This document shows, one piece after another, positions 1-64,000 of a stretch of 64,000 nucleotides of DNA (within the stretch, counting starts at the first letter, position 1; each line of letters starts with the position of its first letter). The stretch lies in sequence record MN508624.2; one strand, given 5' to 3'. Below the pieces are notes generated by a model that ran no database searches, had not been told where the DNA came from, and saw nothing but the letters and a program-made list of their open reading frames with translations. Source of the DNA: Enterobacter phage EC-F2. The position numbers were made by a program, and so were the translations under genes.

Positions 1-1
1 A

Positions 2-193
2 CTGCTGGATTGTTCTCACCTGCTGGGACGAATTTACGTAGATGGTAAGCTGGTGACGAAACCAGGTGATCTGGAAAAATTCTTGCGTAAGGCGCGGGAA
101 ACTACCCTGAAAGAGACCGAAAAACGTTACGATACTGCAACCGCCAATCTACAGCGTTTGTCTGGTGAACTGAAAGTTCTACGGGGTGAATGA
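2..193 (+). CDS. 3' end of an upstream gene (partial), hypothetical protein
   Basis: Open frame from window edge to TGA at 191-193; ATGA overlap with next gene start at 190 (typical phage translational coupling). Confidence 0.4.
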   Translation: MLDCSHLLGRIYVDGKLVTKPGDLEKFLRKARETTLKETEKRYDTATANLQRLSGELKVLRGE

Positions 194-432
194 TGTTTCC
201 ATTAAAGGCGCGGGTACGCAACAAAACCGGAACACAAGAATGGATGGAGTGTTTACGCGAAACTAAACACTACTACATTTCACAGGCTGTAGGCTATGAC
301 GGAAAGAACATCCGTTATAACAAAGTAGGTGGTAAGCGTGTGGGGATGGAACAATATCTCCAATTAGAAACCGTCCGGCCTGTGAATGTTCCTTTCGATC
401 TGAAACTACCAAACGGAAAGCCAACGATATGA
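190..432 (+). CDS. hypothetical protein (80 aa)
   Basis: ORF in operon-like tight spacing, overlaps neighbours by 4 nt. Confidence 0.4.
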   Translation: MMFPLKARVRNKTGTQEWMECLRETKHYYISQAVGYDGKNIRYNKVGGKRVGMEQYLQLETVRPVNVPFDLKLPNGKPTI

Positions 433-929
433 TCGGGAAAATCCTTGATACTCTGTTCCCCTCCCGTGTACGTGCGCGGGTAGAACGGGAAAACCGACTC
501 GAAGAAATCCGGTTCAATAAGTTCCTTGAGGACAAGAAGAAGCGCGAAGACGAGAAACACCCAAACGCGGTAATGGCTGAGGGTGTATCGAAATGCTCTG
601 TTGGGCGGTTCTGGGTTGAAAAGGATTATCTTGATCTGATAGGTGCAATTGCCCCTGGTGTTACGCTGGAGGACTTCTCCCGCGCTACTGGTCGTTCGTA
701 TACTGGTTGTATCAACCGCTTGCGTATGCTCTCTATAGTGGTGCGTAGTGCTCATTTCGGCTATCGTGACGTTATCCGTCCGGTGATCCCAGTAAGCAGA
801 TTAAAATTTTACATGGTGGGTGGAAAAAGACTTGACTTGACCAACGAACTATGTAAAATCGGTTATATCAGAGAGGGGAAAGTTGTTAAAGCCCCTGAAT
901 GGTTCACCAATCAATTTGAAATAAAATAA
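429..929 (+). CDS. hypothetical protein (166 aa)
   Basis: ORF, 4-nt overlap with upstream ORF; no recognisable motif. Confidence 0.45.
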   Translation: MIGKILDTLFPSRVRARVERENRLEEIRFNKFLEDKKKREDEKHPNAVMAEGVSKCSVGRFWVEKDYLDLIGAIAPGVTLEDFSRATGRSYTGCINRLRMLSIVVRSAHFGYRDVIRPVIPVSRLKFYMVGGKRLDLTNELCKIGYIREGKVVKAPEWFTNQFEIK

Positions 930-938
930 GGTAAAATT

Positions 939-1535
939 ATGTTCAAGAAAATCGTAGCATTTGTGACTGGTAAAGTTGAAACTGCAATTGAACAAAACAC
1001 TTCCCCAGAAGAAGCCTGGCGCAGTGCTGCACGTATCCTGATCAAAGAGATCGACCGTCTGCAACATACTCGCGTTTCTGCTGTTCAGGAAATCGTGAAG
1101 TTGAAAAAGAAAGTCAAAGAACACAAAGACCTTCACACTGGCAAAGAGTCGGAGATCAAAAAACTGCTGGCAGCGGGGCAGGAAGTGTCCAACAGTCATT
1201 ACGTGCTGGCGCTGCAACACCGTAACATCTGGCAGGGCTTGCAGACGAAGATCGAAGAACTGGAAGGGATGAACAAAGAGATCGATCTCTCTGTCGTCGA
1301 ACTGGATCGCAAACTGGCTGATGTCAAAATCAACCTGGAGATCATCGAACTGAACAAGCAAACCGAAAGTCTGGGTCTGACTGTACCGGAAGACGTGATC
1401 GCCGCTGTAGGCCACACCTCCGTAAGCGTCGATACCATCGTGACGAAGATTGATGTGTTGCTGGGTGGCAAAAATGCCGCTTCTGTAACCTCCGCTGACG
1501 TTAGCGCTTACATCGACTCCCTGAACGCGAAATAA
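939..1535 (+). CDS. PspA/IM30-like coiled-coil protein (phage-shock-protein-A family, putative)
   Basis: 198 aa, N-terminal amphipathic helix MFKKIVAFVTGKVETAIEQN then SPEEAWRSAARILIKEIDRL...heptad coiled coil; pattern matches PspA N-terminus ([17 protein letters not shown]...); followed by terminator at 1536-1561. Confidence 0.5.
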   Translation: MFKKIVAFVTGKVETAIEQNTSPEEAWRSAARILIKEIDRLQHTRVSAVQEIVKLKKKVKEHKDLHTGKESEIKKLLAAGQEVSNSHYVLALQHRNIWQGLQTKIEELEGMNKEIDLSVVELDRKLADVKINLEIIELNKQTESLGLTVPEDVIAAVGHTSVSVDTIVTKIDVLLGGKNAASVTSADVSAYIDSLNAK

Positions 1536-1561
1536 GAGGAAGGGGCGAAAGCCCCTTTTTT
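1536..1561 (+). terminator. rho-independent terminator (GGGGCGAAAGCCCC + T-run)
   Basis: aaggggcgaaagcccctttttt. Confidence 0.7.
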
Positions 1562-1564
1562 GCT

Positions 1565-2512
1565 ATGTACGATTACACTATTGAACGTGATCGCGGTGAA
1601 GAATGGTTGATTTCTCGTGCGAGAAACTTCTATGTTAAACTTCCTAAAAACTTTCATACTTTACCGAATGATGATACTGATCGCTTATTGAGGATTCTTG
1701 TGGATGGGAATGTTCCACAGCGCGTTTTTCAGGAAATGGTTGATCATGCGTGTTCTGAATGGGATAAAAAGTATTGCGAAGAACTGACGCATGATAGTAT
1801 AGTAAACAGCAACCTAAAAGACGCTTACGAACGAAGAAGTGTGTACGACATTTACGAAAAAGAGAGGAAAGAAATGATGTTCGAAGACGGCGGTAGTGCA
1901 TTCAAACCAGCACGTAAAACGTATCCAGACTGGCGCAAACAGTACGCAGAACAGTTATGGCACATTGACATTCCCGAAGCGCTCATGAAAGCGATTAGCC
2001 CTGCTGTTGACTACTATTCAGGCTGGAAAGATGAATATGAGTTAGAAGTCGGTTCGTTTAAGGCACACGTCATCAAAGCGACCAGAATTCTTGATTTCGT
2101 TGAAGCTGTTGCGTCATGTGATATCGTTGAAGATATTCGTATTCCGTCAATCAACGTTTCTCGGTATAGTTCTCCGGGTAACATTCGCGGGGATCGTTAT
2201 GCGAACCTGGCAAGCACTACGGATAAGCTGAACTTCCATAAAATCAATGAAAAAGGATTTGATGGTTGTGTTCTGATTTCAATGGTAGTCGCAACAACAC
2301 AAGGCGAATACAAGCTGATCATTGATTGTGACAAAGCGGCTCGTGCAATTCCCACAATCAAACAATGCTTTGGTGAAGATTTCAAAGTATTGATGAAAGC
2401 CCGTGCGATGGAAAAGTTCATCCATTCGTGCAAAAAGAACGTGCTGGAGAAGTATGATCCGGCGCTCACATACACCAAAATTGATAAAGATCTGGTAGGT
2501 GATTTATGCTGA
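1565..2512 (+). CDS. hypothetical protein (315 aa)
   Basis: Long ORF, no recognised motif. Confidence 0.5.
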   Translation: MYDYTIERDRGEEWLISRARNFYVKLPKNFHTLPNDDTDRLLRILVDGNVPQRVFQEMVDHACSEWDKKYCEELTHDSIVNSNLKDAYERRSVYDIYEKERKEMMFEDGGSAFKPARKTYPDWRKQYAEQLWHIDIPEALMKAISPAVDYYSGWKDEYELEVGSFKAHVIKATRILDFVEAVASCDIVEDIRIPSINVSRYSSPGNIRGDRYANLASTTDKLNFHKINEKGFDGCVLISMVVATTQGEYKLIIDCDKAARAIPTIKQCFGEDFKVLMKARAMEKFIHSCKKNVLEKYDPALTYTKIDKDLVGDLC

Positions 2513-2790
2513 TTAACAAAGCGCAGTGCAAAGCGATTAACTTTCTGCTGCACGAACTGATTGAAAACGGTATCAGATTTGAATTCGTTGATCCGATTAA
2601 CGGTGATGATCGTCATCTGCTCCGCTGGGTGTCTGGTAGCAATCCGCTGGATTCAGTCTCCCAGGTTGTAGAGTCTGCGCATAACAATATGCCTTGTCGT
2701 GTTCTGTTGGGTAGCGTTAACGCCTCAACATGGAATGGATCTGATGCTTATTATGTCGGATTCAAAAAAGAGTTGACGGAAGACGAATGA
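2506..2790 (+). CDS. hypothetical protein (94 aa)
   Basis: ORF overlapping upstream stop. Confidence 0.4.
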   Translation: MLINKAQCKAINFLLHELIENGIRFEFVDPINGDDRHLLRWVSGSNPLDSVSQVVESAHNNMPCRVLLGSVNASTWNGSDAYYVGFKKELTEDE

Positions 2791-2792
2791 TG

Positions 2793-2801
2793 TTATAATA
2801 T
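2793..2801 (+). promoter_or_regulatory. extended -10 promoter TGTTATAAT followed by conserved leader GTAGACAACAAAC
   Basis: tgttataat then cccctgtagacaacaaactatagggg 34 nt before ATG at 2836. Confidence 0.4.
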
Positions 2802-2835
2802 GCCCCTGTAGACAACAAACTATAGGGGCTAAATC

Positions 2836-3030
2836 ATGAAAATCAAAAATACTGCTACTGAAAATCTTTGCAACGAAATCGCGGTGACTTACTGGAAAGA
2901 AGGTCACGTAAAAGCAATGAAGGATTTTCAACAGTGGTGTGATACCCAGAAGTTAGCCAACTGGGAATACGCCGTAATCGTGGAACGGATCAAAGAACTG
3001 ATCCTTGAGAAGAAAGGCACTATAAAATGA
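2836..3030 (+). CDS. hypothetical protein (64 aa)
   Basis: ORF with promoter-like element upstream. Confidence 0.4.
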   Translation: MKIKNTATENLCNEIAVTYWKEGHVKAMKDFQQWCDTQKLANWEYAVIVERIKELILEKKGTIK

Positions 3031-3088
3031 TTCAACTGAAATTAGACACCCAAGCGCTGAACAACCTGTTCCCAGAGGCGAAAGGCTG

Positions 3089-3580
3089 ATGAACTTTGAC
3101 CGCATCTATAACATGGATGTGGTTAACGGTAAAGGAATCCGTGTAGTGTTGTTCGTGACTGGCTGCAATCATAAATGCGAAGGTTGCTACAACAAATCAA
3201 CATGGAATCCCCGCAACGGTACACCATACACCGAAGAGACTGAAAACGAGTTGATTAAACTCCTTTCAAATCCCCATGTGGACGGGTTGACGCTTACAGG
3301 CGGCGATCCGTTTTACCGCACCAATCATCCAACGCTCTTAAAACTGCTCCAGCGCGTCCGTGCGACGTTCCCTGATAAAGATGTGTGGGTTTGGACGGGT
3401 TACACCCTCGAAGCCTTACAGAGCGATACAGAACGTTCTAAGCTATTACCATTCATTGATGTTCTAATCGATGGACGGTACGAAAAGGATCTACCGACTA
3501 AGAAACCGTTTCGCGGTTCGGATAATCAGCGAATGATTGAGTTCAAAAAGAATTCGATAGAAATTAAAAATATCGCTTGA
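3089..3580 (+). CDS. nrdG: anaerobic ribonucleotide reductase activating protein (radical SAM)
   Basis: VTGCNHKCEGCYN cysteine cluster near N-terminus, 163 aa like T4 NrdG (156 aa), GGDP motif. Confidence 0.8.
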   Translation: MNFDRIYNMDVVNGKGIRVVLFVTGCNHKCEGCYNKSTWNPRNGTPYTEETENELIKLLSNPHVDGLTLTGGDPFYRTNHPTLLKLLQRVRATFPDKDVWVWTGYTLEALQSDTERSKLLPFIDVLIDGRYEKDLPTKKPFRGSDNQRMIEFKKNSIEIKNIA

Positions 3581-3645
3581 CCTGGTTTGTGGTTCTGTTA
3601 AGATATCCACGTAGCATAAATTTAACCCAATTGAGAGATAATATA

Positions 3646-4605
3646 ATGATCCTGAATTTCAAAACCCGTAAAGAAGCCCGTGACTATTGCTGGAAGTGGT
3701 CAATTCCGCTGAAAAATATCAACAAACAATCCGCTGGTTCACATCCGTGGACGGTGAGAACAAAAGAAACCCGCTTCGTAAGCGGTAAAGATTATAAACT
3801 GATTGATGTCGAAGGTTTCACCGATAACGACAAAAACGTTGCTAACCGCATCCAGGCACAACAGATCAACAAATTCATGAACGGTGTTGTAAACATCACA
3901 ATGCGTGATGGTGATCGTTACACCTTCAATGCTCCGGCAGGTGTCGCTATGAACACCCTTCGTGCGTGGGAAGCGAAATACTTCACAGAAGTTGTTCCTG
4001 GTAAAGAGCCAGCGCCAAAACGCGCTAAAAAGCCAAAACCAGTAGGCAAACCGTCTGCGGTTCCTGCACCAGCGAAACCAGATCTGGATTCAGAACTTGA
4101 CGGTGGCGTTAACCTCGCTCCGGCAGTAACCGAACCTCCTGTTGCTAAACCTGCTGCACCACAGCCAGCAACCGTAGAAGCGATGCCTGGTTGTTTTGTT
4201 GCCGACCGTCCGTATGTTCTGGTAGATGAAGCTGGTTTCCTGCGCTCTCATACCGCAAACAAACGCATTGTACAGCACATCAAAAACAACAATGGTGTTC
4301 TGGTGTTTTCGAATGTTGACGGTGACGGTGACGCGACTATCACGCAAGAACGTACTCTCCCGTATATCATGCATCGTGAGCGTAAATTCTTCCGTGAACT
4401 GGGTACTGGTAAAGCTCCAGCAAACACTCCAGCGGTTCAGACCGTTGATATTGCCAAACAGCAACGCGACAAAGAGATCATCGAAGCTGCACAGGCGGTA
4501 GAAGACGCACTGGCAGAACACCAGAAAGCGATCGAAGTTGTTGCGCAGAAAGCTCGCGCAGTTCGTGAAGCCGCCGCAAAACTTGCATTGCTGGCAAGTA
4601 AGTAA
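3646..4605 (+). CDS. hypothetical protein with Pro/Ala-rich linker and C-terminal coiled coil
   Basis: Start chosen at ATG 3646 (RBS gagag 8 nt upstream; the ORF-track start 3577 lacks RBS); PAPKRAKKPKPVGKPSAVPAPAKP low-complexity linker. Confidence 0.5.
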   Translation: MILNFKTRKEARDYCWKWSIPLKNINKQSAGSHPWTVRTKETRFVSGKDYKLIDVEGFTDNDKNVANRIQAQQINKFMNGVVNITMRDGDRYTFNAPAGVAMNTLRAWEAKYFTEVVPGKEPAPKRAKKPKPVGKPSAVPAPAKPDLDSELDGGVNLAPAVTEPPVAKPAAPQPATVEAMPGCFVADRPYVLVDEAGFLRSHTANKRIVQHIKNNNGVLVFSNVDGDGDATITQERTLPYIMHRERKFFRELGTGKAPANTPAVQTVDIAKQQRDKEIIEAAQAVEDALAEHQKAIEVVAQKARAVREAAAKLALLASK

Positions 4606-4610
4606 TATAA

Positions 4611-4640
4611 TTCGGGGGTGCTTACGGCATCCCCTTTTTT
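4611..4640 (+). terminator. rho-independent terminator
   Basis: ggggtgcttacggcatcccctttttt. Confidence 0.7.
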
Positions 4641-4653
4641 ATTTGAGGTAATC

Positions 4654-5388
4654 ATGGAATTATTCGCTGGAAAAACTTACGGTTTAACCGTATCCCCTGA
4701 AATCTTTGCAGAGAAAACCTGGAAAACAGGTATCGCAAACATCATTCGTGAAAAAGGTTACGTGACGATTGATCGCACCTCGATCGGTGAGTTCGAAGAC
4801 CGCGCGTTTATCATGGACGGTGGTTACGAATATGAACTCCCTGCATCACTATGGAAATGGTTCAAGGAAGTAACGCCGGAAAATGGTGAATTCACCTCAG
4901 AAGAACCAGAAGAAGTTAATCTGGGTAAAGGTGTAGAGGCTGAAAACGTTATGCATATCGCTACGCCGGAAGAGGTTTCCGCTGGTGTCACTGGTTCGGA
5001 TCTGTGCCTGATGGATATCCCTAAATTCACGTATCGCCCTGTACAGGAAAATCCTTTGCGTGATCTCCGCATCGATCCATCATTCGGGGCTAACCTGGAA
5101 ACGTTGAGCATCGCACCGATGCCAGTACGTAAATCCGATGCAATGCTTCGTTTCGCCTTGCAACATGTTTTCAGTGGTGGTAGCATCTATCAAATCAACA
5201 TGGAATCTGAACTGAAAATGCAGGAAGACCAGATTGCAAACCTGTTCGATCTGCACACTCAGTTAACCGCTGTTGAAAATATCGAAAAACTGTTAGGCAA
5301 AGAGAAAAAGCGTATTTTGCAGGATCTCAAACCATACGGGAAGAAGAATGAAAGTCGAAATATACGGAATCCCCGAAAGTCTTCATAA
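4654..5388 (+). CDS. hypothetical protein (244 aa)
   Basis: Start at ATG 4654 with RBS gaggtaa; follows terminator. Confidence 0.5.
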   Translation: MELFAGKTYGLTVSPEIFAEKTWKTGIANIIREKGYVTIDRTSIGEFEDRAFIMDGGYEYELPASLWKWFKEVTPENGEFTSEEPEEVNLGKGVEAENVMHIATPEEVSAGVTGSDLCLMDIPKFTYRPVQENPLRDLRIDPSFGANLETLSIAPMPVRKSDAMLRFALQHVFSGGSIYQINMESELKMQEDQIANLFDLHTQLTAVENIEKLLGKEKKRILQDLKPYGKKNESRNIRNPRKSS

Positions 5389-5626
5389 CTGTTACGGGTG
5401 TATACAAGCACAAAAGCTGTTGACAGAAAAAGGGATAGAATATACATTTTATCCCGTTCTGAAAGAAGCGAAAAACGATCTGGGCTTTGAATACGATCGC
5501 CCACGTATCGAAGAGTTAGCAAAACGGGTAAGGCAACGTAGTTTAGCGTTTCAATACCCGCGTATTTTTGTCGATAACAAACTTATCGGCGGTTATCTGC
5601 AATTGAAACAACTTATTGGTGATTAA
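5348..5626 (+). CDS. glutaredoxin/NrdH-like redoxin
   Basis: MKVEIYG...CYGC active-site CxxC near N-terminus, 92 aa, thioredoxin-fold size; compare T4 NrdC/NrdH. Confidence 0.6.
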   Translation: MKVEIYGIPESLHNCYGCIQAQKLLTEKGIEYTFYPVLKEAKNDLGFEYDRPRIEELAKRVRQRSLAFQYPRIFVDNKLIGGYLQLKQLIGD

Positions 5627-5965
5627 ATGAGCCGTGAAATTTTACTCCCTGCTGCAAATGCTGTTCATGCTGAAACAATGGAATACATGGAGAAATTCGT
5701 TGAACGCGATAACACCGCGATCATCACTCCTACTCACCTGGACGCGCTCGAAGATCGTCTTCATAAGCAGATTAAAGATCAATTCCCTGAAAAGGTTAGC
5801 CGCAACTTCATTCGTCAGGAAATCGTTGCAATGATGCTGAAACATTACGGCGTTGAAATCTTCGGTGTCGAACCACTGAAACCGAAGAAAGCACGTCAAA
5901 TGCCTAAACAGATCACCGACGAAGCAATCAAGAAATACCAGAAGAAATACGCTAAGAATAAATGA
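5627..5965 (+). CDS. hypothetical protein (112 aa)
   Basis: ORF immediately after redoxin gene. Confidence 0.45.
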   Translation: MSREILLPAANAVHAETMEYMEKFVERDNTAIITPTHLDALEDRLHKQIKDQFPEKVSRNFIRQEIVAMMLKHYGVEIFGVEPLKPKKARQMPKQITDEAIKKYQKKYAKNK

Positions 5966-7389
5966 TCTTTAATACGATTGAATGTGTTCCGTCAAGCGGT
6001 AAAACAAAGGCGATTCTGAACCATATCAATCAAACGGGCGAAAAAGCAATCATCGCTTCGATTTCCATGATGTTATCAAAACAGTCTTATGACTACTACA
6101 TCAACCAGGTAAAAGGGAAACGAGCGGTGATTGTGGACACGGATCACCGAACCAAAAGAACCAATAATGATGCGCTGCGTGAGGTTGTCAAAGATTATGA
6201 TGTGATCTTTATCACTCATGCAGCACTCAAAAACATTGATGACTTTGATTTGTATAAGGATTTTTCCCTGTATATTGACGAAGTTCCTGATTTGGTTGCG
6301 TTCGAAAGTCTGCGATTTAATAGCAATATCAAGCACATACGCGAGATTTGCTTGCCGTTTAGTTGCAATGCCGATGATATCGTTGATTTAAAACTTGACG
6401 AAGAAAAACGAGAACTGGTTACACGATTAGCCTATGATGGTCTTCGTAAACGTGATGATATCGCAATGAAGATGTTCCCGCTTTACCGTGCTCTGTTAGG
6501 GGCTATTCCGGTGAAGATGCAATGTAGCGATTCGGGATATGTCTGTTACTTCGTAGAGGATCATGACGTAAGCCAGTGGAAGTTCAAAAATGTAACCATT
6601 GCTTCATCCAACATCAAAGACACAATTACAGGGAAGATCCTGCAAACGTTTCATGATGTGGAGTTCAAAGATTCATCGCTTCAAAAGCTGGTTGACTTTA
6701 AGCAATACAAAAACACTGGGCGCATACATATACATGTGCTCGCAGAGGGGGATTATTCGCGTTATACGGGCGATCTCTCTCAATCTGGGACGACAGTATA
6801 CACCCAGATTAAAAAACGCGTGGAGGCGCTTCTAGGGGGCGAACAGTTCATCTACTGCACCAACACGTATCGATCGAAGTTTAGCGAGGGGCAAGAAATT
6901 CCGTATAACTCGCACGGATTGAACTTCTATTCGAGCTATACTAACGTGGTAGCATTATTCAGTTACAACCCGTTACCCTGGCTTCGTCAAATGTTGCGAG
7001 CGGTTGCGGTGTCCTCTGGACTCGAAGAGGAAGAATTAGTTGATGCTTATGTTGTCAGTAAATATTACGAACCAGCCTTTCAGTTATGCGCTCGTTCTGA
7101 TATCCGACACAACAACAGCAAACGAAAGATTAATTTATTTGTGCCTGATATGCGGTTAGCGAAATACATGAAGGAAAAATATTTTCCTGATGCCATTATC
7201 GAAACCACAGAAGCAGTTCAAACGAAAAGGCAACGCAAATCATTTCAAACCCTTTTCCAAATGACGGACAAAGAGAAAAACGCTTTTACGCCATACAAGA
7301 AAAGAAACAAATTAGATTATGCGAATCCTCTTCATCACGCGATTGTTAAAGATTGGCTGAACAATTACCGTGAGAAAAAGGCGACTTGA
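5962..7389 (+). CDS. P-loop NTPase (Walker A SSGKT, Walker B-like YIDEV), function unknown
   Basis: 475 aa; ECVPSSGKTKAIL Walker A, LYIDEVPD Walker B-like. Confidence 0.5.
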   Translation: MIFNTIECVPSSGKTKAILNHINQTGEKAIIASISMMLSKQSYDYYINQVKGKRAVIVDTDHRTKRTNNDALREVVKDYDVIFITHAALKNIDDFDLYKDFSLYIDEVPDLVAFESLRFNSNIKHIREICLPFSCNADDIVDLKLDEEKRELVTRLAYDGLRKRDDIAMKMFPLYRALLGAIPVKMQCSDSGYVCYFVEDHDVSQWKFKNVTIASSNIKDTITGKILQTFHDVEFKDSSLQKLVDFKQYKNTGRIHIHVLAEGDYSRYTGDLSQSGTTVYTQIKKRVEALLGGEQFIYCTNTYRSKFSEGQEIPYNSHGLNFYSSYTNVVALFSYNPLPWLRQMLRAVAVSSGLEEEELVDAYVVSKYYEPAFQLCARSDIRHNNSKRKINLFVPDMRLAKYMKEKYFPDAIIETTEAVQTKRQRKSFQTLFQMTDKEKNAFTPYKKRNKLDYANPLHHAIVKDWLNNYREKKAT

Positions 7390-7407
7390 TGGTCGCCTTT
7401 TTTGTTT
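7378..7407 (+). terminator. rho-independent terminator
   Basis: aggcgacttgatggtcgccttttttg overlapping the stop of the ATPase gene. Confidence 0.7.
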
Positions 7408-7414
7408 ATAAATA
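7407..7414 (+). promoter_or_regulatory. T4-type late promoter TATAAATA
   Basis: Exact TATAAATA 33 nt upstream of gp34 ATG. Confidence 0.7.
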
Positions 7415-7446
7415 TCAGTATTGAATAAGATAAAGGAAAAACGATA

Positions 7447-10400
7447 ATGGTAGCTAAATCATTCCGCGCCACAAGTGGCCTTGATGCTGCTGGCGAAAAA
7501 GTTATCAACGTTGGTAAAGCATCGCGCTCCGTGTTGAGTGACGGCGTGAACGTTGACTTTTTTAACGAATTTAACACCGTACAACAGTACGATTCAACCC
7601 GTGGCTATGCTGCTTTCATGGCTATCATTTACGCGCGTCGTATCTGGTACGCTCGCGCTGATATCGCATCACCTGCGGGGGCTTTCGATGAAACAAAGTG
7701 GATCGCAACACGTAATGATCCAAAATGGGTATATAACAACGTAACCAATCCAGACGGCTTGCCTGTTGAGTCTGGTACGTACATGATGTGTGATGGGCGA
7801 TTCTCTGAACTATCGTACATTCTGCCAGATTCCCCGATTGAAGGTGATATTGTAACCTTTAAAGACGGTGGCGGTCTTGCTGGTGTCAACAGCATTCTGG
7901 TACGTTCAAACACTCGTCAGATCCGTCTGCGTGATATTCAGTCAAGCTCTTACCGACTGACTCACCCATATATGACCGTAGCGTTTATCTTCAACGGTAA
8001 CTTATGGCGTGTAGCGGAAATGCGTGATAACCGCGATTCTCAGTTTGTAAACGCAACTGGTTTGCTTCCTTTCCAAATGCAAGCGGGTATGGTAACATTC
8101 CGTAACAGCGGTACAGGTAAAATCACCCTCCAGTTGCCGAAGTATGCAAACGATGGTGATTCAATCACAACCTACGATCTGGATCGTCTTGCTTCGGTGA
8201 ACGTTGCGACTCTGCAAGTTTATCCCGGTAGCGGACACACGATCAGTTATGACGGTATCAATAACGTACCCTCTGTGACTTCACAGCGTTCCGGTTATGG
8301 TATTTTCATGTTCGATCAGGCTAATAACCGTTGGGTTGTTTATGACGGTGATCAGCGCGTTCGTCTGCGTCGTATCAGTGATGACCTGAACATGTTGCCG
8401 AACGATTACGTGTTCATCACTCCGATTGCTGTCAACCCACCAACTGTACGTAATGTAACGCTGACTCTTCCGCAAGATGTTGCAGAAGGTGATCGCGTAT
8501 ATATCAGTATGTACATGATGGGGAAAACGCAGAACTGTACAATCAAAGTTAAAGATGGTTCCGGTGAAAAGATCCGCACCAATAAAAACATGATGCAGTT
8601 CCCACAGCGTAAGGATTATCCGCCTGATGACTGGTTCAGTGTTGACTCTCTGACTTTCAACGCCGATACTGACTATCTTCCATATATGGAACTGTCATAT
8701 CTGAAAGCTACGAAAGAATGGGTAGTTGCACAGTATCGCCCGATCATTGAACGTGTCGATCCAACAAACCGTTCTCGTCTGGGTGTTATCGCACTGGCTA
8801 CACAGGCAGAAGTAAACAAAAACTGGGAAGATTTGCCGTCTGATGAACTGGCAGTAACCCCGCGCACATTGGCGAATAAAACCGCTACTGAAACGCGTCG
8901 TGGTATCGCTCGCCTGGCAACAACTGCGGAAGTTAACCAGAACACGACAGCAACCTTCCTTGATGACGTGATCGTGACGCCTAAAAAGCTGAACGAACGA
9001 TCAGCAACAGAAGATCGTCGTGGGGTGCTGGAAATCGCAACTCAGGCAGAAACAAACGCTGGTACTGATGACACTACCGCAATCACGCCTAAAAAGCTCG
9101 ACACACGCCGCGCGACCGAAACCCTAGCAGGTATCGGAAAACTCGTTACAACGGGGGCTACGACAGCGGAGGGGGCTTTACGTGGGGATGCTGGTACGAA
9201 CGTCTACAACTTCAATAACGGTGTTGATCTGATCACTCCGAAATCATTGAACGAGAAGACGGCGACCGAAAAGTCAAAAGGTCTGGTTGTTCTGGCGACT
9301 GAAAACGAAGTGGTGACTGGTGCTGCTGCGGGATCTGCTTCAATGCCGATCGTAGTAACTCCTGAAATGTTGCATCGCAAAACGTCTACTGAAACGCGTA
9401 TCGGATTGATTGAGATCGCAACCCAGACAGAAACGAACACGGGAACCGATGATCTTCGTGCGGTAACGCCTAAGAAGCTGAACGATCGCAAGGCTACTGA
9501 ATCGCTTGATGGTATTATTGCCCTCGCTACTACTGCGGAAGTTGCAGCAGGCACAGTGACGAATAAGGCAGTGGTTCCGGTTAAGCTGAAAGAGTTCTTC
9601 GACGTTACGAGTCATGTTGCGGTTGCAACTGCTGATGGTTTAACTCAGTCCGGTACTATCTGGACAACGATTAACCTGGGGATTGCGTCTGCTACTGAAA
9701 CACAGCGCGGTACTCTGCGCGTAGCGACTCAGGGTGAAACTGATGCGGGTACTCTGGATAACGTGGTTATCACGCCTAAGAAGCTGCAAGCGAAGAAAGC
9801 GACTGATACCGCCGAAGGTATTATTCGTTGTGCGACTAACGCGGAAGCGGGTGCTGGTACTGCTACTAACCTGGCAATTACTCCGGCTACCATGCAGTTC
9901 TTGAACGGTACTGATCCGGCATGGGGTGCAACGACAACTCGACGCGGTGCGGTGTTCATCACTACCAAATCGAATACGTTCATCGGTGATAATCTGGTTG
10001 GTTCTACTCAGCCCGTAGATAGCTATCTGGAAGATTTCTACGCTGTATCGCCTCGCGGTCTGAACTTTGCTCTACAAAACTTCTTACCGTTGAACGCAAC
10101 AGCACAGAACAGCCTGAAACTGGGCGGTGTGGTAGCTGCAAGCTGGATGCGTCGTGATGCAGATCAAACCGTAACGGGCAACAACACGTTCAACGGTACA
10201 AGCAACTTCGTTGGTAACGTAACCACTAACGGGACTCTGACGGCTAACGCTGCGGTAACTGTTAACAACACCGTAACCACGAACAATAACATTAACCAGT
10301 CTGCGAAAGCAAACACGGTTTATGCTAATACTGTTTTGAGTACAGCAACCGCTGGAACTAAAAACTTGCTTCGTACTTTCCGTGGTGGCGTGACGGATAC

Positions 10401-11106
10401 TACATGGCATGAAACTGTTCAGGGAACTACGTATCGCCTGGCAACTGGCACAACCGACACGACCGACGTTCTGACTGTTGGTGATGTATCTAACGGCACA
10501 ATGGCGTACTCCGGTACTACTCTGCGTCTGAATGGTAAAGCACTGGCTAACACGAACGCAACAGGTGATGTGACCATTGCAAGTGATGCAAGTCCTACGG
10601 TACAATTACGAACCGCTGCAACTAACGGTTGGAACGGTGTAACAATCAGTAATGATAACGGTGTGACTACTGCGACCGTGATCAACACCCGAAACTTTAC
10701 CCAGCATCTTGACAGTACCTATGTCAATACAGCGGGCGATACTATGACTGGTGCGCTGTCAGTTAGCGTAAACGGTACGGGTGGACGCTTTACCAGTGTG
10801 AGCGGTACGGCACATGTTCAGGCGGGTGATTTCTCTGGGAACGTCCAGAAAATGCGCTTAACTGGCATTGACGATAAGGTATTGACTGAGTTCAACATCA
10901 ATATCACCGATTACAACAAAGCGATGATCAACGGAAACCTGATTTATCATGCGGGTCGTCGTCCGACTCCTGCGGAAATCGGTGCTGTTGCGCTGGTGGG
11001 TTCAACCGTTGATACTCTGGTTGTTCGCGACTACATCAAAATCGGTAACGTGAAAATCTTCGCAAATCCAGTCACTAAGGCTTGTGAATTTGTGTGGGAG
11101 GAATAA
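7447..11106 (+). CDS. 34: long tail fibre proximal subunit
   Basis: 1219 aa; N-terminus MVAKSFRATSGLDAAGEKVINV...NTVQQYDSTRGY matches T4 gp34 N-terminus; internal ~30-aa phage tail fibre repeats; C-terminal IKIGNVKIFANPVTKACEFVWEE matches T4 gp34 C-terminus. Confidence 0.9.
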   Translation: MVAKSFRATSGLDAAGEKVINVGKASRSVLSDGVNVDFFNEFNTVQQYDSTRGYAAFMAIIYARRIWYARADIASPAGAFDETKWIATRNDPKWVYNNVTNPDGLPVESGTYMMCDGRFSELSYILPDSPIEGDIVTFKDGGGLAGVNSILVRSNTRQIRLRDIQSSSYRLTHPYMTVAFIFNGNLWRVAEMRDNRDSQFVNATGLLPFQMQAGMVTFRNSGTGKITLQLPKYANDGDSITTYDLDRLASVNVATLQVYPGSGHTISYDGINNVPSVTSQRSGYGIFMFDQANNRWVVYDGDQRVRLRRISDDLNMLPNDYVFITPIAVNPPTVRNVTLTLPQDVAEGDRVYISMYMMGKTQNCTIKVKDGSGEKIRTNKNMMQFPQRKDYPPDDWFSVDSLTFNADTDYLPYMELSYLKATKEWVVAQYRPIIERVDPTNRSRLGVIALATQAEVNKNWEDLPSDELAVTPRTLANKTATETRRGIARLATTAEVNQNTTATFLDDVIVTPKKLNERSATEDRRGVLEIATQAETNAGTDDTTAITPKKLDTRRATETLAGIGKLVTTGATTAEGALRGDAGTNVYNFNNGVDLITPKSLNEKTATEKSKGLVVLATENEVVTGAAAGSASMPIVVTPEMLHRKTSTETRIGLIEIATQTETNTGTDDLRAVTPKKLNDRKATESLDGIIALATTAEVAAGTVTNKAVVPVKLKEFFDVTSHVAVATADGLTQSGTIWTTINLGIASATETQRGTLRVATQGETDAGTLDNVVITPKKLQAKKATDTAEGIIRCATNAEAGAGTATNLAITPATMQFLNGTDPAWGATTTRRGAVFITTKSNTFIGDNLVGSTQPVDSYLEDFYAVSPRGLNFALQNFLPLNATAQNSLKLGGVVAASWMRRDADQTVTGNNTFNGTSNFVGNVTTNGTLTANAAVTVNNTVTTNNNINQSAKANTVYANTVLSTATAGTKNLLRTFRGGVTDTTWHETVQGTTYRLATGTTDTTDVLTVGDVSNGTMAYSGTTLRLNGKALANTNATGDVTIASDASPTVQLRTAATNGWNGVTISNDNGVTTATVINTRNFTQHLDSTYVNTAGDTMTGALSVSVNGTGGRFTSVSGTAHVQAGDFSGNVQKMRLTGIDDKVLTEFNINITDYNKAMINGNLIYHAGRRPTPAEIGAVALVGSTVDTLVVRDYIKIGNVKIFANPVTKACEFVWEE
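8755..9910 (+). repeat. about ten tandem phage-tail-fibre repeats (TPKKLn..AT(E/D)..G...LAT.AE) inside gp34
   Basis: Recurrent ITPKKLNERSATEDRRGVLEIATQAETNAG-type units in translation. Confidence 0.7.
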
Positions 11107-11111
11107 TTTAA

Positions 11112-12704
11112 ATGGCGAATAACGAATTTATGGCGTTATTCGGCCCTGATAGTTTCACGGCGAGTGTGTTTTCAGAAGCAAACGCCGTGAAATATCGCCT
11201 TGTTGTCCGTGGAACGAATAACGATTCTGCGGTCAACTCGGTTGAGGTATCTATTAACGGGGCTGATATTATTAACAGACGAACACAAGCTGCTCGCGGA
11301 ATTAACCTGGCTGTCATTGATGGAACAACTTTAGCATTATTGGATTACAAAGCATTCGATATGTATGGTGATCCTGCTACGAACGGGAATGCGATTAAAG
11401 ACTACCTGAATTCACTTCCAGCGAACAGAATTGTGTGTTTTTATACTTTCGATGCTATCAAAAGTGACGATAACTTTTTAGCAACAATGAGGAAAATAGG
11501 TTCTGTTGCGTGGCCTGAAACTCGGTTCTTTAATATCCCGATCACCACAACCAACTATTCTCACCGTTCATCCTATTCAGCTATCTATTCATCCACGATG
11601 AAAAAGATCTGTATGGAAAACTTTGTCGGTGGTTCTGGTAGTCTGAAAGACAATACAACGAGTTTTGTTGAAGTTGTGTTTGATGAATTCAGTGATATCG
11701 GGGTAACGGGTATTCCAGAAAGAATGGTTGATGATGTTCAGACATACCAGAACAGCGGGGATCTTTACGGCTTCCATACTTACGGGCTATGGTCAATTGG
11801 TAATGATGTTTATCTGGGTGATATCTTCAAATTCACTGGGGATTTGTATTGTTCTAAAGAACTCCGTGATGCTGGGGGAGAAGTTCACCTGTATATGTGG
11901 ACAGAAAACGGTAGCGGACAATGGATCACGTCATCCATTCTTCGAACAACCGGACTAGCCCCCGATCAGTGGCATTCGTTATCAGGATATTTCACCATCC
12001 CGACCGATCCGCTAAATGCTCGAATGGGTTCACAGGTATATCATTACCCGTCAACTGTTAAAGTCGGGCTGGCGCAATGTCGTAACGTCCAGATCACAAA
12101 AGTACCGCGTGAAGAAATAAACCGCAATGGTGCTGCTGTTGGTGTGAATGGTGTTAGAATGCAGACACTTTCCGAAGTGGATTCAAGCGGAAATGAAAAC
12201 CCGATTGATAAATTGCTTTCTCTGCCTGTTTCGCCTACTGGTGTTGTCAGTGATAAGAAAATCATTTCACATAACTTTGCTGAACTTGATTATATTGTTT
12301 CTGATCCGGTTGAATACACTTCAACCAGTACAACAGAATATCAGTTTAAAGAATGGACTGCTACCCAGCAAGCGGCGGTAACGAAAGCATCACTAAGCAG
12401 TTATGGCTTAAAAGCTGGTGATACGATCCGTATGCAATGCCAAATGAAACGCGATGCAAACGCAATCGCCAACAATAAAGGTGCATATATCGTAATGCAG
12501 TTCTGGGACGCGAATAATACGTATATTTCAGGGATCAACATGCGTGATGTTGGTACGATACCTAACGTATATTCATTCTATAAAAACGAAGGTGTTGTTC
12601 CTGCTGGGGCGGTTACTTTCGATTTCGGTTTATATCGTTATCCAAACAGCACAAACATCGGTACGGTATCCGCTAAAGACGTTAAACTGTCAATCGTGAG
12701 ATAA
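11112..12704 (+). CDS. tail fibre hinge connector, gp35-like (putative)
   Basis: 530 aa, position between gp34 and gp36-like gene, RBS GGAGG; assignment by synteny only. Confidence 0.5.
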   Translation: MANNEFMALFGPDSFTASVFSEANAVKYRLVVRGTNNDSAVNSVEVSINGADIINRRTQAARGINLAVIDGTTLALLDYKAFDMYGDPATNGNAIKDYLNSLPANRIVCFYTFDAIKSDDNFLATMRKIGSVAWPETRFFNIPITTTNYSHRSSYSAIYSSTMKKICMENFVGGSGSLKDNTTSFVEVVFDEFSDIGVTGIPERMVDDVQTYQNSGDLYGFHTYGLWSIGNDVYLGDIFKFTGDLYCSKELRDAGGEVHLYMWTENGSGQWITSSILRTTGLAPDQWHSLSGYFTIPTDPLNARMGSQVYHYPSTVKVGLAQCRNVQITKVPREEINRNGAAVGVNGVRMQTLSEVDSSGNENPIDKLLSLPVSPTGVVSDKKIISHNFAELDYIVSDPVEYTSTSTTEYQFKEWTATQQAAVTKASLSSYGLKAGDTIRMQCQMKRDANAIANNKGAYIVMQFWDANNTYISGINMRDVGTIPNVYSFYKNEGVVPAGAVTFDFGLYRYPNSTNIGTVSAKDVKLSIVR

Positions 12705-12727
12705 AGGGGCTTTCGCCCCTTTTTCAT
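12705..12727 (+). terminator. rho-independent terminator
   Basis: aaggggctttcgcccctttttc, followed by late-promoter-like cATAAATAc. Confidence 0.6.
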
Positions 12728-12755
12728 AAATACAGTCATTACAGGAGAAATTTTT

Positions 12756-14921
12756 ATGGCTGATTTGAAATTAGGTACAACGCTTGGTGGTGCGGGTATC
12801 TGGAGTGCTTCTAACCTTCCTCTATTGCCCTCTGGTGGACAATTAACGTATAAAGGCTGGAGAGTATACACAGAAAATGATCGACCAACAGCAGAAGATA
12901 TAAATGCCCTCTCGACGATTAACGGCGGGACTGTTGCAAAGAATACTACATTCAGTCAGAACGTGAATGTAGGGCAGGTGTTAACAGCAAATGATATTCT
13001 TTCTAATACTCGCGTACAAATTGCAAGAACAGGCGGTGCGGGTGCAAACTTAACATTTCGTCGTTATGACGTTACCGGAACCCCTTCTTCGGAAATTGGT
13101 ATCATGGATATCAACGTACACAACGGTTCAGGTCAGTTTGTTGGTGCATTTAACGTTAACGCACGTCCAGACGGCGGTAATAAAATATACTTCCGTGCAT
13201 ACAAAGATGGAACACAGAATACATTATTAACTATAGATTCTCAAACTCAACAGGTAACAGTTGAGCAAGGGTCTTTCCGTGTGATTGGGACTTCTGACCT
13301 CGGCGTGACGAACGCTGCATCAATGGCGGTTAGCGGTGCGGTAACTGCGAATACAGTAACCCCAGCAAATTGGGCTAACCATGATGAACGTTATATCACG
13401 GGTATTCCTCGCGGTATGTATGGAACAAGTTTCGGGGCTGCTGTTGTGACTGAAAAGAATGATGTTCTGACAGTAGGCGGTAACATCACCGACGGTCCAT
13501 ATGGTAACACTACGTATTACGGGCAGGTTGTCAACTATCGCCGTACACTGAATACTGGGGTTTCATTAGTTCAAACATACTTCGGGAACGAAATGTGGTT
13601 TCGTCTTGGATCAGGTTCTCCGGGTGCGTGGTCGTGGAACCAGGGTGATGCTAATGGCTGGCGACGTGTATACGATACGGTCACTCCACCAACTCCGGCA
13701 GAAGTGGGGGCAGTAAACAAAGCTGGTGATACCATGAGTGGTGTTTTAACCCTGGCGTCTACTGGTCAACCGCTTAAAACGCAAGGAGGCGGTATTTTTG
13801 CGAATGACGGAAACGTGTATATCAATAAAAGCGGATTTGCTGGATGGATTGATGCTTTATTCTTGAAAAATACAGGTGGTACTGTAACAGGAACAATTAA
13901 CCAGACAGGCGGGTATTTTGATACATCTACCGAAGGGAGAGGTTCATGGGCTTCACAAAACACCGCAAAAGCTCCAATTTTCCAAACCATTAACACAACA
14001 GCAACTTCCGAATACTGGCCTATTGTTAAACAGTATTACACACAAGCTGGTGGTGCTTGGTCTATGGGTACGTTGGTAAACACTAACCGATTTACCGTTC
14101 ATTACCGCACGAGTTCGGTAGATCGGCAGTGGTATTTTGACAATTCAGGTGAATTTGTATCATCTGGTGAAATTATTACCACCTCGGTAAACGGATTTCG
14201 TATCGCATATGGCAACACCGGATCATTTATTCGTAGTGACGGAAACAACACGTATTTCCTGTTGACAAATAGCGGTGATGTTTATGGTGGATATAACAAT
14301 TTGCGTCCGATTTATTACAGCAACACCACGGGTGCTGTTACAATGGGACATACGTTATCCGTTAATGGTCGTATTAGTCAATCTAGTAGTTATATCGACG
14401 ATGGACAATTATTGTTAAATGGTAGTGGTAGCGGACGTATAGATTTTATTCGCAGTGGTGCAAACCCTCGCGATATGACTATGTTCCATGCTGGTGATGC
14501 TTCTCGTGGAAACCGTATAGAACTTGCTGATACAACATCATATCTGGTTTATTTTGAGCGTCATCCGTCAAGTGGCATTCAGTTGGTAATGAACGGTAAT
14601 GGTAGTTTTAACGATGTATATATTCGTTCTGATGAAAGACTGAAAAGTAATTTCAGTAAGATTGAAAATGCATTGGATAAAGTTGATTTACTTGATGGTA
14701 TGGTGTACGACAAAGCAAATCATATTGGGGGTGAAGAAACTACCCGTGAGGCTGGTTTAGTCGCACAACAACTGCAAGAAGTATTACCGGAAGCCGTTAA
14801 GAAAGGTGTTGATGGTGAACAGAACGAGATCTTAACTGTTTCTTCTTCTGCTGTTATCGCCTTGCTGGTTAACGCGGTAAAAGAACTCCGTGAGGAAGTC
14901 AGGGAACTTAAATCCCGCTAA
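12756..14921 (+). CDS. distal long tail fibre protein with gp36-like N-terminus and C-terminal S74-type intramolecular chaperone
   Basis: 721 aa; N-terminus MADLKLGTTLGGAGIWSASNLPLLPSG matches T4 gp36 MADLKVGSTTGGSVIWHQGNFPLNPAG; C-terminal DVYIRSDERLKSN...AVKELREEVRELK is the auto-cleaving chaperone motif (SD-x-RLK) of endosialidase/T5 pb1 type. Confidence 0.8.
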   Translation: MADLKLGTTLGGAGIWSASNLPLLPSGGQLTYKGWRVYTENDRPTAEDINALSTINGGTVAKNTTFSQNVNVGQVLTANDILSNTRVQIARTGGAGANLTFRRYDVTGTPSSEIGIMDINVHNGSGQFVGAFNVNARPDGGNKIYFRAYKDGTQNTLLTIDSQTQQVTVEQGSFRVIGTSDLGVTNAASMAVSGAVTANTVTPANWANHDERYITGIPRGMYGTSFGAAVVTEKNDVLTVGGNITDGPYGNTTYYGQVVNYRRTLNTGVSLVQTYFGNEMWFRLGSGSPGAWSWNQGDANGWRRVYDTVTPPTPAEVGAVNKAGDTMSGVLTLASTGQPLKTQGGGIFANDGNVYINKSGFAGWIDALFLKNTGGTVTGTINQTGGYFDTSTEGRGSWASQNTAKAPIFQTINTTATSEYWPIVKQYYTQAGGAWSMGTLVNTNRFTVHYRTSSVDRQWYFDNSGEFVSSGEIITTSVNGFRIAYGNTGSFIRSDGNNTYFLLTNSGDVYGGYNNLRPIYYSNTTGAVTMGHTLSVNGRISQSSSYIDDGQLLLNGSGSGRIDFIRSGANPRDMTMFHAGDASRGNRIELADTTSYLVYFERHPSSGIQLVMNGNGSFNDVYIRSDERLKSNFSKIENALDKVDLLDGMVYDKANHIGGEETTREAGLVAQQLQEVLPEAVKKGVDGEQNEILTVSSSAVIALLVNAVKELREEVRELKSR

Positions 14922-14923
14922 TT

Positions 14924-14950
14924 AAAAGCCCTTCGGGGCTTTTTCTTTTT
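14924..14950 (+). terminator. rho-independent terminator
   Basis: aaagcccttcggggctttttctttttat. Confidence 0.65.
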
Positions 14951-14957
14951 ATAAATA
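14950..14957 (+). promoter_or_regulatory. T4-type late promoter TATAAATA
   Basis: Exact TATAAATA 27 nt before ATG 14984. Confidence 0.7.
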
Positions 14958-14983
14958 TCATAAAAGCATTTGAGGATCTAATA

Positions 14984-17197
14984 ATGGCAGATTTAAAAGC
15001 GGGTACTACCGTTGGCGGTAATACTATCTGGAGTCAGGCGAACTTGCCTTTGCTCCCTTCTGGAAACACAATCACATATAAAGGCTTTAAAATCTACACC
15101 GAAAACGATAAGCCAACAAAGGCAGAAATCGGATTAGGCAACGTAACGAACGATGCACAGGTGAAGAAAGCTGGCGACGATATGACCGGATCGTTGAACA
15201 TTACGGGCGCAAACAGTCAATTAACTGTTCCTTATCGTCTGTTGATGCAACGCGCGGTTGCTGGCGATCCGTATGTGTTATTTGTTCGTCCAGATAACAA
15301 CCCTGTATCAAACGGCTATCCGTCAAGCACTCTTCGAGTAATGACTATCACTGCACGTACCGCAACAACAGCAGATCCGGTTTCTGGTGCTAAACTGGCT
15401 AACGTATTAGCAGATCAGACAGCACAGGGTAACGGATCACTAACATTACAAGCATTTGCAGCCCCAAATACAACCACAGGCGCAAGCGGTGCGCGAACAG
15501 CAGAGATTTACCTAAACGGCAACGGTGAAATATCTTTTATCGGAAGTGGGCTGAACATTGGCATGACAACCAGGGTCAATGGTACTTTGTTTGGTACACA
15601 AATGGCAATCAAAGGAGATTCTAACCGAAATCTGTTCTTCCAGGATGCTGGTGGTAATGAACTCGGTTTGATCTATGCCGATACAGGAAAGAACTTATAT
15701 GTTCGTACTGGTGGCGGTGCATACGCAACCAGATTTGCATCTGATGGAACTTTAGTTCTCGCTAACCATCTAACTGTTCCTGGACAGGCTACATTTAATG
15801 GTCTGGGTGTGTTCAATAACCGTGCTTCTGTAGGCGTAGATTACGATTCACAAGGAACAAACTCAGCAATCCTTCGTATTGATACAAGCGGGGATGGAAA
15901 CGCAGTTGGTGATGGTGTTACTCACTTTGGATATAAAGACAGCAACGGACGATACAACCATTATTTCCGTGGTACTGGTTCGACTTTCATCAACACCAAA
16001 TTAGGTCTTAACGTAAACGTACCATCGTATTATAACGACGTTCCACAGGGCACACCAGCACAATATTTCTTGCCTACTGTTGGTCAGGGCGGGAAAAACT
16101 ATTTGCGTCAGTTCCGAGGCGGTAACGCGGACACAATCTGGCATGAAACTGTTCAGGGCGGTACTTATCGTTTAGCAACAGGTAGCACTGATGCGCAGGA
16201 AGAATTGCAGATCTCTACTGCTGGTTATATTCGAGGTCGTAACGAAATTCAATCGGCATCATGTGGTTCTGGTGGACAGTTCCGCGCGGTACAAGGAAAC
16301 TATGGATTCTTTATCCGAAATGATGGTGGTAACACCTATTTCATGCTTACTGAATCTGGAAACCCTTACGGCGCATGGGGTGATCTTCGCCCGTTGGTGA
16401 TTAGCAACGGCACTGGTACTGTGTCTATGAACAACGGTGTTAACGTTGGTGGTGGTTTGGATGTAAGCGGCGCTACTAAGTTCAGCAATGGTATCGGTTG
16501 TGGTACTCCAAACGGATTGGGCGCAAACGCGATATCACTAGGTGATACTGATACTGGTTTTGTTCAAGAAGGCGATGGTATTCTCAACGCTTATGCAAAC
16601 AGTCAACGAATCCAACGATGGACAACGGGGGCTACAGCAGTCTATAAGCAGTTGCAGGTTCAGGGTATTAACGGGCCAGCATTGCTTCTGAATAACACAG
16701 CAAGCAATCAGTCTGTATATATGCTGTTGCAATATGCAGGTAGTAACGCGGGTTATTTGGGTTTTGGTGGTTCTGATAATACCATGTCAATGCACAACTA
16801 TCAGACGAATACAACGATACAATTACGTACTTCCGATCTGTATATGAACCGTGCATTATATGGTGAAAGTACAGGCAACTTTACCGATGTGTATATTCGT
16901 TCGGATCGCCGTCTGAAATCAAATCTGGTTGAGATCAAAGACGCTCTGTTTAAAGTAGAACAGCTTACGGGCTATGTATACGATAAACAATCAAAAGACG
17001 CTGATGAAATTGTATATCACCGTGAATCGGGGTTGATTGCGCAAGATGTTCAGGAAGTATTGCCTGATGCAGTCAAAGAAGATCATAACTCAGGTATGCT
17101 TACGATTTCTCCTGCTGGCGTTAACGCGCTTCTGGTCAACGCAATTAACGAACTGCGCGAACGTCTGGAAGCAATCGAAAACAAATTAGGGGCTTAA
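14984..17197 (+). CDS. distal long tail fibre protein (gp37-like) with gp36-like N-terminus and C-terminal intramolecular chaperone
   Basis: 737 aa; paralog of the previous gene at both termini; internal NYLRQFRGGNADTIWHETVQGGTYRLATGSTD segment shared with gp34 C-region and T4 gp37; DVYIRSDRRLKSN chaperone motif. Confidence 0.8.
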   Translation: MADLKAGTTVGGNTIWSQANLPLLPSGNTITYKGFKIYTENDKPTKAEIGLGNVTNDAQVKKAGDDMTGSLNITGANSQLTVPYRLLMQRAVAGDPYVLFVRPDNNPVSNGYPSSTLRVMTITARTATTADPVSGAKLANVLADQTAQGNGSLTLQAFAAPNTTTGASGARTAEIYLNGNGEISFIGSGLNIGMTTRVNGTLFGTQMAIKGDSNRNLFFQDAGGNELGLIYADTGKNLYVRTGGGAYATRFASDGTLVLANHLTVPGQATFNGLGVFNNRASVGVDYDSQGTNSAILRIDTSGDGNAVGDGVTHFGYKDSNGRYNHYFRGTGSTFINTKLGLNVNVPSYYNDVPQGTPAQYFLPTVGQGGKNYLRQFRGGNADTIWHETVQGGTYRLATGSTDAQEELQISTAGYIRGRNEIQSASCGSGGQFRAVQGNYGFFIRNDGGNTYFMLTESGNPYGAWGDLRPLVISNGTGTVSMNNGVNVGGGLDVSGATKFSNGIGCGTPNGLGANAISLGDTDTGFVQEGDGILNAYANSQRIQRWTTGATAVYKQLQVQGINGPALLLNNTASNQSVYMLLQYAGSNAGYLGFGGSDNTMSMHNYQTNTTIQLRTSDLYMNRALYGESTGNFTDVYIRSDRRLKSNLVEIKDALFKVEQLTGYVYDKQSKDADEIVYHRESGLIAQDVQEVLPDAVKEDHNSGMLTISPAGVNALLVNAINELRERLEAIENKLGA

Positions 17198-17222
17198 TGC
17201 CCCTCTTTAAGAGGAATATTTT

Positions 17223-18035
17223 ATGGCTGTTGTAGGCGTACCTGGTTGGATCGGGTCTTCTGCTGTAAGCGAAACGGGTGAAAGATGGATGTCCGCTGCT
17301 GCGGGACAACTTCGATTATCTGCTGCTGGTTATATGTCACGATTTGCGGGGATCTCCCGCGAACAATCAATAACGATTTCCGCAAGCAACGCATACGCAT
17401 GGTCAACCCTGGTCAATCAGATTAAATCATTGGGTGTGTCCGGTGGTGCATTCAAAATTACTGTTGTCGGGAACATCGTTTCAAGCAGTGCTGGTGCTCC
17501 GTGCCTTAACTTCACATCTGATCTTGCGGGTGTTGATTATATTGAACTGATCATTAACTCTGGTGTAGGTGTTATGGGTCGTGGTGGTGCGGGTGGTGGT
17601 GATAACACAGGTGGCGCGTATTCATCCGGCGAAAATGGTGGTGTCGGTATTACTAACGCGATCGGAAACAAACTGCGAATAACGAACAATGGTTATATTG
17701 CGGGTGGTGGTGGTGGTGGTGGCCTGGTAAACATGCCAACTTCTACATCACGACGTGTACAGGTATCCGGTGGTGGTGGTCGACCTTTCGGTGCTGCTGG
17801 TACAGGTGGTTATGACGGTAACGGTACAGCGGCAACAATTTCCGCTCCTGGTTCCGGTGGTTCTTCGAGTCTATCACAAGCTGGTGCGGGTGGTAACTTA
17901 GGTGCGGCTGGTCAATATCCACCTAAAGCCGATGGTCGTCTGGAAGCTCAAGCGGCGGGTGCTGCGGGTGCTGCGGTTAACGGTAACGCGCCAACGTGGA
18001 GAACTGTAGGGACAATTTACGGTTCGAGAGTTTAA
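17223..18035 (+). CDS. 38: T2-type receptor-recognising adhesin gp38 with glycine-rich motifs
   Basis: 270 aa; MAVVGVPGWIGSSAVSETGERWMSAAAG matches T2 gp38 MAVVGIPGWIGTSAVAETGQRWM; polyglycine GRMs (GGGGGGG) separating variable segments. Confidence 0.85.
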   Translation: MAVVGVPGWIGSSAVSETGERWMSAAAGQLRLSAAGYMSRFAGISREQSITISASNAYAWSTLVNQIKSLGVSGGAFKITVVGNIVSSSAGAPCLNFTSDLAGVDYIELIINSGVGVMGRGGAGGGDNTGGAYSSGENGGVGITNAIGNKLRITNNGYIAGGGGGGGLVNMPTSTSRRVQVSGGGGRPFGAAGTGGYDGNGTAATISAPGSGGSSSLSQAGAGGNLGAAGQYPPKADGRLEAQAAGAAGAAVNGNAPTWRTVGTIYGSRV

Positions 18036-18088
18036 GTAAATTCCTAAATATAATCGGGGGTCGGCATCCCCGAACTTGAGGATTAAAC

Positions 18089-18733
18089 ATGGCGCTATTA
18101 CAAGATAAATTGGCGGTGCTTGAACGGGTAATATCGTTCATCATGGCGGTCAAAACATGGAAACAGTTATTCATTAAATTGGTTCTTATCGTCACTATTT
18201 TCATTATGTTCGTAACATGGTACAAGTGGGATGACTTATTTTCAGTCTGGAAAACATCTTCAAGCGTTATAGACGTGCCGACGATGGAGATTGAAAAGGC
18301 AAAAAAGTTTGAATCCGCATCCATCGAACAGTTAAACATAGTGCATTTAACTACGGGTGCGGATTTTTCGGCAATCTTTGGGTTCAGACCTAAGAATGTC
18401 AATTATTTTGTTGATATAATTGCGTATGAAGGGAAGTTACCGCAACAGATTAACCCGAAAAATCTGGGTGGCTATCCTATAGACAAGACATCGGAAGAGT
18501 ATAATAGACATATAAACGGGCTGTACTATATCTCAGATATTGCAAGCCCGTATCTTCCAACAAAAGACCTTGTTCCGGTAGCATATACCTTTAGTTGTCC
18601 TTATTTCAATCTAGAAAACTACTATTCTGGATCGATTCTAATGGAATGGTATATACAGAAGCCCGAAGTCACCGATACGAAGTTGATGATCGTGTGCAAT
18701 CAGGCCGCTAGAATTTTAGGCAGGGTTCGATGA
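18089..18733 (+). CDS. t: holin
   Basis: 214 aa, single N-terminal TM; ...FESASIEQLNIVHLTTGADFSAIFGFRPKNVNYFVDIIAYEGKLP...CPYFNLENYYSGSILMEWY...ICNQAARILGRV matches T4 gp t almost motif for motif. Confidence 0.9.
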   Translation: MALLQDKLAVLERVISFIMAVKTWKQLFIKLVLIVTIFIMFVTWYKWDDLFSVWKTSSSVIDVPTMEIEKAKKFESASIEQLNIVHLTTGADFSAIFGFRPKNVNYFVDIIAYEGKLPQQINPKNLGGYPIDKTSEEYNRHINGLYYISDIASPYLPTKDLVPVAYTFSCPYFNLENYYSGSILMEWYIQKPEVTDTKLMIVCNQAARILGRVR

Positions 18734-18991
18734 TAATTTCAGTTTCAAACCGCTTAAAGCCCGATTGATGAAATCTTTTACTTTCGTCATCTGGTTTTTA
18801 TCGTATATGTCCCATACGCGCATGAGTTCGTAAGGTGTCGGAACATATTCATCGTTCCAGTATCCAACATTACCTATCGTAATGCGCCGGAAACCAGCCT
18901 CTACGCTGTGATATACAAAGAACCCAGCCTTACCCACAGGGGCGACTTTAAAACCGCGTGTAGCGGCTTTCATGGCTTCGTCGTGTGTCAT
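18716..18991 (-). CDS. hypothetical protein (91 aa), syntenic position of asiA
   Basis: ORF convergent with t; no similarity to AsiA recognised. Confidence 0.4.
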   Translation of the reverse strand: MTHDEAMKAATRGFKVAPVGKAGFFVYHSVEAGFRRITIGNVGYWNDEYVPTPYELMRVWDIYDKNQMTKVKDFINRALSGLKLKLSSNPA

Positions 18992-19290
18992 GATAGAATC
19001 ACTTCGCCTCTGTATTGATTGTGATAGATGTATGGACGAACACCCAGTGGGTGATTATCTATGACTAAGATCAGGTCAAGTTCGTCGTGGTTATCATCTT
19101 CTGCAACTATATCCCAGTCGGTCGCTTTCTGTTCTTCAACACTGGCAATGAATACCTTGTTAATCTCAACCTTGCGGTGAGAACGTCGAATGATCGTATC
19201 CCCTTCACGGAACACGATCATATCTGGGTTAATTGGACGGTACGCGGTTTTACCCGCGCACACTTCGTTTAACATTTCTTCGTAAGTCAT
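18988..19290 (-). CDS. hypothetical protein (100 aa), syntenic position of arn
   Basis: Acidic protein, 4-nt overlaps both neighbours. Confidence 0.4.
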   Translation of the reverse strand: MTYEEMLNEVCAGKTAYRPINPDMIVFREGDTIIRRSHRKVEINKVFIASVEEQKATDWDIVAEDDNHDELDLILVIDNHPLGVRPYIYHNQYRGEVILS

Positions 19291-20087
19291 TCTAATACCT
19301 TTACTCGCTGAACGATTGTTTGTTTAACTTCTTTGTATTCGTTGTGAAGTTTGGGTGTCGCTTTGAAGCGAATCACATCACCCTCTTCAACAATTTTGTT
19401 TCCGTAGTAGATAACCACGTTACCATCTACGTTGATTTTGGTCATGAAACGTTCCACTTCGGTGTAATAAGAAACTTGGGTATATCCGAGAGAAATCACT
19501 TTCTCAACAACACCGCTCATTTCCATACGCTTACCGATTTCCCCGATGTGCTGCGCTGCTGCGATCTTCGCCTGGCGCTCTGCTTCCCATTCTGCGCGGA
19601 TCTCTTCACGTTTAGCGATGTAATCCTTCTCCAGCGCTACGCCCATGCAGTAAGAGCAAATAGCCTGAAATACTGGGCTATCGTTGCCGTTTTCTTTGCA
19701 CTGATCAGCCCACCACAGAATCGTATACATCGGCATATCAGCAATCACTTCACCTTTACGCTTACCGATTGGCATGATGCCCTGTTCCAGCAGTTCCAGG
19801 TTTTCGGTATCCTGTACAGACAGTTTGCCGCGACGTTCAAACAGATCGAAATCTGCGAATCCCTGGAACACCATCTGGAAAGTGTCGGTCTGGTTCAGAC
19901 GATCCACCATGCGATCGAAGTATTCACGCGCTTTCGCTTCTGCTTTATCTGGGTCGGTAGACAGGTTGCAGATATAGTTATCAGAAGTGAATCCACCTCC
20001 ACGACGCTCTACACGCAGGGTGTACATAGCGTTTTTAGCGCCAGAAGAAATGAAGTATGTCGCGGTAACTTTAGTCAGGTTAGTCAT
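19287..20087 (-). CDS. hypothetical protein (266 aa)
   Basis: Start taken at internal ATG 20087 (RBS aaggagat, promoter + leader motif upstream) rather than ORF-track start 20153. Confidence 0.5.
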   Translation of the reverse strand: MTNLTKVTATYFISSGAKNAMYTLRVERRGGGFTSDNYICNLSTDPDKAEAKAREYFDRMVDRLNQTDTFQMVFQGFADFDLFERRGKLSVQDTENLELLEQGIMPIGKRKGEVIADMPMYTILWWADQCKENGNDSPVFQAICSYCMGVALEKDYIAKREEIRAEWEAERQAKIAAAQHIGEIGKRMEMSGVVEKVISLGYTQVSYYTEVERFMTKINVDGNVVIYYGNKIVEEGDVIRFKATPKLHNEYKEVKQTIVQRVKVLE

Positions 20088-20121
20088 GGTGAATCTCCTT
20101 AGTGGTTTCGTTTCGACAAGG

Positions 20122-20151
20122 CCAATATAGCAAAAGCCCTCAACCGAAGTC
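20122..20151 (-). promoter_or_regulatory. sigma70-like early promoter (TTGACT-18-TgcTATATT) with leader GTCGAAACGAAAC
   Basis: minus-strand cttgact...tgctatatt ggcctt gtcgaaacgaaaccactaaggagattcaccATG; overlaps a terminator hairpin aagccct/agggctt. Confidence 0.45.
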
Positions 20152-20163
20152 AAGGGCTTTTTA

Positions 20164-20391
20164 TCATGCGTTCGAATCTTTCATAACTTTATGAAGATGG
20201 ATATCAAAAATTTTCCAGTATGCTTTTCCGCGAGGATAAATTTTTGCTTTATCAATGTCTTCGTTGCTTCCCCATGTATTGTTTGGGTTACGACAACGAT
20301 TTTTTGTATAATCCATGTGCCAGAATAAGCGCTGCACCGATGAATCTGTGCCTAATGGATCTTCTTTGCTGAACAGAATTTGTGAACTCAT
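20164..20391 (-). CDS. hypothetical protein (75 aa)
   Basis: ORF, 4-nt overlap with upstream gene. Confidence 0.35.
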   Translation of the reverse strand: MSSQILFSKEDPLGTDSSVQRLFWHMDYTKNRCRNPNNTWGSNEDIDKAKIYPRGKAYWKIFDIHLHKVMKDSNA

Positions 20392-20717
20392 AAGAAGAAA
20401 CCTGTTCGAACTACTAAATCGATCTGTTTTTCCGGTATCAGTGGCGCTTTATCGTCAACGTTGCACTGATAATACATCCCGACATACTCATGAGGAACGT
20501 TGGATTCGCTCGCCCATTTCAGGTTGTCATCTGTACGCGGCCCTAACATGAGGTTAACGATATTGACAGCGTGATCCTGTTCTGGGGTATTGTTGCATCC
20601 GTTCACATAATGTCCGTGAGCGGTTTCGAGGATTTCAATGATATCTTCGTCGGCTTCAACGAGATACAGCCCCGTGTTTTCTGGGATTTCCTCAAGAATA
20701 ATCAAAGCGGTTTTCAT
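20388..20717 (-). CDS. hypothetical protein (110 aa)
   Basis: Start at internal ATG (MKTALIILEE) with RBS aagg; ORF-track start lacks RBS. Confidence 0.4.
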   Translation of the reverse strand: MKTALIILEEIPENTGLYLVEADEDIIEILETAHGHYVNGCNNTPEQDHAVNIVNLMLGPRTDDNLKWASESNVPHEYVGMYYQCNVDDKAPLIPEKQIDLVVRTGFFL

Positions 20718-20822
20718 CACACTTACCTTTATGTTTCTGCTTACGTTTTGCTTCTTTAAGTGCTCGCTTGCGATCGCGGTGAGTAGAAGCGCGGTTGAAA
20801 TCATGTTTCGCTACCAGGTTGT

Positions 20823-21053
20823 TCATCGAGGATATAATGGCACATGATGTTGAATACTGACTTCGCCATACAGTTTTACGATAGTTAAGCTATCAGATCC
20901 TTTAACAATTCTGTATTTTTCTGGAACAACGCGGTCGATTTCTTTTTTGACAAAGTTAAGCAATCCGAAGTCATCTATATCTTTTGGTGCTTTGGAAATA
21001 GAAGACAACGATACTCGTTGACGTGAATCATAGTACGAAGAAATTACAAACAT
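20823..21053 (-). CDS. hypothetical protein (76 aa)
   Basis: ORF. Confidence 0.35.
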   Translation of the reverse strand: MFVISSYYDSRQRVSLSSISKAPKDIDDFGLLNFVKKEIDRVVPEKYRIVKGSDSLTIVKLYGEVSIQHHVPLYPR

Positions 21054-21097
21054 ATATTATTTTCCTTATTGGGGCTTTTCAGCCCCATTTTAGATAA

Positions 21098-21352
21098 TTA
21101 ATCCAGCAGTTTGCGGATTTTATCCGCGATACGTCCGGCGCGTGTTGCGCTTGCGGTATGATCGCTTTCTTTGGTAGCCAGTTCAGCCAGCTTACGCTGA
21201 TGTTCTTCTTCCGCTGCTTTGCGGTCTGCTGCTACCTGTGCGACCTGTTCGTTATCGTGAGCAATACGCGCTTCGAGTTCGGTCAGGGTTTTGTCAAAAG
21301 TTGCTACGATTTCGTCTACAGAACGGATTTTGGAAAACAGTTTCATATTCAT
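21098..21352 (-). CDS. hypothetical coiled-coil protein (84 aa)
   Basis: Heptad-rich sequence AEEEHQRKLAELATKE. Confidence 0.4.
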   Translation of the reverse strand: MNMKLFSKIRSVDEIVATFDKTLTELEARIAHDNEQVAQVAADRKAAEEEHQRKLAELATKESDHTASATRAGRIADKIRKLLD

Positions 21353-21360
21353 TATCTCAA

Positions 21361-21798
21361 TTAGTATGGTTGGAATTCAAAGTCAAACAGATCATTTAGT
21401 GCGCGGTTGTATTCAGTATAGTTCTCACCATCCCCGAACCGCATCTGAATCGCGCTTTCCGCTATTGTACCAGTAAGATTTGAGAAACCAAAGAGGTTTT
21501 TAATCTTATCGTGTGCAACGAAGTACAGAGAAGCACTATCCAGCAAGGCCACCATCGCTGATGGTTCGTGTTCGCGGCGTTTGATACGTAACAGAGTACG
21601 GTTTGCGCCAGTCTTACGGCGTTGATTTGGGGCTACGTAGAATCGGAATACTACCTTACCCGTTTTATCATCAACTACCAGGTAGAAGCCGTGTTCTTTC
21701 AGGTCAACCCCTTCGAACTTGGTGAAGTCACCGCGCTTCATGTCACCTATCTTAACAGCGTATTTGTGGATGTCAAGTCTTGTCAGAATTCTTTTCAT
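21361..21798 (-). CDS. ndd: nucleoid disruption protein
   Basis: 145 aa; GFYLVVDDKTG, RFYVAPNQR and C-terminal LNDLFDFEFQPY parallel T4 Ndd GFYFLVSKLDG, RFYVGNQR, LADNFKFVLQAY. Confidence 0.65.
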   Translation of the reverse strand: MKRILTRLDIHKYAVKIGDMKRGDFTKFEGVDLKEHGFYLVVDDKTGKVVFRFYVAPNQRRKTGANRTLLRIKRREHEPSAMVALLDSASLYFVAHDKIKNLFGFSNLTGTIAESAIQMRFGDGENYTEYNRALNDLFDFEFQPY

Positions 21799-22186
21799 TT
21801 TTCTTTACCAGTTTATTTCCGAATTTGGTGTTTACACCAGTTTTCATATTCATAGTCAGTGCCAGTAAGAAGATAGGGCATGACAAAATCAAGATCGTTG
21901 ATCCGAACAGCAAACGAACTAAGCGAATCAATAACGTCCCGAACCATTTCATCGGTATCTCTACCCACTTCTGAACCGTTGCGAGCACCAGCATAACATA
22001 ACCCAGATTAAATGCAAGGGCTGTTGCGATAATACCGTAAGGTTTTTTGAAGTATGTCTGTTCGCCGTCTTCTGTGCGTCCAGCGGTAACGTTGCCTCCG
22101 TTCCAGAGTTCTTTAGCGGTTTTAATGGCTGTTTCTGCCCCGCTCAAGTTCTGCCAGTAGTCAGGAATGCTATGTAGGAATTTCAT
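21773..22186 (-). CDS. membrane protein (137 aa)
   Basis: Several hydrophobic helices (GIIATALAFNLGYVMLVLATV; LFGSTILILSCPIFLLALTM). Confidence 0.45.
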   Translation of the reverse strand: MKFLHSIPDYWQNLSGAETAIKTAKELWNGGNVTAGRTEDGEQTYFKKPYGIIATALAFNLGYVMLVLATVQKWVEIPMKWFGTLLIRLVRLLFGSTILILSCPIFLLALTMNMKTGVNTKFGNKLVKKNEKNSDKT

Positions 22187-22231
22187 AATCGAATCCTCCG
22201 CGCCTGAATCGCTCCAGGCGCTGTTTTGGGG

Positions 22232-23140
22232 TTAGTAGTGACTGAATCCCACAGTTACATCACGCATCACCTGATAACGACATACGCGCATCTTAGCGTT
22301 GTCGTAATCTGTTGGGATTGCTACAACATCGCGAGGATTAACCTTAACCTGAATGACTCGCCCACGTCCTCCGCCATAGTGAGGCAGGTACGATTTTGCG
22401 GCAACATGCAAACCACATGAACAGGTTCGGTTTTTATTCTCGTCTACCTGGTTACGTGGCATTTCAACCACAACACCAGGGGAGTTATCGAACTTACCGG
22501 AAGCCAGATCGCGGAAGTCTTCACGAACACGTTTCCACGCGTAGAAATCTCCATCATCTGCCAGTTCGATATCGTTATGCACCATGAACCCGTAAAGCTG
22601 ATACACAGCATCGCGTGAAGGGTTTTCCATCAACTTCTCGAAGAAGTTCACCAGGTGCTCGTAAGGGCGATCGTTGTACATTTCACGAACGATACGTTGC
22701 GTGATACCGCTGTCAAACACGATATCTTTGTACAGGACTTTATGCCCGATGATTTTAATGTTGCCTTTGCTGTAAATCTTCAACGCTTGCGTTGTGTCCA
22801 ACAGGGTAGCAACTCCCTCAATGTCACCCTTAACCATTAAAGCATGTGCTTTTTCGAAGTTAGGGTGTGACGAATCCGCTGTGATGATCTTGCCGTCCAG
22901 TACCAGAGTAATGAACGATTCAGAACCAATCATTTTAGATTTGACATCTGTTTGCGGAAGTGGTTTCGATGCTTCCGTATTATACTTAGAATGCTGTTCG
23001 GTAATAACGCGCCCGATGGTTCGGACGCTTACACCAAATTGTTTAGCCAGTGCGGTTTTGTTTGCGCTGGTCAGAAAGCCCTCATAAACTGCTTTCTTTT
23101 GTACATCATCAAGGATCTTAACGTTTCTCATTATTTCCAC
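22232..23140 (-). CDS. rIIB: rIIB protein
   Basis: 302 aa; ...FDNSPGVVVEMPRNQVDENKNRTCSCGLHVAAKSY...RVIQVKVNPRDVVAIPTDYDNAKMRVCRYQV matches T4 rIIB C-terminal half closely. Confidence 0.9.
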   Translation of the reverse strand: MEIMRNVKILDDVQKKAVYEGFLTSANKTALAKQFGVSVRTIGRVITEQHSKYNTEASKPLPQTDVKSKMIGSESFITLVLDGKIITADSSHPNFEKAHALMVKGDIEGVATLLDTTQALKIYSKGNIKIIGHKVLYKDIVFDSGITQRIVREMYNDRPYEHLVNFFEKLMENPSRDAVYQLYGFMVHNDIELADDGDFYAWKRVREDFRDLASGKFDNSPGVVVEMPRNQVDENKNRTCSCGLHVAAKSYLPHYGGGRGRVIQVKVNPRDVVAIPTDYDNAKMRVCRYQVMRDVTVGFSHY

Positions 23141-25380
23141 CGTATAAGGTTGACCAAATCCATCACAATTTTATCATCATTAAACATACTGCGGAATGTA
23201 GAATAAGATGAATGTAACAACATGTAATGAATTGATGGGTTGCGTTCTGCAAATAAATCGTAAGCAGTATCAACGCGTTCTTTCATATCTTTCCGCATTT
23301 TGTAATACTTCGTTGACATTTCACGAAGTAACGGGTTACGCACCACAGTTTTTGATTTGTTTTTGCCCTCGATAACATCATAGGTAAACTTACCATCAAG
23401 ATAATCGAGCAACATATACAATTCTGGATTATAGCGGTTTTTAACCATGCGATCAAGGGTTACGCCCATAGAATCGCGCAAGGTTCGGATCTCGCTTCCG
23501 TGTTTTGATGAAATCCATGCAGGGAACCAGTTAGGTTTTATCTTCTTCGCTGCGTCTGCAAAACGTTTTACCAGATAATCATCAAGGCATTTCATGTTGC
23601 TATCTGGAATTCGACTCCACAAAGAGTTTCGCAGAACCATCACACCTTCCAGCCCCGTGACCTTTAACATGGTCATCATACTGCTGGCGATGCTACCCAA
23701 CGAATAGTTTGATGCTTCTCCGTCCAGTCGGCTATATTCGTCAAGCCCATAAAGGCGCATAGCGTACATTTCATCCAGGTTCATGAACTGTGCTTTAGTC
23801 AGGTACAGATCGTTTTTCTGTAAGTTGCCCCGATCATCCAGGAAGTAATGATATGCTGTAGGCGTTTTTGGACGCGGTTCTGAATCACCAGAAGATGATT
23901 CACGCGTTGCTTTCCAGCGCTTGCGATCTTCGGTGTACGTTTCGAATTCTTTGGTCATTTCACTGGTTTTCAGTGTAACGATCTCAGATTCATCGAAATA
24001 CCCAGTTCTGATCAAGCCCTGAACAGGTTCACTATTAATCTCTTTGGTTACGAAACTGATACGATCCGAACCATTCAACATGCAGTAACCGATCAGATAC
24101 GGGCGGAGTGAACGCGCTTCATTATCGTTTTCAACGATGAAAAGTTTCTTCTGTCGCCACGGTTGAATCATGCGCATAACGTCCTGGCGTTTGGTGGTTT
24201 CCGCTTTGTACTTCTCATAACGGCGACCAGAACCCACACGTTCGAATACGCAATCTTTCCCGTCATATGGGTTAGCCCAGAAGCCCCACACATATTTTCC
24301 GGTTGCAGTCTCAGAGCTTTTAAGATGCGTCAGAATTTCAGCCAGCGAATCTTTACCCACACGGAAACGATTATCACGGGTTACGAACCCCTGCAACAAA
24401 CCAGGCAGATTATTAAACCATACGAGTTTATCGCGGGTTGTTTTCTGCTTGCCGAACTCCGCAACTAACTCTTCGTCATAGCGTTTGTTGATCTTTTCCA
24501 GTCGATCCAGGATTACTTTTTTGGTGACTTTATCAAGGCTCAACTCTTCACGCGACGGCATGAAGTCCAGCGATCCCAGAGGGAAATCCAGAATATACGC
24601 ATAACTGCTGTTACGGTAGCAGTAGAACAGCGAGTTTTCGAACATGTCCATGTCGATTGGATAGCAAATGTTACCCATACGCGCGTATACGCCTGAATAG
24701 TTGATAGACTTATAACGGACGATCCCGCGATCGTCTGCTTCTTTTGGTTGCCAGTTTACATCAACCTGAACACCGATAAAGCGAGGACGGATGCCCGTAA
24801 ACGGTTCGTAAACACGCGCCGCTTCACGTTCCCATTCTGCAATATCTTCGACTTTAACCGGAACGGTGATTTGAACGCCGTTAGGTTCGTCTGTTTCGGT
24901 TTCGTAGATTTGGTCAACGAAAGGTTCACCATTATCCATATAAGCCGTGTACGCACGTTTAACGCCGTCCTGGATGGATTCGATAGTGAATGTTTCGGTG
25001 TAGCAGAACGGGGATTTACTACCCAGTCCCAGCGCCCCGATCAGTTCGTCGGTGTCGGTTTTGGTGGATTCGAAATAGGTTGCAAACACCTCTTTAACCA
25101 TCCAGTCACTTAACCCTGTGCCGTAATCACGGACGATGAAACGCGGATCGAGAACAGTTGGTAACTGAACATCGAACGGGTTCATGTTACCCGCTACCAT
25201 ATGACCATCAATGGCGTTACTGGAGATTTCGCGAATGATTGCGCGGATCTTGTATTTGTAGATGGTTGATGACATGATTTTGTATGTTTTCGCACTGGTA
25301 GCCATTTTAAACTTCGTGCGTTCGCCTTTATCGAAGCCCGTAGTGTGAATGGTTTGTGGTGCTAACTGACGCAATTTCAT
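23131..25380 (-). CDS. rIIA: rIIA protein
   Basis: 749 aa (T4 725 aa), N-terminal GHKL-ATPase-like region, adjacent to rIIB. Confidence 0.85.
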   Translation of the reverse strand: MKLRQLAPQTIHTTGFDKGERTKFKMATSAKTYKIMSSTIYKYKIRAIIREISSNAIDGHMVAGNMNPFDVQLPTVLDPRFIVRDYGTGLSDWMVKEVFATYFESTKTDTDELIGALGLGSKSPFCYTETFTIESIQDGVKRAYTAYMDNGEPFVDQIYETETDEPNGVQITVPVKVEDIAEWEREAARVYEPFTGIRPRFIGVQVDVNWQPKEADDRGIVRYKSINYSGVYARMGNICYPIDMDMFENSLFYCYRNSSYAYILDFPLGSLDFMPSREELSLDKVTKKVILDRLEKINKRYDEELVAEFGKQKTTRDKLVWFNNLPGLLQGFVTRDNRFRVGKDSLAEILTHLKSSETATGKYVWGFWANPYDGKDCVFERVGSGRRYEKYKAETTKRQDVMRMIQPWRQKKLFIVENDNEARSLRPYLIGYCMLNGSDRISFVTKEINSEPVQGLIRTGYFDESEIVTLKTSEMTKEFETYTEDRKRWKATRESSSGDSEPRPKTPTAYHYFLDDRGNLQKNDLYLTKAQFMNLDEMYAMRLYGLDEYSRLDGEASNYSLGSIASSMMTMLKVTGLEGVMVLRNSLWSRIPDSNMKCLDDYLVKRFADAAKKIKPNWFPAWISSKHGSEIRTLRDSMGVTLDRMVKNRYNPELYMLLDYLDGKFTYDVIEGKNKSKTVVRNPLLREMSTKYYKMRKDMKERVDTAYDLFAERNPSIHYMLLHSSYSTFRSMFNDDKIVMDLVNLIRWK

Positions 25381-25390
25381 TGTTTATATC

Positions 25391-25627
25391 TCACTTGGTG
25401 TTGAAGATGATGTTATCACATGAATATTTCATAGGCTTTTGATCAAGCCCATACTCAACAGGTGTACACATCCGGTCAAGGTATTCGTAAACCTGTTGCT
25501 TCTGACGTTCGCGGTCTTTCATATCCATGATACCGACCACGATAGCAGTTACAAAACATATTGCAATAGTACACAGCACAGCTATTGTAATATATTTTCC
25601 CGTTTTTGGTGCATCATATGGTTTCAT
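25391..25627 (-). CDS. small membrane protein (78 aa)
   Basis: TM helix ITIAVLCTIAICFVTAIVVGIM. Confidence 0.45.
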   Translation of the reverse strand: MKPYDAPKTGKYITIAVLCTIAICFVTAIVVGIMDMKDRERQKQQVYEYLDRMCTPVEYGLDQKPMKYSCDNIIFNTK

Positions 25628-26163
25628 TGAATCGCCTCTGCATATTGTTCTGGTGTCAATTTACGCGCTACTAAGCGCCCTTTGGTTGCTCGTTTGTTTC
25701 TTGAAATGTAGATGTTTGCAATGTTGCGTTTACCTTCCTGGATCTCATTGTACATCTTTTCGGTCATATTGCACTGATAAACTTCACCGTTCGGAGTTTT
25801 CAGGAAAAACGCGTATATGTCTTTTTCGCTTTCCTGAATTACTGATTTCTCACGGATACGGCTTTTGCATGGTGTAGGCTGTGCGCCCAACTCGATAGCT
25901 TTACGCTGCCATACGATCCCGTGTCCAGCCCCTTCGGTCAGAGCATGTGCAATTTCGTGCATGAGAGTATCTAAAACGTTCTCGTAGATATCTTCCTTAA
26001 CGTGAGAACGGCTCAATTCAATTGACTTGCGACTGTAATTGCATTGTCCCAGAGTACGCTTGAAACGTCCGTTGATTTTGAAAGACCAATGAGATAAGCC
26101 ATGCTTCGCCATGATGCTTTTGGCCCAGATGGTTATTTCCATATCGCTACGAGTTTTGAACAT
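25624..26163 (-). CDS. SprT-like zinc metallopeptidase
   Basis: HEIAHAL zinc-binding motif, start at ATG 26163 (RBS ggggagga) downstream of a terminator; ORF-track start 26220 overlaps the terminator. Confidence 0.55.
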   Translation of the reverse strand: MFKTRSDMEITIWAKSIMAKHGLSHWSFKINGRFKRTLGQCNYSRKSIELSRSHVKEDIYENVLDTLMHEIAHALTEGAGHGIVWQRKAIELGAQPTPCKSRIREKSVIQESEKDIYAFFLKTPNGEVYQCNMTEKMYNEIQEGKRNIANIYISRNKRATKGRLVARKLTPEQYAEAIQ

Positions 26164-26198
26164 TTTATATCCTCCCCAATCAGTGAGGACACTATAAC

Positions 26199-26230
26199 AA
26201 AAAAGCCTCCCGCAATGCAAGAGGCTTTTT
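26199..26230 (-). terminator. terminator hairpin (member of repeated cassette family) followed by -10-like TGTTATAGT
   Basis: aaaaagcctcccgcaatgcaagaggctttttg; minus-strand T-run then ttgttatagt. Confidence 0.6.
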
Positions 26231-26235
26231 GTAAA

Positions 26236-27525
26236 TTATTTCAATTTCTTCGAAAGTTCTTTCAAATCATTGAGATATTCAGTTTTCGGGGTCGTTTCTT
26301 CCCAGTATTTCAGTTGCTTACGCAGTTCGTTCGCTTCGTCTTCCAGCTTTTGACGTTCATCCGTGGTTAGATGATAGATGTTCATTGCAACCAGAATTTC
26401 GGCGTGGTTCTCGCAACCCGTCCACGTAGAGACAAGTTTAACCGCTTCGCTGCGACTAAGCCCCTTCAATGCGTCAGGCTGTGCGATCATCTGGTCGATG
26501 AAGTCAACCTTCGCCAGCGCCTTATCTAACGCTTCCTTAGTCTCCTGAATGCGCTTATCAATACGCTGTTGGTAAACACCAATACGGATATCAACGAAGT
26601 CTTTCAGCAACGTTTCAGGACGCTCGTATGAATGCAGTTTCCCGTTAAAGATAACGTTGATGTTCGGGTTTGAGTTCTCAATCAATCCGAAATCTTTCAG
26701 GATCTTCTCGCGGGTAAGCCCGTTTGCGTATTCGCGTTTCAGGGTAATTTCGTAGCGAAAATCTTCTTTCGATAGATCCTTGTAGCTTACGATATACCCT
26801 TTCTCTTCCAGCTTATCCAGGATAGAGATATATTTCACACGATCGTACTTGACCGGAATCTCTGTGATCACCAGTTTGGTTTTACCCTGGAGTTCATACT
26901 TGCCGTAAATCGTACCGTTTTCAATGTCACCTTTGAAATGCGGGTATTTCAGATCCAGTGTGAAATCTTTCCCGTTCAGGTAACTAACACATCCATTCAG
27001 AACCGAAATCGGATCGTGTGGTGGAATGTTGGTAGCGTATGCTTTCGCGATCCCGCTGAACCCGTTAACCAGTACCATCGGAATGATTGGCAGGTAATAG
27101 GCTGGCGGTACGTGTTCAGGATCTTCATGCGGGATTGTTAAATCTTCATCCATGTAGATAGCCTTGAACAGCGGAGACAGCTTACATTTAATGTAACGCG
27201 GTGCGCCTGGCTTTTTAACCAGACGGGAACCAAAGAACCCATCGCGGTCAAAAAGCGGGATGTTATTGCACCAGTGCGCCGCCATAAGAGACAATGCCTC
27301 TTCAACGGATGTTTCCCCGTGGTGATAACCATACATTGCAACACCGCCAGCGATAGAGGCTACTTTCTGGAAGCCTGTACCGCCTTTCGCTGCGGAATGC
27401 ACGAAGAAACGGTGAACGGGTTTGAACCCGTCTACCAGGTGCGGGATCGCACGAGAATAAATTGTGTAAAGGGCAAACGTAAGCCCTTCTACCTGCACAA
27501 CGTCTTTAATACTTCTTTCCATCAT
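26236..27525 (-). CDS. 52: DNA topoisomerase II medium subunit (GyrA-like catalytic)
   Basis: 429 aa; YSRAIPHLVDGFKPVHRFF motif region of type IIA topoisomerase A subunit. Confidence 0.85.
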   Translation of the reverse strand: MMERSIKDVVQVEGLTFALYTIYSRAIPHLVDGFKPVHRFFVHSAAKGGTGFQKVASIAGGVAMYGYHHGETSVEEALSLMAAHWCNNIPLFDRDGFFGSRLVKKPGAPRYIKCKLSPLFKAIYMDEDLTIPHEDPEHVPPAYYLPIIPMVLVNGFSGIAKAYATNIPPHDPISVLNGCVSYLNGKDFTLDLKYPHFKGDIENGTIYGKYELQGKTKLVITEIPVKYDRVKYISILDKLEEKGYIVSYKDLSKEDFRYEITLKREYANGLTREKILKDFGLIENSNPNINVIFNGKLHSYERPETLLKDFVDIRIGVYQQRIDKRIQETKEALDKALAKVDFIDQMIAQPDALKGLSRSEAVKLVSTWTGCENHAEILVAMNIYHLTTDERQKLEDEANELRKQLKYWEETTPKTEYLNDLKELSKKLK

Positions 27526-29423
27526 TTCACCGAAAATTTATGTTTTCCGTTCACCCAGTCTTTACGCGGATCGGATTCATCACCGAAACACAGTTCCAGA
27601 ACGTCTTTGTATTCGTCGCCCAGTACGATTGTATCGTATTTTAACTGGTCGCCCAACACCCGATCGTAATCTTCTTTGCGTAAAGAACCCAGCCCTTTGA
27701 TATATCGTACCTCTTTCGCTTTATCGCGGAACGGTGCGAAATCTTCAAGGGAGTAGAACCATTTTTCATCTTTACCGACTTTCGCAATGATAATCGGTGT
27801 GCGGATATAACGGATCTTTTTCTTCTCGAACAACTCAGGCCAGCGGCTAAAGAACGCAATCAGTAGGGTGAGAATATCGCCCCCGTCAACGTCCGCATCG
27901 ACCATGATCCCGATGTTGTCGTAAGTCATTTCGGAAGAGTCGCCTGGATGGAGATTCAGGATCGCCATGAGTTCAGACAATTCTTTGTTTTTGAGCACTT
28001 CTAAGTTACTCATTCCCCAGGTGTTCAACGGTTTGCCACGTAGCGGAAATGCGCCTTGTGTCTCTTCGTTTCTGCACTCGATAAACTGCCCTACAGCGGA
28101 ATCGCCCTCGGTCAGAAACAAAGTGGTTTCTACCCCGTCAGTGTCGATCCCTGATGCCGGAACATGTTTTGCAACCTTCGCCTTTTTCGCTTTCTTCTTC
28201 GCTTTGGTAATGGCTGCGGCTTCTGCTGCCTGTTTACGAATCAGAGCGGACTCAATGATCGGAGTGATTATTTCAGAAGTATCCATAATCTGTTTCGCGA
28301 TCTTTTTATAGTTCAGTCCGGCGTGGTTGTTGAACTCCCCAGCGGTGTTAGTCAGTTTTTCTTTCGTCTGACTATCAAAAGCTGGTGCATTGAAGTTATG
28401 CAAAAACACAACCAAAGTCAAGCATTCTTTTACACGGGCTTTCGGGATCTCGATAGCGTGTGTTTTCTTGATCATCGGTTCGAGTTCGGAATAGATACCG
28501 TCGATCATGGTGTCAACATGAACACCGCCGTTTTTCGTATCCAGACCGTTAACGAAGGATTTCTGTTTGAAACCGTCTTCTGTGCTCGCCAGGATGAAAC
28601 TGATTTTGTTGTTTGTCTGGGTAATCGTTTTATCGCCATACATCGCGCCATACATCGCGAATTTGTTCGGGAGGATATCGCCGTTATATGTGAATTTAAC
28701 GGCAGGGAAAGCCACTGCAAGCGCCATAAGGCGGTCTTTGATGACTTCCTTTGTCTCTTCGTCGATACCGTCCACACCGAAGATAGAGAAGTCAGGGGTA
28801 AACTTAACGGTTGTCCCTTGCTCCTTCGTCGGGCTGGTGCGGTAATCCATGTTCTGCGCCCCGTCCGTACAGTTGATCGTGACTTTGCGTTTACCGTTGG
28901 ATGTCTCACCGATAAAGATCGCGCTGTAACAGTTTGTCAGGAAAGAACCTACACCGTTCATCCCCATTGTTACGCGGTTTTCGTCATCGAAGTTAGAACC
29001 GGATTTAGCCATTGTCCATGCTGCAACAGGTTTAGGAACAATCTTCCCTTCTGGCGTTCTCACGTCATCTTGTGGAATACCGCGTCCGTTGTCCGAAATA
29101 GTAACCAGGTTGTGATCAATCTTGACTTCGATTTTGTTCGCAAATTTGAAATCAGTTCGGATCGCTTCGTCGATGGAGTTATCCAGGATTTCGTTGATGA
29201 TTTTCACCAACCCTTCCACGTATTCCACTTTGCGGAATTGCCCCATGATAAAACGTTCATGGGCTTCTTTGTTCACTGAACCCACGTACATATTCGGACG
29301 TTTGCGAATGTGATCGCGATCGCTCAAGCAGAATGATTCATCCACCTTAGCGCCCTTTGCTGGGGCTTCTGGTGCTTTCTGCGGCTCGTTATCGTCCATT
29401 AAGAAATCTAAACTCATATTCAC
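27522..29423 (-). CDS. 39: DNA topoisomerase II large subunit, gp39 and gp60 fused (GyrB-like ATPase + TOPRIM)
   Basis: 633 aa; GHKL ATPase motifs (EILDNSIDEA, GRGIP), TOPRIM (EGDSA), continuous through the region split into 39/60 in T4. Confidence 0.85.
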   Translation of the reverse strand: MNMSLDFLMDDNEPQKAPEAPAKGAKVDESFCLSDRDHIRKRPNMYVGSVNKEAHERFIMGQFRKVEYVEGLVKIINEILDNSIDEAIRTDFKFANKIEVKIDHNLVTISDNGRGIPQDDVRTPEGKIVPKPVAAWTMAKSGSNFDDENRVTMGMNGVGSFLTNCYSAIFIGETSNGKRKVTINCTDGAQNMDYRTSPTKEQGTTVKFTPDFSIFGVDGIDEETKEVIKDRLMALAVAFPAVKFTYNGDILPNKFAMYGAMYGDKTITQTNNKISFILASTEDGFKQKSFVNGLDTKNGGVHVDTMIDGIYSELEPMIKKTHAIEIPKARVKECLTLVVFLHNFNAPAFDSQTKEKLTNTAGEFNNHAGLNYKKIAKQIMDTSEIITPIIESALIRKQAAEAAAITKAKKKAKKAKVAKHVPASGIDTDGVETTLFLTEGDSAVGQFIECRNEETQGAFPLRGKPLNTWGMSNLEVLKNKELSELMAILNLHPGDSSEMTYDNIGIMVDADVDGGDILTLLIAFFSRWPELFEKKKIRYIRTPIIIAKVGKDEKWFYSLEDFAPFRDKAKEVRYIKGLGSLRKEDYDRVLGDQLKYDTIVLGDEYKDVLELCFGDESDPRKDWVNGKHKFSVK

Positions 29424-29459
29424 CTCTTTATTAGTTCTCAGGCATTATATAGGGTTCTA

Positions 29460-29484
29460 TGAAAAAGAAAACCCCTTTCGGGGT
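29460..29484 (-). terminator. hairpin terminator
   Basis: aaaccccttcggggttt. Confidence 0.5.
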
Positions 29485-29649
29485 TTACTTGTTGTACGGG
29501 AAACCGTCTTTCACCATCTGCGGCTTATCAACCGTTCGTTTCGCCTCGCCCCCGCAATCACAATCTTTCGGTTCGTCGCGGCTTGCGATGCTGGACATTT
29601 TCGGGAATTCTTTTTCGCACTTGGTGCATTTATAGGTATATGTTGGCAT
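29485..29649 (-). CDS. FmdB-family zinc-ribbon protein (54 aa)
   Basis: MPTYTYKCTKCEKEF...CDCGG; start at internal ATG 29649. Confidence 0.5.
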   Translation of the reverse strand: MPTYTYKCTKCEKEFPKMSSIASRDEPKDCDCGGEAKRTVDKPQMVKDGFPYNK

Positions 29650-30080
29650 TAATAAATCTCTGACAATGGAATAAAACGGATCGGGGTTGCGGCTTTGCTG
29701 AAAACACATTGCTTATTCCCAGCGAACAGGAGATCAGTTTCGTACACCATACAGATATATCCCTGATTCTCCAAAATTTGCCGCTCCCAGCTATCGAACC
29801 ATTTAGACAACTTCTGCAATGAAGAGAAGCCGAAAATATAGCTACGATAATTTTTACCATGTTTTTTGAGGTTACGCATTAAACGAAGGTCTTCGCATGG
29901 TGCGGGGTGACGAGTCTCGGAGATACCGAAGTTTAAACCGAACTCGATTCCATGAATATCAAGATACTCATAGAGATCGTCTTCATCACCGACACAACCC
30001 GTATACGGGCCTAATTGCTTACACCATCCATCATATTTGGATAATATAGACGCTTTCAATTCAACGCGATAAACCAACAT
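29649..30080 (-). CDS. hypothetical protein (143 aa)
   Basis: ORF. Confidence 0.45.
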   Translation of the reverse strand: MLVYRVELKASILSKYDGWCKQLGPYTGCVGDEDDLYEYLDIHGIEFGLNFGISETRHPAPCEDLRLMRNLKKHGKNYRSYIFGFSSLQKLSKWFDSWERQILENQGYICMVYETDLLFAGNKQCVFSKAATPIRFIPLSEIY

Positions 30081-30100
30081 GATCCGATCCTCGTAATTGA

Positions 30101-30700
30101 TTAACTACAAGTAGAGTACCACTTATCTAATTTCTTATCAAGCAGTTTATTGATCACTTGCGCGATTTCTGTCGTCCCGTGGGTTGTACTCAGTTTCAGG
30201 TAAATCACATCCAGGGCACACACGATCGCATCAACGCTTTCTTCGACGATATCACCGCCGCGTTGAGGCTGAACGAGACATTCGGAGATCTCCCCAACCT
30301 CTGCGGACAGGTGGTGAACCACGTCGCTAACGGTTCGTTTTTTGACGCTATGAGCGGTCTTGAAAAACTTATCCAGAACTACAGCGGAATTTTCGCGCGG
30401 TACTTCCTCACCTTTATTGACGTGGATCGTAATTTCAGTTTCCGGTTCTGGTGCAACCCATACCGGATTGAAAAGCCCTTTCATATCGTTGAACTTTACA
30501 GGAACGGGAATACCTTCAAGATAAAGAATCCCTGTTTCTTCATACACCATACTGATCCGGCGTGGTGAATTGAAGTCCATCGGATTCTTACGCAACGCGT
30601 CATACATACGACGAATCGGATCGGCTTCTGATGCCATTTGACACACAGCCATTAAAATAGATTTCGGGGCGTACATATCGCCAACTTTATACTTGCTCAT
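30101..30700 (-). CDS. hypothetical protein (199 aa), C-terminal region weakly MazG-like
   Basis: LSAEVGEISE...VEESVDAIVCALDVIYL acidic helices resembling NTP pyrophosphohydrolase motifs; weak. Confidence 0.45.
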   Translation of the reverse strand: MSKYKVGDMYAPKSILMAVCQMASEADPIRRMYDALRKNPMDFNSPRRISMVYEETGILYLEGIPVPVKFNDMKGLFNPVWVAPEPETEITIHVNKGEEVPRENSAVVLDKFFKTAHSVKKRTVSDVVHHLSAEVGEISECLVQPQRGGDIVEESVDAIVCALDVIYLKLSTTHGTTEIAQVINKLLDKKLDKWYSTCS

Positions 30701-30986
30701 TTACAATACCTTTATGATAACCAACAATAAAACAGTTCACTTCTGGACGTTCGCCAGGGAAATGCACACACTGCATGACGCGTTCAGCCATGAGTTCTTC
30801 GCCCAAATAAACAGAGGTGGTTTCTTCGTTGTAATGACAATCATACGAAGTCTTAACACTCATACCAGGCAATCCGGCGATATGCATAAACTTTGAGTTC
30901 GTGCATGGTTTACCCTCAATGTTCTTTCCGTTTACATCAAACGTTGCAAACATTTCGGTTTTGCTGTTCTTTGGGCGTCTGCTCAT
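30687..30986 (-). CDS. hypothetical protein (99 aa)
   Basis: ORF. Confidence 0.4.
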   Translation of the reverse strand: MSRRPKNSKTEMFATFDVNGKNIEGKPCTNSKFMHIAGLPGMSVKTSYDCHYNEETTSVYLGEELMAERVMQCVHFPGERPEVNCFIVGYHKGIVNEQV

Positions 30987-31573
30987 TTCTTCACAACCTC
31001 ATTATATGTTGACAGGTTCCATTCATGCACTTCCGGCACTTTGGAGTAATGATCCAGGAATACTAACTGGACTTGCATAACATTAGCACGATCCATATTG
31101 AAAAGGAAACGTTGCGGGGAAGTAATACACAGGAAATCTTCGGTACTTCCTCTGCTTGCGCTAAACTCTTTTGTTTCTCCGCCGTCAAATTTAGCATAGA
31201 CTGGCGTAGAAAAATACGGGGCGAATAGTTCGCGTTTGGAATCGTCCGTAATCGCGCTGAAACACACGTCTACGAGCTTTCCGGTTCCTTCCCGTCTGAT
31301 GGTGAGCATTGTCCCTTTCGTGCGCCCTAAGACGTTTACAGAGCGCGTGGTGACATCACCAAAAGCGTTTGTGTAACTCACAGTCTCCACAAAGCCCATA
31401 TCACGACGTTGTTTTAACATTGCTTCGTGTTGCGCTTCTGCATCCTGTTCTACTACTCGTTGTGCGGCTTCATACGCCGCTTTGTTCGGATCTCTTGATT
31501 GCCATGCGAAGAATAAAACCCCTGCGGCTATCAGTCCGAAGATTGACCAACTTGCGGTCGCTGATAGTTTCAT
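30983..31573 (-). CDS. secreted or membrane-anchored protein (196 aa)
   Basis: N-terminal signal/TM MKLSATASWSIFGLIAAGVLFFAW. Confidence 0.45.
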   Translation of the reverse strand: MKLSATASWSIFGLIAAGVLFFAWQSRDPNKAAYEAAQRVVEQDAEAQHEAMLKQRRDMGFVETVSYTNAFGDVTTRSVNVLGRTKGTMLTIRREGTGKLVDVCFSAITDDSKRELFAPYFSTPVYAKFDGGETKEFSASRGSTEDFLCITSPQRFLFNMDRANVMQVQLVFLDHYSKVPEVHEWNLSTYNEVVKK

Positions 31574-31605
31574 TTTAATATTCCAAAGGGGCCGAAGCCC
31601 CGATT

Positions 31606-31938
31606 TTAGCGAAGATAGCGAACGTAACCGCTACGGTCGATCGCGTTCTCTGGGTTGTTGAAGATATTACCGCGAATACCCTTAGCAGGTGCTTTCCATC
31701 CTGCGGCTTTCAGGATATTGCCGTCATTGTCCAGGAAACCAGCAACTGAACGCTGATCGAACATTTCACCAGTCTGTTTGTTGCGAGTATCCTGCACAAT
31801 ACGATGATACTTACGGCCTTTTTCCAGAACGAAAACAGTTTCAAAGAATTCGTTTTCGAATGCGCCACCGTTACGGGCTTTGAACATCGCATCCAGTAAA
31901 GGCTGTGCTGCGGCTTTCAGTTCGTCAAAAGTATACAT
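31606..31938 (-). CDS. hypothetical protein (110 aa)
   Basis: ORF preceded by promoter TGATATAGT + leader ATCGAAACGAAACAGAC. Confidence 0.5.
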   Translation of the reverse strand: MYTFDELKAAAQPLLDAMFKARNGGAFENEFFETVFVLEKGRKYHRIVQDTRNKQTGEMFDQRSVAGFLDNDGNILKAAGWKAPAKGIRGNIFNNPENAIDRSGYVRYLR

Positions 31939-32023
31939 GGCAATCTCCTAAAGTCTGTTTCGTTTCGATGGGATAACTATATCAAAGCTATCCCGTGAAG
32001 TCTTTAGCAAAAAGTGCTATTTG

Positions 32024-32227
32024 TTAAACCCGTTTCCCTTGATACCATTTCGGGAAAATAACCCGGTCAATAAAAGTTCTCCCCAAGTTGAAACTATCAC
32101 CGAACAGGAGAACACCAAACAAAGGGTCGTGCTTGATATCGTTTTTCCCGACAGTCTTCATTTTCCCTTCGTGGATCACGGTGTCACCCACCGTGATATC
32201 CTTGATGCTTACTTTTACATGATGCAT
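32024..32227 (-). CDS. hypothetical protein (67 aa)
   Basis: ORF. Confidence 0.35.
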   Translation of the reverse strand: MHHVKVSIKDITVGDTVIHEGKMKTVGKNDIKHDPLFGVLLFGDSFNLGRTFIDRVIFPKWYQGKRV

Positions 32228-32376
32228 ACAATCACCTCTGCGAGTTTAGCAGGTTTTGCTTCTGGTCTAACTTTCAACGCATCATTCAGATTCTTTTCAA
32301 CCATTGCTACCGCGTCGTTTTCGTTGAAACCGTTCTTAACCAGGACTTTAACTACTTTGGCTTCTAAGTTTTTCAT
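32215..32376 (-). CDS. hypothetical protein (53 aa)
   Basis: Start at internal ATG 32376, immediately downstream of promoter + leader ATCGAAACGAAACAGAC. Confidence 0.35.
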   Translation of the reverse strand: MKNLEAKVVKVLVKNGFNENDAVAMVEKNLNDALKVRPEAKPAKLAEVIVCIM

Positions 32377-32450
32377 GATGCGTTCCTTTTGTCTGTTTCG
32401 TTTCGATGTGTGTAATATACTGCATATCGAAATTTGGGTCAATACCCAAA

Positions 32451-32936
32451 TCAAAGAAAATCGTATTTTTCTTTTAATTTTTCGTAATACGTATCCCATG
32501 CGGCTTCGTCGTTGATGATCTCAGTACCGAACCGATAAGCACGTTTGCGCAGTTCGAAACGTTCACGGATACGCTCAACATTGATTTTCACTGATTCCGG
32601 CGTTGGTTGCCAGTCCGCGCACAAATGACGATGAAACAGGGAGTTTGACAACGGACTAAGATCGAAATCTTCGTATGCACCGTCCATGTATTCTTTACCG
32701 TTACGCGCAAGGTATTCAGCACGTAATGCAGCATGACGATCGCGAAGGTATCCCAGCTTATTGTAAAAGAAGGTTACGTGTCCGGTTCCCAGCGTATACA
32801 CAGCAGGGATTTTTGACAGGTTGATTTTTGCCTTACCTGATAAAACGGCATTGGGAATGCGAGGGAGTTCGCGCAGTTCTGCGATCAGGTGTTCGTTCAG
32901 CAGAAGAGAAGGATCGATTGTGTTAATACGTGTCAT
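32451..32936 (-). CDS. denV: endonuclease V, pyrimidine-dimer DNA glycosylase
   Basis: Start at internal ATG 32936; MTRIN...HLIAELRELPRIPNAV...LGTGHVTFFYNKLGYLRDRH parallels T4 DenV MTRIN...HLMAEYRELPRVFGAV...[20 protein letters not shown]. Confidence 0.85.
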   Translation of the reverse strand: MTRINTIDPSLLLNEHLIAELRELPRIPNAVLSGKAKINLSKIPAVYTLGTGHVTFFYNKLGYLRDRHAALRAEYLARNGKEYMDGAYEDFDLSPLSNSLFHRHLCADWQPTPESVKINVERIRERFELRKRAYRFGTEIINDEAAWDTYYEKLKEKYDFL

Positions 32937-32967
32937 AGTTGCCTCCTTTTGGTATGTGCGCAATATA

Positions 32968-32998
32968 CAAAAAAGCCTCTTGCAATGCAAGAGGCTAT
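32968..32998 (-). terminator. terminator hairpin (repeated cassette family) followed by -10-like
   Basis: caaaaaagcctcttgcaatgcaagaggct; near-identical to 26199-26230. Confidence 0.6.
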
Positions 32999-33003
32999 TA
33001 AAA

Positions 33004-33312
33004 TTATTTTGCCAGTGGTATAAGCATCTTTCGCATACCGCCGTTTTGTGTCGCATCATACACGCGTTTAGCTTCAATAAGGGAAAGTTCGATATGGTAT
33101 GATTTCCCTTTCCCGTCAAAATCAAACGTTACTGTGCCGCTTGCTACGCTTACATGAGTAAAGATGAACTCACCAGCGAAATGCTTTCGAAACGCTTTGT
33201 CATGATCTAGGAACCATTCAAACGCTTCTCCGTGCTGGTACAGTCTGACGATAATCATTGAAACTATGACGAAAATCAGAACTGCTGCGACGATCGTAAG
33301 TTCTTTCATCAC
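33004..33312 (-). CDS. membrane protein (102 aa)
   Basis: N-terminal TM LTIVAAVLIFVIVSMIIV. Confidence 0.45.
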   Translation of the reverse strand: MMKELTIVAAVLIFVIVSMIIVRLYQHGEAFEWFLDHDKAFRKHFAGEFIFTHVSVASGTVTFDFDGKGKSYHIELSLIEAKRVYDATQNGGMRKMLIPLAK

Positions 33313-33518
33313 TTACCCCTGTTTACAGATTGACGGTGCAGCACACGGTTAACGCGTGGCGCTTGATACGGTTTCATTTTGTACGGTGTTGGATCAGAGT
33401 ATTCGATCCGGTTCGGCATTGCGTACAGTTCAACGCGTGGTTGAATCCAGCGGATTGAGTCGATTAACCCTTGAGTTAACGCACGACCGAAACCTACACC
33501 AACTAAACATAAACGCAT
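33309..33518 (-). CDS. hypothetical protein (69 aa)
   Basis: ORF. Confidence 0.35.
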   Translation of the reverse strand: MRLCLVGVGFGRALTQGLIDSIRWIQPRVELYAMPNRIEYSDPTPYKMKPYQAPRVNRVLHRQSVNRGK

Positions 33519-33527
33519 AATATCCCC

Positions 33528-33671
33528 TTACTGTGCCAGAATGTGAAGCCATTCACCTAACCACACGATCGCCTGATAAGACAACCACACCGCACCGGAT
33601 ACACACGCAATCACACCAATGATCGCAAATCCGATTAAAATGTTCAAACCTTCTTTCAAATCACCAAACAT
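33528..33671 (-). CDS. small membrane peptide (47 aa), below ORF-track threshold
   Basis: MFGDLKEGLNILIGFAIIGVIACVSGAVWLSYQAIVWLGEWLHILAQ, RBS aagagga 7 nt upstream, sits between terminator cassette and next gene. Confidence 0.45.
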   Translation of the reverse strand: MFGDLKEGLNILIGFAIIGVIACVSGAVWLSYQAIVWLGEWLHILAQ

Positions 33672-33739
33672 GTTTCATCCTCTTTTGTTTCAGTCCCTAC
33701 AAAATAACAAAGCCCCTGCACGAATGCAAGGGCTTTTTA

Positions 33740-34021
33740 TCATAATTCGACTAACTGAGGCAATTTCAGAACCATCCCCGGAAGGATATAGCTTGCATTA
33801 CTAACGGTTTTACGGTTCAACTTAGCGATAGACTGCCAGCGCTCACCACAACCGTATAATTTTTCAGCGATTGAATACATGCTATCGCCAGGCTGAACAA
33901 CATATTCATCGTATTCGACTTTAACGAACGCGGGGTTCATGAGAATGTCAAACATCTGCGCTTTTGCTTCGTTCAGTGTTTTTGCATGTACAGTTTTACC
34001 CACAAATGATAATTTAATCAT
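33740..34021 (-). CDS. LysM domain protein (93 aa)
   Basis: YVVQPGDSMYSIAEKLYG...IAKLN...ILPGMVLKLP LysM signature. Confidence 0.55.
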   Translation of the reverse strand: MIKLSFVGKTVHAKTLNEAKAQMFDILMNPAFVKVEYDEYVVQPGDSMYSIAEKLYGCGERWQSIAKLNRKTVSNASYILPGMVLKLPQLVEL

Positions 34022-34689
34022 CTTTTCCTCGGCAGACTCAATGGATCGGTTTCTTCTTCACTTGGGGGTTCTTCCAGCCCCAGCGCATATCTCAATGAAT
34101 AGACTATCATCAAAACATCTTTCGCGCAATCGTGAATTGAATTATGCATCACAAAACCATCAAGTAACCCTTTCCGAAGAGGACAGGTCGAAGCATCACG
34201 CGTTAACAGGCGGTTTTCGATACATGTACGCACATCGCGACTATTCCAGAACACGGTCGGCATATCTTCGAAGATGTCGATCTTACCAACCATCTTACGC
34301 ACGATATCAACCAGGATACCGCGATCGAATTCAGGGCCGCGAACGTAATCGAGTGATTGCCAACGGCTCACACCGTCCGCTTTCAGGTCTTCGAAGAATT
34401 GTCTGTGTCCTGCATACAGTTCCAAATCCTCCGGCGACGGTTTCAGGATTGTGCGGGCTTCTTCGCTTTGTTGTTTCCACCAGGCGATTGTTCCCTGATC
34501 GGCAATACGATCGGGCTGATTACGCAAATCGAATTTGTATTTGCGTCCCCTTGCAACCAGTTCCGCGAACGTTGGCGGGTTGTGTGGATCATCAACAAAC
34601 GGAACGTATGAGAGTTCGATCACCTTCCCGTTCGGGGAAGGACCAACCGTTTCATAATCCCATACGTAATCTACGGGTAAATGACTCAT
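34018..34689 (-). CDS. dexA: exonuclease A (DEDDh 3'-5' exonuclease)
   Basis: 223 aa; ELVARGRKYKFDL...WWKQQSEEAR...CPLRKGLLDGFVMHNSIHDCAKDVLMIVYSLRYALGLEEPPSEEETDPLSLP matches T4 DexA almost collinearly. Confidence 0.85.
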   Translation of the reverse strand: MSHLPVDYVWDYETVGPSPNGKVIELSYVPFVDDPHNPPTFAELVARGRKYKFDLRNQPDRIADQGTIAWWKQQSEEARTILKPSPEDLELYAGHRQFFEDLKADGVSRWQSLDYVRGPEFDRGILVDIVRKMVGKIDIFEDMPTVFWNSRDVRTCIENRLLTRDASTCPLRKGLLDGFVMHNSIHDCAKDVLMIVYSLRYALGLEEPPSEEETDPLSLPRKR

Positions 34690-34997
34690 GAACTTCTCCG
34701 CTTGTACTCTTCCATGAAGTATGCCAGCGTAAGCGCAACTTCTGGGTTGATGTCGAATGTTCGGATCTCTTCGCTAGCCATTGACATCATTCCGAACTGA
34801 CGCAAACCGCAATGATAGATCGCTTTTTCCAGGCGGCTTGCATTTTCAACAGCTTCCATGAATTCATAGAGCAAATCAATATCAATATTCACCGGAAGGT
34901 CTGTGCGTGGAGTTTTGAAAATCAGGTCTGCAATTGCTTCCGCGTGGAGGCGTGGGATCTGGATAGATACATCTTTTTTCATGATATTAGTGTCCAT
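34686..34997 (-). CDS. hypothetical protein (103 aa)
   Basis: ORF. Confidence 0.4.
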   Translation of the reverse strand: MDTNIMKKDVSIQIPRLHAEAIADLIFKTPRTDLPVNIDIDLLYEFMEAVENASRLEKAIYHCGLRQFGMMSMASEEIRTFDINPEVALTLAYFMEEYKRRSS

Positions 34998-35293
34998 ATG
35001 TCTTTATCTTCACGAATGTTTCGTGCCATTCTAAGGATCAGCACGATAACGCCATATTCATCATAAGTCAGTTCAACTTCTTTTGCAATAGGAGACCATG
35101 AATAACTTGGCCCGTTCGGAGAATAAAGAACATCGTTAGACTTTTCAATGAAGCGCAAACGGTGAATAACTTCTTGCGGATCTGCTGCGCTATACATCCC
35201 GAACACATTGACCGCATGTGGATCTTTTTCTCGAATTTTATCGAGTGCTTCAAGAATTCGGGGAATGTCTTTTACAAGGATAGTCAATTTCAT
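34979..35293 (-). CDS. hypothetical protein (104 aa)
   Basis: ORF. Confidence 0.4.
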   Translation of the reverse strand: MKLTILVKDIPRILEALDKIREKDPHAVNVFGMYSAADPQEVIHRLRFIEKSNDVLYSPNGPSYSWSPIAKEVELTYDEYGVIVLILRMARNIREDKDIWTLIS

Positions 35294-35319
35294 AATAACC
35301 TCAAAAGGGGCAAAGCCCC

Positions 35320-36651
35320 TTATACATAATCAACGGTGTAACGTGCGCGGGTTACGCCCACATAGATTAACTGCTTACACAGATCGTAATCTGCGAACGC
35401 ATACGCATCGCGCGTGTACATATACGCATGGTCATACGTGCTCCCCTGTGATTTGTGATACGTGCAAACCGGAAGAGGCTTAACATCCTGGAACTTGTTT
35501 TTAATCGCCCAGAACGAATGCCACGGGGCTTTATAGCCTGTTTGCTGCTTGATGCGCTTATAAGTGCTCGCAACGTAGGCCAGATAGTTACCCAGACGGT
35601 CTTTCATCACCGGATCAACAACAACCTGAATCTGTGCTTCGGTTTCCTCTTCGAGCGATACCGTTTTCAGAAGATAGAATTCAAGTTCGATCTTCTCGTC
35701 GCACTTCTCCGCCTTGATAACTTCCCGACGCGGGATGATTTCTAAGACTCGGATTTTTTCGTTGTTGTTATAAACAATCTCGGTGAAGATCTGCCCGTTC
35801 AACCGCATTTCCTGAACTAACGGTTCCTGCATCACGATCACTTCATCGAGAATGAAAGGTTCTGTTGTTTTGTACAGGTGTTTACGGATCGTTGCGTTCA
35901 GCTTGTCCACGTTGTCGTTAGTGTAAGCGAACATGCGGTTCTCGATCAAGTCATCCGGCGTTTTGACACGGCGGAAATACTGACGGAGGAAGTCAACAGC
36001 GTTAGCATGTTGGAACACACCCAGATCACCGACAGACATCGGTTTCAGCATCTTACCATCACGTACAGCCCGTGAAACCTGAATAATCGGGTTCCCTTCT
36101 GCCTGACGCATGATTTTATCCATACGGATAACATCAAAGATTTCTTCATCAAAGAACGGGGAGAGTTCAACACGTCCATCGGCGTTTACCGGACGGATCT
36201 GATCTTTATCACCCAGTCCCAGAATAACAGCGTTGCTTGGAATACTGCGCCGGATGATTCGGAACAGATCCATATCAACCATCGAGACTTCTTCAACAAC
36301 GAACACGCGACAGGTAGACAGATCAGGCGCTTTCTTGCCTTTCTGCTGTTCGAACACACGCAGTTCTTCGTTTGTCACAGGGCTAATCTTCAATGCAGAA
36401 TGAATCGTTGTTGCGTCCATTCCGGTAGCCGCTGCTAACACGTTTTTAGCCTGGTGTGTTGGGGCAGTTAACCAAATACCGCTAATCCCCAACCCTTTCA
36501 GAGTGTTAAAGACAAACTTAACCAGTGTTGTTTTACCAACACCAGGGCCACCCGTAATAGTTGTATGAATGGCGTTCTGGATGTTGTGGATCACGCGATC
36601 ATGCGCGGACTTCTGATCGTCACTCAGATCATCAAATGTTAACTCGCTCAT
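35320..36651 (-). CDS. dda: Dda DNA helicase (SF1B)
   Basis: 443 aa; TFDDLSDDQK, GGPGVGKTT Walker A, collinear with T4 Dda through to C-terminal VGVTRARYTVDYV. Confidence 0.9.
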   Translation of the reverse strand: MSELTFDDLSDDQKSAHDRVIHNIQNAIHTTITGGPGVGKTTLVKFVFNTLKGLGISGIWLTAPTHQAKNVLAAATGMDATTIHSALKISPVTNEELRVFEQQKGKKAPDLSTCRVFVVEEVSMVDMDLFRIIRRSIPSNAVILGLGDKDQIRPVNADGRVELSPFFDEEIFDVIRMDKIMRQAEGNPIIQVSRAVRDGKMLKPMSVGDLGVFQHANAVDFLRQYFRRVKTPDDLIENRMFAYTNDNVDKLNATIRKHLYKTTEPFILDEVIVMQEPLVQEMRLNGQIFTEIVYNNNEKIRVLEIIPRREVIKAEKCDEKIELEFYLLKTVSLEEETEAQIQVVVDPVMKDRLGNYLAYVASTYKRIKQQTGYKAPWHSFWAIKNKFQDVKPLPVCTYHKSQGSTYDHAYMYTRDAYAFADYDLCKQLIYVGVTRARYTVDYV

Positions 36652-36935
36652 AATTTGAGTAATACCCCTTGAATTTTCGAATTCTCAATAAACCAACGCA
36701 TCTCTTTTTTCTGTTCTTCGGTTGCTGGTAGTTGCTCGGTTTTGCGGAAGAAACTGAAACGCGGTTCGTCCGGCGTGTAGTTCAGTTTGGTTTCGTAGCA
36801 CTTGCGGATAAAATCTAATTTATCTTTTGCAAGTTGCGGTGATGCAAACAGTTCCGGCGTTTTCCCGTTTTCAACGTGTGGAATAGTAAAGCCGTCTTTG
36901 TCTTTCGTAACAATGATATAGTATTTGTCAATCAT
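36648..36935 (-). CDS. hypothetical protein (95 aa)
   Basis: ORF. Confidence 0.4.
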   Translation of the reverse strand: MIDKYYIIVTKDKDGFTIPHVENGKTPELFASPQLAKDKLDFIRKCYETKLNYTPDEPRFSFFRKTEQLPATEEQKKEMRWFIENSKIQGVLLKL

Positions 36936-37114
36936 TTTCGCCCCTCATAGATGACGTAGAAAAAACCTATAACCCATAGCAATGATATTACTATCAAAGC
37001 GGCTTTTCTGTCAACACCGTTAACGTGGAAAACGCACCATCCGAAGAGATACGTTATCACCGCGCAAACGATATAAGACAAAGCAAATACGGCATGTAGC
37101 GCGGTGAGTTCCAT
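36932..37114 (-). CDS. small membrane protein (60 aa)
   Basis: Two TM helices. Confidence 0.4.
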   Translation of the reverse strand: MELTALHAVFALSYIVCAVITYLFGWCVFHVNGVDRKAALIVISLLWVIGFFYVIYEGRK

Positions 37115-37647
37115 TAGTAGTTGTTAGCCCAACGACGCAGGTTTTCCGCCTGTTTCAGAGCATACAGCTTGTAGATGGTTTCCGCATCCAGTCCCAGCGC
37201 GAGGAACTTACACATGAAGAAGTGCCACTGGTCAATCAGTTCAAACAGGATTTCCAGTTTGTCTTCTTCTTTCATTTCTGCGAATACCTGATTACGCAGT
37301 TCCTGGTGATTTGCTTTCCACGGTTTCCATACACCGGAAGCCGCTTTTGCACCGCGAGACATACCACCCAGAGCGGTGTAAAGTTCGCGGGTTTCGTCTG
37401 CGATCGCATCATCTTGCAGTTTCAGCCAGTCCAGAATATCACCGCACGTTTTCAGGTTATCAGGGCGCGGAACCCATGAAAGGGTATCGGACAGGCTTTG
37501 CTGTGCGTGGTTTTGCAGATCCAGCATTGATTGCAGCGGGTCGCCGTTACGTGCCAGAATCTTTTGATATTCATTATCTACGAATTCCAGATCGGCAGGG
37601 TTAACCAGGTGCGCACAGCTATTAAACACAGGAGTTTTATCAGTCAT
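37114..37647 (-). CDS. 56: dCTP pyrophosphatase (MazG-like)
   Basis: 177 aa; CAHLVN, SGVWKPWKANHQE, LEILFELIDQWHF, IYKLYALKQAENL parallel T4 gp56 motifs. Confidence 0.75.
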   Translation of the reverse strand: MTDKTPVFNSCAHLVNPADLEFVDNEYQKILARNGDPLQSMLDLQNHAQQSLSDTLSWVPRPDNLKTCGDILDWLKLQDDAIADETRELYTALGGMSRGAKAASGVWKPWKANHQELRNQVFAEMKEEDKLEILFELIDQWHFFMCKFLALGLDAETIYKLYALKQAENLRRWANNY

Positions 37648-37654
37648 ATCAATC

Positions 37655-38680
37655 TCATTTTTTCGGTGATTTGTTCCACGACTTAAACCGAAGTTTTGCC
37701 GTGAGTCCAGAAACAGTATTATCTTTCAAATACTGCATGATTTCAAGTTTAGTTGCGCCGTCAGTTTTTATCATTTCGTTGATATCTTTTGACGGCCACG
37801 GGCATTTGTCCCACAACACAACCTTTTCGCCAGCCTCAATCAATTTTAAAAGGCGGTGAGTAGTATCAGGGTGTCTCGCTTCATTGTCAAGAACCCAGAC
37901 ACGCATATTTTTATACGGAACATCGGACAGCGCCATTTGTCCGCCCGTAATCGCACCAGCATTATCTACAAACAGGCTATCCAGCGGCCCTTCAAGCAGG
38001 TAGACAGGTTTCAACGGATCGATGGTATCTTGACCATACACTTTCGTTGAGTGTTCACATGCTTTGATTGTCATGTATTTTGCGTTGGCATTGTCACGTA
38101 AGGCACGTCCCTGGAATGACTCGATTTTACCCTTTTCATCAAAGATAGGGATCACCAAACGTGGTTCATCCTTCGGTAAAGGGTATGCGTCCGCATTCAC
38201 AGAATTAACCAGGTGTTGCCATTGACGCGTAAACCAGAGGCGATCATATTTGTCTTTAGGTATGTGACGACCTGCAACATACTTAACGATAGGGTGATTT
38301 TCTGGCAACGTGTCCAGACGTTCGCAGAACTGCAATTCAGGAATATATTTCTTTTCTTCCTTCGGCGGTTCTTCGTGCGTCTGTTTTAAATCTTTACGAT
38401 CCTTGAAAGATTCCATCAAATACGCCGTGTAATCATCCGGGTAATAATCTTTCAGAAACACAGAAAACGGCTTGCTGTAGTTGCAGTTAAAACAACCACA
38501 CATCATGTGTGTGCCTCGTTTTGATGGAAAGATCCAAAAACGTTTTTTGTGCTTATCCTTCATGGAGTCGCCACAAATCGGACAACGGGAATGGATACTG
38601 AATTCCCCACCCCGTCGAACGATTTCGCTTTGTGGTAATGATCCCATGATACGAGTTGCGAACTCTATATCAAGATACAT
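37655..38680 (-). CDS. 61: DNA primase
   Basis: 341 aa; N-terminal zinc ribbon CPICGDS...CGCFNC, TOPRIM-like core; same size as T4 gp61. Confidence 0.8.
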   Translation of the reverse strand: MYLDIEFATRIMGSLPQSEIVRRGGEFSIHSRCPICGDSMKDKHKKRFWIFPSKRGTHMMCGCFNCNYSKPFSVFLKDYYPDDYTAYLMESFKDRKDLKQTHEEPPKEEKKYIPELQFCERLDTLPENHPIVKYVAGRHIPKDKYDRLWFTRQWQHLVNSVNADAYPLPKDEPRLVIPIFDEKGKIESFQGRALRDNANAKYMTIKACEHSTKVYGQDTIDPLKPVYLLEGPLDSLFVDNAGAITGGQMALSDVPYKNMRVWVLDNEARHPDTTHRLLKLIEAGEKVVLWDKCPWPSKDINEMIKTDGATKLEIMQYLKDNTVSGLTAKLRFKSWNKSPKK

Positions 38681-38688
38681 GTTTACCT

Positions 38689-38910
38689 CTATCGGCTAAC
38701 TTCTTTCTCTGTGCCGTCTAAAGTGATTTTCCATTCATAGAATATCTTATAAAACGGATAAGGTCTAGGAATATCAACACCCGATGATGTTTTTCTTTCG
38801 TTCGTGTACACGATCGCTGTGTCGCTCATGTACTTGATACGGATAGGAAACCAGGTGTAATTGTTCGCAGTAACCCAGATCCGATAATTCAATGGCGGTA
38901 ATGGTTTCAT
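38689..38910 (-). CDS. hypothetical protein (73 aa)
   Basis: ORF. Confidence 0.35.
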   Translation of the reverse strand: MKPLPPLNYRIWVTANNYTWFPIRIKYMSDTAIVYTNERKTSSGVDIPRPYPFYKIFYEWKITLDGTEKEVSR

Positions 38911-39398
38911 TCTTCACTCTTCATGATTTTACGTTTGCGTTTATGCGGACGTGTAGAACCCAGAACCTTCGGCCCTTTGTTCGTGATCGCGCCTGTAGTC
39001 ACACCCGAAGCAATATTATCCACACTTCCGCCTGAATCACCTGCAACCATTTCTTCGTTGAGTCTTTCGCGAAGTTCTGGGAGGTTCATCATGATTTCTT
39101 CGTGCTCTTGCTCGGTCAGGTTCCAGCGGTTCCGTAACGAGTCATACGCGCTCGTAAGGTTCATGAACCCAGACATATAAGGAACCGCGTTTAAACGGCG
39201 CTTAATGTGTCTCACAGAGCGATGGAATGGGGAATATGCTTCCAGTTCTTCCTTCGTCTTCGGGTTCTTGATTACTTCCCCTTGACCGTCGATGATACCC
39301 AGCTTGTAAGCCGTCCATTCAGTCCAGGGCTTTTTCAGTAGGCGAATCATTCGCACACTGTAGGTCAAATCCATGTTTTTGATTAATTGATCGCTCAT
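38907..39398 (-). CDS. hypothetical protein (163 aa) with basic C-terminal tail
   Basis: ORF; RPHKRKRKIMK tail. Confidence 0.4.
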   Translation of the reverse strand: MSDQLIKNMDLTYSVRMIRLLKKPWTEWTAYKLGIIDGQGEVIKNPKTKEELEAYSPFHRSVRHIKRRLNAVPYMSGFMNLTSAYDSLRNRWNLTEQEHEEIMMNLPELRERLNEEMVAGDSGGSVDNIASGVTTGAITNKGPKVLGSTRPHKRKRKIMKSEE

Positions 39399-39403
39399 AT
39401 TCT

Positions 39404-40189
39404 TTACTCTATTGTGAAAGTGAAAAGGTTTTGCGCGGGTTCTGGCTCCGGTTCGGGGAATTCCATACAGACAACTTCACACATCGGTTTCACGCCTTTC
39501 CATTCTTCCAGATAATATCCGGTATCAATGCCGCAACCTGGTTGCATTTCAAGGCCAGTTTCATCAAGAAACTTTTTGCATTTCGATGTTGTCGTTGATT
39601 CGTCCTGTTGGAAATAACGCCGTCCAGAGTAACGGAAATTCGCGGACATCTGCGGGAGAATGAACGTACCCGCACGGGCAATCTGTGAAGCACGTTCAAT
39701 CACTTTATATTCAAATTCCGCGCCCGTATACTTACCCTTAAAATCGGATGTCTTTATCTTGCCGAAAGGCGGATTGCTGATCGCCATATCAAACATAGTA
39801 TCAAACTCCGTCGTTAACGCGTCTGCGTTAATCCAGGTCGCTTCCGGTACGATACGCTTACCCAACTTATAGTATGTATGGTTTAACTCCACACAGACGA
39901 TTTCACGCGGTTTGGCGTACATCATCATATGAAGCATCGCGAAGGATAGCCCACCGATACCCGCGCACAGGTCAACAACGCTTCCACTGGTACAAGCATC
40001 AATGGTGAAATCGCGAGCAAGTCCGATCGGGGTAAAGAATGCACCCAGTTCAGAGTTATTCGTAAATGCACCTTCATGGAAGTTTTCGATAATGAATAAT
40101 TTTTCGTCGTAGGTTAGCGCCTTGTCAGACTCCACCAGATCCATTATCTTGTTGTGTTGTTTGGTTTCCGCTTTCGTTAACTTCGCCAT
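39404..40189 (-). CDS. DNA N6-adenine (or N4-cytosine) methyltransferase, orphan
   Basis: Motif I VVDLCAGIGGLS followed by motif IV NPPFGK; 261 aa, no adjacent restriction or specificity gene. Confidence 0.65.
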   Translation of the reverse strand: MAKLTKAETKQHNKIMDLVESDKALTYDEKLFIIENFHEGAFTNNSELGAFFTPIGLARDFTIDACTSGSVVDLCAGIGGLSFAMLHMMMYAKPREIVCVELNHTYYKLGKRIVPEATWINADALTTEFDTMFDMAISNPPFGKIKTSDFKGKYTGAEFEYKVIERASQIARAGTFILPQMSANFRYSGRRYFQQDESTTTSKCKKFLDETGLEMQPGCGIDTGYYLEEWKGVKPMCEVVCMEFPEPEPEPAQNLFTFTIE

Positions 40190-40511
40190 TGACCTTTTCC
40201 GGTAATAAGAACAGAGGGGTAGATTCTACCACATCAAAGCCCCAGTCATCAACAATATTGCTTTCCCAGTCGCGGGTTTCCCACGGGCTGCAAATCCACT
40301 TATACACCCCAGCAGGATCTTCAACCTGTTCAGGCATACCCAGCATTTCCGCATTGATACCTTCGTCCAGATAGCCAGGATGAATATTAGGCCAGCGCAT
40401 GATATCAACGTAGCCTTTATCATCAACTGATACGATCCATTCGGAACGATACGGACTATCGAACTTCGGTTCTTCTTCGTCTGGAAGTATCATATCTAAT
40501 AAATCACTCAT
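40125..40511 (-). CDS. hypothetical acidic protein (128 aa)
   Basis: ORF overlapping the N-terminus of the methyltransferase. Confidence 0.4.
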   Translation of the reverse strand: MSDLLDMILPDEEEPKFDSPYRSEWIVSVDDKGYVDIMRWPNIHPGYLDEGINAEMLGMPEQVEDPAGVYKWICSPWETRDWESNIVDDWGFDVVESTPLFLLPEKVNGEVNESGNQTTQQDNGSGGV

Positions 40512-40774
40512 TTCACTAAACCTTCTTTAACGCCCTCTTTCATGGCTTTCAGAACACCGATAAAAGCGTCTTTGCCACCGATAGCGCCGATGATAAGCAT
40601 CAGGACACCAACACAACCCGCTAAACCGATTCTGAACAGGTTCCATGCAAACGGGATAGCCAGAAGCACTAACCACGGGAACGGAAATCCCATAAGTGCG
40701 TTTAGAACCAGTAAGATAAAAGCGATTGCAAGTTTCATGATGTCCTCCTTTGTTTGTTTAGAATAAGGTATCAC
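40508..40774 (-). CDS. membrane protein (88 aa)
   Basis: Two TM helices. Confidence 0.4.
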   Translation of the reverse strand: MIPYSKQTKEDIMKLAIAFILLVLNALMGFPFPWLVLLAIPFAWNLFRIGLAGCVGVLMLIIGAIGGKDAFIGVLKAMKEGVKEGLVK

Positions 40775-40832
40775 CTTTCGAGAAGGATTGCAATACCTAC
40801 AGATACAAAAAAGCCCCTTTCGGGGCTTAATT

Positions 40833-41087
40833 TTATGCTTTGTTGATTAGATACCGAAGAACGTTTTTGGCCTGAACTTCGTTACAGCAGAGTTTGAATT
40901 CTGGGTCGATTGGGAGGAAGCCCCAGAGGAAATCAACGCTACCTTCAACATCTGCTTTCCCACTTTTCAGCATTTCAACCAGCAAACCTCTGTTTACTAC
41001 GCTGTTCACTACTGCATCGAAATAACCCGCGCTGAAATCCAGTTCTGGGTTCATCACTTCGTCGTATGGGTTGTTCAGTAAGTTCAT
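40833..41087 (-). CDS. hypothetical protein (84 aa)
   Basis: Preceded by -10-like TGATAATAT and leader GTAGACAACGAAACGG. Confidence 0.4.
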   Translation of the reverse strand: MNLLNNPYDEVMNPELDFSAGYFDAVVNSVVNRGLLVEMLKSGKADVEGSVDFLWGFLPIDPEFKLCCNEVQAKNVLRYLINKA

Positions 41088-41168
41088 TTGGTATCTCCTT
41101 TAATCCGTTTCGTTGTCTACGGGAGTCATATTATCACAATCATAACTCCCGTCAACCCCTAATCAGGA

Positions 41169-41378
41169 TTATTTTGCGTTTTTTGCAATCCAGAGAGTCA
41201 GTTTAGGGAATACATTTGCCATTGCCACCACAAACAGCACCCAGAAAGCCAGCTTAATCACACCGATCACGATCAGAGGTGCAAACACAAGCCACCAGGA
41301 AGCATTTGCCATAACCCCGATTGCTGCCAGTTTCAGAGACAGGAGGATCAGGAACACAATAACGAGAATCTTTTTCAT
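41169..41378 (-). CDS. membrane protein (69 aa)
   Basis: Two TM helices. Confidence 0.4.
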   Translation of the reverse strand: MKKILVIVFLILLSLKLAAIGVMANASWWLVFAPLIVIGVIKLAFWVLFVVAMANVFPKLTLWIAKNAK

Positions 41379-41411
41379 TTCACTATACCTTTGGAGGGGG
41401 CCGAAGCCCCG

Positions 41412-42851
41412 TTAAAATTGAATGTCTGTGCTGTTTGCTACTTCGGCTAACTTACTGCTTCGGTTAGTTTCAGCTTGTTTTACCATAGCACCTTGTGCTT
41501 CTTCAAGCGTTTTCGGCATCTGACGACCTTTATAATCAGATTTGAACCCGATATCGCTGTTGTCGGTATCCATCCAGCGTTGATTACCCTTACGCACTTC
41601 GAGTTTGAAGTGGTTAAAGTGGTTCTTATCGCCGTAACGGGATTTGATCTGCTTGAACAACTGCAAGCCCTGATCAGCTAACTCGTCGGTCTCAATCACA
41701 GCTAACATAAAGTCAGCGGTTGCTGGAAGACCAGCAGATTCGGCAACGTCGCCCATACTGATATCAGAAGCATCCCACGCGGCGCGGGTAGTTTGCGCAC
41801 CAGTCCACATTACGGTATTCGTTTCAACAGCCAAACCGCGAAGTTCTTCGGCAATCGCTTTAACCAGGATGTATGTATTTTCCGCCCCGCGTACACGGGT
41901 AGAAGCACAGATCCCCAGGTAGTCAACAATAATCACATCAGGCACGAAGTTTTTCTTCAATTTAAGCTCTTTAATCAGCGCTTTGAAGTGGTTCGCGTTC
42001 GCCCCTGCTGTTGGGTATTGCTTAACGATTAAACGTCCGACCTTCGACTGTTTGAGGCGTTCCATACGGTTCTTATAGTCCGCATAGGTAATGTTCCCGT
42101 TGTCGATATCGTCAAGTGACACATCAAGCAGGTTAGCGTCAATACGTTTAGAACAAACGTGTTCAGCCATTTCCATACTGATATACAGGACGTTTTTACC
42201 TGATTGCAGGTAATCAGCAGCGAGAGAACAAAGCCCCAAAGATTTACCAACGTTAACACCAGCCATTAAGATGTTCAATGTTCCACGTTCTGCGCCGCCT
42301 TTGGTAATGGCGTTCAGGATCGGGATATTGAAAGCAATCTTCATCGCTTTGGACTGGTAAAGCATCCAGCGTTTTTCATAGTCTTCGAAGTAATCATGAC
42401 CGACCGAACTATCGAAGCTAATCGCTAACGCTTCCGCCATGATGTCAGGGATTGCCCCAACGTCAGGGATTTTGTTGTTGCGTTCTCCAGCAGGTTTTTC
42501 AGCATTCGCCTGGATCTCAATTGCACGGGACAGAGCGCGATACATTGCCTTGTCACGACAATAGGTTTCCGTTTCTTTCATCAACCAGTCCAGATCTTCC
42601 GGCGCATTTTTCATGCTGCGGATCATCTTTTTGGTGTCTTCGTAGACTACATCACTCAGGCTCTTTTTGTCCAGAGCTACTTCTAAAGCAGTTTGTGAAG
42701 GAATGCTGTTGAATTCCTGTACGTGCTTATCCATCAAATCAAAGAGAACTTGCGCATTCCCTTCGAAATATTCACGGCGTAAATGGGGCCACGCCTGAAC
42801 AAAATACGTACCATTAAAAACCAGATTTGAAAATATTGTTTCGACGATCAT
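41412..42851 (-). CDS. 41: replicative DNA helicase (DnaB-like)
   Basis: 479 aa; Walker A GVNVGKS, RecA-like fold motifs, same size as T4 gp41. Confidence 0.85.
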   Translation of the reverse strand: MIVETIFSNLVFNGTYFVQAWPHLRREYFEGNAQVLFDLMDKHVQEFNSIPSQTALEVALDKKSLSDVVYEDTKKMIRSMKNAPEDLDWLMKETETYCRDKAMYRALSRAIEIQANAEKPAGERNNKIPDVGAIPDIMAEALAISFDSSVGHDYFEDYEKRWMLYQSKAMKIAFNIPILNAITKGGAERGTLNILMAGVNVGKSLGLCSLAADYLQSGKNVLYISMEMAEHVCSKRIDANLLDVSLDDIDNGNITYADYKNRMERLKQSKVGRLIVKQYPTAGANANHFKALIKELKLKKNFVPDVIIVDYLGICASTRVRGAENTYILVKAIAEELRGLAVETNTVMWTGAQTTRAAWDASDISMGDVAESAGLPATADFMLAVIETDELADQGLQLFKQIKSRYGDKNHFNHFKLEVRKGNQRWMDTDNSDIGFKSDYKGRQMPKTLEEAQGAMVKQAETNRSSKLAEVANSTDIQF

Positions 42852-42860
42852 TGTTACCTC

Positions 42861-43166
42861 TTAAACCAGATTTGCGAACATCTGAAAGAAATTATACAGC
42901 TTTACTTTCAACGCCGCCCATAAGGTCTTTTCAGGCTTTGGGAGATTAGGCTTGATCTGCGCGTAGATTGCATCGTGAACCAGCGGAATCAGTTTTTCTT
43001 TATCTTCGTCCGGCGTACTGAATTCGACTTTCAAGCCGTTATCCCAATACACTTTATGGATGTACACTAAGTGTGCAACATCGTTTTCATCGTTGATCAA
43101 CAGTTCTTGAATAACGTCCTGCATTGCTTCATCAAGAATGTTCTTTGTTTTTTGTTCAATGTCCAT
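42861..43166 (-). CDS. hypothetical protein (101 aa), in the position of T4 gene 40
   Basis: Synteny only. Confidence 0.4.
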   Translation of the reverse strand: MDIEQKTKNILDEAMQDVIQELLINDENDVAHLVYIHKVYWDNGLKVEFSTPDEDKEKLIPLVHDAIYAQIKPNLPKPEKTLWAALKVKLYNFFQMFANLV

Positions 43167-43171
43167 GATTC

Positions 43172-43200
43172 ACCTATTAAAAGGGGGCAAAGCCCCCAGT
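43172..43200 (-). terminator. rho-independent terminator
   Basis: gggggcaaagccccc with T-run on minus strand. Confidence 0.55.
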
Positions 43201-43206
43201 TGTTTA

Positions 43207-44355
43207 TTACTCTTCTGACATATCCACATCATCAGGGATATCGTCATCCAAATCAAATTTATTTGACGGTTCTACTTCATCGTCAGAATAAAGATCTTCG
43301 AGTGCTGCCCCGTCAGTGATCTCTTTGTCAGGAATACGGTATTTTTCCTGAATCGCATCAAGGAATGGCTGGTGAGTGAACAGAGGTTTCCAGAACTCAA
43401 TAGAGTTGGTTTCCGTTTCACGCCATTTCTTATCTTCAACTTCGAGTTCGCCAGTCTCGGTATTCAGGAAAGCACGGTTGCGCCAGCCTTTCGTTACGGT
43501 CTGAACGAAGTTCATTTCCATAGCCAGATCCAGAAGACCAGAGAACATACTGATACCGCCCTCATAGGTAACATGAAGCGGGAATTTGGATTTCTCTTTC
43601 ACGAAGCGAGATTTCTCGATGTTCATGATGAAGTCATAACCGACAACTTCCGTACCTTCTTTCACCTGCTGTTTGCCCAGGATGATCGCGGTATCTGCGG
43701 AATACATCAGACCAGTACCACCGGAAATGACTTTCTTACTGTACATTTCTTGTGTGTCGTATGTGTGACAGATACACACCATTGGAATATCCAGATCCGC
43801 CAGGTAAGGCGTAACCATACGGAACATACCTTTAAGTGCTTTAGCGCGGGTCATGTCCTGTTTGTCGTTGTCAGACAGGGCATCAGCCAGTTCTTTTTTA
43901 CTCGCGGTGTTGCCTACAGAGTCCACAAAAATGATCACTTTGTCGCCGCGTTCCAGCGCGTTAAGCTGGCTCACAACGTCATTTCGAAGTTGCTCAACTG
44001 TCGTGATACGAGTATACACCACACGATCGGGGTCAACGCCCATTGATTTCAGGTAAGACTTAGTTACGCCTTTCTCTGAATCATAGAACAGACACACAGC
44101 ATCCTCATTCGCTTTGAGGTACGCCGCAACCGTCACCAGCCCCAGATTCGATTTAAAGTGTTTTGACGGGCCAGCAAACAGAGTTAAGCCGGAAGTCAGA
44201 CCACCATCGAAAGCGCCGGACAGCGCCAGGTTCAGGATCGGTACACGGGTTCGAGTTTTGGTGATGTTATTGAAAACATCGCTTTCAGACAGAATTGACG
44301 CAGATTGACTATTCGAGTTTTTGATCAGTTTTTTCAGGAGTGCTTTATTAGACAT
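43207..44355 (-). CDS. uvsX: recombinase (RecA-like)
   Basis: 382 aa; LAGPSKHFKSN, CLFYDSE, VDSVGNTASKKE, AKALKGMFRMVTPY, CICHTYDTQEMYSKKV collinear with T4 UvsX. Confidence 0.9.
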   Translation of the reverse strand: MSNKALLKKLIKNSNSQSASILSESDVFNNITKTRTRVPILNLALSGAFDGGLTSGLTLFAGPSKHFKSNLGLVTVAAYLKANEDAVCLFYDSEKGVTKSYLKSMGVDPDRVVYTRITTVEQLRNDVVSQLNALERGDKVIIFVDSVGNTASKKELADALSDNDKQDMTRAKALKGMFRMVTPYLADLDIPMVCICHTYDTQEMYSKKVISGGTGLMYSADTAIILGKQQVKEGTEVVGYDFIMNIEKSRFVKEKSKFPLHVTYEGGISMFSGLLDLAMEMNFVQTVTKGWRNRAFLNTETGELEVEDKKWRETETNSIEFWKPLFTHQPFLDAIQEKYRIPDKEITDGAALEDLYSDDEVEPSNKFDLDDDIPDDVDMSEE

Positions 44356-44434
44356 TTATTTTTCCGGTTTATATACACGCATAATATATTCCTCACAAAT
44401 TTATATAAATGGGGCATTTCTGCCCCGTCAGGTC

Positions 44435-47140
44435 TTACCAGTCATCACCGAACAGAGTGTTCAGGGATGCGCGTTTTTCGTAATCAATTTTACATGCTTC
44501 CGTGATGTTTTGCAACGGGCTAACCACATGTTTTTCAAATAATCCGCCATAGTCTACCCACTTCAAAATATCTTCTTCGATCTCAGTTGGTAAACGCGTA
44601 CCGGATTGCCATGCGATGCAATCAGCTTGCCACGGGTTTTTATCTCGCAACGGCAGAACCATCACCTTTTCACCTTCCATGATCGGGGTGATTCCTTGAA
44701 TACCCTTCGTATGGCGGTTAAAGAACAGAACGCCTTTGATGTGGTTTGGTGTCCCTTTGATTGGGAAGCCAGCACCATCATTATATTTTGAGATATTGTT
44801 AGCAGATGATACACCAGCTATTTCTCGGTAGTCAAGCGCCTTATACTCTTCTTCAAATACTTTGAAGTGTTCGTGTAAGGATTCTTCACCTTCTTGCAGG
44901 ATGCGACGGATCGCTTCTTTCAAGAACTTTTTAACCGCTGTCGGTGTACTGCTTCGCTGGGTTTCCATTCCCATGATCTTTAATTTAGGCTTCTCGTAGC
45001 GGGTTCCTTCGGAGTCCCATACGTTAGCCGCATATCGTTTCTTAGCCGTCCAGAAACTACCCAGACCTTTCGATCCTAGAGGTGGTCCAGAAATGATTTC
45101 GCGATCCATAAACATCAGATGTTCGACGTTGTTCATGTACTCACACAGTTCGCGGTAGCCCTTATCAATGATAGGTTCCATGCGTTCTTTACTGAACTTA
45201 TCCAGGAAGTCAACCCAATGGTTGTTATCCCTGAACTTACTTTCACCGCCGACTTTCGCGATCACGTTATCCATACAAACATAAATGGAGTCGGTGTCAC
45301 AGTAGCGCACGTATGCGTAATCCGTGGTGTTGCACAGTTCGTTAAGGTATTCGTTAACCTTACGTTCAATCCACTGAATAGCCAACTGACCGAACATGGT
45401 GATCGCGCTTGCGTTTCGAATATCGAAGTACCGGAAGTGTTCATTACCCAACGCACCATAAAGGGAGTTGATTGAAATCTTACGGTTAAGCTGTGCGGTG
45501 TTTGCTTGTGCGATCTTCTTCTCACAAACTTTCTTCACGGCTTTAAGCATTTGCTTAGACAGCGTTTTCAGTACAGCTTTTGATTCATCACTGAAATCTT
45601 CGTAGAACTCGAAATCAGGGTTGATCATTTGATTGTGCGCGTCCGTCAGGTGTTCAAGTTCGTGCTTAATCAGTTCGAGATTTCGCTCACCCGCCATCAT
45701 TCGTTTTTTCCACGTCTTACGCTGATCAAATACTTTCTTGATCTCGACCGGAATCACGCCTTTAACATCGCGTCGGAACATCCACCCGTTAGGAGAGCAG
45801 CTAAATTCATCGCTAGGGCGCGGCGCAGTCTTATTGATGTATTCGTGCATCGGACGCACTGCAAAGCTGTTAGCGATTGTCTCAGGGCTTATATTCACCT
45901 GTCGGATGATAGATGGATACAGACTGGTTAAGTCGAACGATACAATGTATTTGTACGGAGCGACAACCGGATCTTTAACGTATGCACCATCATACTGCGT
46001 TTTCGTGTGGCGTTTATTTTCTGGGATTACTTTCTTCTCTTCACGCAGAGAGTTGTAAATGATCGCGTCCCACGTTTTAAGCGGAGACATAACCCCAGGG
46101 AAGTTTATTTTCGCATAGTACGCTACAGACAGAACCAGTTCGATAAAGTTGCGTTTCCCGTCGATATCCAACACGCGGATAACGTCAACGATGTTATACG
46201 TGATGTATTTCTGGTGATCCGCTTGACGCAGTTCAGACAGTGAACCTTCGTAATCAACTTTGTTTTTGCCTGTTTCGAACTCAGCGATTGCGCCCAGAGC
46301 GTAAGACGGTTGCGGGGTGAAACTGAATTTCTTATAGAGATCCATTCCATCCATTTGAGAAACGCCGTAAATCTCGTATCCCAGTTGTTCATTCCCATAA
46401 TGGTCGGTTGTTGTCTTCGCAGTCACTTTCCCGAACGGGCTGAAATGACGAACAACGTTTTGCCCGAAGATGTTCAGGTAACGGGTGATGATATACGCGA
46501 TATCGAATTTGTTCGAGTTCCAGCCCGTAACAATAACAGGTGTCCGCTCTTTCCAGTCTTTGATATAAGCAGACATCAGCGACTTTTCGGTCTGGAATGA
46601 ACGGTAAACAATTTTCTTCAAATCTTCTTCGCTGATCTCTTTTTCGGTATCAACTTTCGACGCTACCCACTCGTCTAACCCGCCCTCGACCAGATCATAC
46701 ACAAAGAATTTATCTTCAACGCTGTCATAGTGGGTGATTGCGTCGATAGCGTATTTTGCTTCGCGTGGATCAGGGAATTCAGGCGCGGTAACTTCGATAT
46801 CAAGTGAAGCAATACGGATCTTGTCGCGATCGTAGTTGATTTCCTTTCTGTAAGAATCGGAGATATACGCCAGCCTGAAATCATCCATGCCTAGCGCTTC
46901 CATACCTACATCTTTCATTCGCTGCATCCAGTTTTTCGCTTCCTTGATGCTGTCGAAGTTCTTTTTGATGCAGGTCTTGCCGTAAATGTCGCGATACGGC
47001 GAGTCTACACCCGCCATAGCGTGTTGAAACATTGTAGGCGCATATTTTGTTTTGCGAACCTGTTCGCGTCCCTCAGAGTCAATGAAGCGCTCGTAGATGT
47101 GATCGCCCATTTGCTCAACGGATAGATAAAATTCATTCAT
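44435..47140 (-). CDS. 43: DNA polymerase (family B)
   Basis: 901 aa; exo motifs, SLYPSII, KISINSLYGALG, YCDTDS polymerase motifs. Confidence 0.95.
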   Translation of the reverse strand: MNEFYLSVEQMGDHIYERFIDSEGREQVRKTKYAPTMFQHAMAGVDSPYRDIYGKTCIKKNFDSIKEAKNWMQRMKDVGMEALGMDDFRLAYISDSYRKEINYDRDKIRIASLDIEVTAPEFPDPREAKYAIDAITHYDSVEDKFFVYDLVEGGLDEWVASKVDTEKEISEEDLKKIVYRSFQTEKSLMSAYIKDWKERTPVIVTGWNSNKFDIAYIITRYLNIFGQNVVRHFSPFGKVTAKTTTDHYGNEQLGYEIYGVSQMDGMDLYKKFSFTPQPSYALGAIAEFETGKNKVDYEGSLSELRQADHQKYITYNIVDVIRVLDIDGKRNFIELVLSVAYYAKINFPGVMSPLKTWDAIIYNSLREEKKVIPENKRHTKTQYDGAYVKDPVVAPYKYIVSFDLTSLYPSIIRQVNISPETIANSFAVRPMHEYINKTAPRPSDEFSCSPNGWMFRRDVKGVIPVEIKKVFDQRKTWKKRMMAGERNLELIKHELEHLTDAHNQMINPDFEFYEDFSDESKAVLKTLSKQMLKAVKKVCEKKIAQANTAQLNRKISINSLYGALGNEHFRYFDIRNASAITMFGQLAIQWIERKVNEYLNELCNTTDYAYVRYCDTDSIYVCMDNVIAKVGGESKFRDNNHWVDFLDKFSKERMEPIIDKGYRELCEYMNNVEHLMFMDREIISGPPLGSKGLGSFWTAKKRYAANVWDSEGTRYEKPKLKIMGMETQRSSTPTAVKKFLKEAIRRILQEGEESLHEHFKVFEEEYKALDYREIAGVSSANNISKYNDGAGFPIKGTPNHIKGVLFFNRHTKGIQGITPIMEGEKVMVLPLRDKNPWQADCIAWQSGTRLPTEIEEDILKWVDYGGLFEKHVVSPLQNITEACKIDYEKRASLNTLFGDDW

Positions 47141-47450
47141 TACGGTTTTCTTTCTCCGTGTTTAATCGTGACAGGAATGATACCCCAGCCAGCTTGATCA
47201 GATCAAGTGAACGTTGCGCTAATTTGTGATAGCGTTGGGTGTCTGGTCGATTTAGGTTTTCAACCAGTGCGGTATATTCTTCCATGATACGGGTATAGAA
47301 TTTAGGGAAATGATCCCGCGCATATGCGTAGGTGCGCAGGTCAGAGAGATTGCAAGTAAGAGACAGTTTGATGTCTTCGCTATGCAGACGGTTGATCAGA
47401 TGATCGCCTGATTCGATAGCTTTGATGATTTCTTCAATACGAATTTTCAT
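47133..47450 (-). CDS. hypothetical protein (105 aa)
   Basis: ORF with promoter-like TGTTATATT upstream. Confidence 0.45.
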   Translation of the reverse strand: MKIRIEEIIKAIESGDHLINRLHSEDIKLSLTCNLSDLRTYAYARDHFPKFYTRIMEEYTALVENLNRPDTQRYHKLAQRSLDLIKLAGVSFLSRLNTEKENRNE

Positions 47451-47484
47451 AATTTAGTCCTCACAAGTGGTATGTAACCAATAT

Positions 47485-47520
47485 AACAAAGCCCCTGCAT
47501 TTCTGCAAGGGCTTTTGATT
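47485..47520 (-). terminator. terminator hairpin (repeated cassette family)
   Basis: ataacaaagcccctgcatttctgcaagggcttttg. Confidence 0.55.
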
Positions 47521-47887
47521 AATGACCGATACGGTACTTGTATTTCAAAGTCCATTCAGCTTTTTGTGCGTGAGTCAATACACGGAAGTTATTCTCTTCG
47601 GAGAATTTCAGATCCGGCGTAAGGATGGAAACCATACCCCACTCTTCCAGAAGTCGCGCAATGTTATTGCGGCGCAGTTCGTCATCTTCGGTCATGTCAA
47701 CCTGGCGACCGTCCAGCTTCAACAGTTCTTTGAAGTGTACGATAAAATAACGCCCTTGTTTCTGTAGGATGTGGCAAGACTGCCACAGCATTTTCTTTTT
47801 GTTATTTGCGATCCCGATACGGGTCAGCGTTTCGCGAATTTTCAGGAAACTGTCATCGCTGGACAGTTTAATTTCGAGCATGTTCAT
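47519..47887 (-). CDS. regA: translational repressor
   Basis: 122 aa; TLTRIGIANNKKKMLWQSCHILQKQGRYFIVHFKELLKLDGRQVDMTEDDELRRN nearly collinear with T4 RegA. Confidence 0.85.
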   Translation of the reverse strand: MNMLEIKLSSDDSFLKIRETLTRIGIANNKKKMLWQSCHILQKQGRYFIVHFKELLKLDGRQVDMTEDDELRRNNIARLLEEWGMVSILTPDLKFSEENNFRVLTHAQKAEWTLKYKYRIGH

Positions 47888-47890
47888 ACA

Positions 47891-48463
47891 TCACCATTTC
47901 TTTATTAGTTGTTCAACCTTTTTCTGGTCGGTTTTATTTTTCACAACATCAGCCAACACAGATAAAGCAACTTTCATATTTTTCCGCTTCCACTCGTCCA
48001 GTTTTTCAAGCTGTTTGAGTTCTTCGTAATATTCCATTGCTATACGTGTATTTACACCGTATCGTTTTTGGAGAACATGAAGGATAACTTTCATTTCGTT
48101 ATCTTCGGTGAGTTTAGCCCACGCCCCGAACCGCTTACCTTTGCGCACCGTATGCAGGTAATAATCAAAGTGCGCCTGGTCTGGTAAACCGGAACCGATC
48201 ATATTCATCGTGTATGCAGGTATCAGCGTTTCGATATGCTGGCTCATTGCATTGTCGATGAAAAACTTATCGTATGAATCAAGGGAAGAGATCCGCAATG
48301 GTGTCTTCCCGTTGTTCAGTTCTTCGAGTACCATAAACAAGGTGTTTTCCTTGTCTTTGGTGTACTCTTTCAAAAGTTCTTCGATCTTGTCCCAGTCTTT
48401 AGAACGCCAGGCCGCTTCATGTTCGTTCAGTTCTTCTTCATCGAGAAAAGCAGCCAGTGACAT
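47891..48463 (-). CDS. 62: clamp loader small subunit
   Basis: 190 aa, position between regA and 44. Confidence 0.7.
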   Translation of the reverse strand: MSLAAFLDEEELNEHEAAWRSKDWDKIEELLKEYTKDKENTLFMVLEELNNGKTPLRISSLDSYDKFFIDNAMSQHIETLIPAYTMNMIGSGLPDQAHFDYYLHTVRKGKRFGAWAKLTEDNEMKVILHVLQKRYGVNTRIAMEYYEELKQLEKLDEWKRKNMKVALSVLADVVKNKTDQKKVEQLIKKW

Positions 48464-48464
48464 T

Positions 48465-49463
48465 TTAAGCCTCCCACGCGAGGGTAAGCATTAAGCCCAT
48501 GAACAGGTATTGCAGGTGAATCTCTTTGTTCACTGCCAGCCCGTACTGTGCGTTGTTTTCGCCTACTGCCTGAATGAGTGCAACCTTAGATTCGTTGGTG
48601 ACGATCGGGTATACCGCATCCAGAAGTTTAGCCAGGAAAGTTTCATACTCAGGCGCGTACTTGATTGCTTCGGCTCGCAGTGCTTTGAAGTTCTTCGCTT
48701 TAAGCCCCTCAATCACTGGTGTGATGTCCGAACCAACAATCTCAGACAGAATACCAGCATCAATTTTGCCACGCTTAGAATAGAACCCAAGAGCTTTAAC
48801 GATGGATCGCGCGTCTGGGTAGTGCTTCTTAACGAATCCGGCGATCACCTGCTGGTCATATTCGATTTTCTCGATTTCGAGGATACCGAAACAACGTTTG
48901 ATCATTTGCTTCATCAGTTCAACGCGTTCTTCCTTCGACGGGGAACCGAACTTGACTACCGGACAGCGGGAGATCAGCGCAGGGTGAATCCCGTTGATGT
49001 TGTTCGCGGTGATGATAACAGTAACGTTCTTGCTGTACGCTTCGATAAAGCTACGCATGTGCTTCTGTGCTTCTGCCATGCCAGGGCGATCGAATTCGTC
49101 AATCAGAATGATTTTACCGCCTTTCTTCTGCGTCATAGAGGACGCGTAACGATCCAGTTCGTTACGGATGAAGTTCACACCACAATCGGAACCGTTGACA
49201 AACATCACTTCCGCATCAACTTCGTTAGCCAGAACCAGCGCCAGCGTTGTTTTACCCGTACCTGGGGAATCAGAAACCAGAGTCATGTTGTCGATGCGTC
49301 CAGACTTGATGAAGCCGCGCATCGTCGCTTTATCAGCAGCAGGGAGAATGCATTCATCGATCGTCGTCGGGCGATAGCGCTGATCCCATGCGAATTCTTC
49401 GGGAGACTGGGAGATTTTGCCGTATTTGGTTTCGATTAACTGTACGTTTTCACTAAGTTCCAT
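48465..49463 (-). CDS. 44: clamp loader ATPase subunit
   Basis: 332 aa; Walker A SPGTGKTT, AAA+ motifs, SRC. Confidence 0.9.
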   Translation of the reverse strand: MELSENVQLIETKYGKISQSPEEFAWDQRYRPTTIDECILPAADKATMRGFIKSGRIDNMTLVSDSPGTGKTTLALVLANEVDAEVMFVNGSDCGVNFIRNELDRYASSMTQKKGGKIILIDEFDRPGMAEAQKHMRSFIEAYSKNVTVIITANNINGIHPALISRCPVVKFGSPSKEERVELMKQMIKRCFGILEIEKIEYDQQVIAGFVKKHYPDARSIVKALGFYSKRGKIDAGILSEIVGSDITPVIEGLKAKNFKALRAEAIKYAPEYETFLAKLLDAVYPIVTNESKVALIQAVGENNAQYGLAVNKEIHLQYLFMGLMLTLAWEA

Positions 49464-49480
49464 AATATTACCTTCAATTG

Positions 49481-49506
49481 ATTATCAAAAAGGGGCTTAA
49501 CGCCCC
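49481..49506 (-). terminator. rho-independent terminator
   Basis: aggggcttaacgcccct + T-run on minus. Confidence 0.5.
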
Positions 49507-49527
49507 TTGTGTACTGCTTTGTTTATC

Positions 49528-50199
49528 TTACTTGAACTGGCTGGTTGCTTCAAGTACCACTACATACGCAACGCCGTTTTCGGACGAGAATTTCGCAGCG
49601 CCGCGAGAAGAGATTTCAACTTTGTAATCGCTGTTGATGAACTGCATGTTGTCAATCTTCATATCGAAATTGAACATGTTATCACCTTCGTAATCGCCCA
49701 CTTCTACCGAGAAGGTTGACTGGCTTTCTTTACTTTTCGCGGTGATTACCAGCTTGCCGTTGATTGGCTCAACAGACAGGTCGGTCAGTTTCATCATGCG
49801 TGACGCTTTGATCAGTTTTTCGAAATCGTTCGCGCTAATCTGGAAAATCAGATCCGCAACTGGCATTTCCAGACGCTTCTTAGGCTGTACGATTGTGGTT
49901 GGATCGCTTGAACGCTCAACGATTTTCATTTTCTCACCACGAATGACGATTTCGCCAGTGGACAGATCGTGAGTTACTTCGGCATCAGTGCCTACAACGT
50001 TCAGCATGTTCAGGAATGAGTTCAGATCGTAGATACCTACATCTTCGTCAATTACGTCAGAAATCGTTGCTTCTGCGTAAACTACGCTGTTGATGGATTT
50101 CGTCATAATGAACGAACCCTTTTTCAGCATTACAGACGGGTTGATCTGGGAGAAGTTTTTCAGGATATCGATCGTTTGTTTAGAGAATTTCATATTCAA
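49528..50199 (-). CDS. 45: sliding clamp
   Basis: 223 aa; MNMKFSKQTIDILKNFSQINPSVMLKKGSFIMT parallels T4 gp45 N-terminus. Confidence 0.9.
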   Translation of the reverse strand: MNMKFSKQTIDILKNFSQINPSVMLKKGSFIMTKSINSVVYAEATISDVIDEDVGIYDLNSFLNMLNVVGTDAEVTHDLSTGEIVIRGEKMKIVERSSDPTTIVQPKKRLEMPVADLIFQISANDFEKLIKASRMMKLTDLSVEPINGKLVITAKSKESQSTFSVEVGDYEGDNMFNFDMKIDNMQFINSDYKVEISSRGAAKFSSENGVAYVVVLEATSQFK

Positions 50200-50213
50200 C
50201 CTATAGTTTTCAA

Positions 50214-50498
50214 TTAGGCAAAAGTGCCGTTAATCAGGGATTCTACAACGCGATCCGCCGCATTGTCAAGGAATTCTTTGCTTTTGGACTCGTTGATTTT
50301 CGTACCCGCTTCGCGAGCGTCGTGAATCAGTCCGGTATGTACTGCGCTTACTGCTTCGTCGATCCGTTTGTAATGCTCAAAGCGTTCAGCTTGAGGCATC
50401 GCACGGAAAATCTCTTTGATGTTTTCCGGCACTTTACCTACCCAGGATTTGCGAACGTTGTTCAGATGCGCTACATATACGTTTTGTTCTAAATTCAT
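50214..50498 (-). CDS. hypothetical protein (94 aa)
   Basis: ORF. Confidence 0.4.
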   Translation of the reverse strand: MNLEQNVYVAHLNNVRKSWVGKVPENIKEIFRAMPQAERFEHYKRIDEAVSAVHTGLIHDAREAGTKINESKSKEFLDNAADRVVESLINGTFA

Positions 50499-50543
50499 AT
50501 CTACCTCAAACTTTCAAATTGGGGGCTTTCGCCCCCGTAAGCA

Positions 50544-51527
50544 TTACAGATCCAGCAGTTTATCCAGGTCGTCATCACCGGAACCACCTTCCAGGTCAAA
50601 CGGAGGGGTGTTGTCATCTTCCGGTACGCTTCCGCCTACGTTCAGTTGACTTACGCCACCAGATTCTTTAGCACCTTTGGACTGGTTGCCATTATCGAAG
50701 TTTTTCAGTTCGTTGTCAAATGAGTTCAGTTCTGAATCCAGATCCGCACCAGCGCTTGCGCCAGCACCCATTGCAGCACCACCGAATACTTTGGTGAACT
50801 TCGCGGTCAGTTCCGCAGTTGGTTTGAACTGGTCTGGAGCAGTGATTGGACGCAGATCGCTCATACCTTCGAAGATTTCTTTCTGACGCGCTTCGTCTTC
50901 GATGCCTTTGATTGGGACAGGAACACCAAATTTGCTGTCGTCGTAGTTAGGCCAGTCACCTACTTTCTTCGCGGTCAGGGTGAAGTTAGCACCACCAAAC
51001 GGACAAGTTACAGCGATACCTGGTTCATCCAGATCAGGGTTGCCAGCGATAGCAGCGGTGATCTTATCCATGATTTTCTTGCCGAAACGGAACTTAAACA
51101 CTTTACCTTCGTTTTCCGGCGCTTTCGGATCTTTAACGACCAGAATGTTAGCCCAGAAGGATTGTTTACGCCCAATCATACCCAGCAGTTTATCAGCTTC
51201 GCCGCCTTTATTGGCTTTGGCTTTTTCGAACAGATCGTTGTCAGAGATATACTGACATACAGGACAACCATCATAATCGCCGTGGGTAGACGGACAGTTT
51301 TCAATGAACCACTGATTGTTCTTTTTGAACGAGTGATTCACCAGGCGAACAAACGCCAGTTCGTCATCAGAGCGGTTAGGCAGGAAGCGAATAGTCGCAG
51401 AACCGTTTTTCTGTGCATCCAGAGTGAGTTTCCACTCTTTTTCATCTTTCTGGAAGCCGGAGGAACCTTTCAGAGCGGCGACTTGTTCTTGCAGTTTGGT
51501 TGGATCTTGACGTTTAAAGAATGACAT
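50544..51527 (-). CDS. 32: single-stranded DNA-binding protein
   Basis: 327 aa; zinc-binding core CPSTHGDYDGCPVCQYIS, WANILVVKDPKAPENEGKVFKFRFGKKI, acidic C-terminal tail. Confidence 0.9.
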   Translation of the reverse strand: MSFFKRQDPTKLQEQVAALKGSSGFQKDEKEWKLTLDAQKNGSATIRFLPNRSDDELAFVRLVNHSFKKNNQWFIENCPSTHGDYDGCPVCQYISDNDLFEKAKANKGGEADKLLGMIGRKQSFWANILVVKDPKAPENEGKVFKFRFGKKIMDKITAAIAGNPDLDEPGIAVTCPFGGANFTLTAKKVGDWPNYDDSKFGVPVPIKGIEDEARQKEIFEGMSDLRPITAPDQFKPTAELTAKFTKVFGGAAMGAGASAGADLDSELNSFDNELKNFDNGNQSKGAKESGGVSQLNVGGSVPEDDNTPPFDLEGGSGDDDLDKLLDL

Positions 51528-51530
51528 ATG

Positions 51531-52196
51531 TTATTTCTCGTTTAAGTTAATTAAAGTTTGTTTCATTAAGTTTCGGTATTTTACGATTTCTTCGTTACTG
51601 ATTTCAACTAATTTTCTGTATGCGTTTAGTTTTTTACTAAATTCATTCCAGACGAAATCCGTTGCGATTTCATCGTGTTTATTTATGATGTCTAAAAACG
51701 AGTCGAGGATCAAGAATGATTCATAAGAAATCACCCCAGACTGTACGAGTTTGCTGATATACGAGGTTGATGATTTGACGCTATACTGAAACACCGTTGA
51801 GAGGGGAATACCTTTCATGCGGGAAAATTCATACAGGTTTTTTACATCGTCCACGAAAATATTATCAATTCGCCTCAACTTGCCTATGTATTGACGATAA
51901 AACACGATCGTATCTTCGTCTACATCCCCGACCCAGAAGTCGGGGTTAGCTACCATGTTGGAGAGAAGTATAAGATATATTTCTTTGAATGTAAACCTTT
52001 CGGCTAACTTTTTGAAAAAATACTTATCTCTTCTCTTTTCGAACGCTTTTTCAGTGATCTTTATTTCCCATTTGTACTTGATCGCGTCATACTTCCCAGC
52101 AAAGTGATTTTTCATCACCAGATACAGTTTGTATACCGCAATCGGTTTCAAACGGGAATTAGCGTCTGAACTGTCAAACGGGGTTTTAAATTTCAC
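51531..52196 (-). CDS. 59: helicase loader
   Basis: 221 aa (T4 217), synteny 32-59-33. Confidence 0.8.
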   Translation of the reverse strand: MKFKTPFDSSDANSRLKPIAVYKLYLVMKNHFAGKYDAIKYKWEIKITEKAFEKRRDKYFFKKLAERFTFKEIYLILLSNMVANPDFWVGDVDEDTIVFYRQYIGKLRRIDNIFVDDVKNLYEFSRMKGIPLSTVFQYSVKSSTSYISKLVQSGVISYESFLILDSFLDIINKHDEIATDFVWNEFSKKLNAYRKLVEISNEEIVKYRNLMKQTLINLNEK

Positions 52197-52444
52197 ATGA
52201 AATCATCCAGTGTTTGCGTCGTCGCGTGGTCTTTAGCCACAGAAGGACGCAGCAGATTGTTTTTAATGGCTTCGTCGCTAATCTTGTCGATGATCGCTTT
52301 CGGTACTGTTTTGGACAGCATAGCATAATCAATGCTGTTTTCGTCCATCCATTGTAACGTAGCTTCCATGTAGGTTGCCCCCTCAGAGGCAACCAGATTT
52401 TCGATATACAAGCCGACTTCGGTTTTGTTTCCGATTTCGCTCAT
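52193..52444 (-). CDS. 33: late transcription coactivator gp33 (putative)
   Basis: 83 aa acidic protein with C-terminal ...TLDDFM, position. Confidence 0.55.
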   Translation of the reverse strand: MSEIGNKTEVGLYIENLVASEGATYMEATLQWMDENSIDYAMLSKTVPKAIIDKISDEAIKNNLLRPSVAKDHATTQTLDDFM

Positions 52445-52445
52445 A

Positions 52446-52709
52446 TTACGCCTTATCGATCACATCGTACAGTTCGATAAGTTCGTTGTTCTGTTCTTCG
52501 AACGCGGTACGTGCCTGTTCGTGATACAGTTTGAACAGCTTGCCGAAGGTTTTACCGTCGATACCATAATCCGTTTTCGCTTTGGATTTGATGTCTTTGA
52601 AAGAACCCTGGAAGTGTTCGATCTGGGTTTTCACGTTCGACGCTTCTTTGATCAGTTCTTTAACCGCTTTAGCGATGTCTGGGTTTTCTTGCAGTAATTC
52701 TACACTCAT
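52446..52709 (-). CDS. dsbA: dsDNA-binding protein DsbA (putative)
   Basis: 87 aa, synteny 33-dsbA-rnh. Confidence 0.5.
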   Translation of the reverse strand: MSVELLQENPDIAKAVKELIKEASNVKTQIEHFQGSFKDIKSKAKTDYGIDGKTFGKLFKLYHEQARTAFEEQNNELIELYDVIDKA

Positions 52710-52718
52710 TTTGTTACC

Positions 52719-53654
52719 TCAAAAGTCACTTAGTTTTTCATACATACGGGTAAGTTTGCATTCCATGAAGTATTTCTCCATTTTTGCTTTGTTCCCGATT
52801 TTTGGAGCATTGTACGCTTCTTCGATTGCCGTTGCAACATCTTTCGGAATAAAATCAAAGTCGCGAAGTTCTTCGTTTTCTCTGTAGCGGATCGCCCACT
52901 CTTCGGGCATACCCACGGTCGGATCGTCCGCTTCCAGCCAGGCTTCGAGTTCAGCAGCCCTGATTTGTGGGGCGCGTTCTCCTTCAACCTTCGTAACAAT
53001 ATAGTCATTTCGCATTTTAATGCAAGCGATACTATCTTTTTTATCGCCCTTGATGATCTTCATGCGCAAATCGTTACGAGGTGAACCATATTTCGGTGTA
53101 ACCCATTTCTTTTGGGTTGGCGACCACTGACGCACACCCTGATATTTTTGAAGGGCTGCAAAGTCACCATCAGCAGAAACGATCAGGACACGTTTACCTT
53201 CGGATACCGCTTTACGCGTCACCACACCGATCACGTCATCGGCTTCTGCGAAGTCAACACGGATACCTTTGTACGGTAAATTAGCACGGATTTCATCGTA
53301 TGTCGGGTGAAGGAAACCATTCAGGCGATCCCAGTCCCAATCCGATGCTTCTTGTTCCATTTTTCGTTTCTTTTTGTAGTACCAGGCTTTACTTCTGCGC
53401 CAATACTTGTTATCATCAAAGGCTAGAACAATTTCAGGGTACTCGCCTTTGAATTTAACCACATTGTGACGAATGGTGTCAAGCACTATGTGACGAACAA
53501 TTTGTTGGTTGATGTCATTCTGGTCTTTCGGCTTGAAGTTGTTCATCAACGTTGCTACCGAAAGGTTTGAAATATCTATACACATCACATCAACAGGATC
53601 ATCGTCATTGCTCATTAAGCTGTTCAGGTTGAACATACTTGCAAATGAAGACAT
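52719..53654 (-). CDS. rnh: RNase H (5'-3' exonuclease, FEN family)
   Basis: Start at ATG 53654 (RBS gagg; the ORF-track start 53699 lies upstream of the promoter -10); WDWD, SADGDF, WSPTQKKWV, KGDKKD motifs as in T4 RNase H. Confidence 0.85.
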   Translation of the reverse strand: MSSFASMFNLNSLMSNDDDPVDVMCIDISNLSVATLMNNFKPKDQNDINQQIVRHIVLDTIRHNVVKFKGEYPEIVLAFDDNKYWRRSKAWYYKKKRKMEQEASDWDWDRLNGFLHPTYDEIRANLPYKGIRVDFAEADDVIGVVTRKAVSEGKRVLIVSADGDFAALQKYQGVRQWSPTQKKWVTPKYGSPRNDLRMKIIKGDKKDSIACIKMRNDYIVTKVEGERAPQIRAAELEAWLEADDPTVGMPEEWAIRYRENEELRDFDFIPKDVATAIEEAYNAPKIGNKAKMEKYFMECKLTRMYEKLSDF

Positions 53655-53684
53655 TTCAATACCTCGTTGTTGTTGAATGAAACT

Positions 53685-53713
53685 GATTATAGTGATCACT
53701 TTTTCAAAGTCAA
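53685..53713 (-). promoter_or_regulatory. strong sigma70-type promoter TTGACT-17-TATAAT driving rnh
   Basis: minus-strand ttgact(53713-53708) 17 nt tataat(53690-53685). Confidence 0.6.
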
Positions 53714-53742
53714 TAGATCATTTCAAAAATCTGAGCGAAGCG

Positions 53743-53872
53743 AAGGACACGAACGTAGTGAGTGTCTATGTACTGAATGTACGTTTTAATATTTTTATAT
53801 TTTATATATAGAGAAAACAGTACATTTCCGTATACTTTTTAACCAGTTTTAACTATCCGTTTCGCTTCGCTC
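53743..53872. repeat. nested inverted repeats (GAGCGAAGCGAA/TTCGCTTCGCTC outer, ATGTACTG/CAGTACAT inner) around an AT-rich core
   Basis: Read directly from sequence in the rnh-55 divergent intergenic region. Confidence 0.6.
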
Positions 53873-53923
53873 ACGGAAGCGCTTCGCGCTGATTTTATTA
53901 AATAATATAGATTGGAAGTAGGT

Positions 53924-53952
53924 TTGAAACACCTGATTCAATCGGCTATAAT
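53924..53952 (+). promoter_or_regulatory. sigma70-type promoter TTGAAA-17-TATAAT driving gene 55
   Basis: ttgaaacacctgattcaatcggctataat. Confidence 0.6.
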
Positions 53953-53977
53953 GAATGTATTCAATTTGGAGAATATA

Positions 53978-54493
53978 ATGACTACAAAGATTTATGCAGA
54001 TAATGATAAGCTGTATCCAGTTATGTGTAAGTGGAAACAGCAAATCCGTGAAACTGGTGATCGTAAGATGCCGGATGAACTCGGTATTGCGATTATGAAT
54101 ATTGCTCACGGTTTGGCACGTCGATACAACTTCAACCGTTATTCCGAAGACTGGAAAATGGATATGATCGATGATGGAATTTCAGCAACGATTTCCGGCC
54201 TTCATAACTTTGACGAAACCAAATATACAAACGTCTACGGTTACATCAACAAGGCTTGCTGGCAAGCGTTTGTAACTCGTATTCTCTACGAGAAGAAAGA
54301 GAACGCGAAGAAATACAAATACTTCCTGGAACATGTCTATGACAGCGATGATACTGATATGACCACGATAGCCGATGAAACTTTCATTCAGGATATCCAT
54401 GACAAACTTAATCAGTATGAAGAGTCCGCGAAAAAACCAAAAGATAAAATCGAGGTTGTGGACGAATCGCCAACATTGGAAATGTTTCTATGA
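53978..54493 (+). CDS. 55: late-promoter sigma factor
   Basis: Start at ATG 53978 (RBS ggag); GIAIMNIAHGLARRYNFNRYSEDWKMDMIDDGISATISGLHNFDETKYTNVYGYINKACWQAFVTRI collinear with T4 gp55. Confidence 0.85.
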   Translation: MTTKIYADNDKLYPVMCKWKQQIRETGDRKMPDELGIAIMNIAHGLARRYNFNRYSEDWKMDMIDDGISATISGLHNFDETKYTNVYGYINKACWQAFVTRILYEKKENAKKYKYFLEHVYDSDDTDMTTIADETFIQDIHDKLNQYEESAKKPKDKIEVVDESPTLEMFL

Positions 54494-54717
54494 AAATTAA
54501 AATTGACCTGAACAAAATTTTAGCAGATGCTAACGACGAAATTGATCTGCTTCCTTACCTTGTGAAATTAGAGTTGCAGAGCTTAGGGATTCCGATTATC
54601 ATCGACCCTACAGATGTACGAGATCCAGACTTCCAGATAACAGAAGGTCGTCTGGACTATGTAATAAACGCCGAAACAATGATCATGGAGATCACTTACT
54701 ATGAACGTGCAGCATGA
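54490..54717 (+). CDS. hypothetical protein (75 aa)
   Basis: ORF coupled to gene 55. Confidence 0.4.
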   Translation: MKIKIDLNKILADANDEIDLLPYLVKLELQSLGIPIIIDPTDVRDPDFQITEGRLDYVINAETMIMEITYYERAA

Positions 54718-55045
54718 AGTAATCGACGAAGTACACCAAAAATCAGCGCTGGATCTTCGTGAAGAAGAACTGGAATCCATCAAGGGTACACGCATTGAAC
54801 AGGAAGCCCTACGCAAAGCGCAAAAGTTCATGCGGAAGAACAAAGCGGAATGGAAGCGACTGCATAAACACGCAGAGAACGCACTCTTCGAAGGTAACAA
54901 AGAGCAGTACGTATACGCGATCAAAAAGATGCGTGATATGCTCAAGCAACCATACAACGATGAACTGATTGAAACGATGTGGATCACTTCGAACCAGCAG
55001 TTGAAAGACCTGTTCATCATGGCTTCTGAAAAATACGGCAAATAA
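54701..55045 (+). CDS. hypothetical protein (114 aa)
   Basis: ORF; terminator-like aaccccttcgggggtttt follows. Confidence 0.45.
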   Translation: MNVQHEVIDEVHQKSALDLREEELESIKGTRIEQEALRKAQKFMRKNKAEWKRLHKHAENALFEGNKEQYVYAIKKMRDMLKQPYNDELIETMWITSNQQLKDLFIMASEKYGK

Positions 55046-55066
55046 ACCCCTTCGGGGGTTTTGAGG
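55046..55066 (+). terminator. hairpin terminator
   Basis: aaaccccttcgggggttttg. Confidence 0.5.
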
Positions 55067-55071
55067 TTTAT

Positions 55072-56091
55072 ATGAACTATGTTTTAATTGGGGATACCCA
55101 TGCCGGACTTCGCCAGGATAACCCCTGGAACGAAGAAAACCTGTATGCGGTATTCAAACAGATCGTAGAGTATTGCAAAGAACACGGGATCACGCGCGGC
55201 TTCCATGCTGGCGACTTCTTCGACGTTCGAAAAGCAACCACACAAACGACAATGAATTTTGTTCGTGAAAAGCTGGTTCCTCTTCTGATTGAGGCGGGGA
55301 TCACTCTGGATGTTCTTGTCGGCAACCACGATTGCCAATTTAAGGACAAAATACGCCCCAACGCGCCACGCGAGATACTAAGTCAATACGAATGCTTTAA
55401 TGTCATCGACGAACCGACCACGGTTGATTTAGGTGGCGGAAATTCGATTGACCTGATCCCGTGGATTTGTCAGGAAAACAGCCAGCGTATTTTTGACTAC
55501 ATCAAACAATCGAAAGCTAACTTTTGTTTGGGACACTTCGAACTGTCTGGTTACTATTTCTACAAGAACAGCAAAGCCGATCATGGGATGGAACCTGATT
55601 TCTTGAAGAAGTACGATCGCGTTTACTCTGGACACTATCACCACGCTAACGAAGGTGACAACGTGTTTTACATCGGTACGCCTCTGACTATGAGCGCTAA
55701 CGACGAAGACGAAACACGCGGTTTCTATGTGTTCACGGGCAAGCCTGAATTGACTTTCATCGCTAACCCTGTGTGTCACCATCGCCGGATCATGTATCCA
55801 GCACAGAAAGATGTTGATCTTGAACAGTTCCGTAACTGTGCGGTGCGTCTGATTGTCAGTGAAATTGATCAGGGGCTTGCAAAGTTCCAAACCAAAATTG
55901 AAGAAATTGCCTATGAAATCAATATCATAGACAAAGTTCAAACTGATTCGGATGTCGATACCGACTTTGAAATCAAAACCGTTCGTGGCCTTATCACTGA
56001 GTATATCGCCAACATGCAGATCACCGACGATGAAAAAGAGGAAGTGAATAAGCTGATCAGCGAACTATACGCGGAGGTGTCAAGTGCATAG
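55072..56091 (+). CDS. 47: recombination endonuclease subunit (Mre11-like)
   Basis: 339 aa; GDTHAG, GDFFDVRKA, VGNHD phosphoesterase motifs collinear with T4 gp47. Confidence 0.85.
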   Translation: MNYVLIGDTHAGLRQDNPWNEENLYAVFKQIVEYCKEHGITRGFHAGDFFDVRKATTQTTMNFVREKLVPLLIEAGITLDVLVGNHDCQFKDKIRPNAPREILSQYECFNVIDEPTTVDLGGGNSIDLIPWICQENSQRIFDYIKQSKANFCLGHFELSGYYFYKNSKADHGMEPDFLKKYDRVYSGHYHHANEGDNVFYIGTPLTMSANDEDETRGFYVFTGKPELTFIANPVCHHRRIMYPAQKDVDLEQFRNCAVRLIVSEIDQGLAKFQTKIEEIAYEINIIDKVQTDSDVDTDFEIKTVRGLITEYIANMQITDDEKEEVNKLISELYAEVSSA

Positions 56092-56374
56092 CCGTTATGA
56101 TGAATATTTCGGGGCGAATCCCCGATATTCTCACCTGTTGCGTATGTTGGGAATGAAACACATCATTTCCACATCCGACGAAGCAGGGGAAACCAGCGCA
56201 GTTTGTTTGACCATCATGAAGGGTGCATGGCATTCATCACGAACATGGTCAATATTCATGCTTGATACACTGGACGACGATACTCTATCATATAGTATTG
56301 ATTCATCAGTTGTTCAAATGATCACTGAATTATGTGAACGGATTTTAAATGAAACTAAACTTCAAAAAAATTAA
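56084..56374 (+). CDS. hypothetical protein (96 aa)
   Basis: ORF overlapping 47 stop and 46 start. Confidence 0.35.
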   Translation: MHSRYDEYFGANPRYSHLLRMLGMKHIISTSDEAGETSAVCLTIMKGAWHSSRTWSIFMLDTLDDDTLSYSIDSSVVQMITELCERILNETKLQKN

Positions 56375-58052
56375 GTATCAAAATATTCTGTCGGTCGGGA
56401 ACACCCCGATCGAACTGGAATTTGATACGGCAAAGAAAACCCTGATCACGGGGAAAAACGGTGGCGGTAAATCGACACTGATCGAGGCTTTAACCTATGC
56501 CCTGTTCGGTAAGTCATTCCGCGATCTAAAAGTCGGGCAGTTGGTGAACAGCGTCAACAAAAAGAAATGCCTGGTTGAACTGGAAATCGAATACGGGAAA
56601 GACTCGTACAAAGTTGTGCGCGGACAAAAGCCGAAGGTGTTCGAGATCTGGAAGAACGGCGAGAAGTTGCCGGAAGACTCCGCAGCAGGTGATTATCAGG
56701 CACAGCTTGAATCTATGCTGAACATCAACCTTGTGGGCTTCAAACAGGTTATCGTTCTGGGTACAGCGGGTTACACCCCATTCATGGAACTGAAAACCCC
56801 CGAACGCCGGAAACTGGTTGAAGATTTGCTGTCTCTGTCCGTCATCAGTGAAATGGACAAGTTAAACAAGTCATACATTCGCGGTGTTAATCAGCAGTTG
56901 GATACACTCTCAATGCAGGGTAATCACATCCAGCAGCAGATCGCAACACACCAGCGCTTCATTGACGAACAGCGATCGAAAGCAAACCAGAACAACGCCC
57001 GATACAAAGAGATCTACGATAGCCACGTAGAAACCGCAAAGAACATCAAAGCACAGCTTATGCAGTTGCAAGCGGAGATTGCGGAATCGGTGATCACTGG
57101 AGAAGACCGGACGGAAGATATCAACAAACTCCGTGACGGTTATTCGCGGCTCTCAATGACTGTAGAGCAGTTTAAAAAGCTGGAGGTGATGTATCAGAAA
57201 GGCGGTGAGTGTCCGGCCTGTAAGCAAGCGATTAAACCCACTCCTGAGCGTATGGCGGAGATCGCAGAGAACATCAAAGCGGGTACACAGCGTTTAACCC
57301 TGATCAAAACCAAACAGGACGAGTTACAAGGGATCATGAATGACTTGCTGCAACAGCAACGCGCACTCAATGCCCTGAAAACCAAATATGAAGCCCTGAA
57401 AGGTACTCTGCAAAACGAAGTTGCCAACGCTAAACGCGCACAGGCGATCATGGAACAGGCAAGCGCGGAAGTAGTCATTGATGAAGAACCCGTGAAGCAG
57501 TTGCAACAGCAGGAAGCAGAACTGAACGAAAAACGACAAGGCTACGTCAAGGAAAAATATATTCGTGGTATTGTTACGGATATGTTGAAAGATTCCGGCG
57601 TTAAAGCGAGTATCGTTAAGCGTTATATTCCGTACTTCAACAAACAGATAGCATATTATCTGGATCTGTTGGGTGCTGATTATCAGTTTACTTTAGATGA
57701 CGAGTTCAACGAATCGATCAAATCACTGGGGCGCGATGATTTCAGTTATGCGTCATTCAGTCAAGGCGAACGCGCTCGCATCAACTTGTCTATTCTGTTC
57801 ACATGGCGTGACGTGACAAGTAAAGTATCAGGCGTGGATCTGTCTCTGCTGGTACTTGATGAAGTGTTTGATGGGCCGCTTGATAAAGAGGGTTCATTCG
57901 CGATTAAATCCCTGCTGGATTCTGTAGATGGTAACGTTATTGTAATCAGTCACCAGGATCTTGATCCGCAGGACTTCGACCGCCACATCATCATGTCTAA
58001 GGTTGGGCGGTTCACAAAACCATCAATCAAAGATATGGCGATCTCATGTTAG
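56349..58052 (+). CDS. 46: recombination endonuclease subunit (Rad50/SbcC-like)
   Basis: 567 aa; TLITGKNGGGKST Walker A, coiled-coil with CPAC zinc hook, C-terminal signature/Walker B LVLDEVFDG. Confidence 0.9.
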   Translation: MKLNFKKIKYQNILSVGNTPIELEFDTAKKTLITGKNGGGKSTLIEALTYALFGKSFRDLKVGQLVNSVNKKKCLVELEIEYGKDSYKVVRGQKPKVFEIWKNGEKLPEDSAAGDYQAQLESMLNINLVGFKQVIVLGTAGYTPFMELKTPERRKLVEDLLSLSVISEMDKLNKSYIRGVNQQLDTLSMQGNHIQQQIATHQRFIDEQRSKANQNNARYKEIYDSHVETAKNIKAQLMQLQAEIAESVITGEDRTEDINKLRDGYSRLSMTVEQFKKLEVMYQKGGECPACKQAIKPTPERMAEIAENIKAGTQRLTLIKTKQDELQGIMNDLLQQQRALNALKTKYEALKGTLQNEVANAKRAQAIMEQASAEVVIDEEPVKQLQQQEAELNEKRQGYVKEKYIRGIVTDMLKDSGVKASIVKRYIPYFNKQIAYYLDLLGADYQFTLDDEFNESIKSLGRDDFSYASFSQGERARINLSILFTWRDVTSKVSGVDLSLLVLDEVFDGPLDKEGSFAIKSLLDSVDGNVIVISHQDLDPQDFDRHIIMSKVGRFTKPSIKDMAISC

Positions 58053-58237
58053 AACGTGAATTTGATTTAAAGACCTCTCCCGAAGTGGAGAGGTTTTATC
58101 TCCATAATGAACTATTGGAAGAAAAACATGTAGTTACAATGGCAGATGTTGAGGAAGCATTCAAAGACAACCCCATTGAATTGACCCGCATCAAGAATAA
58201 TAAATCTTCGGTGTGGTTCCTCGAAAAAATCTATTGA
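58046..58237 (+). CDS. hypothetical protein (63 aa)
   Basis: ORF. Confidence 0.35.
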   Translation: MLEREFDLKTSPEVERFYLHNELLEEKHVVTMADVEEAFKDNPIELTRIKNNKSSVWFLEKIY

Positions 58238-58263
58238 CAGTAAAACATAAATACCTTAAAGTC

Positions 58264-58297
58264 GCCCGTGTACTGAGTTGCACGGGTTTTTATTTTG
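58264..58297 (+). terminator. rho-independent terminator
   Basis: gcccgtgtactgagttgcacgggtttttatttt. Confidence 0.65.
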
Positions 58298-58308
58298 AGG
58301 AACGGAAA

Positions 58309-60009
58309 ATGATTAACGAACAAATGTCACACAGCGAAGCATTGAAGATTTTAGGCGCTACTGGCGACGAATCTAAAGCTGAACTGTCAAAACTCTTTAA
58401 ACGTGCTTCTCTGCGCAATCACCCCGATCGTGGTGGTAGCACTGAACTCATGCAGAAAATCAACCAGGCGTATGACGTTGTAACCAAAACAAACAGCGCT
58501 GGTAAAACTTTCAGTGATGTTCGCGCAGAACACGCAGCAAACAAAAAAGCATGGGAAGAAAAATTTGCGGCGTATTTCGTGGTTGCGAAAAACTATTTCA
58601 GCACGAAATTCAACGCGCAAGAATTTGCGGAATATTTCACGAAATTCACCGGACAACCAACAACCTATACCCAGACAATCAGCGAAGTTCGCGGTCATAC
58701 TGTTCACGCAACCTATCGTTTCACTTCTGGTGATGCGTTCTTTGACTTCTCTTTCTCTTGTCAACCGCCTAACGGTCAAGGTTTAGCAGCGCCGGACGCG
58801 TCCGCACTGGGTAGCGTATCAGTTAATACTCTGGTTCTGGTTGGTACGAAGAAACACAAAATGGCAAGCCGTGATTACCAATGGGGCAAGAACCCAGACA
58901 AAATCACGCCGGAAAGCCTGTTCCCTACTAAGAAACTGGAATCCATCTTTAGCCCGACTAAGAAGGATCTCAAGTTCAAACGCGCGGACTACATGACATC
59001 CTTTGCCCGTATCCTGGGTGCGAAGGTTAGCGGTAACGATGTTATTGTTGATGTTGGACACTATAAAGTTCACTTCTACCGTCACGTATTCATGCGTAAA
59101 GGCGCGTATGTGTTCCAGTATGTTGTTGACCCAACGGTGAACAAATTCAAACCTGCTGAACGTCTGAAAGGTACTATGCTGGAAGATGAAGACGGTGCAT
59201 GTCTGGATATGATCATCGACACTTTCAAAGAAATGCAGAAAGTGAAACCAGACGCAAGCGGCATCGCAGCGGTAATCGACAGGATGAACGCAGAGTTTGC
59301 AGCGGGGCATCGTTCAGCATCTTTTGTTAAACGTACCGCACAGCAAGCAGCAGCGCCGGAACCAGAACAGAAACCGAAACGCACCGTTAACCGCATCAAT
59401 AAAGATGACTATTTCAACGCACTGAAACAGGCGGGGGCAACATTCCGCAGTAACTACGGTGAGTTTGATAACGGCGCGGGTTTGACTTTCCACTTCAAAC
59501 GCGAGATCAGCAACCGTAAAGGTTTCTGGAGTTTCAGCAGCTTTGATTTCATGCACTCCGGTCAGAAACATGTTGAATGGTTGAAAGATATCGACATTGA
59601 CGAGGATAGCAAAGGCGCAAGTATCGGTTTGCTGGTTGATACCCTGAAACAACTTCGTGGTGTTGCTGACTGGTACACAGCCCGTAAGATCCTGGAAGGT
59701 ATGCGTGATAACTTCAAGGCTGGTAAATTCTCAGCACCTCATGTGAAGAAAGAAGCCGAACAGAAACGCACTGAAACGCAAGCTAAGGACGAGTTAGGCG
59801 CACAGCCTACGAAACCACAGGCAGCGAAGAAAGAAGCCCCGGCGGTTGATAAGGCGCATCAGGCACAGATGGATCGTGAGAAGTCACAGATGAATGCAAC
59901 CATTCGTTCTATGCTCTCTGCCCTGGTTAAAGCCGGACGCAAAGACACGCCGGAAGAAATTAAAAAAGCAGTTGATGAAGCAATCGCTCTTTGGCGCTTG
60001 AAATACTAA
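58309..60009 (+). CDS. J-domain (DnaJ-like) protein with large unknown C-terminal region
   Basis: Start at ATG 58309 after terminator + RBS gaggaacgg; ALKILGATGDESKAELSKLFKRASLRNHPDRGGSTELMQKINQAYDVV is a canonical J domain with HPD. Confidence 0.7.
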   Translation: MINEQMSHSEALKILGATGDESKAELSKLFKRASLRNHPDRGGSTELMQKINQAYDVVTKTNSAGKTFSDVRAEHAANKKAWEEKFAAYFVVAKNYFSTKFNAQEFAEYFTKFTGQPTTYTQTISEVRGHTVHATYRFTSGDAFFDFSFSCQPPNGQGLAAPDASALGSVSVNTLVLVGTKKHKMASRDYQWGKNPDKITPESLFPTKKLESIFSPTKKDLKFKRADYMTSFARILGAKVSGNDVIVDVGHYKVHFYRHVFMRKGAYVFQYVVDPTVNKFKPAERLKGTMLEDEDGACLDMIIDTFKEMQKVKPDASGIAAVIDRMNAEFAAGHRSASFVKRTAQQAAAPEPEQKPKRTVNRINKDDYFNALKQAGATFRSNYGEFDNGAGLTFHFKREISNRKGFWSFSSFDFMHSGQKHVEWLKDIDIDEDSKGASIGLLVDTLKQLRGVADWYTARKILEGMRDNFKAGKFSAPHVKKEAEQKRTETQAKDELGAQPTKPQAAKKEAPAVDKAHQAQMDREKSQMNATIRSMLSALVKAGRKDTPEEIKKAVDEAIALWRLKY

Positions 60010-60019
60010 ATCACTGTGT

Positions 60020-60053
60020 TATACTGGGAACTGTTGAAAAGCAGTTCCCTTTT
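60020..60053 (+). terminator. rho-independent terminator
   Basis: gggaactgttgaaaagcagttcccttttttat. Confidence 0.65.
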
Positions 60054-60069
60054 TTATGAGGAAAATACT

Positions 60070-60402
60070 ATGAGTTGTCCAACATGGGCGCACTTTGAAA
60101 ACCTGAAAGAAGGTACGCAAAAACGCGTGTTTATCAATCTGGGATGGTTCGCACCTACAGATTTTGACATTGCTGAAATTCTGGTTAATGCCAGTAAAGA
60201 GATCAGCTATACTTACGAATGGGACTGTGTGAGAATGCCAGTTCTACCAGGGCAGTTTATTGATCGCGAGAAGTTCGAAGCAATGCGGATCGCCGTCGAA
60301 GGTATCAATTCGCTGTATCCCCCAAGTCTGGGTATGCATTACCGCCAGCGTTTTACCTTGAAAAAAGCATGGACTAAAGATAAAGAATGGGTGAAAGTAT
60401 GA
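60070..60402 (+). CDS. hypothetical protein (110 aa)
   Basis: Start at ATG 60070 with RBS gagga after terminator. Confidence 0.45.
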   Translation: MSCPTWAHFENLKEGTQKRVFINLGWFAPTDFDIAEILVNASKEISYTYEWDCVRMPVLPGQFIDREKFEAMRIAVEGINSLYPPSLGMHYRQRFTLKKAWTKDKEWVKV

Positions 60403-60626
60403 TTATTCAGGTATCGGTTCAGGGCAATACCCTGACAGTAACAAATTCCATTATGACCGCTATGGCTGCATGTCGTGATCATGTGATGTCAAACCCTCCG
60501 GTAACGGAAATTCTGGAAATTGATGTATGGGAAGACGGTGTGATCGAAGAATCCTTTGGTTTCACTCCGTTAGAGGAAGATTTACGTAAAATGGAACAAT
60601 GGTTATGGCAAACTGTACCCCAATGA
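60387..60626 (+). CDS. hypothetical protein (79 aa)
   Basis: ORF. Confidence 0.35.
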   Translation: MGESMIIQVSVQGNTLTVTNSIMTAMAACRDHVMSNPPVTEILEIDVWEDGVIEESFGFTPLEEDLRKMEQWLWQTVPQ

Positions 60627-60880
60627 AACTACCAAAACACACAACCCTGTTAACCCGCGAAAAACTTCATTCGGTTGAATGGAGTCCGTTAGATGTGATG
60701 GTTTTCGATCTGGAATCCAAAATCATTAACGCTCATGTTAACGGATTGAATATCTTTTCTGTTGAATTTGAAAAGATTCGCGGGTACAATGAAGCCTGTA
60801 AAGACAAATTGCGCGTCATGGTTGAAGCTATGGGCTACATCGTGACTATTGAAGACAACAAAATGTGGATCGCGCTATGA
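60599..60880 (+). CDS. hypothetical protein (93 aa)
   Basis: ORF. Confidence 0.35.
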   Translation: MVMANCTPMKLPKHTTLLTREKLHSVEWSPLDVMVFDLESKIINAHVNGLNIFSVEFEKIRGYNEACKDKLRVMVEAMGYIVTIEDNKMWIAL

Positions 60881-61458
60881 GCAAAGTAAAAGCAGTTTTC
60901 GCCGTTGGTCATGATATGTACGAAATGGACTATGCTTTCGGTTATGAACAGGGTTTACCGTGGGGACACTGCAAAGAGGATTTACAGAACTTCAAAGCAG
61001 AAACCGCAGATAGCGTCCTGATCATGGGTGCGAACACTTTTACTTCTCTTCCTGGTAAATTGCCAGGACGAATTCACTGCGTTCTGTCTGGTTCTGGTAG
61101 TTTCCTCAAAACCAAAAAAGGCGATGTTGCTGATTACGTCATCCACGGCGGCGGGTTGTCTGCTGCAATCGACGTGATGAAAGCAACGCATCCAGATCGT
61201 GATGTGTGTCTCATTGGCGGTAAGGGGTTGCTTCTGGAAGCAATCAATAATACACTGGTTGATGAAGTGGTTGTGACGCACATTTACGGACATCACACTT
61301 TCAATGCGCCAGCTTTTAAACGTGATGTTTCATTCACGGTTCCTGAATTCTGTGAAGCGGTTCTGAAATATGAACTGACTGATTTCAAAATTCAGCAGAT
61401 CGAGTCAAACGAACGCGTCAGAAAAATTATCGTCGATCGACATACGAAAAAGGCATAA
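60865..61458 (+). CDS. frd: dihydrofolate reductase
   Basis: 197 aa; GLPWGHCKEDLQNFKAETADSVLIMGANTFTSLPGKLPGR parallels T4 Frd [40 protein letters not shown]. Confidence 0.85.
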   Translation: MDRAMSKVKAVFAVGHDMYEMDYAFGYEQGLPWGHCKEDLQNFKAETADSVLIMGANTFTSLPGKLPGRIHCVLSGSGSFLKTKKGDVADYVIHGGGLSAAIDVMKATHPDRDVCLIGGKGLLLEAINNTLVDEVVVTHIYGHHTFNAPAFKRDVSFTVPEFCEAVLKYELTDFKIQQIESNERVRKIIVDRHTKKA

Positions 61459-61459
61459 A

Positions 61460-62314
61460 ATGAAACAATATCTTGATATCGTCAACACCGTTCTAACACA
61501 CGGTACTGAATCAACCGATCGTACTGGTGTTGGTACACTGCGCATCTTCGGGATGCAAGCACGTTGGAACCTCGCAGAAGGTTTCCCAGCGACTACCAGC
61601 AAACAGCTATTCTTCAAACCGTGTAAGCATGAATTACAGTGGTTCCTGTCCGGTTCTACCAACGTGGAAACATTGCGTAAAATGACGTGGGGTGAAGATA
61701 GCGATAAGCGGACAATCTGGGACGATAACTACGAAAATCAGGCTAAAGCACTGGGATATACTCATGGTTATCTGGGGCCGATCTACGGGCATCAATGGCG
61801 CTCGTTCGGTGAGGAAGGTTCTTTTTATGGTGTTGACCAGATTGCAAAAATCATCGAACAACTGAAAACCACACCAGACGATCGCGGGATCATCGTTTCT
61901 GCCTGGAACCCGATGGATCTGGATGATATGGCTTTGCGTCCGTGTCACTGTTTCTTCCAGTTCGTCGTAATCAACGGCAAACTGTCTCTACAGTGGTATC
62001 AGCGTTCAGTTGATGTCTTCTTAGGGTTGCCGTTCAATATCGCCTCCTACGCTCTCCTGACGCATATTATCGCTGATATTTGCGGGTATGAAGTGGGCGA
62101 TCTGGTTTGGACTGGCGGTGATGTCCATATCTACAAAAACGCAGTAGAACAAGCGAAAGAGTTGTTGAAGCCGGAACGCGCACCGCTTCCACTTCCGACC
62201 CTTTATATGCCGAAGGTAAATAGCTTACTTGATTTGGATCAAGAATTCTTTGACTCCATCCATTTGAAAGACTATAATCACCACGGCTCGCTAAAAGCAG
62301 CTATGGCAGTATAA
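61460..62314 (+). CDS. td: thymidylate synthase (uninterrupted, no intron)
   Basis: 284 aa; DRTGVGT, PCH active-site Cys, QWYQRSVDVFLGLPFNIASYALLTH; continuous ORF. Confidence 0.9.
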   Translation: MKQYLDIVNTVLTHGTESTDRTGVGTLRIFGMQARWNLAEGFPATTSKQLFFKPCKHELQWFLSGSTNVETLRKMTWGEDSDKRTIWDDNYENQAKALGYTHGYLGPIYGHQWRSFGEEGSFYGVDQIAKIIEQLKTTPDDRGIIVSAWNPMDLDDMALRPCHCFFQFVVINGKLSLQWYQRSVDVFLGLPFNIASYALLTHIIADICGYEVGDLVWTGGDVHIYKNAVEQAKELLKPERAPLPLPTLYMPKVNSLLDLDQEFFDSIHLKDYNHHGSLKAAMAV

Positions 62315-62316
62315 AC

Positions 62317-62340
62317 AAAGGGGGCGAAAGCCCCTTTCTT
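62317..62340 (+). terminator. hairpin terminator
   Basis: aaagggggcgaaagcccctttctt. Confidence 0.5.
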
Positions 62341-62354
62341 AACAAGGTAAGATA

Positions 62355-64000
62355 ATGAGTGATATTAAAACAGTAGTGAAGTCTTCTGGCGTAAGTCAAA
62401 CGTTCGAAAAAGAAAAACTGTTCAAAGTCCTTAATTGGGCAAGTATTGGAAGAAATATTGATGTTAACGCATTCCTTGAAAGTGTCGTTGACCTGCTTCG
62501 TGATGGTATGACTACCAAACAGATCCAGGCTGTAGCGATCAAGTATGCAGCGGATCGAATCTCCGCAAAAGAACCTGACTGGCAGTATGTAGCGGCTAAC
62601 CTCGAAATGTTCGCCCTTCGTAAAACCGTTTACGGGCAGTTTGACCCGATTCCGTTCTACGAACACATCACTAAGCTGGTTGAGGCTGGAAAATACGATA
62701 AAGAAATCCTGACAAAATGGACTCCAGCGGAGATTGATTATCTGGAATCGAAAATCAATCACGATAAAGATTTTGAATTTTCGTATGCTGGCGTTCAGCA
62801 GTTGATCGGGAAATATCTGTTGCAGGATCGCACGTCCGGCGACATCTACGAAACACCACAGTATGCATTCATGCTGATCGCGATGTGTCTGCATCAGGAC
62901 GAAAAACACGCTGATAAAATCAGTCATGTTGTTGACTTCTATAACGCGATTTCGGATCGTAAACTGTCATTACCTACGCCTATTATGGCGGGTGTGCGTA
63001 CTCCTACGCGTCAGTTCTCCAGTTGTGTTGTAATCGAATCGGGTGATTCTCTGGGTTCTCTGAACGCTGTTACGTCCGCGATCGTGAAGTATATCTCCCA
63101 ACGTGCGGGTATCGGTGTCAACGCCGGACATATTCGCGCTATGGGTTCAAAAATCCGTGGTGGTGAAGCAGTACATACAGGCGTTATCCCGTTCTGGAAA
63201 CACATTCAGACGGCGGTTAAATCCTGTTCCCAGGGCGGTGTTCGTGGTGGTGCAGCAACCCTGTATTATCCGATCTGGCATCTTGAAGTTGAAAACCTGC
63301 TGGTTCTGAAAAATAACCGTGGCGTTGAAGAAAACCGTATTCGTCACCTGGATTATGGTGTACAGCTTAACGATTTGATGTATAAGCGTTTAATCAATAA
63401 CGATTACATCACTCTGTTCAGCCCTGACGTTGCAAACGATCGCCTGTATGACGCGTTCTATCAAGCGGATCAGACTGAGTTTGAAGAACTGTATACCAGT
63501 CTTGAAAAAGACCCAACGGTACGCAAGAAACGCATCAAAGCGGTAGATCTGTTCCAGTTGCTTGTTCAGGAACGCGCACAGACCGGACGCAACTACATTT
63601 TCAACAGTCATCACGTAAACCAGCAGGGTAGTTTCTCTGTTCCGGTTCGTATGTCGAACCTGTGCTGTGAAATCGCGATCCCAACTTCACCGCTGGATGA
63701 CGATGATAAACTGGCTGGCGAAATTGGACTGTGTACGCTTATGGCGATCGTTCTCGATAATGCCGATATAAGCGAATTCCCAGCCCTTACACGCATCGCA
63801 GTACGCGCACTGGATAACTTGCTTGATTACCAGAACTACCCTGTTGCAGCGGCTCTGAAAGCCAAACAGCGTCGTTCTCTGGGTGTTGGTATTACCAACT
63901 ATGCATCATGGCTGGCAAGCAACTATTGCGACTACTCCGAAGCATATGCCGGAAACGTTCATGAGTTGATGGAAGCGTTTCAATTTAACCTGCTGGTTGC
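62355..64000 (+). CDS. nrdA: ribonucleoside-diphosphate reductase alpha subunit (class Ia), 5' partial to window end
   Basis: Open frame from ATG 62355 (RBS aaggtaag) to window end; ATP-cone N-terminus, PTPIMAGVRTP, NLCCEI catalytic motifs. Confidence 0.9.
   Translation, partial: MSDIKTVVKSSGVSQTFEKEKLFKVLNWASIGRNIDVNAFLESVVDLLRDGMTTKQIQAVAIKYAADRISAKEPDWQYVAANLEMFALRKTVYGQFDPIPFYEHITKLVEAGKYDKEILTKWTPAEIDYLESKINHDKDFEFSYAGVQQLIGKYLLQDRTSGDIYETPQYAFMLIAMCLHQDEKHADKISHVVDFYNAISDRKLSLPTPIMAGVRTPTRQFSSCVVIESGDSLGSLNAVTSAIVKYISQRAGIGVNAGHIRAMGSKIRGGEAVHTGVIPFWKHIQTAVKSCSQGGVRGGAATLYYPIWHLEVENLLVLKNNRGVEENRIRHLDYGVQLNDLMYKRLINNDYITLFSPDVANDRLYDAFYQADQTEFEELYTSLEKDPTVRKKRIKAVDLFQLLVQERAQTGRNYIFNSHHVNQQGSFSVPVRMSNLCCEIAIPTSPLDDDDKLAGEIGLCTLMAIVLDNADISEFPALTRIAVRALDNLLDYQNYPVAAALKAKQRRSLGVGITNYASWLASNYCDYSEAYAGNVHELMEAFQFNLLV

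Follow-up and report, generated by a model that had tools for sequence, protein, structure and literature searches.

The question raised by the distal tail-fibre locus of Enterobacter phage EC-F2 is whether two consecutive genes, here called A and B, whose products both begin like gp36 of T4 and both end in an S74 chaperone, encode two parts of one fibre or two fibres that each work on their own. The window analyzed (64,000 nucleotides of record MN508624.2) is 99.3% identical to Enterobacter phage EC-F1 and belongs to the RB43-like phages of the genus Pseudotevenvirus. On its plus strand, the gene for the proximal half-fibre gp34 (7447..11106; 1219 aa, 45% identical to T4 gp34 over 972 aa) and that for a long form of the knee or hinge protein gp35 (11112..12704; 530 aa, versus 372 aa in T4) are followed by A (12756..14921), annotated in relatives as gp36 or 'small distal subunit', and B (14984..17197), annotated there as gp37 or 'large distal subunit'. 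The original prediction had placed distal fibre proteins of 721 and 737 aa here, and both reading frames were recovered at these positions and sizes. The putative partner of B, a gp38 adhesin of the T2/S16 type with polyglycine motifs (17223..18035, plus strand; 270 aa), comes next, and its predicted T2-type identity is supported by the Pfam domains GP38 (PF05268; 1.3e-48) and Gp38_N (PF21721; 2.1e-17).

Each fibre gene was also expected to have its own terminator and late promoter, and signals of both kinds can be read from the sequence. A GC hairpin with a T-run (12706-12724) and then the motif CATAAATA (12725-12732), which matches the late-promoter consensus TATAAATA at seven of eight positions, precede A (12706..12732, plus strand); a terminator-like hairpin with a T-run (14924-14949) and an exact TATAAATA (14950-14957) precede B (14924..14957, plus strand). 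The sole signal in the interval between B and gp38 is a hairpin that contains the stop codon of B. As inspection of this interval revealed no late-promoter motif, gp38 probably shares a transcript with B.

A and B have three blocks in common. The N-terminal domain (residues 1-62 of either protein; 12756..12941 and 14984..15169, both plus strand) is identical at 36 of 62 positions (58%; BLASTP, E 6e-19) and the C-terminal chaperone at 54 of 107 (50%; BLASTP, E 1e-26), as the original prediction had it, and a third block, which it had not mentioned, links A 481-545 to B 433-497 (49%; BLASTP, E 1e-14). The N-terminal domain is a gp36-type anchor in both cases: T4 gp36 1-99 matches A 1-106 (39%, E 2e-18), T4 gp36 1-48 matches B 1-48 (56%, E 3e-15), and the anchor motif of T4 gp36 (MADLK...GG..IW...N.P...G...Y...+Y.E..KP) is found in both proteins. 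At the other end, Pfam recognizes Peptidase_S74 (PF13884) at A 625-682 and B 640-698 (E about 7e-14; 6.6e-14 for B), and a motif alignment reveals an intact cleavage motif in each (YIR-S625-DERLK in A, within DVYIR-S-DERLK, and YIR-S640-DRRLK in B). Given the known behaviour of this family, self-cleavage is predicted at Ser625 of A and Ser640 of B, at the start of the intramolecular chaperones (A 625-721, 14628..14918; B 640-737, 16901..17194; both plus strand). The chaperone region of B in addition matches the S16 gp37 fragment 6F45. Both proteins furthermore contain a Gp34_trimer domain, and B alone contains gp37_trimer (PF20744), with a marginal score of 22.0 bits against a cut-off of 21.7.

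In T4 the equivalent genes encode a gp36 of 221 aa and a gp37 of 1026 aa, and neither A nor B resembled the N-terminus of T4 gp37 in the comparison: neither T4 gp36 100-221 nor T4 gp37 1-338 has a match in A or B, and the Pfam gp36 family was not reported for A at E <= 0.01. A resembles T4 gp36 in its first about 100 aa (about 48 aa in B) and in its position directly after gp35, but it is far from gp36 in its length, in lacking the C-terminal module that meets gp37 and in carrying a gp37-like distal module and an S74 end. B resembles the T2/S16-type combination of gp37 and gp38 in its chaperone, its gp37_trimer-type tip and the adjoining GP38/Gp38_N gene, but unlike T2/S16 gp37 it starts with a gp36-type anchor, would measure about 640 aa when mature and has no short gp36 upstream. 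Of the features of the T2/S16 module, A possesses PF13884 alone and the gp37_trimer tip belongs to B.

The similarity of A to gp36 and of B to gp37 could point to a serial fibre, which had been put forward as the second option in the original prediction. A would then be a long gp36 whose chaperone-matured C-terminus docks B, resulting in a chain gp34-gp35-A-B-gp38 whose distal half is as long as in T4. The genes are ordered like g36 and g37, A retains more of gp36, and B, which retains more of gp37, combines the tip at which gp38 presumably docks with gp37-like segments (it matches T4 gp37 339-408, and also gp34 1048-1113). That a protein can dock on a tip matured by an intramolecular chaperone is known from gp38 on T2/S16 gp37 (PMC9569957). 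Mature A and B would together comprise 624 + 639 = 1263 aa, against 1247 aa for T4 gp36 and gp37, but this agreement carries little weight because distal half-fibres vary from 494 aa in Erwinia phage Cronus, where one anchor-bearing fibre constitutes the whole distal half, to about 1600 aa. The modules that form the junction in T4, gp36-C and gp37-N, are present in neither A nor B, which argues against the serial arrangement. The canonical T4-like loci examined have a gp36 of 216-234 aa with the T4 gp36 C-module and a gp37 that begins with the T4 gp37 N-module; in phage L035 gp36 has 925 aa, yet gp37 still begins with that N-module.

The distal parts of the two proteins bear on the same issue. 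The distal module of A (aa 328-600, 13737..14555, plus strand; including a Gp34_trimer-like region at aa 439-521) and that of B (aa 447-630, 16322..16873, plus strand; with the gp37_trimer-type tip at aa 566-632) are hypervariable, with pairwise identities among 10 relatives of 13-99% and 9-100%, respectively. In phage Margaery the distal 300 aa of A have been swapped (15% identity) and the anchor of B is still 100% identical; the tips of A and B are exchanged independently of each other. A serial fibre is hard to reconcile with an anchor of B that is at least as gp36-like as that of A and that stays unchanged when the tip of A is replaced. Nor does the mature end of A look like a conserved docking site: its identity in RB43 and Margaery is 33-54% outside the GSFNDVYIR motif near the cleavage site, and that motif occurs in B as well. 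Two ways to rescue a tip-docked B were rejected using hhalign, namely a kinship of the gp36 anchor with the N-domain of gp38 (probability 0.1%) and mimicry of the gp34 C-terminus by the mature end of A, which would create a second knee for a second gp35 (probability 0.4%). The distal part of A rather resembles the free end of a fibre. Its sequence varies as strongly as that of B and is homologous to distal regions of terminal fibres (T2-like gp37 residues 674-1100; residues 552-705 of a 764-aa P2-like fibre), and in RB43 residues 496-755 of A share 44% identity with the end of B that bears gp38 (557-809). The N-domain types of gp38 follow the C-terminal types of B and not those of A among the 10 relatives, and the gp37_trimer-type tip of B is the presumed docking site for gp38.

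The suggestion that this locus is a likely site of novel biology was overstated, as the two-fibre pair is the norm in the genus and has been known in RB43 since 2011 (PMC3157838). The pair is apparently retained across the 63 Pseudotevenvirus records found, which would also suit a serial fibre, and it recurs in Pantoea phage Phynn. The locus comprises gp34, a gp35 of 526-533 aa, two fibres of 715-822 aa with anchor and intramolecular chaperone, gp38 and a holin, and is found in RB43, RB16, Lw1 and CfP1 and in phages of Cronobacter, Citrobacter, Klebsiella and Enterobacter. A T2-type gp38 of 270 aa apparently occurs in EC-F1 and, among its close relatives, in phi5, EC-W2, EcL22g and EcRAM-01 (the length was checked directly in EC-F1 and phi5), and the RB43-type adhesin at this position has 172-176 aa. 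The RB43 pair was described as a "duplication of g37" with unclear function, the options considered being that the copies mix at random or that only one of them is expressed (Trojet et al. 2011, Genome Biol Evol, PMC3157838); our literature search for proteomics, electron microscopy or genetics of RB43-like fibres yielded nothing beyond that study. A mixture in the form of trimers that combine A and B chains could draw on the N-terminal, central and chaperone domains that the two proteins share. Nevertheless, we consider it highly improbable, given that the sequences are unrelated beyond these three blocks, which are moreover out of register (the central block begins at 481 in A and at 433 in B), that the distal modules are exchanged independently and that A or B is missing in some relatives.

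These relatives, natural variants within the long-gp35 clade, bear on how the two proteins may function; they are known from sequence records and not as mutants of EC-F1. In L048 a single 865-aa fibre lies directly downstream of gp35; it is an orthologue of A (51-54% over about 335 aa), and both B and gp38 are absent. POP12 has one anchor-bearing fibre of 800 aa. In Lw1 a 14-nt deletion shifts the frame within codons 5-10 of A, and B and gp38 are intact, although translation of A might begin anew at an internal Met, the annotated start, and yield a functional protein. The RB43 reference record lacks 1 nt of A near codon 20, perhaps a sequencing error, since the RB43-GVA record is intact; the frame of A is intact in the remaining genomes examined. 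In L042 the first fibre, with anchor and chaperone, is directly followed by a Gp38_N protein (E 2e-23). A small ORF follows each fibre in L043, with sub-threshold Caudo_TAP scores of 19.1 and 21.9 bits (cut-off 22.1), and likewise in L044, where it has no Pfam hit and a motif resembling that of the L042 TAP. L048 and L042-L044 are metagenomic assemblies, in which the repeats common to both genes may in theory have led to mis-assembly. A fibre with A alone, a single fibre, a disrupted A next to an intact B and a gp38 gene behind the first fibre all fit poorly with B sitting on the cleaved end of A, and in view of this and the preceding evidence we regard the serial fibre as unlikely. The same cases favour the first option of the original prediction, two alternative half-fibres that each carry a gp35-docking N-terminus.

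That Lw1, and perhaps also the RB43 reference, has a disrupted A and is still viable might also indicate that A is not part of the mature long tail fibre at all, being attached elsewhere (baseplate or collar) or being a decaying, little-used paralog that is not incorporated. KVP40-like phages have as many as seven fibre proteins, which are located at various sites (PMC12028318). However, A is preceded by its own late-promoter-like motif, its frame is kept in the other genomes examined, its anchor is 82-100% conserved among 10 genus members, L048 has an orthologue of A, right after gp35, as its sole distal fibre, and a second gp35-like gene was not seen in the locus. On balance, a place for A outside the fibre seems even less probable than the serial arrangement.

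The anchor of B is 92-100% conserved among the same 10 members, including the one in which the tip of A has been swapped. Both anchors carry paralog-specific residues (GGAG.W.AS in A, GGNT.W.QA in B) that are retained in the distant Phynn, L043 and L044, from which one may read an ancient duplication with selection acting on both copies. This argument is suggestive only, because 48 aa is too short for the neighbor-joining tree that was made of the anchors, the two anchors of L042 group together in that tree, and L035, a phage with a single gp36, also shows the A-type signature. Structure searches retrieved no solved gp35 or gp36 structure; considering the anchor homology and the position directly downstream of gp35, both A and B would dock on the gp35 knee via their anchors. 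An exhaustive HMMER search (a word-indexed search with the 121-aa N-terminus gave 2 proteins) located the anchor at residue 1 in 125 of the 150 best cluster representatives, with sizes of 93-1520 aa. An architecture of this kind is common elsewhere: an S74 chaperone was present as well in 49 of these 125 (540-1504 aa). KVP40 and Aeh1-like phages likewise possess a pair of fibres with this anchor, each 1085-1384 aa long; contig P0011 was too short to reveal a gene neighbourhood.

Taken together, we favour the reading that the long tail fibre has two autonomous distal half-fibres, A and B, with their own tips and exchangeable receptor specificities, and estimate its probability at around 70%. 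Each trimer, of A or of B, would dock on the knee via the same kind of gp36-type anchor, and its own C-terminal S74 chaperone would fold the fibre and then cut itself off. The tips would differ in that the matured tip of B bears the gp38 adhesin and that of A binds its receptor unaided, and recombination could exchange each specificity separately. We infer from the sequence that both proteins dock on gp35, cleave themselves and are present in virions, and that A binds a receptor. Related phages suggest that either fibre may work alone, and two receptor specificities are therefore probable for this phage.

A given knee may hold either A or B, so that the six fibres form a mixed set, or the two together as a branched fibre. 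In the branched form every gp35 knee would hold A and B, resulting in six Y-shaped fibres with two different tips each, and the paralog-specific anchor residues could then mark two non-equivalent docking sites. T4 gp35 is a monomer with, to our knowledge, one docking site, which counts against the docking of both fibres, and we consider branching conceivable but rather doubtful. The gp35 of the long-gp35 clade has an extra tandem copy of a CBM-like beta-sandwich domain on a flexible linker. This domain was tried as a marker of two-fibre phages and rejected: it is clade-specific and retained in the single-fibre POP12 and L048, and the canonical phage L027 combines a 678-aa gp35 with one short gp36, so that it is neutral for either reading. 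The ILEI domain of gp35 is no novelty either, as T4 gp35 has it too.

Branching in the T5-like phage DT57C is said to have been demonstrated genetically, LtfB attaching to LtfA. The attachment site of A and B is deduced from sequence and, unlike in DT57C, both proteins have the same anchor. The likeness lies in two chaperone-bearing fibre proteins with different tips on one virion, as with LtfA and LtfB (Golomidova et al. 2016, cited in PMC9569957). The multi-fibre sets of KVP40-like Schizotequatrovirus phages are similar in that one virion carries more than one fibre type (PMC12028318). A KVP40-like virion proteome contained both of the proteins that correspond, by size, annotation and gene order, to the pair of anchor-bearing fibres in the related phage D491s (PMC12028318, supplement). 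Together with the intact and conserved state of genes A and B, this lends indirect support to a joint presence of the two proteins in the virion.

What was known already is the gene pair, found in RB43 in 2011, and its function was left unexplained there; the role of the "duplicated g37" now looks directly testable. Phage cocktails directed at Enterobacter, Klebsiella and Cronobacter now include Pseudotevenvirus phages, for example Nando and Taquito (PMC12578640). Should all virions bear two independently exchangeable distal half-fibres, two tips instead of one would have to be reckoned with in work on host range, in the identification of receptors, in resistance routes and in the engineering of fibres. 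In that case the gp34-35-36-37 chain of the textbooks would be just one of several arrangements, and the N-terminus of gp36 would serve as a general plug that mounts different fibres on the gp35 knee, a picture with which the 125 anchor-bearing cluster representatives and their wide range of sizes are in agreement.

Over bases 11000-18800 the window is 99.3% identical, along the full length of the stretch, to Enterobacter phage EC-F1 (MN508623.2), which belongs to the RB43 group of the genus Pseudotevenvirus (Straboviridae). The same stretch is matched by 63 phage records with Enterobacter, Cronobacter, Citrobacter, Klebsiella and Escherichia as hosts. In the EC-F1 record the genes of the locus are labeled 'hypothetical protein', save gp34 and the holin. 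The plus strand carries gp34 (7447-11106, 1219 aa), a homolog of the knee protein gp35 (11112-12704, 530 aa), the two consecutive distal fiber genes that had been predicted, A (12756-14921, 721 aa) and B (14984-17197, 737 aa), then gp38 (17223-18035, 270 aa) and holin t (18089-18733, 214 aa). The original prediction of a terminator and a late promoter for each gene largely held: a hairpin and T-run precede both A and B, followed by the late-promoter-like CATAAATA upstream of A and an exact TATAAATA upstream of B, but no late-promoter motif was found in the region upstream of gp38. The stop codon of B sits within a hairpin. Directly upstream of gp34 lies an ORF of 475 aa (5963-7390), for whose homologs no Pfam match is recorded; its position and length (474-475 aa) are kept in nearly every relative with a long gp35 that was examined, including distant metagenomic ones, and an ORF of ~475 aa is absent from this position in Pectobacterium phage POP12.

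The gp36-like N-terminus (the anchor) and the C-terminal S74-type intramolecular chaperone (IMC) that A and B were proposed to share are borne out by their mutual comparison, by Pfam and by matches to T4 gp36. The two proteins align over residues 1-62 (58% identity, E 6e-19), over an internal segment (A 481-545 and B 433-497; 49%, E 1e-14) and over the last 107 residues (50%, E 1e-26). Peptidase_S74 and Gp34_trimer are present in both, gp37_trimer in B only and marginally over the cut-off, and GP38 and Gp38_N in the 270-aa gp38 protein. In the comparison with T4 proteins, gp36 matched the first ~100 residues of A (39%) and the first 48 of B (56%), internal pieces of gp34 and gp37 were matched by both, and the C-terminal half of gp36 and the N-terminal third of gp37 by neither. 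The start of A is a gp36 ortholog, and its residues ~394-624 are homologous to distal T2-like gp37 (~674-1100 of 1273 in slur04 gp37) and also to a P2-like Yersinia phage fiber of 764 aa (its residues 552-705); in RB43, the gp38-bearing end of B (557-809) shares 44% identity with A 496-755. These matches make A, by homology, a gp37-like distal body with a gp36 head, and B a gp37 body whose gp36 head spans 48 residues. Both end with the S74 cleavage motif ...DVYIR-S-D.RLK and are predicted to be cleaved there, at Ser625 in A and Ser640 in B; self-cleavage is known for endosialidase, T5 pb1 and T2/S16 gp37. The second half of the anchor (Y-T-E-N-D-K-P-T-x-x-E-I-G ... G-D-x-M-T-G), located at residues 36-73 of B (15089-15202), is repeated inside A (residues 304-341, 13665-13780), and a similar stretch, …HAGRRPTPAEIGAV…, occurs at the C-terminus of gp34 (~10950-11106). 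The profile search also placed this motif at internal positions in many unrelated long fibers. It looks like a general start motif of fiber segments, and not like part of a gp35-specific interface.

A tblastn search of phage records with the 62-aa N-terminus of A gave 1546 places in 1437 records. Among the sampled records, Pseudotevenvirus and the KVP40-like vibriophages had two places each and the other T4-like genera one, which was gp36. The order gp35 (526-533 aa), A (715-759 aa), B (729-822 aa), gp38 and holin was found in 10/10 genus members and in the distant Pantoea phage Phynn, and the pair is, on this distribution, a clade feature. It is akin to known kinds, namely the T2-type gp37/gp38 module and dual or branched fiber sets. 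The pair has been on record since 2011 (Trojet et al., PMC3157838), and our literature searches yielded no subsequent proteomic, structural or genetic study of A or B. New to this analysis is the comparative case for how the fiber is built.

We consider it probable (roughly 70%) that A and B are autonomous distal half-fibers, each of which would plug into the gp35 knee through its gp36-type anchor, B presenting gp38 and A its own chaperone-matured tip. The natural variants among phages with a long gp35, gathered via homologs of the 530-aa protein (41-97% identity), are the strongest evidence for this reading. In the metagenomic relative L048 a gp35 of 521 aa (70% identical) is followed by a single 865-aa fiber, a terminator and the holin, and B and gp38 are absent; the first ~335 residues of this fiber are 51-54% identical to A, and it has a Phynn-A-type S74 chaperone. 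Likewise, POP12 (gp35 515 aa) has a single 800-aa anchor-bearing fiber before the holin. Conversely, in coliphage Lw1 (KC801932.2, ~1710) gene A carries a frame-shifting 14-nt deletion in codons 5-10, and the deposited CDS starts at an internal Met, leaving out 23 residues at the start of the anchor; neither B nor gp38 is damaged. One nucleotide is missing at ~codon 20 of A in the RB43 reference (NC_007023), the gene being intact in RB43-GVA, and this may be a sequencing error. Relative to RB43-GVA, the reference also has three 1-nt insertions, farther downstream and within 35 nt. Lw1 and RB43 were propagated on E. coli B/BL21. The damage could represent real laboratory decay of an accessory fiber or, for RB43, sequencing errors; decay during growth on rough laboratory strains of E. 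coli would resemble that of laboratory lambda, with its well-known frameshift in stf. Given L048 and the damaged records, A-only and effectively B-only phages both seem to exist. Mutants in T4 gene 36 are fiberless, so a serial fiber, with the anchor of B docked on the matured end of A, should not tolerate the loss of A; we consider such an arrangement unlikely. That A is attached elsewhere or unused, as its damage might suggest, is less likely still.

The position of the adhesin gene also varies. In L042 (metagenome SRR25375751, 11637-16731) a gp35 of 527 aa precedes fiber 1 (701 aa, anchor and IMC), a Gp38_N protein (156 aa, E 2e-23), a Caudo_TAP protein (176 aa), fiber 2 (632 aa, anchor without IMC) and the holin, such that the adhesin gene directly follows the first fiber and not the second. 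The tip-maturation systems of its two fibers differ. L043 (gp35 529 aa) and L044 (gp35 526 aa) each have two anchor-bearing fibers without IMC and a small ORF after each; those of L043 hit Caudo_TAP below threshold (19.1 and 21.9 bits vs 22.1), and those of L044 have no Pfam match and a motif like that of the L042 TAP.

Within the genus the anchor is near-invariant (pairwise identity 82-100% for A, 92-100% for B), the proximal shaft is moderately conserved and the chaperone is conserved in both proteins. Immediately before the chaperone lies a hypervariable module of 170-270 residues (13-99% in A, 9-100% in B). The tips are exchanged independently, since A tip types group the phages differently from B tip types; mixed A/B trimers we regard as very improbable. 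The types of the gp38 N-domain track the C-terminal types of B, not those of A, with ENT3 and Nando separate in both. If B were seated on the matured end of A some co-variation would be expected, and none was seen among the genus members. In Margaery the distal module of A is replaced (15% identity to EC-F1, 54% in the pre-cleavage segment) despite a B anchor that is 100% identical, and in RB43 the last 24 mature residues of A are 33% identical and the B anchor 92%. The sole conserved element at the mature end of A, G-x-F-N-D-V-Y-I-R next to the scissile serine, is also found in B. The adhesin is replaced wholesale within the genus: EC-F1 and phi5 (directly checked) have a polyglycine T2/S16-type gp38 of 270-271 aa, as annotations and match patterns also suggest for EC-W2, EcL22g and EcRAM-01, whereas most other members have an RB43-type adhesin of 172-176 aa that has only the first ~45 residues, the gp37-docking domain, in common with it.

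An AF2 model of gp35 (pLDDT 75.7) comprises an N-domain (~28-200), a beta-sandwich (205-332), a disordered linker (337-391) and a second beta-sandwich (392-530), whose order of secondary-structure elements is that of the first, shifted by 200 residues; T4 gp35 218-296 is matched a second time by residues 421-503. This duplicate may offer a second docking site, or may just as well be an additional lectin-like module. As single-fiber relatives keep it, it counts neither for nor against branching.

In canonical T4-like loci gp35 is 372-382 aa long (678 aa in one), gp36 is 216-234 aa long and contains the T4 gp36 C-module, and gp37 begins with the T4 gp37 N-module. The 678-aa homolog in L027 (7908-9944) is found with an ordinary short gp36. 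One phage has a gp36 of 925 aa, yet its gp37 keeps the N-module, which therefore goes with serial joining. The module is absent in phages with two anchor-bearing fibers: Pseudotevenvirus, KVP40 (1094 and 1085 aa, IMC in both) and the Aeh1-like Aeromonas phage PX29 (1384 and 1278 aa), whose gp35 homolog (L041, 5933-8620) is 895 aa long. Judged by such sizes, the T4 model understates how plastic the knee protein is. In KVP40 and PX29 each fiber protein alone has the length of the entire T4 distal half-fiber. The serial arrangement could draw on the close match of mature A+B (1263 aa) to T4 gp36+gp37 (1247 aa), but distal half-fibers range from ~500 to 1600 residues, and the match thereby loses most of its weight; Erwinia phage Cronus has one 494-aa anchor-bearing protein between gp35 and holin. 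A further lineage lends support: proteomics of a KVP40-like Schizotequatrovirus detected 100-kDa and 59-kDa fiber proteins, a 56-kDa IMC fiber and a 122-kDa protein in the virion (PMC12028318, supplement), the first two being matched to the two anchor-bearing proteins of the related phage D491s by size, annotation and gene order only.

A profile of the A and B anchors, run exhaustively with HMMER against 1.84 billion cluster representatives, gave 256 matches. Among the best 150 of these the anchor was at residue 1 in 125, only 17 of which were shorter than 300 aa; 95 were at least 600 aa long and 49, of 540-1504 aa, also contained the S74 chaperone. Based on these counts, a gp36 anchor on a long fiber with IMC is a frequent architecture in sequence space, where the short gp36 of T4 is a minority form. 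The anchor would then be a general plug.

Follow-up and report, generated by a model that had tools for sequence, protein, structure and literature searches.

Two distal tail fibre paralogs of Enterobacter phage EC-F2 end in Peptidase_S74-type intramolecular chaperone domains

The closest described counterpart of the fibre tip considered here is that of phage S16, for which chaperone cleavage and subsequent docking of gp38 have been described (PDB 6F45; Dunne et al. 2018, as cited in PMC7917993). Most T-even-like phages are described as having a gp37 that cleaves itself and onto which gp38 then docks (PMC9569957). Self-cleaving gp37 chaperones have already been described for T2, T6, S16, and RB49-type gp37, and the idea itself is not new. 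Chaperones of the same Pfam family and fold occupy the extreme C-terminus of K1F endosialidase, GA-1 gp12, and T5 pb1 (3GW6, 3GUD, and 4UW8), where they use a Ser-Lys dyad with the Lys at +5. T5 pb1 is cut between Thr1263 and Ser1264, and the Ser departs with the chaperone (PMC4690869); Arg1250, a folding sensor contributed by a neighbouring chain, and Asp1239 make the oxyanion hole. The S16 cut site is DLNVS^SDRRIKK, and the site predicted for the fPS phages is DVYIR^SDGRLKI (PMC7917993). T4 differs from these phages in that its gp37 has no S74 domain, binds the receptor with its own needle tip, and requires an unrelated, chaperone-type gp38.

In phage RB43, a "g37 duplication" was noted and its function was called unclear (Trojet et al. 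2011, PMC3157838). EC-F2 belongs to the same genus and has the same layout, namely genes 34 and 35, two distal genes of roughly 740 to 810 aa, gene 38, and t. Here, we describe the two distal fibre proteins of EC-F2, which we call pA and pB. Neither virion proteomics nor a fibre structure turned up in our search of the literature on Pseudotevenvirus fibres and on phages EC-F1 and EC-F2.

Architecture of the long-tail-fibre locus

The window, by which we mean the whole 64,000-nucleotide stretch of EC-F2 DNA analysed (MN508624.2), is the long-tail-fibre locus of a Pseudotevenvirus (RB43 group), and all of the features given below lie on its plus strand. The first is an open reading frame for a gp34 homolog, the proximal half-fibre (7447 to 11106, 1,219 aa), which is syntenic with gp34 in RB43, leE, and Miller. 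It is followed by a homolog of the knee or hinge connector gp35 (11112 to 12704; phrog_1154, "long tail fiber protein proximal connector," E = 8.7e-179). This protein has 530 aa versus 372 aa in T4, carries an ILEI/PANDER-like insert at residues 62 to 132 (Pfam ILEI, E = 2.4e-12), and has a mean column identity of 89% when 13 genomes are compared.

Downstream of gp35 lie pA (12756 to 14921, 721 aa) in the gene 36 position and pB (14984 to 17197, 737 aa) in the gene 37 position. We found that residues 1 to 106 of pA share 39% identity with T4 gp36 (E = 1e-19) and that residues 394 to 478 resemble T4 gp37 residues 685 to 780 (E = 8e-16); its Pfam domains are Gp34_trimer (439 to 521) and S74 (625 to 682), and a database search matched it at 100% identity to an EC-F2 protein. 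Similarly, residues 1 to 48 of pB share 56% identity with T4 gp36 (E = 2e-16), residues 275 to 345 resemble T4 gp37 residues 339 to 408 (E = 4e-14), and the Pfam domains are Gp34_trimer, gp37_trimer (PF20744, 22.0 bits), and S74. There is no gp36-sized gene at the locus, and the N-termini of both proteins match gp36 and not the gp37 N-terminus. Both paralogs are fusions of a gp36 N-terminus, a gp37-like part, and a chaperone, without a separate gp36 gene, which is new here. The RB43 paper does not report that both copies start like gp36 and end in a complete S74 domain (PMC3157838). The gp36 N-terminal domain, the internal gp37- and gp34-like shaft segments, the downstream holin gene t, and a gp57A homolog in the genome are shared with T4. 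S16 differs in having a separate gp36 and one gp37, whereas EC-F2 has two fibre proteins, each with the gp36 N-terminal domain fused onto it.

The two proteins are 58% identical over their first 62 aa, 49% over the Gp34_trimer-like segment, and 50% over the chaperone region; they are true paralogs only by module. In both, conservation is seen in the chaperone and over the first 60 aa, and the distal mature shaft is hypervariable. The comparisons across genomes drew on an annotated phage collection; a search of viral contigs with pB gave no confirmed relative.

By sequence inspection, each of the two genes is preceded by candidate regulatory elements. Upstream of pA, at 12705 to 12732, a terminator-like hairpin (GGGGCtttcGCCCC) and a T run are followed by a near-consensus T4 late-promoter box (CATAAATA, 12725 to 12732), and a terminator is annotated in phage Miller at the position matching this hairpin. 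Upstream of pB, at 14924 to 14957, a hairpin (14924 to 14943) and a T run are followed by the exact late box TATAAATA (14950 to 14957). The 64-kb window has just one other copy of the exact box, at 7407 to 7414, a short way upstream of gp34; both copies precede long-tail-fibre genes. Thus, pA and pB each have their own late-promoter-like site and upstream terminator-like hairpin, also a new observation.

C-terminal chaperones and the predicted scissile bond

A preliminary description of this DNA had reported a DVYIRS/D(E/R)RLKSN-type motif in both fibre paralogs and had read both C-termini as S74 chaperones. We found the motif in both, as DVYIRSDERLKSN at pA residues 620 to 632 (nucleotides 14613 to 14651) and as DVYIRSDRRLKSN at pB residues 635 to 647 (nucleotides 16886 to 16924). 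The Ser codons lie exactly where they had been placed (pA Ser625, TCT, 14628 to 14630; pB Ser640, TCG, 16901 to 16903), and the codons of the catalytic Lys at +5 are at 14643 to 14645 (pA Lys630) and 16916 to 16918 (pB Lys645). The interval quoted for the pA domain, 14598 to 14921, is in frame. The start given for the pB domain, about 16870, is right in its approximate position and one base out of frame, as the codon begins at 16871. When the window was scanned in all six frames, S[DE]x[RK]LK matched the pA and pB sites and otherwise only one stretch broken by a stop codon.

Both proteins match Peptidase_S74 (PF13884, gathering cutoff of 22 bits) well beyond chance, as a check proposed with the motif had called for. 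The match covers model positions 1 to 58 of 58 in each case, with 52.3 bits for pA (E = 7.2e-14, residues 625 to 682) and 52.4 bits for pB (E = 6.6e-14, residues 640 to 698). An S74 domain is also precomputed for all pA and pB orthologs. In a PDB sequence search, the S16 gp37 chain 6f45_A was matched by both pA (E = 5.4e-8) and pB (E = 4.5e-8). A profile of the chaperone region matched 6f45_A (2.4e-16), the MyRF ICA domain (2.5e-7), and the GA-1 chaperone 3gud. A chance occurrence of the motif in pA and pB is ruled out by the HMM E values and by its conservation.

The full-length pA monomer gave a poor AlphaFold2 model (pLDDT, 56.6; pTM, 0.27), and a PDB search with it returned gp34 and Mu fibre matches and, weakly, 3gw6 (E of about 0.07). 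We then modelled the C-terminal 121 aa alone (residues 601 to 721). The mean pLDDT was 84.5, with values above 90 over model residues 25 to 121. The top 11 Foldseek matches in the PDB were all chaperone domains (7dc3, 3gw6, and 3gud), the best being 7dc3 (E = 5.6e-6, TM of 0.61). The Foldseek probability was 1.0 for 3gw6 and 3gud, at about 13 to 19% sequence identity to the K1F, GA-1, and T5 chaperones in the structural alignments. The model of pA thus predicts the chaperone fold for this protein, a helical bundle with a beta-hairpin "tentacle." Predicted beta-strands in pA reach residue 613, before the chaperone domain.

Taken together, these data support the earlier reading: the C-termini of pA and pB are Peptidase_S74-type intramolecular chaperone domains. 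That of pA comprises 97 aa from Ser625 to Arg721 (14628 to 14918), as judged from Pfam, 6f45_A, the AlphaFold2 model, and Foldseek. That of pB comprises 98 aa from Ser640 to Ala737 (16901 to 17194), as judged from Pfam, 6f45_A, and 50% identity to the chaperone region of pA. Both run to the stop codons, with the Gp34_trimer and gp37_trimer segments preceding them.

Across 13 Pseudotevenvirus genomes, we found V-Y-I-R-S-D and the Lys at +5 unchanged in 26 of 26 copies of the paralogs. The Ser, Asp, and Lys remain invariant in a 37-sequence alignment that includes other genera. No part of the locus is better conserved than the pA chaperone (mean pairwise identity of 0.84 to 0.92). Upstream Arg and Asp residues are conserved as well; R587 and D573, for example, are invariant in pA orthologs, and may or may not be the counterparts of T5 Arg1250 and Asp1239.

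Where the bond is cut differs from the preliminary placement between Ser and Asp. The T5 pb1, S16, and fPS sites all place the cut before the Ser, and the crystallised GA-1 chaperone chain 3gud_A begins with SDERHK. The scissile bond in pA and pB is therefore most likely Arg|Ser (DVYIR^SD), which moves it by one residue toward the N-terminus. In pA it would be Arg624|Ser625 (14625 to 14630) and in pB, on motif position, 26/26 conservation, and the same homology, Arg639|Ser640 (16898 to 16903). The residues before the cut, VYIR, differ from the LNVS of S16, although the S-D-x-R-(I/L)-K motif and the C-terminal position of the predicted self-cleaving chaperone are alike.

According to the model that we propose, three chains would join via the C-terminal chaperone, which would nucleate trimer folding of the shaft from the C-terminus. 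In a correct trimer, Ser625 of pA or Ser640 of pB, activated by Lys630 or Lys645, would cut the preceding Arg-Ser bond. The chaperone of 97 (pA) or 98 (pB) residues would leave, producing a mature tip that ends in VYIR, and the monomeric gp38 adhesin would dock onto this tip via its conserved two-Trp N-terminal domain. That pA and pB cleave themselves, and at this exact bond, is suggested by homology.

The gp38 adhesin and gp57A

The gp38 gene (17223 to 18035, 270 aa) begins 25 nt past pB, with no promoter in the gap. The preliminary description had called its glycine-rich product a T2-type adhesin, and our results bear this out: the protein matches Pfam GP38 (1.3e-48) and Gp38_N (2.1e-17) and the S16 gp38 chain 6f45_D (E = 1.1e-30). 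We rejected a T4-type gp38 assembly chaperone at the locus, as the gene at the gp38 position belongs to the adhesin family. Like S16 gp38, a monomeric adhesin, it combines a Trp-bearing N-terminal attachment domain with a polyglycine receptor domain. RB43 differs in having a 174-aa gp38, whereas the 270-aa T2/S16-type protein here is built on the same N-terminal domain. In K1F, GA-1, and T5, by contrast, the mature C-terminus itself binds the receptor or is enzymatic, and no adhesin is added.

The N-terminal segment of gp38 hardly varies among the 13 genomes: 21 of the first 26 residues, among them Trp9 and Trp22, are the same in all. Because VYIR is invariant and this attachment segment nearly so, a comparison of tip types with gp38 N-terminal types for covariation is uninformative within the genus, and we used cross-genus comparisons (Lutter and X20) for the pairing. 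In Tequatrovirus Lutter, gp37 ends in NVYIR|SD and gp38 starts with MAIVGVPGWIGESAV.ETGQRWM; canonical phages such as Lutter thus combine NVYIR|SD tips with the gp38 N-terminal segment seen here. The gp37 of Serratia phage LC53 has a pB-type tip. gp38 very likely docks on pB. Docking on pA is plausible from the similarity of its tip. The conservation of VYIR could instead reflect constraints of the cleavage site and not a docking surface.

The preliminary description had also concluded that the fibres fold independently of gp57A, which is unsupported, since EC-F1 and RB43 retain a gp57A homolog. EC-F1 and the window share 99% identity in the 5.3-kb distal-fibre region that we searched, and in the EC-F1 genome an 87-aa "tail fiber chaperone" (phrog_1002, E = 1.3e-25) adjoins the homolog of gene 1 (dNMP kinase). 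We located this homolog, which lies outside the window itself, by synteny and PHROG; a megablast search with RB43 gp57A did not reach EC-F1. The RB43 homolog, RB43ORF197c, sits between 57B and gene 1, and the RB16 counterpart is annotated "57A."

It is possible, if somewhat doubtful, that the two chaperones let the distal fibres fold without gp57A or a gp38-type helper. The locus offers no T4-type gp38 chaperone, the gp38 position being taken by an adhesin type, and in T5 and K1F the intramolecular chaperone suffices for trimerisation (PMC4690869). Against this stands the retention of gp57A homologs in EC-F1, RB43, and RB16. T4 gp57A also serves gp34 and gp12 (PMC7289586), so its presence neither proves nor excludes a role with pA and pB. 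Gene content cannot decide gp57A dependence either way. Recombinant S16 fibre work reportedly co-expressed gp57A.

Two distal fibre genes with one adhesin

Two relatives bear on the question of why there are two genes. Serratia phage X20 (Winklervirus) has a normal gp36 and a sole gp37 that shares about 70% identity with pA over its last 155 aa; two gp38-type adhesins come next. These adhesins share the attachment segment MA(I/V)V(G/N)VPGWIG...RWM with the gp38 here. X20 differs in its canonical gp36 (219 aa) and gp37-type N-terminus, and it has one fibre and two adhesins where EC-F2 has two fused fibres and one adhesin. The pA-type tip is thus the sole gp37 tip of X20, before gp38 adhesins. 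The second relative is a 175-kb Pseudotevenvirus contig with gp34, gp35, a single pA::pB hybrid (808 aa), gp38, and holin, a natural genome with one distal fibre gene. Both observations are new here.

Because a gp36 N-terminal (knee-proximal) domain is present in both pA and pB and there is no separate gp36, we read each as a complete distal half joined to gp35. Together with the separate promoter-like sites and hairpins, the X20 tip, and the hybrid, this fusion architecture favours two alternative distal half-fibres arranged in parallel over two segments in series. For the proposal as a whole, in which pA and pB carry self-cleaving chaperones, bear gp38-capped tips, and each form a complete distal half-fibre, we put the probability at roughly 85%. 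Its most specific form is more tentative and somewhat less likely than not: two kinds of distal half-fibre on one gp34-gp35 scaffold, each self-matured and both capped by the single gp38. One gp38 could cap both, because both are proposed to expose the same VYIR-type docking tip.

A rather unlikely explanation is that pB and gp38 alone do the work and that pA is a redundant or decaying duplicate, dispensable or left out of the virion, whose cleavage site has little functional meaning. Unlike EC-F2, RB43 has a disrupted pA ortholog, its RefSeq copy carrying a −1 frameshift at about codon 21, and the RB43 record flags genes 34, 35, and 37, but not 36, as "essential." In the UPEC03 record, an 89-bp tandem duplication breaks the pA frame, and the hybrid genome shows that one distal gene is enough. 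However, 11 of the 13 genomes examined have an intact pA, and the two disruptions are found in a long-passaged laboratory strain and a "partial genome" record; both could be sequence errors. The high conservation of the pA chaperone with its invariant catalytic residues also argues against decay, as do the late-promoter-like box and hairpin of its own, a further hairpin just downstream, and a hypervariable distal shaft typical of receptor-facing regions. pA may nevertheless be dispensable.

We consider slightly less probable still a serial fibre, in which pA is an enlarged "gp36" whose cleaved VYIR tip binds the N-terminus of pB, giving gp34-gp35-pA-pB-gp38. Such a fibre would agree with the gene order, with the database names "small" and "large distal subunit," and with the single gp38 gene being coupled to pB. 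Mature pA and mature pB would also total 1,263 aa, near the 1,247 aa of T4 gp36 plus gp37. The N-terminus of pB, however, is of the gp36 type (56% identical to T4 gp36 and 58% to pA) and lacks the gp37-type start that would join gp36, such as that of X20 gp37 (MATLKPIQFKRSK). In X20, moreover, the pA-type tip is terminal and gp38 associated, and the hybrid genome has a single pA::pB gene. Finally, RB43 fibres were judged, from their size, to hold one gp37 trimer (Trojet et al. 2011, PMC3157838).

It is very improbable that the S74 homologs of pA and pB have lost cleavage and stay on the mature fibre, as the Ser, Asp, and Lys do not vary among the 26 copies or between genera, a retained chaperone would fill the tip needed by gp38, and T5 pb1 left uncleaved is nonfunctional in competition assays (PMC4690869).

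For the genus, which covers Enterobacter, Klebsiella, and Cronobacter phages and is used therapeutically, the value of the finding is mainly annotation, apart from the remaining question of why it carries two self-cleaving fibre genes. Proteins now named "hypothetical" or "small" or "large distal subunit" can be reannotated as self-processing fibres, with predicted mature ends at Arg624 (pA) and Arg639 (pB). Constructs for recombinant receptor-binding proteins or host range engineering must retain the chaperone and co-express gp38. The fusion architecture, X20, and the hybrid turn the 15-year-old question of the duplicated RB43 g37 into a testable model of two half-fibres that share one adhesin. 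If this model is true, the virion would carry a mixed fibre set, or its enlarged gp35 would form a branched knee, with hypervariable shafts that differ. It would be the mirror image of X20, with its one fibre and two adhesins, and would amount to a fibre-level bet-hedging or dual-specificity device of a kind not described for T4-like phages.

S74-type chaperones end both distal fibre proteins

The fibre locus reads, all on the + strand, gp34 (7447-11106), a gp35 homolog (11112-12704), two distal fibre genes that we call pA (12756-14921, 721 aa, in the "gene 36" position) and pB (14984-17197, 737 aa, in the "gene 37" position), gp38 (17223-18035), which starts 25 nt past pB, and holin t (18089-18733). 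Over the 5.3 kb from 12756 to 18035, we found identities of 99.1% to Enterobacter phage EC-F1 and of 80 to 90% to about 60 further genomes of Pseudotevenvirus (RB43 group, Straboviridae). One EC-F2 protein matches pA at 100% identity.

The preliminary description had proposed that both paralogs carry self-cleaving chaperone domains. An HMM search, suggested there as a check, matched both C termini to the whole Pfam Peptidase_S74 model (PF13884; E ~7e-14). pA, pB, and a profile of 26 ortholog copies each matched the S16 gp37 crystal fragment 6f45_A (E down to 2.4e-16), and further matches of this set were the MyRF ICA domain and the GA-1 chaperone. For residues 601 to 721 of pA the predicted structure was confident (mean pLDDT, 84.5), and its best 11 matches in the PDB were intramolecular chaperone domains only (7dc3, 3gw6, 3gud). 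We thus confirmed the S74-type domains on both fibres, with matches far stronger than chance would give. Both Ser codons, like the motif itself, lie exactly where they had been placed, and the first domain interval (14598-14921) is in the correct frame; the second-domain start, given as approximate, is off by 1 base.

The cut had been placed between Ser and Asp, one residue too far: T5 pb1, S16, fPS, and GA-1 point to the bond before Ser. In T5 pb1 the Thr1263-Ser1264 bond is cut and Ser stays on the released chaperone, and Ser is likewise reported to leave with the K1F chaperone (PMC4690869). S16 is cut at DLNVS^SDRRIKK, and DVYIR^SDGRLKI is predicted for the fPS phages, which have exactly the tip seen here (PMC7917993). 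The GA-1 chaperone crystal chain begins SDERHK. Because of this homology, the predicted scissile bonds are Arg624-Ser625 in pA and Arg639-Ser640 in pB, which would release 97 and 98 residues, respectively.

We compared 13 Pseudotevenvirus genomes (the window, leE, RB43, UPEC03, Miller, EC-W2, vB_EcRAM-01, PF-CE2, HMGUkp1, Invicta, Banach, Nando, and Kp_GWPR59). V-Y-I-R-S-D and the Lys at Ser+5 were invariant in all paralog copies (26/26), and Ser, Asp, and Lys remained so once the set was widened to prophage fibres and to canonical gp37 from other genera. Conservation covers the first ~60 residues and the chaperone in both proteins, and the distal mature shaft is most variable, with mean pairwise identity down to 0.26 in pA (residues 328 to 600) and 0.15 in pB (residues 447 to 635). 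This is the usual picture of a conserved assembly module beside a host-facing region. The pA tip and chaperone (14628-14918) resemble canonical gp37 from other genera more than they resemble the adjacent pB chaperone (16901-17194); the pA chaperone alone is 60 to 65% identical to several Escherichia coli T-even phages versus 50% to pB. This suggests that recombination has shaped the two C-terminal modules separately.

gp38 and gp57A

The assignment of gp38 as a T2-type adhesin was borne out by Pfam GP38 and Gp38_N and by a match to S16 gp38 (6f45_D; E=1.1e-30). Such a gp38 monomer joins the fibre once the chaperone is cleaved (PMC9569957; also a 2026 Klebsiella RBP preprint). The attachment segment of gp38 (17223-18035) is near-invariant over the genus, with identity at 21 of the first 26 positions, Trp9 and Trp22 included. 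In the gp38 alignment the receptor domain takes two unrelated forms, a glycine-rich T2/S16 type of 270 aa and an RB43 type of 172 to 174 aa, with a common N-terminal segment of ~26 residues. gp38 is a clean case of adhesin module swapping within the genus.

The proposal that the fibres fold without gp57A proved unfounded, as gene content gives it no support. In EC-F1, an 87-aa protein (phrog_1002 "tail fiber chaperone"; E=1.3e-25) adjoins the homolog of gene 1 (dNMP kinase), the place of 57A in T4. RB43 and RB16 have the same gp57A-type gene, in RB43 between 57B and gene 1. The clients of T4 gp57A include gp34 and gp12 (PMC7289586), so the retained gene may or may not serve pA and pB. The overall interpretation stood for the family and the gp38 role and failed on the cut site, by one residue, and on gp57A.

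Arrangement of the two distal fibres

The N-terminal domain of T4 gp36 opens both proteins (pA, 39% identity over 106 aa, E=1e-19; pB, 56% over 48 aa, E=2e-16), and each contains internal gp37-like segments and a Gp34_trimer domain. We found no separate gp36 gene at the fibre locus, and a gp37-type N terminus is absent from both.

Three sequence comparisons favour two alternative distal half-fibres, each joined to gp35, over pA and pB in series. First, the pA and pB N termini are 58% identical, and therefore the same partner, gp35, is expected. Second, Serratia phage X20 (Winklervirus), unlike the window, has a normal gp36 and one gp37 with a gp37-type N terminus; the last 155 aa of this gp37 are ~70% identical to pA, and two gp38-type adhesins come next, the converse of two fibres and one adhesin. 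These tandem adhesins (L018, the X20 locus, 5000-6202; 171 and 168 aa) have the conserved attachment N terminus. In the X20 relative LC53, the tip at the equivalent place is of the pB type, and Tequatrovirus Lutter pairs a ...NVYIR^SD tip with a gp38 attachment segment as in the window. These pairings mark the pA tip as an ordinary terminal tip associated with gp38. Third, gp34, gp35, gp38, and holin share a 175-kb Pseudotevenvirus contig with one 808-aa pA::pB hybrid. The hybrid, with its crossover in the YLRxFRGG..D.IWHETVQ segment common to pA and pB, is the sole distal fibre gene of the contig (L017, its locus, 7001-9427; JBLGVX010000003.1 in GCA_050031365.1, an Enterobacter cloacae complex assembly), so one fused distal subunit would suffice.

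Two disrupted orthologs argue against a role for pA. The RB43 reference ortholog ("gene 36"; NC_007023, locus L003, 11230-11300) is frameshifted (-1) after about codon 21, where MADLKLGTTLGGAAIWSASNL reads into a stop; the CDS as annotated begins downstream in another frame at a non-ATG codon. In UPEC03 (MW250785, locus L004, 5910-6090), an 89-bp perfect tandem duplication in the N-terminal region splits the ortholog into 62-aa and 714-aa ORFs. However, both may be laboratory losses or sequence errors, and since the UPEC03 record is labelled "partial genome," its duplication may stem from misassembly.

A terminator-like hairpin and a T4 late-promoter-like box, CATAAATA, lie upstream of pA. Upstream of pB, a similar hairpin is followed by the exact T4 late-promoter octamer TATAAATA (14950-14957), whose sole other exact copy in the 64-kb window is upstream of gp34 (7407-7414); both sites stand ~30 to 35 nt before the start codons. 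Two copies equal the chance expectation (shuffles averaged 2.0), and what is suggestive is only where they lie. No promoter was found in the pB-gp38 gap. Directly 5' of gp34 lies the gene for a conserved 475-aa protein (5962-7389; phrog_2467) with no known function and no match in a Pfam search; RB43, leE, and Miller keep it in synteny, and its fibre membership is not obvious.

The gp35 homolog, 89% conserved over the genus, has 530 aa versus 372 aa in T4 and a Pfam ILEI/PANDER-like domain (E=2.4e-12; residues 62 to 132, ~nt 11295-11507), a fold associated with carbohydrate binding in other settings. The enlarged knee might be relevant if two distal fibres join there.

The RB43 "duplication of g37," of unclear function, was noted by Trojet et al. 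in 2011 (PMC3157838), and PF13884 is already assigned to every pA ortholog in public protein databases. With the published gp37/gp38 biology, this makes the self-cleaving chaperones a correct rediscovery and not a novelty. What remains of interest is the purpose of duplicated self-processing distal fibres, each with its own late-promoter-like box, and our comparisons sharpen the RB43 question into a testable model: two fibres, one adhesin.

Follow-up and report, generated by a model that had tools for sequence, protein, structure and literature searches.

At oriF and oriG of bacteriophage T4, a MotA-dependent middle promoter, with a Mot box at -30 and a sigma70 -10, is followed by a transcribed unwinding element. 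Origins of this type form a persistent R-loop and let plasmids replicate autonomously in infected cells. The T4 origins share neither a motif nor any other sequence with one another, and their rules are listed among the open questions (PMC3016281). The origins oriE, oriF and oriG sit at points of transcription divergence and skew shift (PMC3016281). T4 origins have gone 40 years without a generalisation. Nolan et al. did not find motA or middle promoters in the T4-like phage RB43 (PMC1524935). Further, in the literature that we read, no origin is mapped in any relative of T4. A second group of described signals is built from small DNA hairpins, in which C-GNA-G hairpins mark the primase start sites of G4 and RSF1010 (PMC13037366). 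DNA mini-hairpins of the GCGNAGC type are exceptionally stable, the RNA version being much less so; they bind SSB poorly and are found at the G4 primase site and in RSF1010 ssiA (PMC13037366). Here we describe an element of ~160 bp in RB43-type phages, for which we found no previous description in the literature.

The window analysed here, a stretch of 64,000 nt from Enterobacter phage EC-F2, is Pseudotevenvirus DNA of the RB43/leB group and is 100% identical over its whole length to Enterobacter phage EC-W1. The spacer between rnh (ATG at 53654) and gene 55 (ATG at 53979) is 324 bp long, and its centre is 88% A+T. Some GenBank records place small ORFs in the spacer; we judged them spurious because the indels of relatives are not multiples of three. 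The features of the spacer are as follows.

53686..53713, minus strand: rnh promoter, sigma70-type, TTGACT-16-TATAAT, 11/12 consensus
53726-53742 and 53880-53896: further arm pair, AAAATCTGAGCGAAGCG and CGCTTCGCGCTGATTTT, 88% complementary, absent from the first-pass annotation
53731..53745, plus strand: mini-hairpin A, with 11-mer GAGCGAAGCGA at 53733-53743, GA-[G C (GAA) G C]-GA
53732-53744 and 53861-53873: outer inverted repeat, TGAGCGAAGCGAA and TTCGCTTCGCTCA, 13 bp, perfect
53746..53766, plus strand: mini-hairpin B, GACAC-GAACGTAGTGA-GTGTC, with its 11-mer at 53751-53761
53768-53775 and 53818-53825: inner inverted repeat, ATGTACTG and CAGTACAT, 8 bp
53768-53775 and 53776-53783, plus strand: left arm of the central stem, ATGTACTG, and its second copy, AATGTACG
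53784..53817, no strand: AT-rich centre, containing the most conserved block of the family
53796-53817: most conserved block, TATATTTTATATATAGAGAAAA, with the small palindrome TATAT-TTT-ATATA
53818..53825, plus strand: right arm of the central stem, CAGTACAT
53826..53857, plus strand: asymmetric conserved block beginning TTCCGTATACTTTTTAACCA, left-hand partner absent
53857..53876, minus strand: mini-hairpin B', with 11-mer TCGCTTCGCTC at 53862-53872 (on the minus strand, GAGCGAAGCGA), flanks CCGT/ACGG
53878..53890, minus strand: mini-hairpin A', AGCGCGAAGCGCT; on the plus strand, a 5-bp hairpin with a T-run after it (terminator-like match)
53924..53952, plus strand: gene 55 promoter, sigma70-type, TTGAAA-17-TATAAT, 11/12 consensus

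The outer repeat was the only perfect inverted repeat of at least 13 bp with a gap of at most 200 nt in the 64-kb window; one such repeat was obtained in 3 of 20 trials with shuffled windows. The first-pass annotation had recognised this repeat and placed its right arm correctly; its left arm, given as 53743-53754, lay 10 positions too high, and the arms are 13 bp long. The coordinates of the inner repeat were correct, as was the description of an almost entirely A/T core: the 42 bp separating the inner arms (53776-53817) are 88% A+T, and the lowest G+C content of any 60-bp segment, 0.18, was found at 53780-53839. Taken alone in AT-rich DNA, the 8-bp inner repeat was not significant (9 of 1000 shuffles), and it is convincing only because the stem covaries in relatives.

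The 178.6-kb genome contains exactly three copies of the unit of ~160 bp (53732-53890 in the window), at the rnh|55, gp3|ORF and gp24|uvsY junctions. The arms of the unit consist of four 11-mers with the pattern GA-X-CG-N-A-G-X'-GA, and 10 of the 13 such 11-mers in the genome lie inside the three elements. Two are on the plus strand left of the centre and two on the minus strand right of it, and almost none were found on the opposite strand. Within each arm, the two direct 11-mers are 17-19 bp apart, beside the AT-rich centre. All three sites were occupied in RB43, RB16, Lw1, CfP1 and two Phynn-like metagenome lineages. For Phynn, JC221, Mm5 and POP12 we examined one or two of the sites, and these too held copies. 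These orthologous positions are shared by phages that are only ~70% identical in the rnh|55 spacer. The ORF beside the gp3|ORF copy (copy 3) belongs to phrog_7322, a family without assigned function, and has no Pfam domain. Further, every copy is oriented alike with respect to 55, uvsY or the ORF200w-like gene, and the block at 53826-53857 gives the element a polarity that is always towards the downstream plus-strand gene. A gene-regulatory role would be equally compatible with this constant polarity and with a place immediately upstream of an early promoter.

Judged from their letters, the 11-mers match GNA-triloop DNA mini-hairpins. X and X' were paired in every one of the 21 copies wherever letters are present there, with changes among G:C, A:T and C:G, and the flanks formed G.A/A.G or Watson-Crick pairs. 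The core of hairpin A was paired in all 21 copies (X:X' in 20/20 with letters, C:G in 21/21); its stem is lengthened by flanking T:A and C:G pairs, and the pair adjoining the 11-mer swaps between T:A and C:G in the alignment. Hairpin B, which also appears in single-sequence fold predictions, has A:T at X:X', a GTA loop and an outer stem of 5 bp. Across copies its X:X' was AU in 15, CG in 5, GC in 1 and unpaired in none, and its outer pairs (alignment columns 22/37 and 23/36) were maintained, with G:U and one U:A change. For the minus-strand hairpins, X:X' of B' was GC in 14 copies, AU in 5 and unpaired in none, and that of A' was GC in 17, AU in 2 and CG in 1, with flanks of A' covarying between gc/gc and ac/gt.

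Hairpin B' is also the right arm of the 13-bp outer repeat. Long-range pairing of the arms was not conserved between copies: in the rnh|55 and gp3 copies A pairs with B' only, B' being an A-type 11-mer there, and hairpin B has no complement on the right. In RB16, the hairpin types on the right are swapped, so that the long-range pairing is lost and the local hairpins are intact. Because of this swap and the partnerless hairpin B, we ruled out that what is conserved is a single long hairpin or cruciform; the pattern of changes indicates that the local hairpins, not the long-range pairing of the arms, are selected. A symmetric operator for a transcription factor had been suggested earlier as an alternative. 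The arms, which do not keep the sequence of a duplex palindrome, are four local hairpins with complementary covariation inside each 11-mer, and a duplex operator is disfavoured because its recognition does not need such covariation.

The central stem covaries across lineages and the AT-rich loop is conserved. The letters of the stem vary by lineage (GTACTG, CTACA, GTCCAC or GTACCC), and pairing with the right arm is always kept. At T:G wobbles in the stems of relatives, T is always in the left arm, which implies that wobbles are tolerated on the plus strand only. The TATATTTTATATATAGAGAAAA block is almost invariant between lineages, and a stretch of ~50 nt that holds it is identical among the three copies of one genome. 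RNAalifold chose the local palindrome TATAT-TTT-ATATA here. Origins usually evolve fast; unlike them, this core is near-invariant, which also fits a signal at the protein or RNA level.

The facing sigma70-type promoters that had been predicted at the edges of the spacer are both present; the rnh spacer is 16 nt rather than 17. The rnh promoter is conserved in RB43, CfP1, Phynn and JC221, and the gene 55 promoter is likewise conserved in relatives. The supposed similarity of the arm-promoter distances did not hold, since 19 nt separate the left outer arm and the rnh -35, and 51 nt separate the right outer arm and the gene 55 -35. Both promoters are directed away from the AT-rich core, that of rnh to the left and that of gene 55 to the right, and a promoter scan combined with the relatives revealed no conserved promoter directed into the core. 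No Mot box was seen inside the element on reading its sequence. The only promoter-like site inside the element, TAGAGA-16-TATACT (9/12 match), was rejected because its -10 is not conserved. A candidate late promoter, TATAAATA, on the minus strand of the core occurs in the gp3 and uvsY copies of EC-W1 and in Lw1; it was also rejected, being missing in the window copy, RB43, RB16 and the Phynn-like copies. An intrinsic terminator was considered as well. Hairpin A' is followed by a T-run in rnh|55 copies only and this run is not conserved at the other two sites; further, no promoter reading into the element was found at rnh|55, and the terminator was rejected on both counts. The first-pass annotation had read the arrangement as a DNA-unwinding element with primer promoters. 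The data do not support this reading: the promoters point away from the core, none is conserved inward, MotA is absent (PMC1524935) and T4 oriF is free of the motif.

The cumulative GC skew of the whole genome, a check that had been suggested earlier, shows just two minima (~86 kb and ~156 kb), and these coincide with two of the three copies; no skew minimum lies at the third, 24|uvsY. GC skew in phages tracks the direction of transcription, so the skew minima and the placement at divergence points are not independent evidence. In the T4 record, oriF is at the 5' end of uvsY, oriG is 2.2 kb from rnh and oriE is in gene 5 of the 3-2-4-53-5 block. By gene order, the three element sites match the neighbourhoods of oriF, oriG and oriE. 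Comparison with the T4 oriF sequence, another suggested check, revealed no hairpin motifs in the oriF region, and T4 does not have the element. T4 is the sole relative with mapped origins, and the synteny argument is therefore one of position alone. In the Tevenvirinae TG1, KP179 and CC31, only 40-75 nt separate genes 25 and uvsY; gp3 abuts uvsY in Marzo and cyanophage ACG-2014f, and the hairpin 11-mers are absent upstream of uvsY in Slopekvirus Miro and Vibrio phage PG216.

Divergent T4-like contigs with 28-49% G+C carry the same hairpin dyad at gp3/uvsY, uvsW/55-47 or gp2/gp4 junctions. The centre of the dyad differs from lineage to lineage and is either AT-rich or composed of direct repeats; relatives have added either 2 x 28-nt or 7 x ~21-bp direct repeats, and in POP12 seven periodic AT-rich repeats of ~21 bp adjoin the hairpin dyad. 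The genes on either side of the element are co-directional in marine T4-like contigs, indicating that divergent transcription is no universal requirement. In a bulk scan of metagenomes, 113 of 120 hits had no T4-like marker gene. The unmarked hits that we inspected were unrelated tandem GAGCGAAGCGAGC repeats, two of them in contigs with dynein-like exon fragments, and the same 11-mer builds unrelated tandem repeats in marine eukaryotic contigs. Thus, the 11-mer alone is not diagnostic. An apparent transfer to an unrelated 61-kb phage, KKP_3664, was discarded; the record is a partial Pseudotevenvirus genome and the match is its own 24|uvsY copy.

Because this conserved three-copy element sits where T4 has origins, we regard it as the strongest origin candidate so far for RB43-type phages. 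The element at 53732-53890, like the other two copies, may be a structure-forming site of replication initiation (origin) in these T4-like phages. A candidate replication origin had already been proposed in the first-pass annotation. This is still the best reading, and it is better grounded through the three-copy family, the conservation across genera, the two skew minima and the oriF/oriG/oriE neighbourhoods; the function itself we infer. Early divergent transcription from the flanking near-consensus promoters would drive negative supercoiling into the spacer, and the 88% A+T centre would melt. On each strand, a central stem of 8-12 bp and two very stable GNA-triloop mini-hairpins 5' of the centre could then form. 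These hairpins would keep the region open and provide a fixed, poorly SSB-coated landmark on both strands, at which gp59, gp41 and gp61 (helicase loader, helicase and primase) or another hairpin-binding protein might assemble. Bidirectional forks would depart from there, co-oriented with the two large blocks of divergent genes.

Of the other readings, a cis-regulatory module upstream of 55, uvsY and the ORF200w-like gene survives best, and we consider it unlikely. A phage or host protein would bind the four 11-mers and the core and set the timing of the neighbouring promoters, for instance in place of the missing MotA middle mode. Consistent with this, all copies lie 30-60 nt upstream of the sigma70-type promoter of the plus-strand gene in the same polarity, and the letters of the 11-mers are conserved beyond what the fold requires. 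The asymmetric block at 53826-53857 is conserved without a structural explanation. RB43-type phages are without MotA (PMC1524935), yet the T4 record labels a mot box at uvsY. Against a module read as duplex, neither the X:X' nor the flank and central-stem covariation is needed for such recognition, and the GNA loop, strictly on the plus strand at the left and on the minus strand at the right, points to single strands. Further, the module would serve only three promoters, and in contigs L097 and L157 the element is not beside a gene start.

The hairpins or cruciform could instead be a target of gp46/47 (SbcCD-like) or endonuclease VII, the resulting double-strand ends seeding recombination-dependent replication; the site would be a recombination hotspot and not an origin in the classical sense. 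In T4, the hotspots of recombination fall at oriF and oriG. The copy at uvsY forms a near-complete palindrome of ~160 nt (69% self-complementary), the recombination genes uvsY and uvsW adjoin the element at one site, and genes 47 and 46 lie ~1.1 kb downstream of the rnh|55 element in the window. We nevertheless consider a nuclease target improbable: the long-range complementarity of the arms that it would use is not conserved, as described above, a cruciform with a loop of 27-42 nt is a poor nuclease substrate, and the conserved letters of the AT-rich core would be left unexplained.

A structured RNA from the plus strand, such as a small RNA, a 5' leader or a processing or terminator hairpin from read-through transcripts, appears slightly more doubtful still. 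The predicted RNA fold is strong, with z = -5.3 on the plus strand and -4.2 on the minus strand, and the T:G wobbles of the central stem and the G:U of hairpin B are tolerated on the plus strand only. The rnh|55 copies end in a 5-bp hairpin and T-run with a compensatory change in RB43, and late gene 24 transcripts must enter the 24|uvsY copy. In the right half, however, the conserved GNA loop of the hairpins is on the minus strand, and a single RNA therefore cannot explain the dyad. A plus-strand promoter upstream is not conserved at the two divergent sites, the terminator-like tail is missing at the other two sites, and RNA mini-hairpins are much less stable than DNA ones (PMC13037366). A search of the region against Rfam 15 at a permissive threshold gave at best 17.9 bits against a gathering threshold of 70, the whole window gave zero Rfam hits at gathering score, and ARAGORN found no tRNA or tmRNA genes in it. 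A known RNA or tRNA identity was accordingly rejected. A selfish miniature inverted-repeat element or a functionless chance repeat, which the terminal inverted repeats, the several copies and the same 11-mer in unrelated marine eukaryotic tandem repeats might suggest, is highly improbable, and a transposable element of this kind was rejected: there is no target-site duplication at the borders and no extra copy, the same three orthologous positions are filled across genera in phages with such diverged spacers, and the covariation reflects purifying selection on structure.

If the element is an origin, it would show how a T4-like phage without MotA starts replication, and the GCGNAGC DNA mini-hairpin, with its unusual stability, would gain a biological role in a phage with double-stranded DNA. 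It would also show that origin positions can be conserved while origin mechanisms are replaced. More tentatively, it is possible that a dyad of GNA-triloop mini-hairpins round an easily melted centre represents an ancestral class of T4-like origin, acting via extruded single strands and not via a primer transcript. This class would have been kept at uvsY, rnh/55 and 3-2-4 junctions from RB43-type to AT-rich aquatic phages, and replaced there in the T4 lineage by MotA-dependent R-loop origins. RB43, RB16 and Lw1 grow on E. coli, and a sharply defined, three-copy element in them offers a direct handle. The origin reading predicts three copy-number peaks at known coordinates, and changes at X and X' could break and then restore each hairpin, which allows single-base tests. 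Should it prove not to be an origin, a conserved structured element without earlier description would still stand at the genome's main divergence points.

Several known systems resemble the element in part. PeSL cassettes consist of one small stem-loop and a promoter, are numerous in hyperplastic regions and mediate gene shuffling (PMC2839356, PMC4122927). They share with the element a repeated non-coding motif beside near-consensus early promoters in pseudo-T-even phages; the element was not assigned to them, being ~160 bp long, present in three copies at fixed core-gene junctions and built of four hairpins and a conserved core. The promoters of the N4 virion RNA polymerase, three per genome, have a stem of 5-7 bp and a 3-nt GGA or GAA loop and are extruded from supercoiled DNA (PMC13037366). 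These are single hairpins that need the N4 enzyme, in contrast to a four-hairpin dyad with an AT-rich centre. We know of no T4-like phage that encodes an N4-type virion RNA polymerase, and no virion-type single-subunit RNA polymerase is present by name in the annotated T4-like gene set of EC-W1. Iteron origins (lambda ori, T4 oriE and theta plasmids) have direct repeats that bind an initiator beside an AT-rich region, and the gene of the initiator is usually close by. The paired direct 11-mers of each arm, the AT-rich centre and the added direct repeats of relatives recall this layout in part; however, the 11-mers behave as hairpins and not as duplex sites. The herpes simplex virus origins oriL and oriS combine a palindrome, an AT-rich centre, inverted recognition boxes and divergent promoters, and there are three per genome. 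UL9 binds their boxes as duplex; the virus and its proteins are unrelated, and the analogy is one of layout only.

The element resembles T4 oriF and oriG in lying upstream of uvsY and beside the rnh divergence point, in its AT-rich unwinding-type segment and in occurring several times per genome. It differs from them in that a unit of ~160 bp is common to the three copies, no promoter faces the core and MotA is absent. An R-loop origin of the oriF/oriG type thus finds no support here, since there is no MotA middle promoter and both strong promoters point away from the AT-rich core. A dedicated primase (RepB'), or DnaG acting on single-stranded phage DNA, recognises RSF1010 ssiA and ssiB and the G4-type signals; RSF1010 adds 20-bp RepC iterons. 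No initiator candidate adjoins the window copy, the ORF beside copy 3 has no recognised domain, and we identified no candidate for a dedicated primase or initiator of the element; to our knowledge, T4-type primases do not require hairpins. The likeness to these single-strand initiation signals lies in the C-GNA-G mini-hairpins, four per element, which are predicted to be stable and show compensatory changes. Further, ssiA contains CCGAAGG, the heptamer of hairpin B in the Phynn-like copies. ssiA and ssiB are on opposite strands, which allows priming of both; the hairpins of the element are divided likewise, on the plus strand at the left and on the minus strand at the right.

The window comes from a Pseudotevenvirus, a member of the RB43/leB group. 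In a nucleotide database search, window 53400-54300 matched Enterobacter phage EC-W1 (MN508621.2) at 100% identity, and 60 further records matched at 80-100% (window position = EC-W1 record position - 32683). The element occupies part of the 324-bp spacer that separates rnh from gene 55; the flanking genes are 32-59-33-dsbA-rnh towards rnh and 55-47-46 towards gene 55.

53654, minus strand: ATG of rnh
rnh promoter, facing outwards: TTGACT-16-TATAAT
53732-53744 / 53861-53873: outer inverted repeat
53733-53743, plus strand: 11-mer GAGCGAAGCGA
53751-53761, plus strand: 11-mer GAACGTAGTGA
53768-53775 / 53818-53825: inner inverted repeat
53872-53862, minus strand: 11-mer motif
53888-53878, minus strand: 11-mer motif
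gene 55 promoter, facing outwards: TTGAAA-17-TATAAT
53979, plus strand: ATG of gene 55

The outer repeat of the first-pass annotation is present and perfect but spans 13 bp, and its left arm had been placed 10 positions too high. It is the sole perfect inverted repeat of at least 13 bp with a gap of at most 200 nt across the 64-kb window; the only other perfect 12-bp repeat within that gap lies at 10085-10096 / 10187-10198. The inner 8-bp repeat and the core between its arms (42 bp, 88% A+T) were borne out. Both promoters are near-consensus and face outwards, with a spacer of 16 instead of 17 for rnh, but the outer arms are not equidistant from them (19 nt vs 51 nt). GenBank records annotate nothing at the element, or small hypothetical ORFs, ribosome-binding sites or a promoter, and no published description was found in the literature searched. 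Three small ORFs overlap it (53667-53789 and 53677-53811, plus strand; 53849-54109, minus strand; 40, 44 and 86 aa), annotated as 'hypothetical protein' in several records; they are probably not genes, since single-base indels distinguish relatives here.

BLAST with the element region matched multiple locations per record. The EC-W1 genome was reassembled from the window and three retrieved pieces and scanned for the ~160-bp unit, which yielded three copies and none beyond them.

EC-W1 record 86415-86570: copy between rnh and gene 55
EC-W1 record 12374-12536: copy between gene 24 and uvsY
EC-W1 record 156290-156445: copy between gene 3 (minus strand) and a 261-aa ORF (plus strand)

The central ~50 nt are identical among these copies, which share one orientation and are each followed by a gene on the plus strand. 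The copy at uvsY is an almost complete palindrome of 160 nt. All three sites are occupied in RB43, RB16, Lw1, CfP1 and two Phynn-like metagenome lineages, and Phynn, JC221, Morganella phage Mm5 and Pectobacterium phage POP12 carry a copy at the one or two sites examined in each. A match in KKP_3664 was rejected as a separate case; that record is a partial genome from the same genus as the window. The 261-aa protein gene immediately downstream of the gp3-site copy (9921-10706 of the EC-W1 piece L006, between genes 3 and 2) encodes a protein conserved within the group (phrog_7322), in which no Pfam domain was found; it is a candidate binding protein.

Each arm of the element consists of a pair of 11-mers that follow the pattern GA-X-CG-N-A-G-X'-GA, on the plus strand left of the centre and on the minus strand right of it, with almost no exceptions. 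Of the 13 full-motif occurrences in 178.6 kb, against a genome-wide chance expectation of ~1.4, 10 fall within the three elements. In an alignment of 21 copies, which covered all three sites and at least five lineages, X:X' and C:G were paired wherever letters were present. In hairpin B, X:X' was A:U (15), C:G (5) or G:C (1), with similar variation in hairpins B' and A' right of the centre. The 11-mer flanks were G.A/A.G or Watson-Crick (ac/gt, gc/gc, cg/cg, tc/ga), and an additional outer stem of hairpin B also covaries. In the heptamer X-C-G-N-A-G-X' we recognise the GCGNAGC mini-hairpin of Hirao and colleagues, which is formed by two Watson-Crick pairs plus one sheared G.A pair. Its DNA form has extraordinary stability, its RNA form far less; it is poorly bound by SSB and occurs at the G4 primase site, RSF1010 ssiA (CCGAAGG) and N4 hairpin promoters (PMC13037366).

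The first-pass annotation was to be judged by conservation of the inverted repeats in relatives. The element occupies orthologous sites; long-range pairing of the arms is not conserved: in RB16 the right-side hairpin types are swapped, with A-A' and B-B' pairing gone and the four local hairpins intact. The swap indicates that the local hairpin set is the selected feature and, with the retained hairpins, rules out a long stem or duplex palindrome in that role.

An inner stem was found in each lineage, with sequence varying by lineage.

Window copy: ATGTACTG/CAGTACAT
RB43-type copies: AACTACA/TGTAGTT
Phynn: ATGTCCACTTT/AAAGTGGACAT
Mm5: TGTACCCT/AGGGTACA

It closes a 27-42-nt AT-rich loop, the sequence of which (TATATTTTATATATAGAGAAAA) is nearly invariant. 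Individual inner stems beat shuffles only modestly; what supports them is that they recur in the same position and that their changes are compensatory. Folding of both strands is much stronger than in shuffles, as DNA or RNA (z = -4.2 to -5.5).

The cumulative GC-skew analysis proposed at first pass placed two of the three copies, rnh|55 and gp3|ORF, at the two minima of the EC-W1 genome (~86 kb and ~156 kb). The genome's two major transcription-divergence points are these minima, so that skew does not count as evidence separate from placement. The maxima (~51 kb, or window ~18,000-19,000, and ~118 kb, outside the window) are their counterparts, the convergence points of four large co-oriented gene blocks. 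The third copy is directly upstream of uvsY, whose promoter lies to the right of the copy. Its left arm is abutted by a near-consensus promoter that points leftwards, TTGACC-17-TATAAT (12340-12375 of the EC-W1 piece L002); transcription from this promoter would enter late gene 24 at its 3' end, in antisense, and there is no gene that it could serve.

In the T4 record, oriF is at the uvsY 5' end, oriG within gene 34, 2.2 kb from rnh, and oriE within gene 5, in the block 1-3-2-4|53-5. The review of Kreuzer and Brister places all three at divergence and skew-shift points and reports no motif common to T4 origins (PMC3016281). In the suggested comparison, oriF and oriG share the gene neighbourhoods of the element; no hairpin motifs were found in the T4 25|uvsY spacer (76 nt).

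A pattern of 25 specified bases (two plus strand 11-mers, a gap and one minus strand 11-mer) matched 26 stretches in IMG/VR, including contigs of very different base composition. PHROG scans identified their flanking genes.

L159, L162, L109 (35-39% G+C): element between a gp3-like gene and uvsY, then uvsW
L157, L160 (28-30% G+C): element between uvsW and the 55-47 cluster
L097 (49% G+C): element between gp2 and gp4

The centres of divergent contigs vary (two 28-nt direct repeats in L109; AT-rich with repeats in L157). In POP12 (L020, 1100-1230), where the spacer before uvsY is 695 nt, seven AT-rich, ~21-bp periodic repeats of ~25 nt lie just upstream of the hairpin module, at spacings (21, 21, 21, 10, 10 and 20 nt) that amount to helical phasing. 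In Tevenvirinae the space upstream of uvsY is too short for the element, and gp3 and uvsY abut in some distant cultured phages. The 24|uvsY junction of Klebsiella phage Miro (sister genus Slopekvirus; L283, 650-880) has a ~240-nt extremely AT-rich spacer after an annotated terminator, with five or six GATC-containing repeats (TTAGATC / TATAGATCA) and no hairpin 11-mers. The hairpin pattern also occurs in two near-identical IMG/VR viral contigs of 69-70% G+C (L144, L161), where no recognisable T4-like neighbours were found.

A metagenome scan gave 120 loci. No T4-like marker gene was present at 113 of them, and inspection of some showed unrelated GAGCGAAGCGAGC repeats in tandem; two of these loci lie in contigs that contain dynein-like exon fragments. 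Thus, the 11-mer alone is not diagnostic. L168, L171, L177 and ~110 other metagenome loci (marine Ga0302114, Ga0302116, Ga0115006) are tandem GAGCGAAGCGAGCNGT arrays with inverted copies nearby, in contigs of ~50-55% G+C; ORF fragments of L168 and L171 resemble dynein heavy-chain exons. The arrays appear to be an abundant marine-eukaryote repeat built on the mini-hairpin 11-mer.

The first-pass annotation had offered an origin or an operator. The best-supported reading, to which we give a little under an even chance, is that the element is a structure-forming replication-initiation site. The easily melted centre between the outward-facing promoters would open, the central stem and two mini-hairpins would lock it open on each strand, and the locked-open strands would present symmetric single-strand landmarks for replisome loading. 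Such a site would fit the strand rule of the dyad, the DNA-specific stability of the motif and its known association with priming sites. It would also fit the positions of the three copies, in T4-origin neighbourhoods and at skew minima, and the iteron-like repeats that relatives add.

A ~30-nt conserved block lies right of the centre only and gives the element a polarity which, with its adjacency to promoters, would suit a module that regulates 55, uvsY and the ORF from upstream; hairpin covariation speaks against such a module, which we consider unlikely. A programmed hairpin or cruciform nuclease target that seeds recombination-dependent replication is rather improbable. Inner-stem wobbles always have T on the left-arm side and one site class has a terminator-like tail, as might be expected of a plus strand structured RNA, but this has only a slim chance given the lack of a promoter and of an Rfam match and the GNA loops on the minus strand. 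A selfish element can scarcely be reconciled with the orthologous positions of the copies.

The replication-initiation reading departs from the T4 model. oriF and oriG comprise a MotA promoter and then a downstream unwinding element (PMC3016281), whereas the element lacks this layout and RB43-type phages lack MotA (PMC1524935); a T4-type R-loop origin was therefore ruled out. We regard the element as origin-like and ssi-like, with a substantial chance that it represents the first sequence-defined origin class common to T4-like phages.
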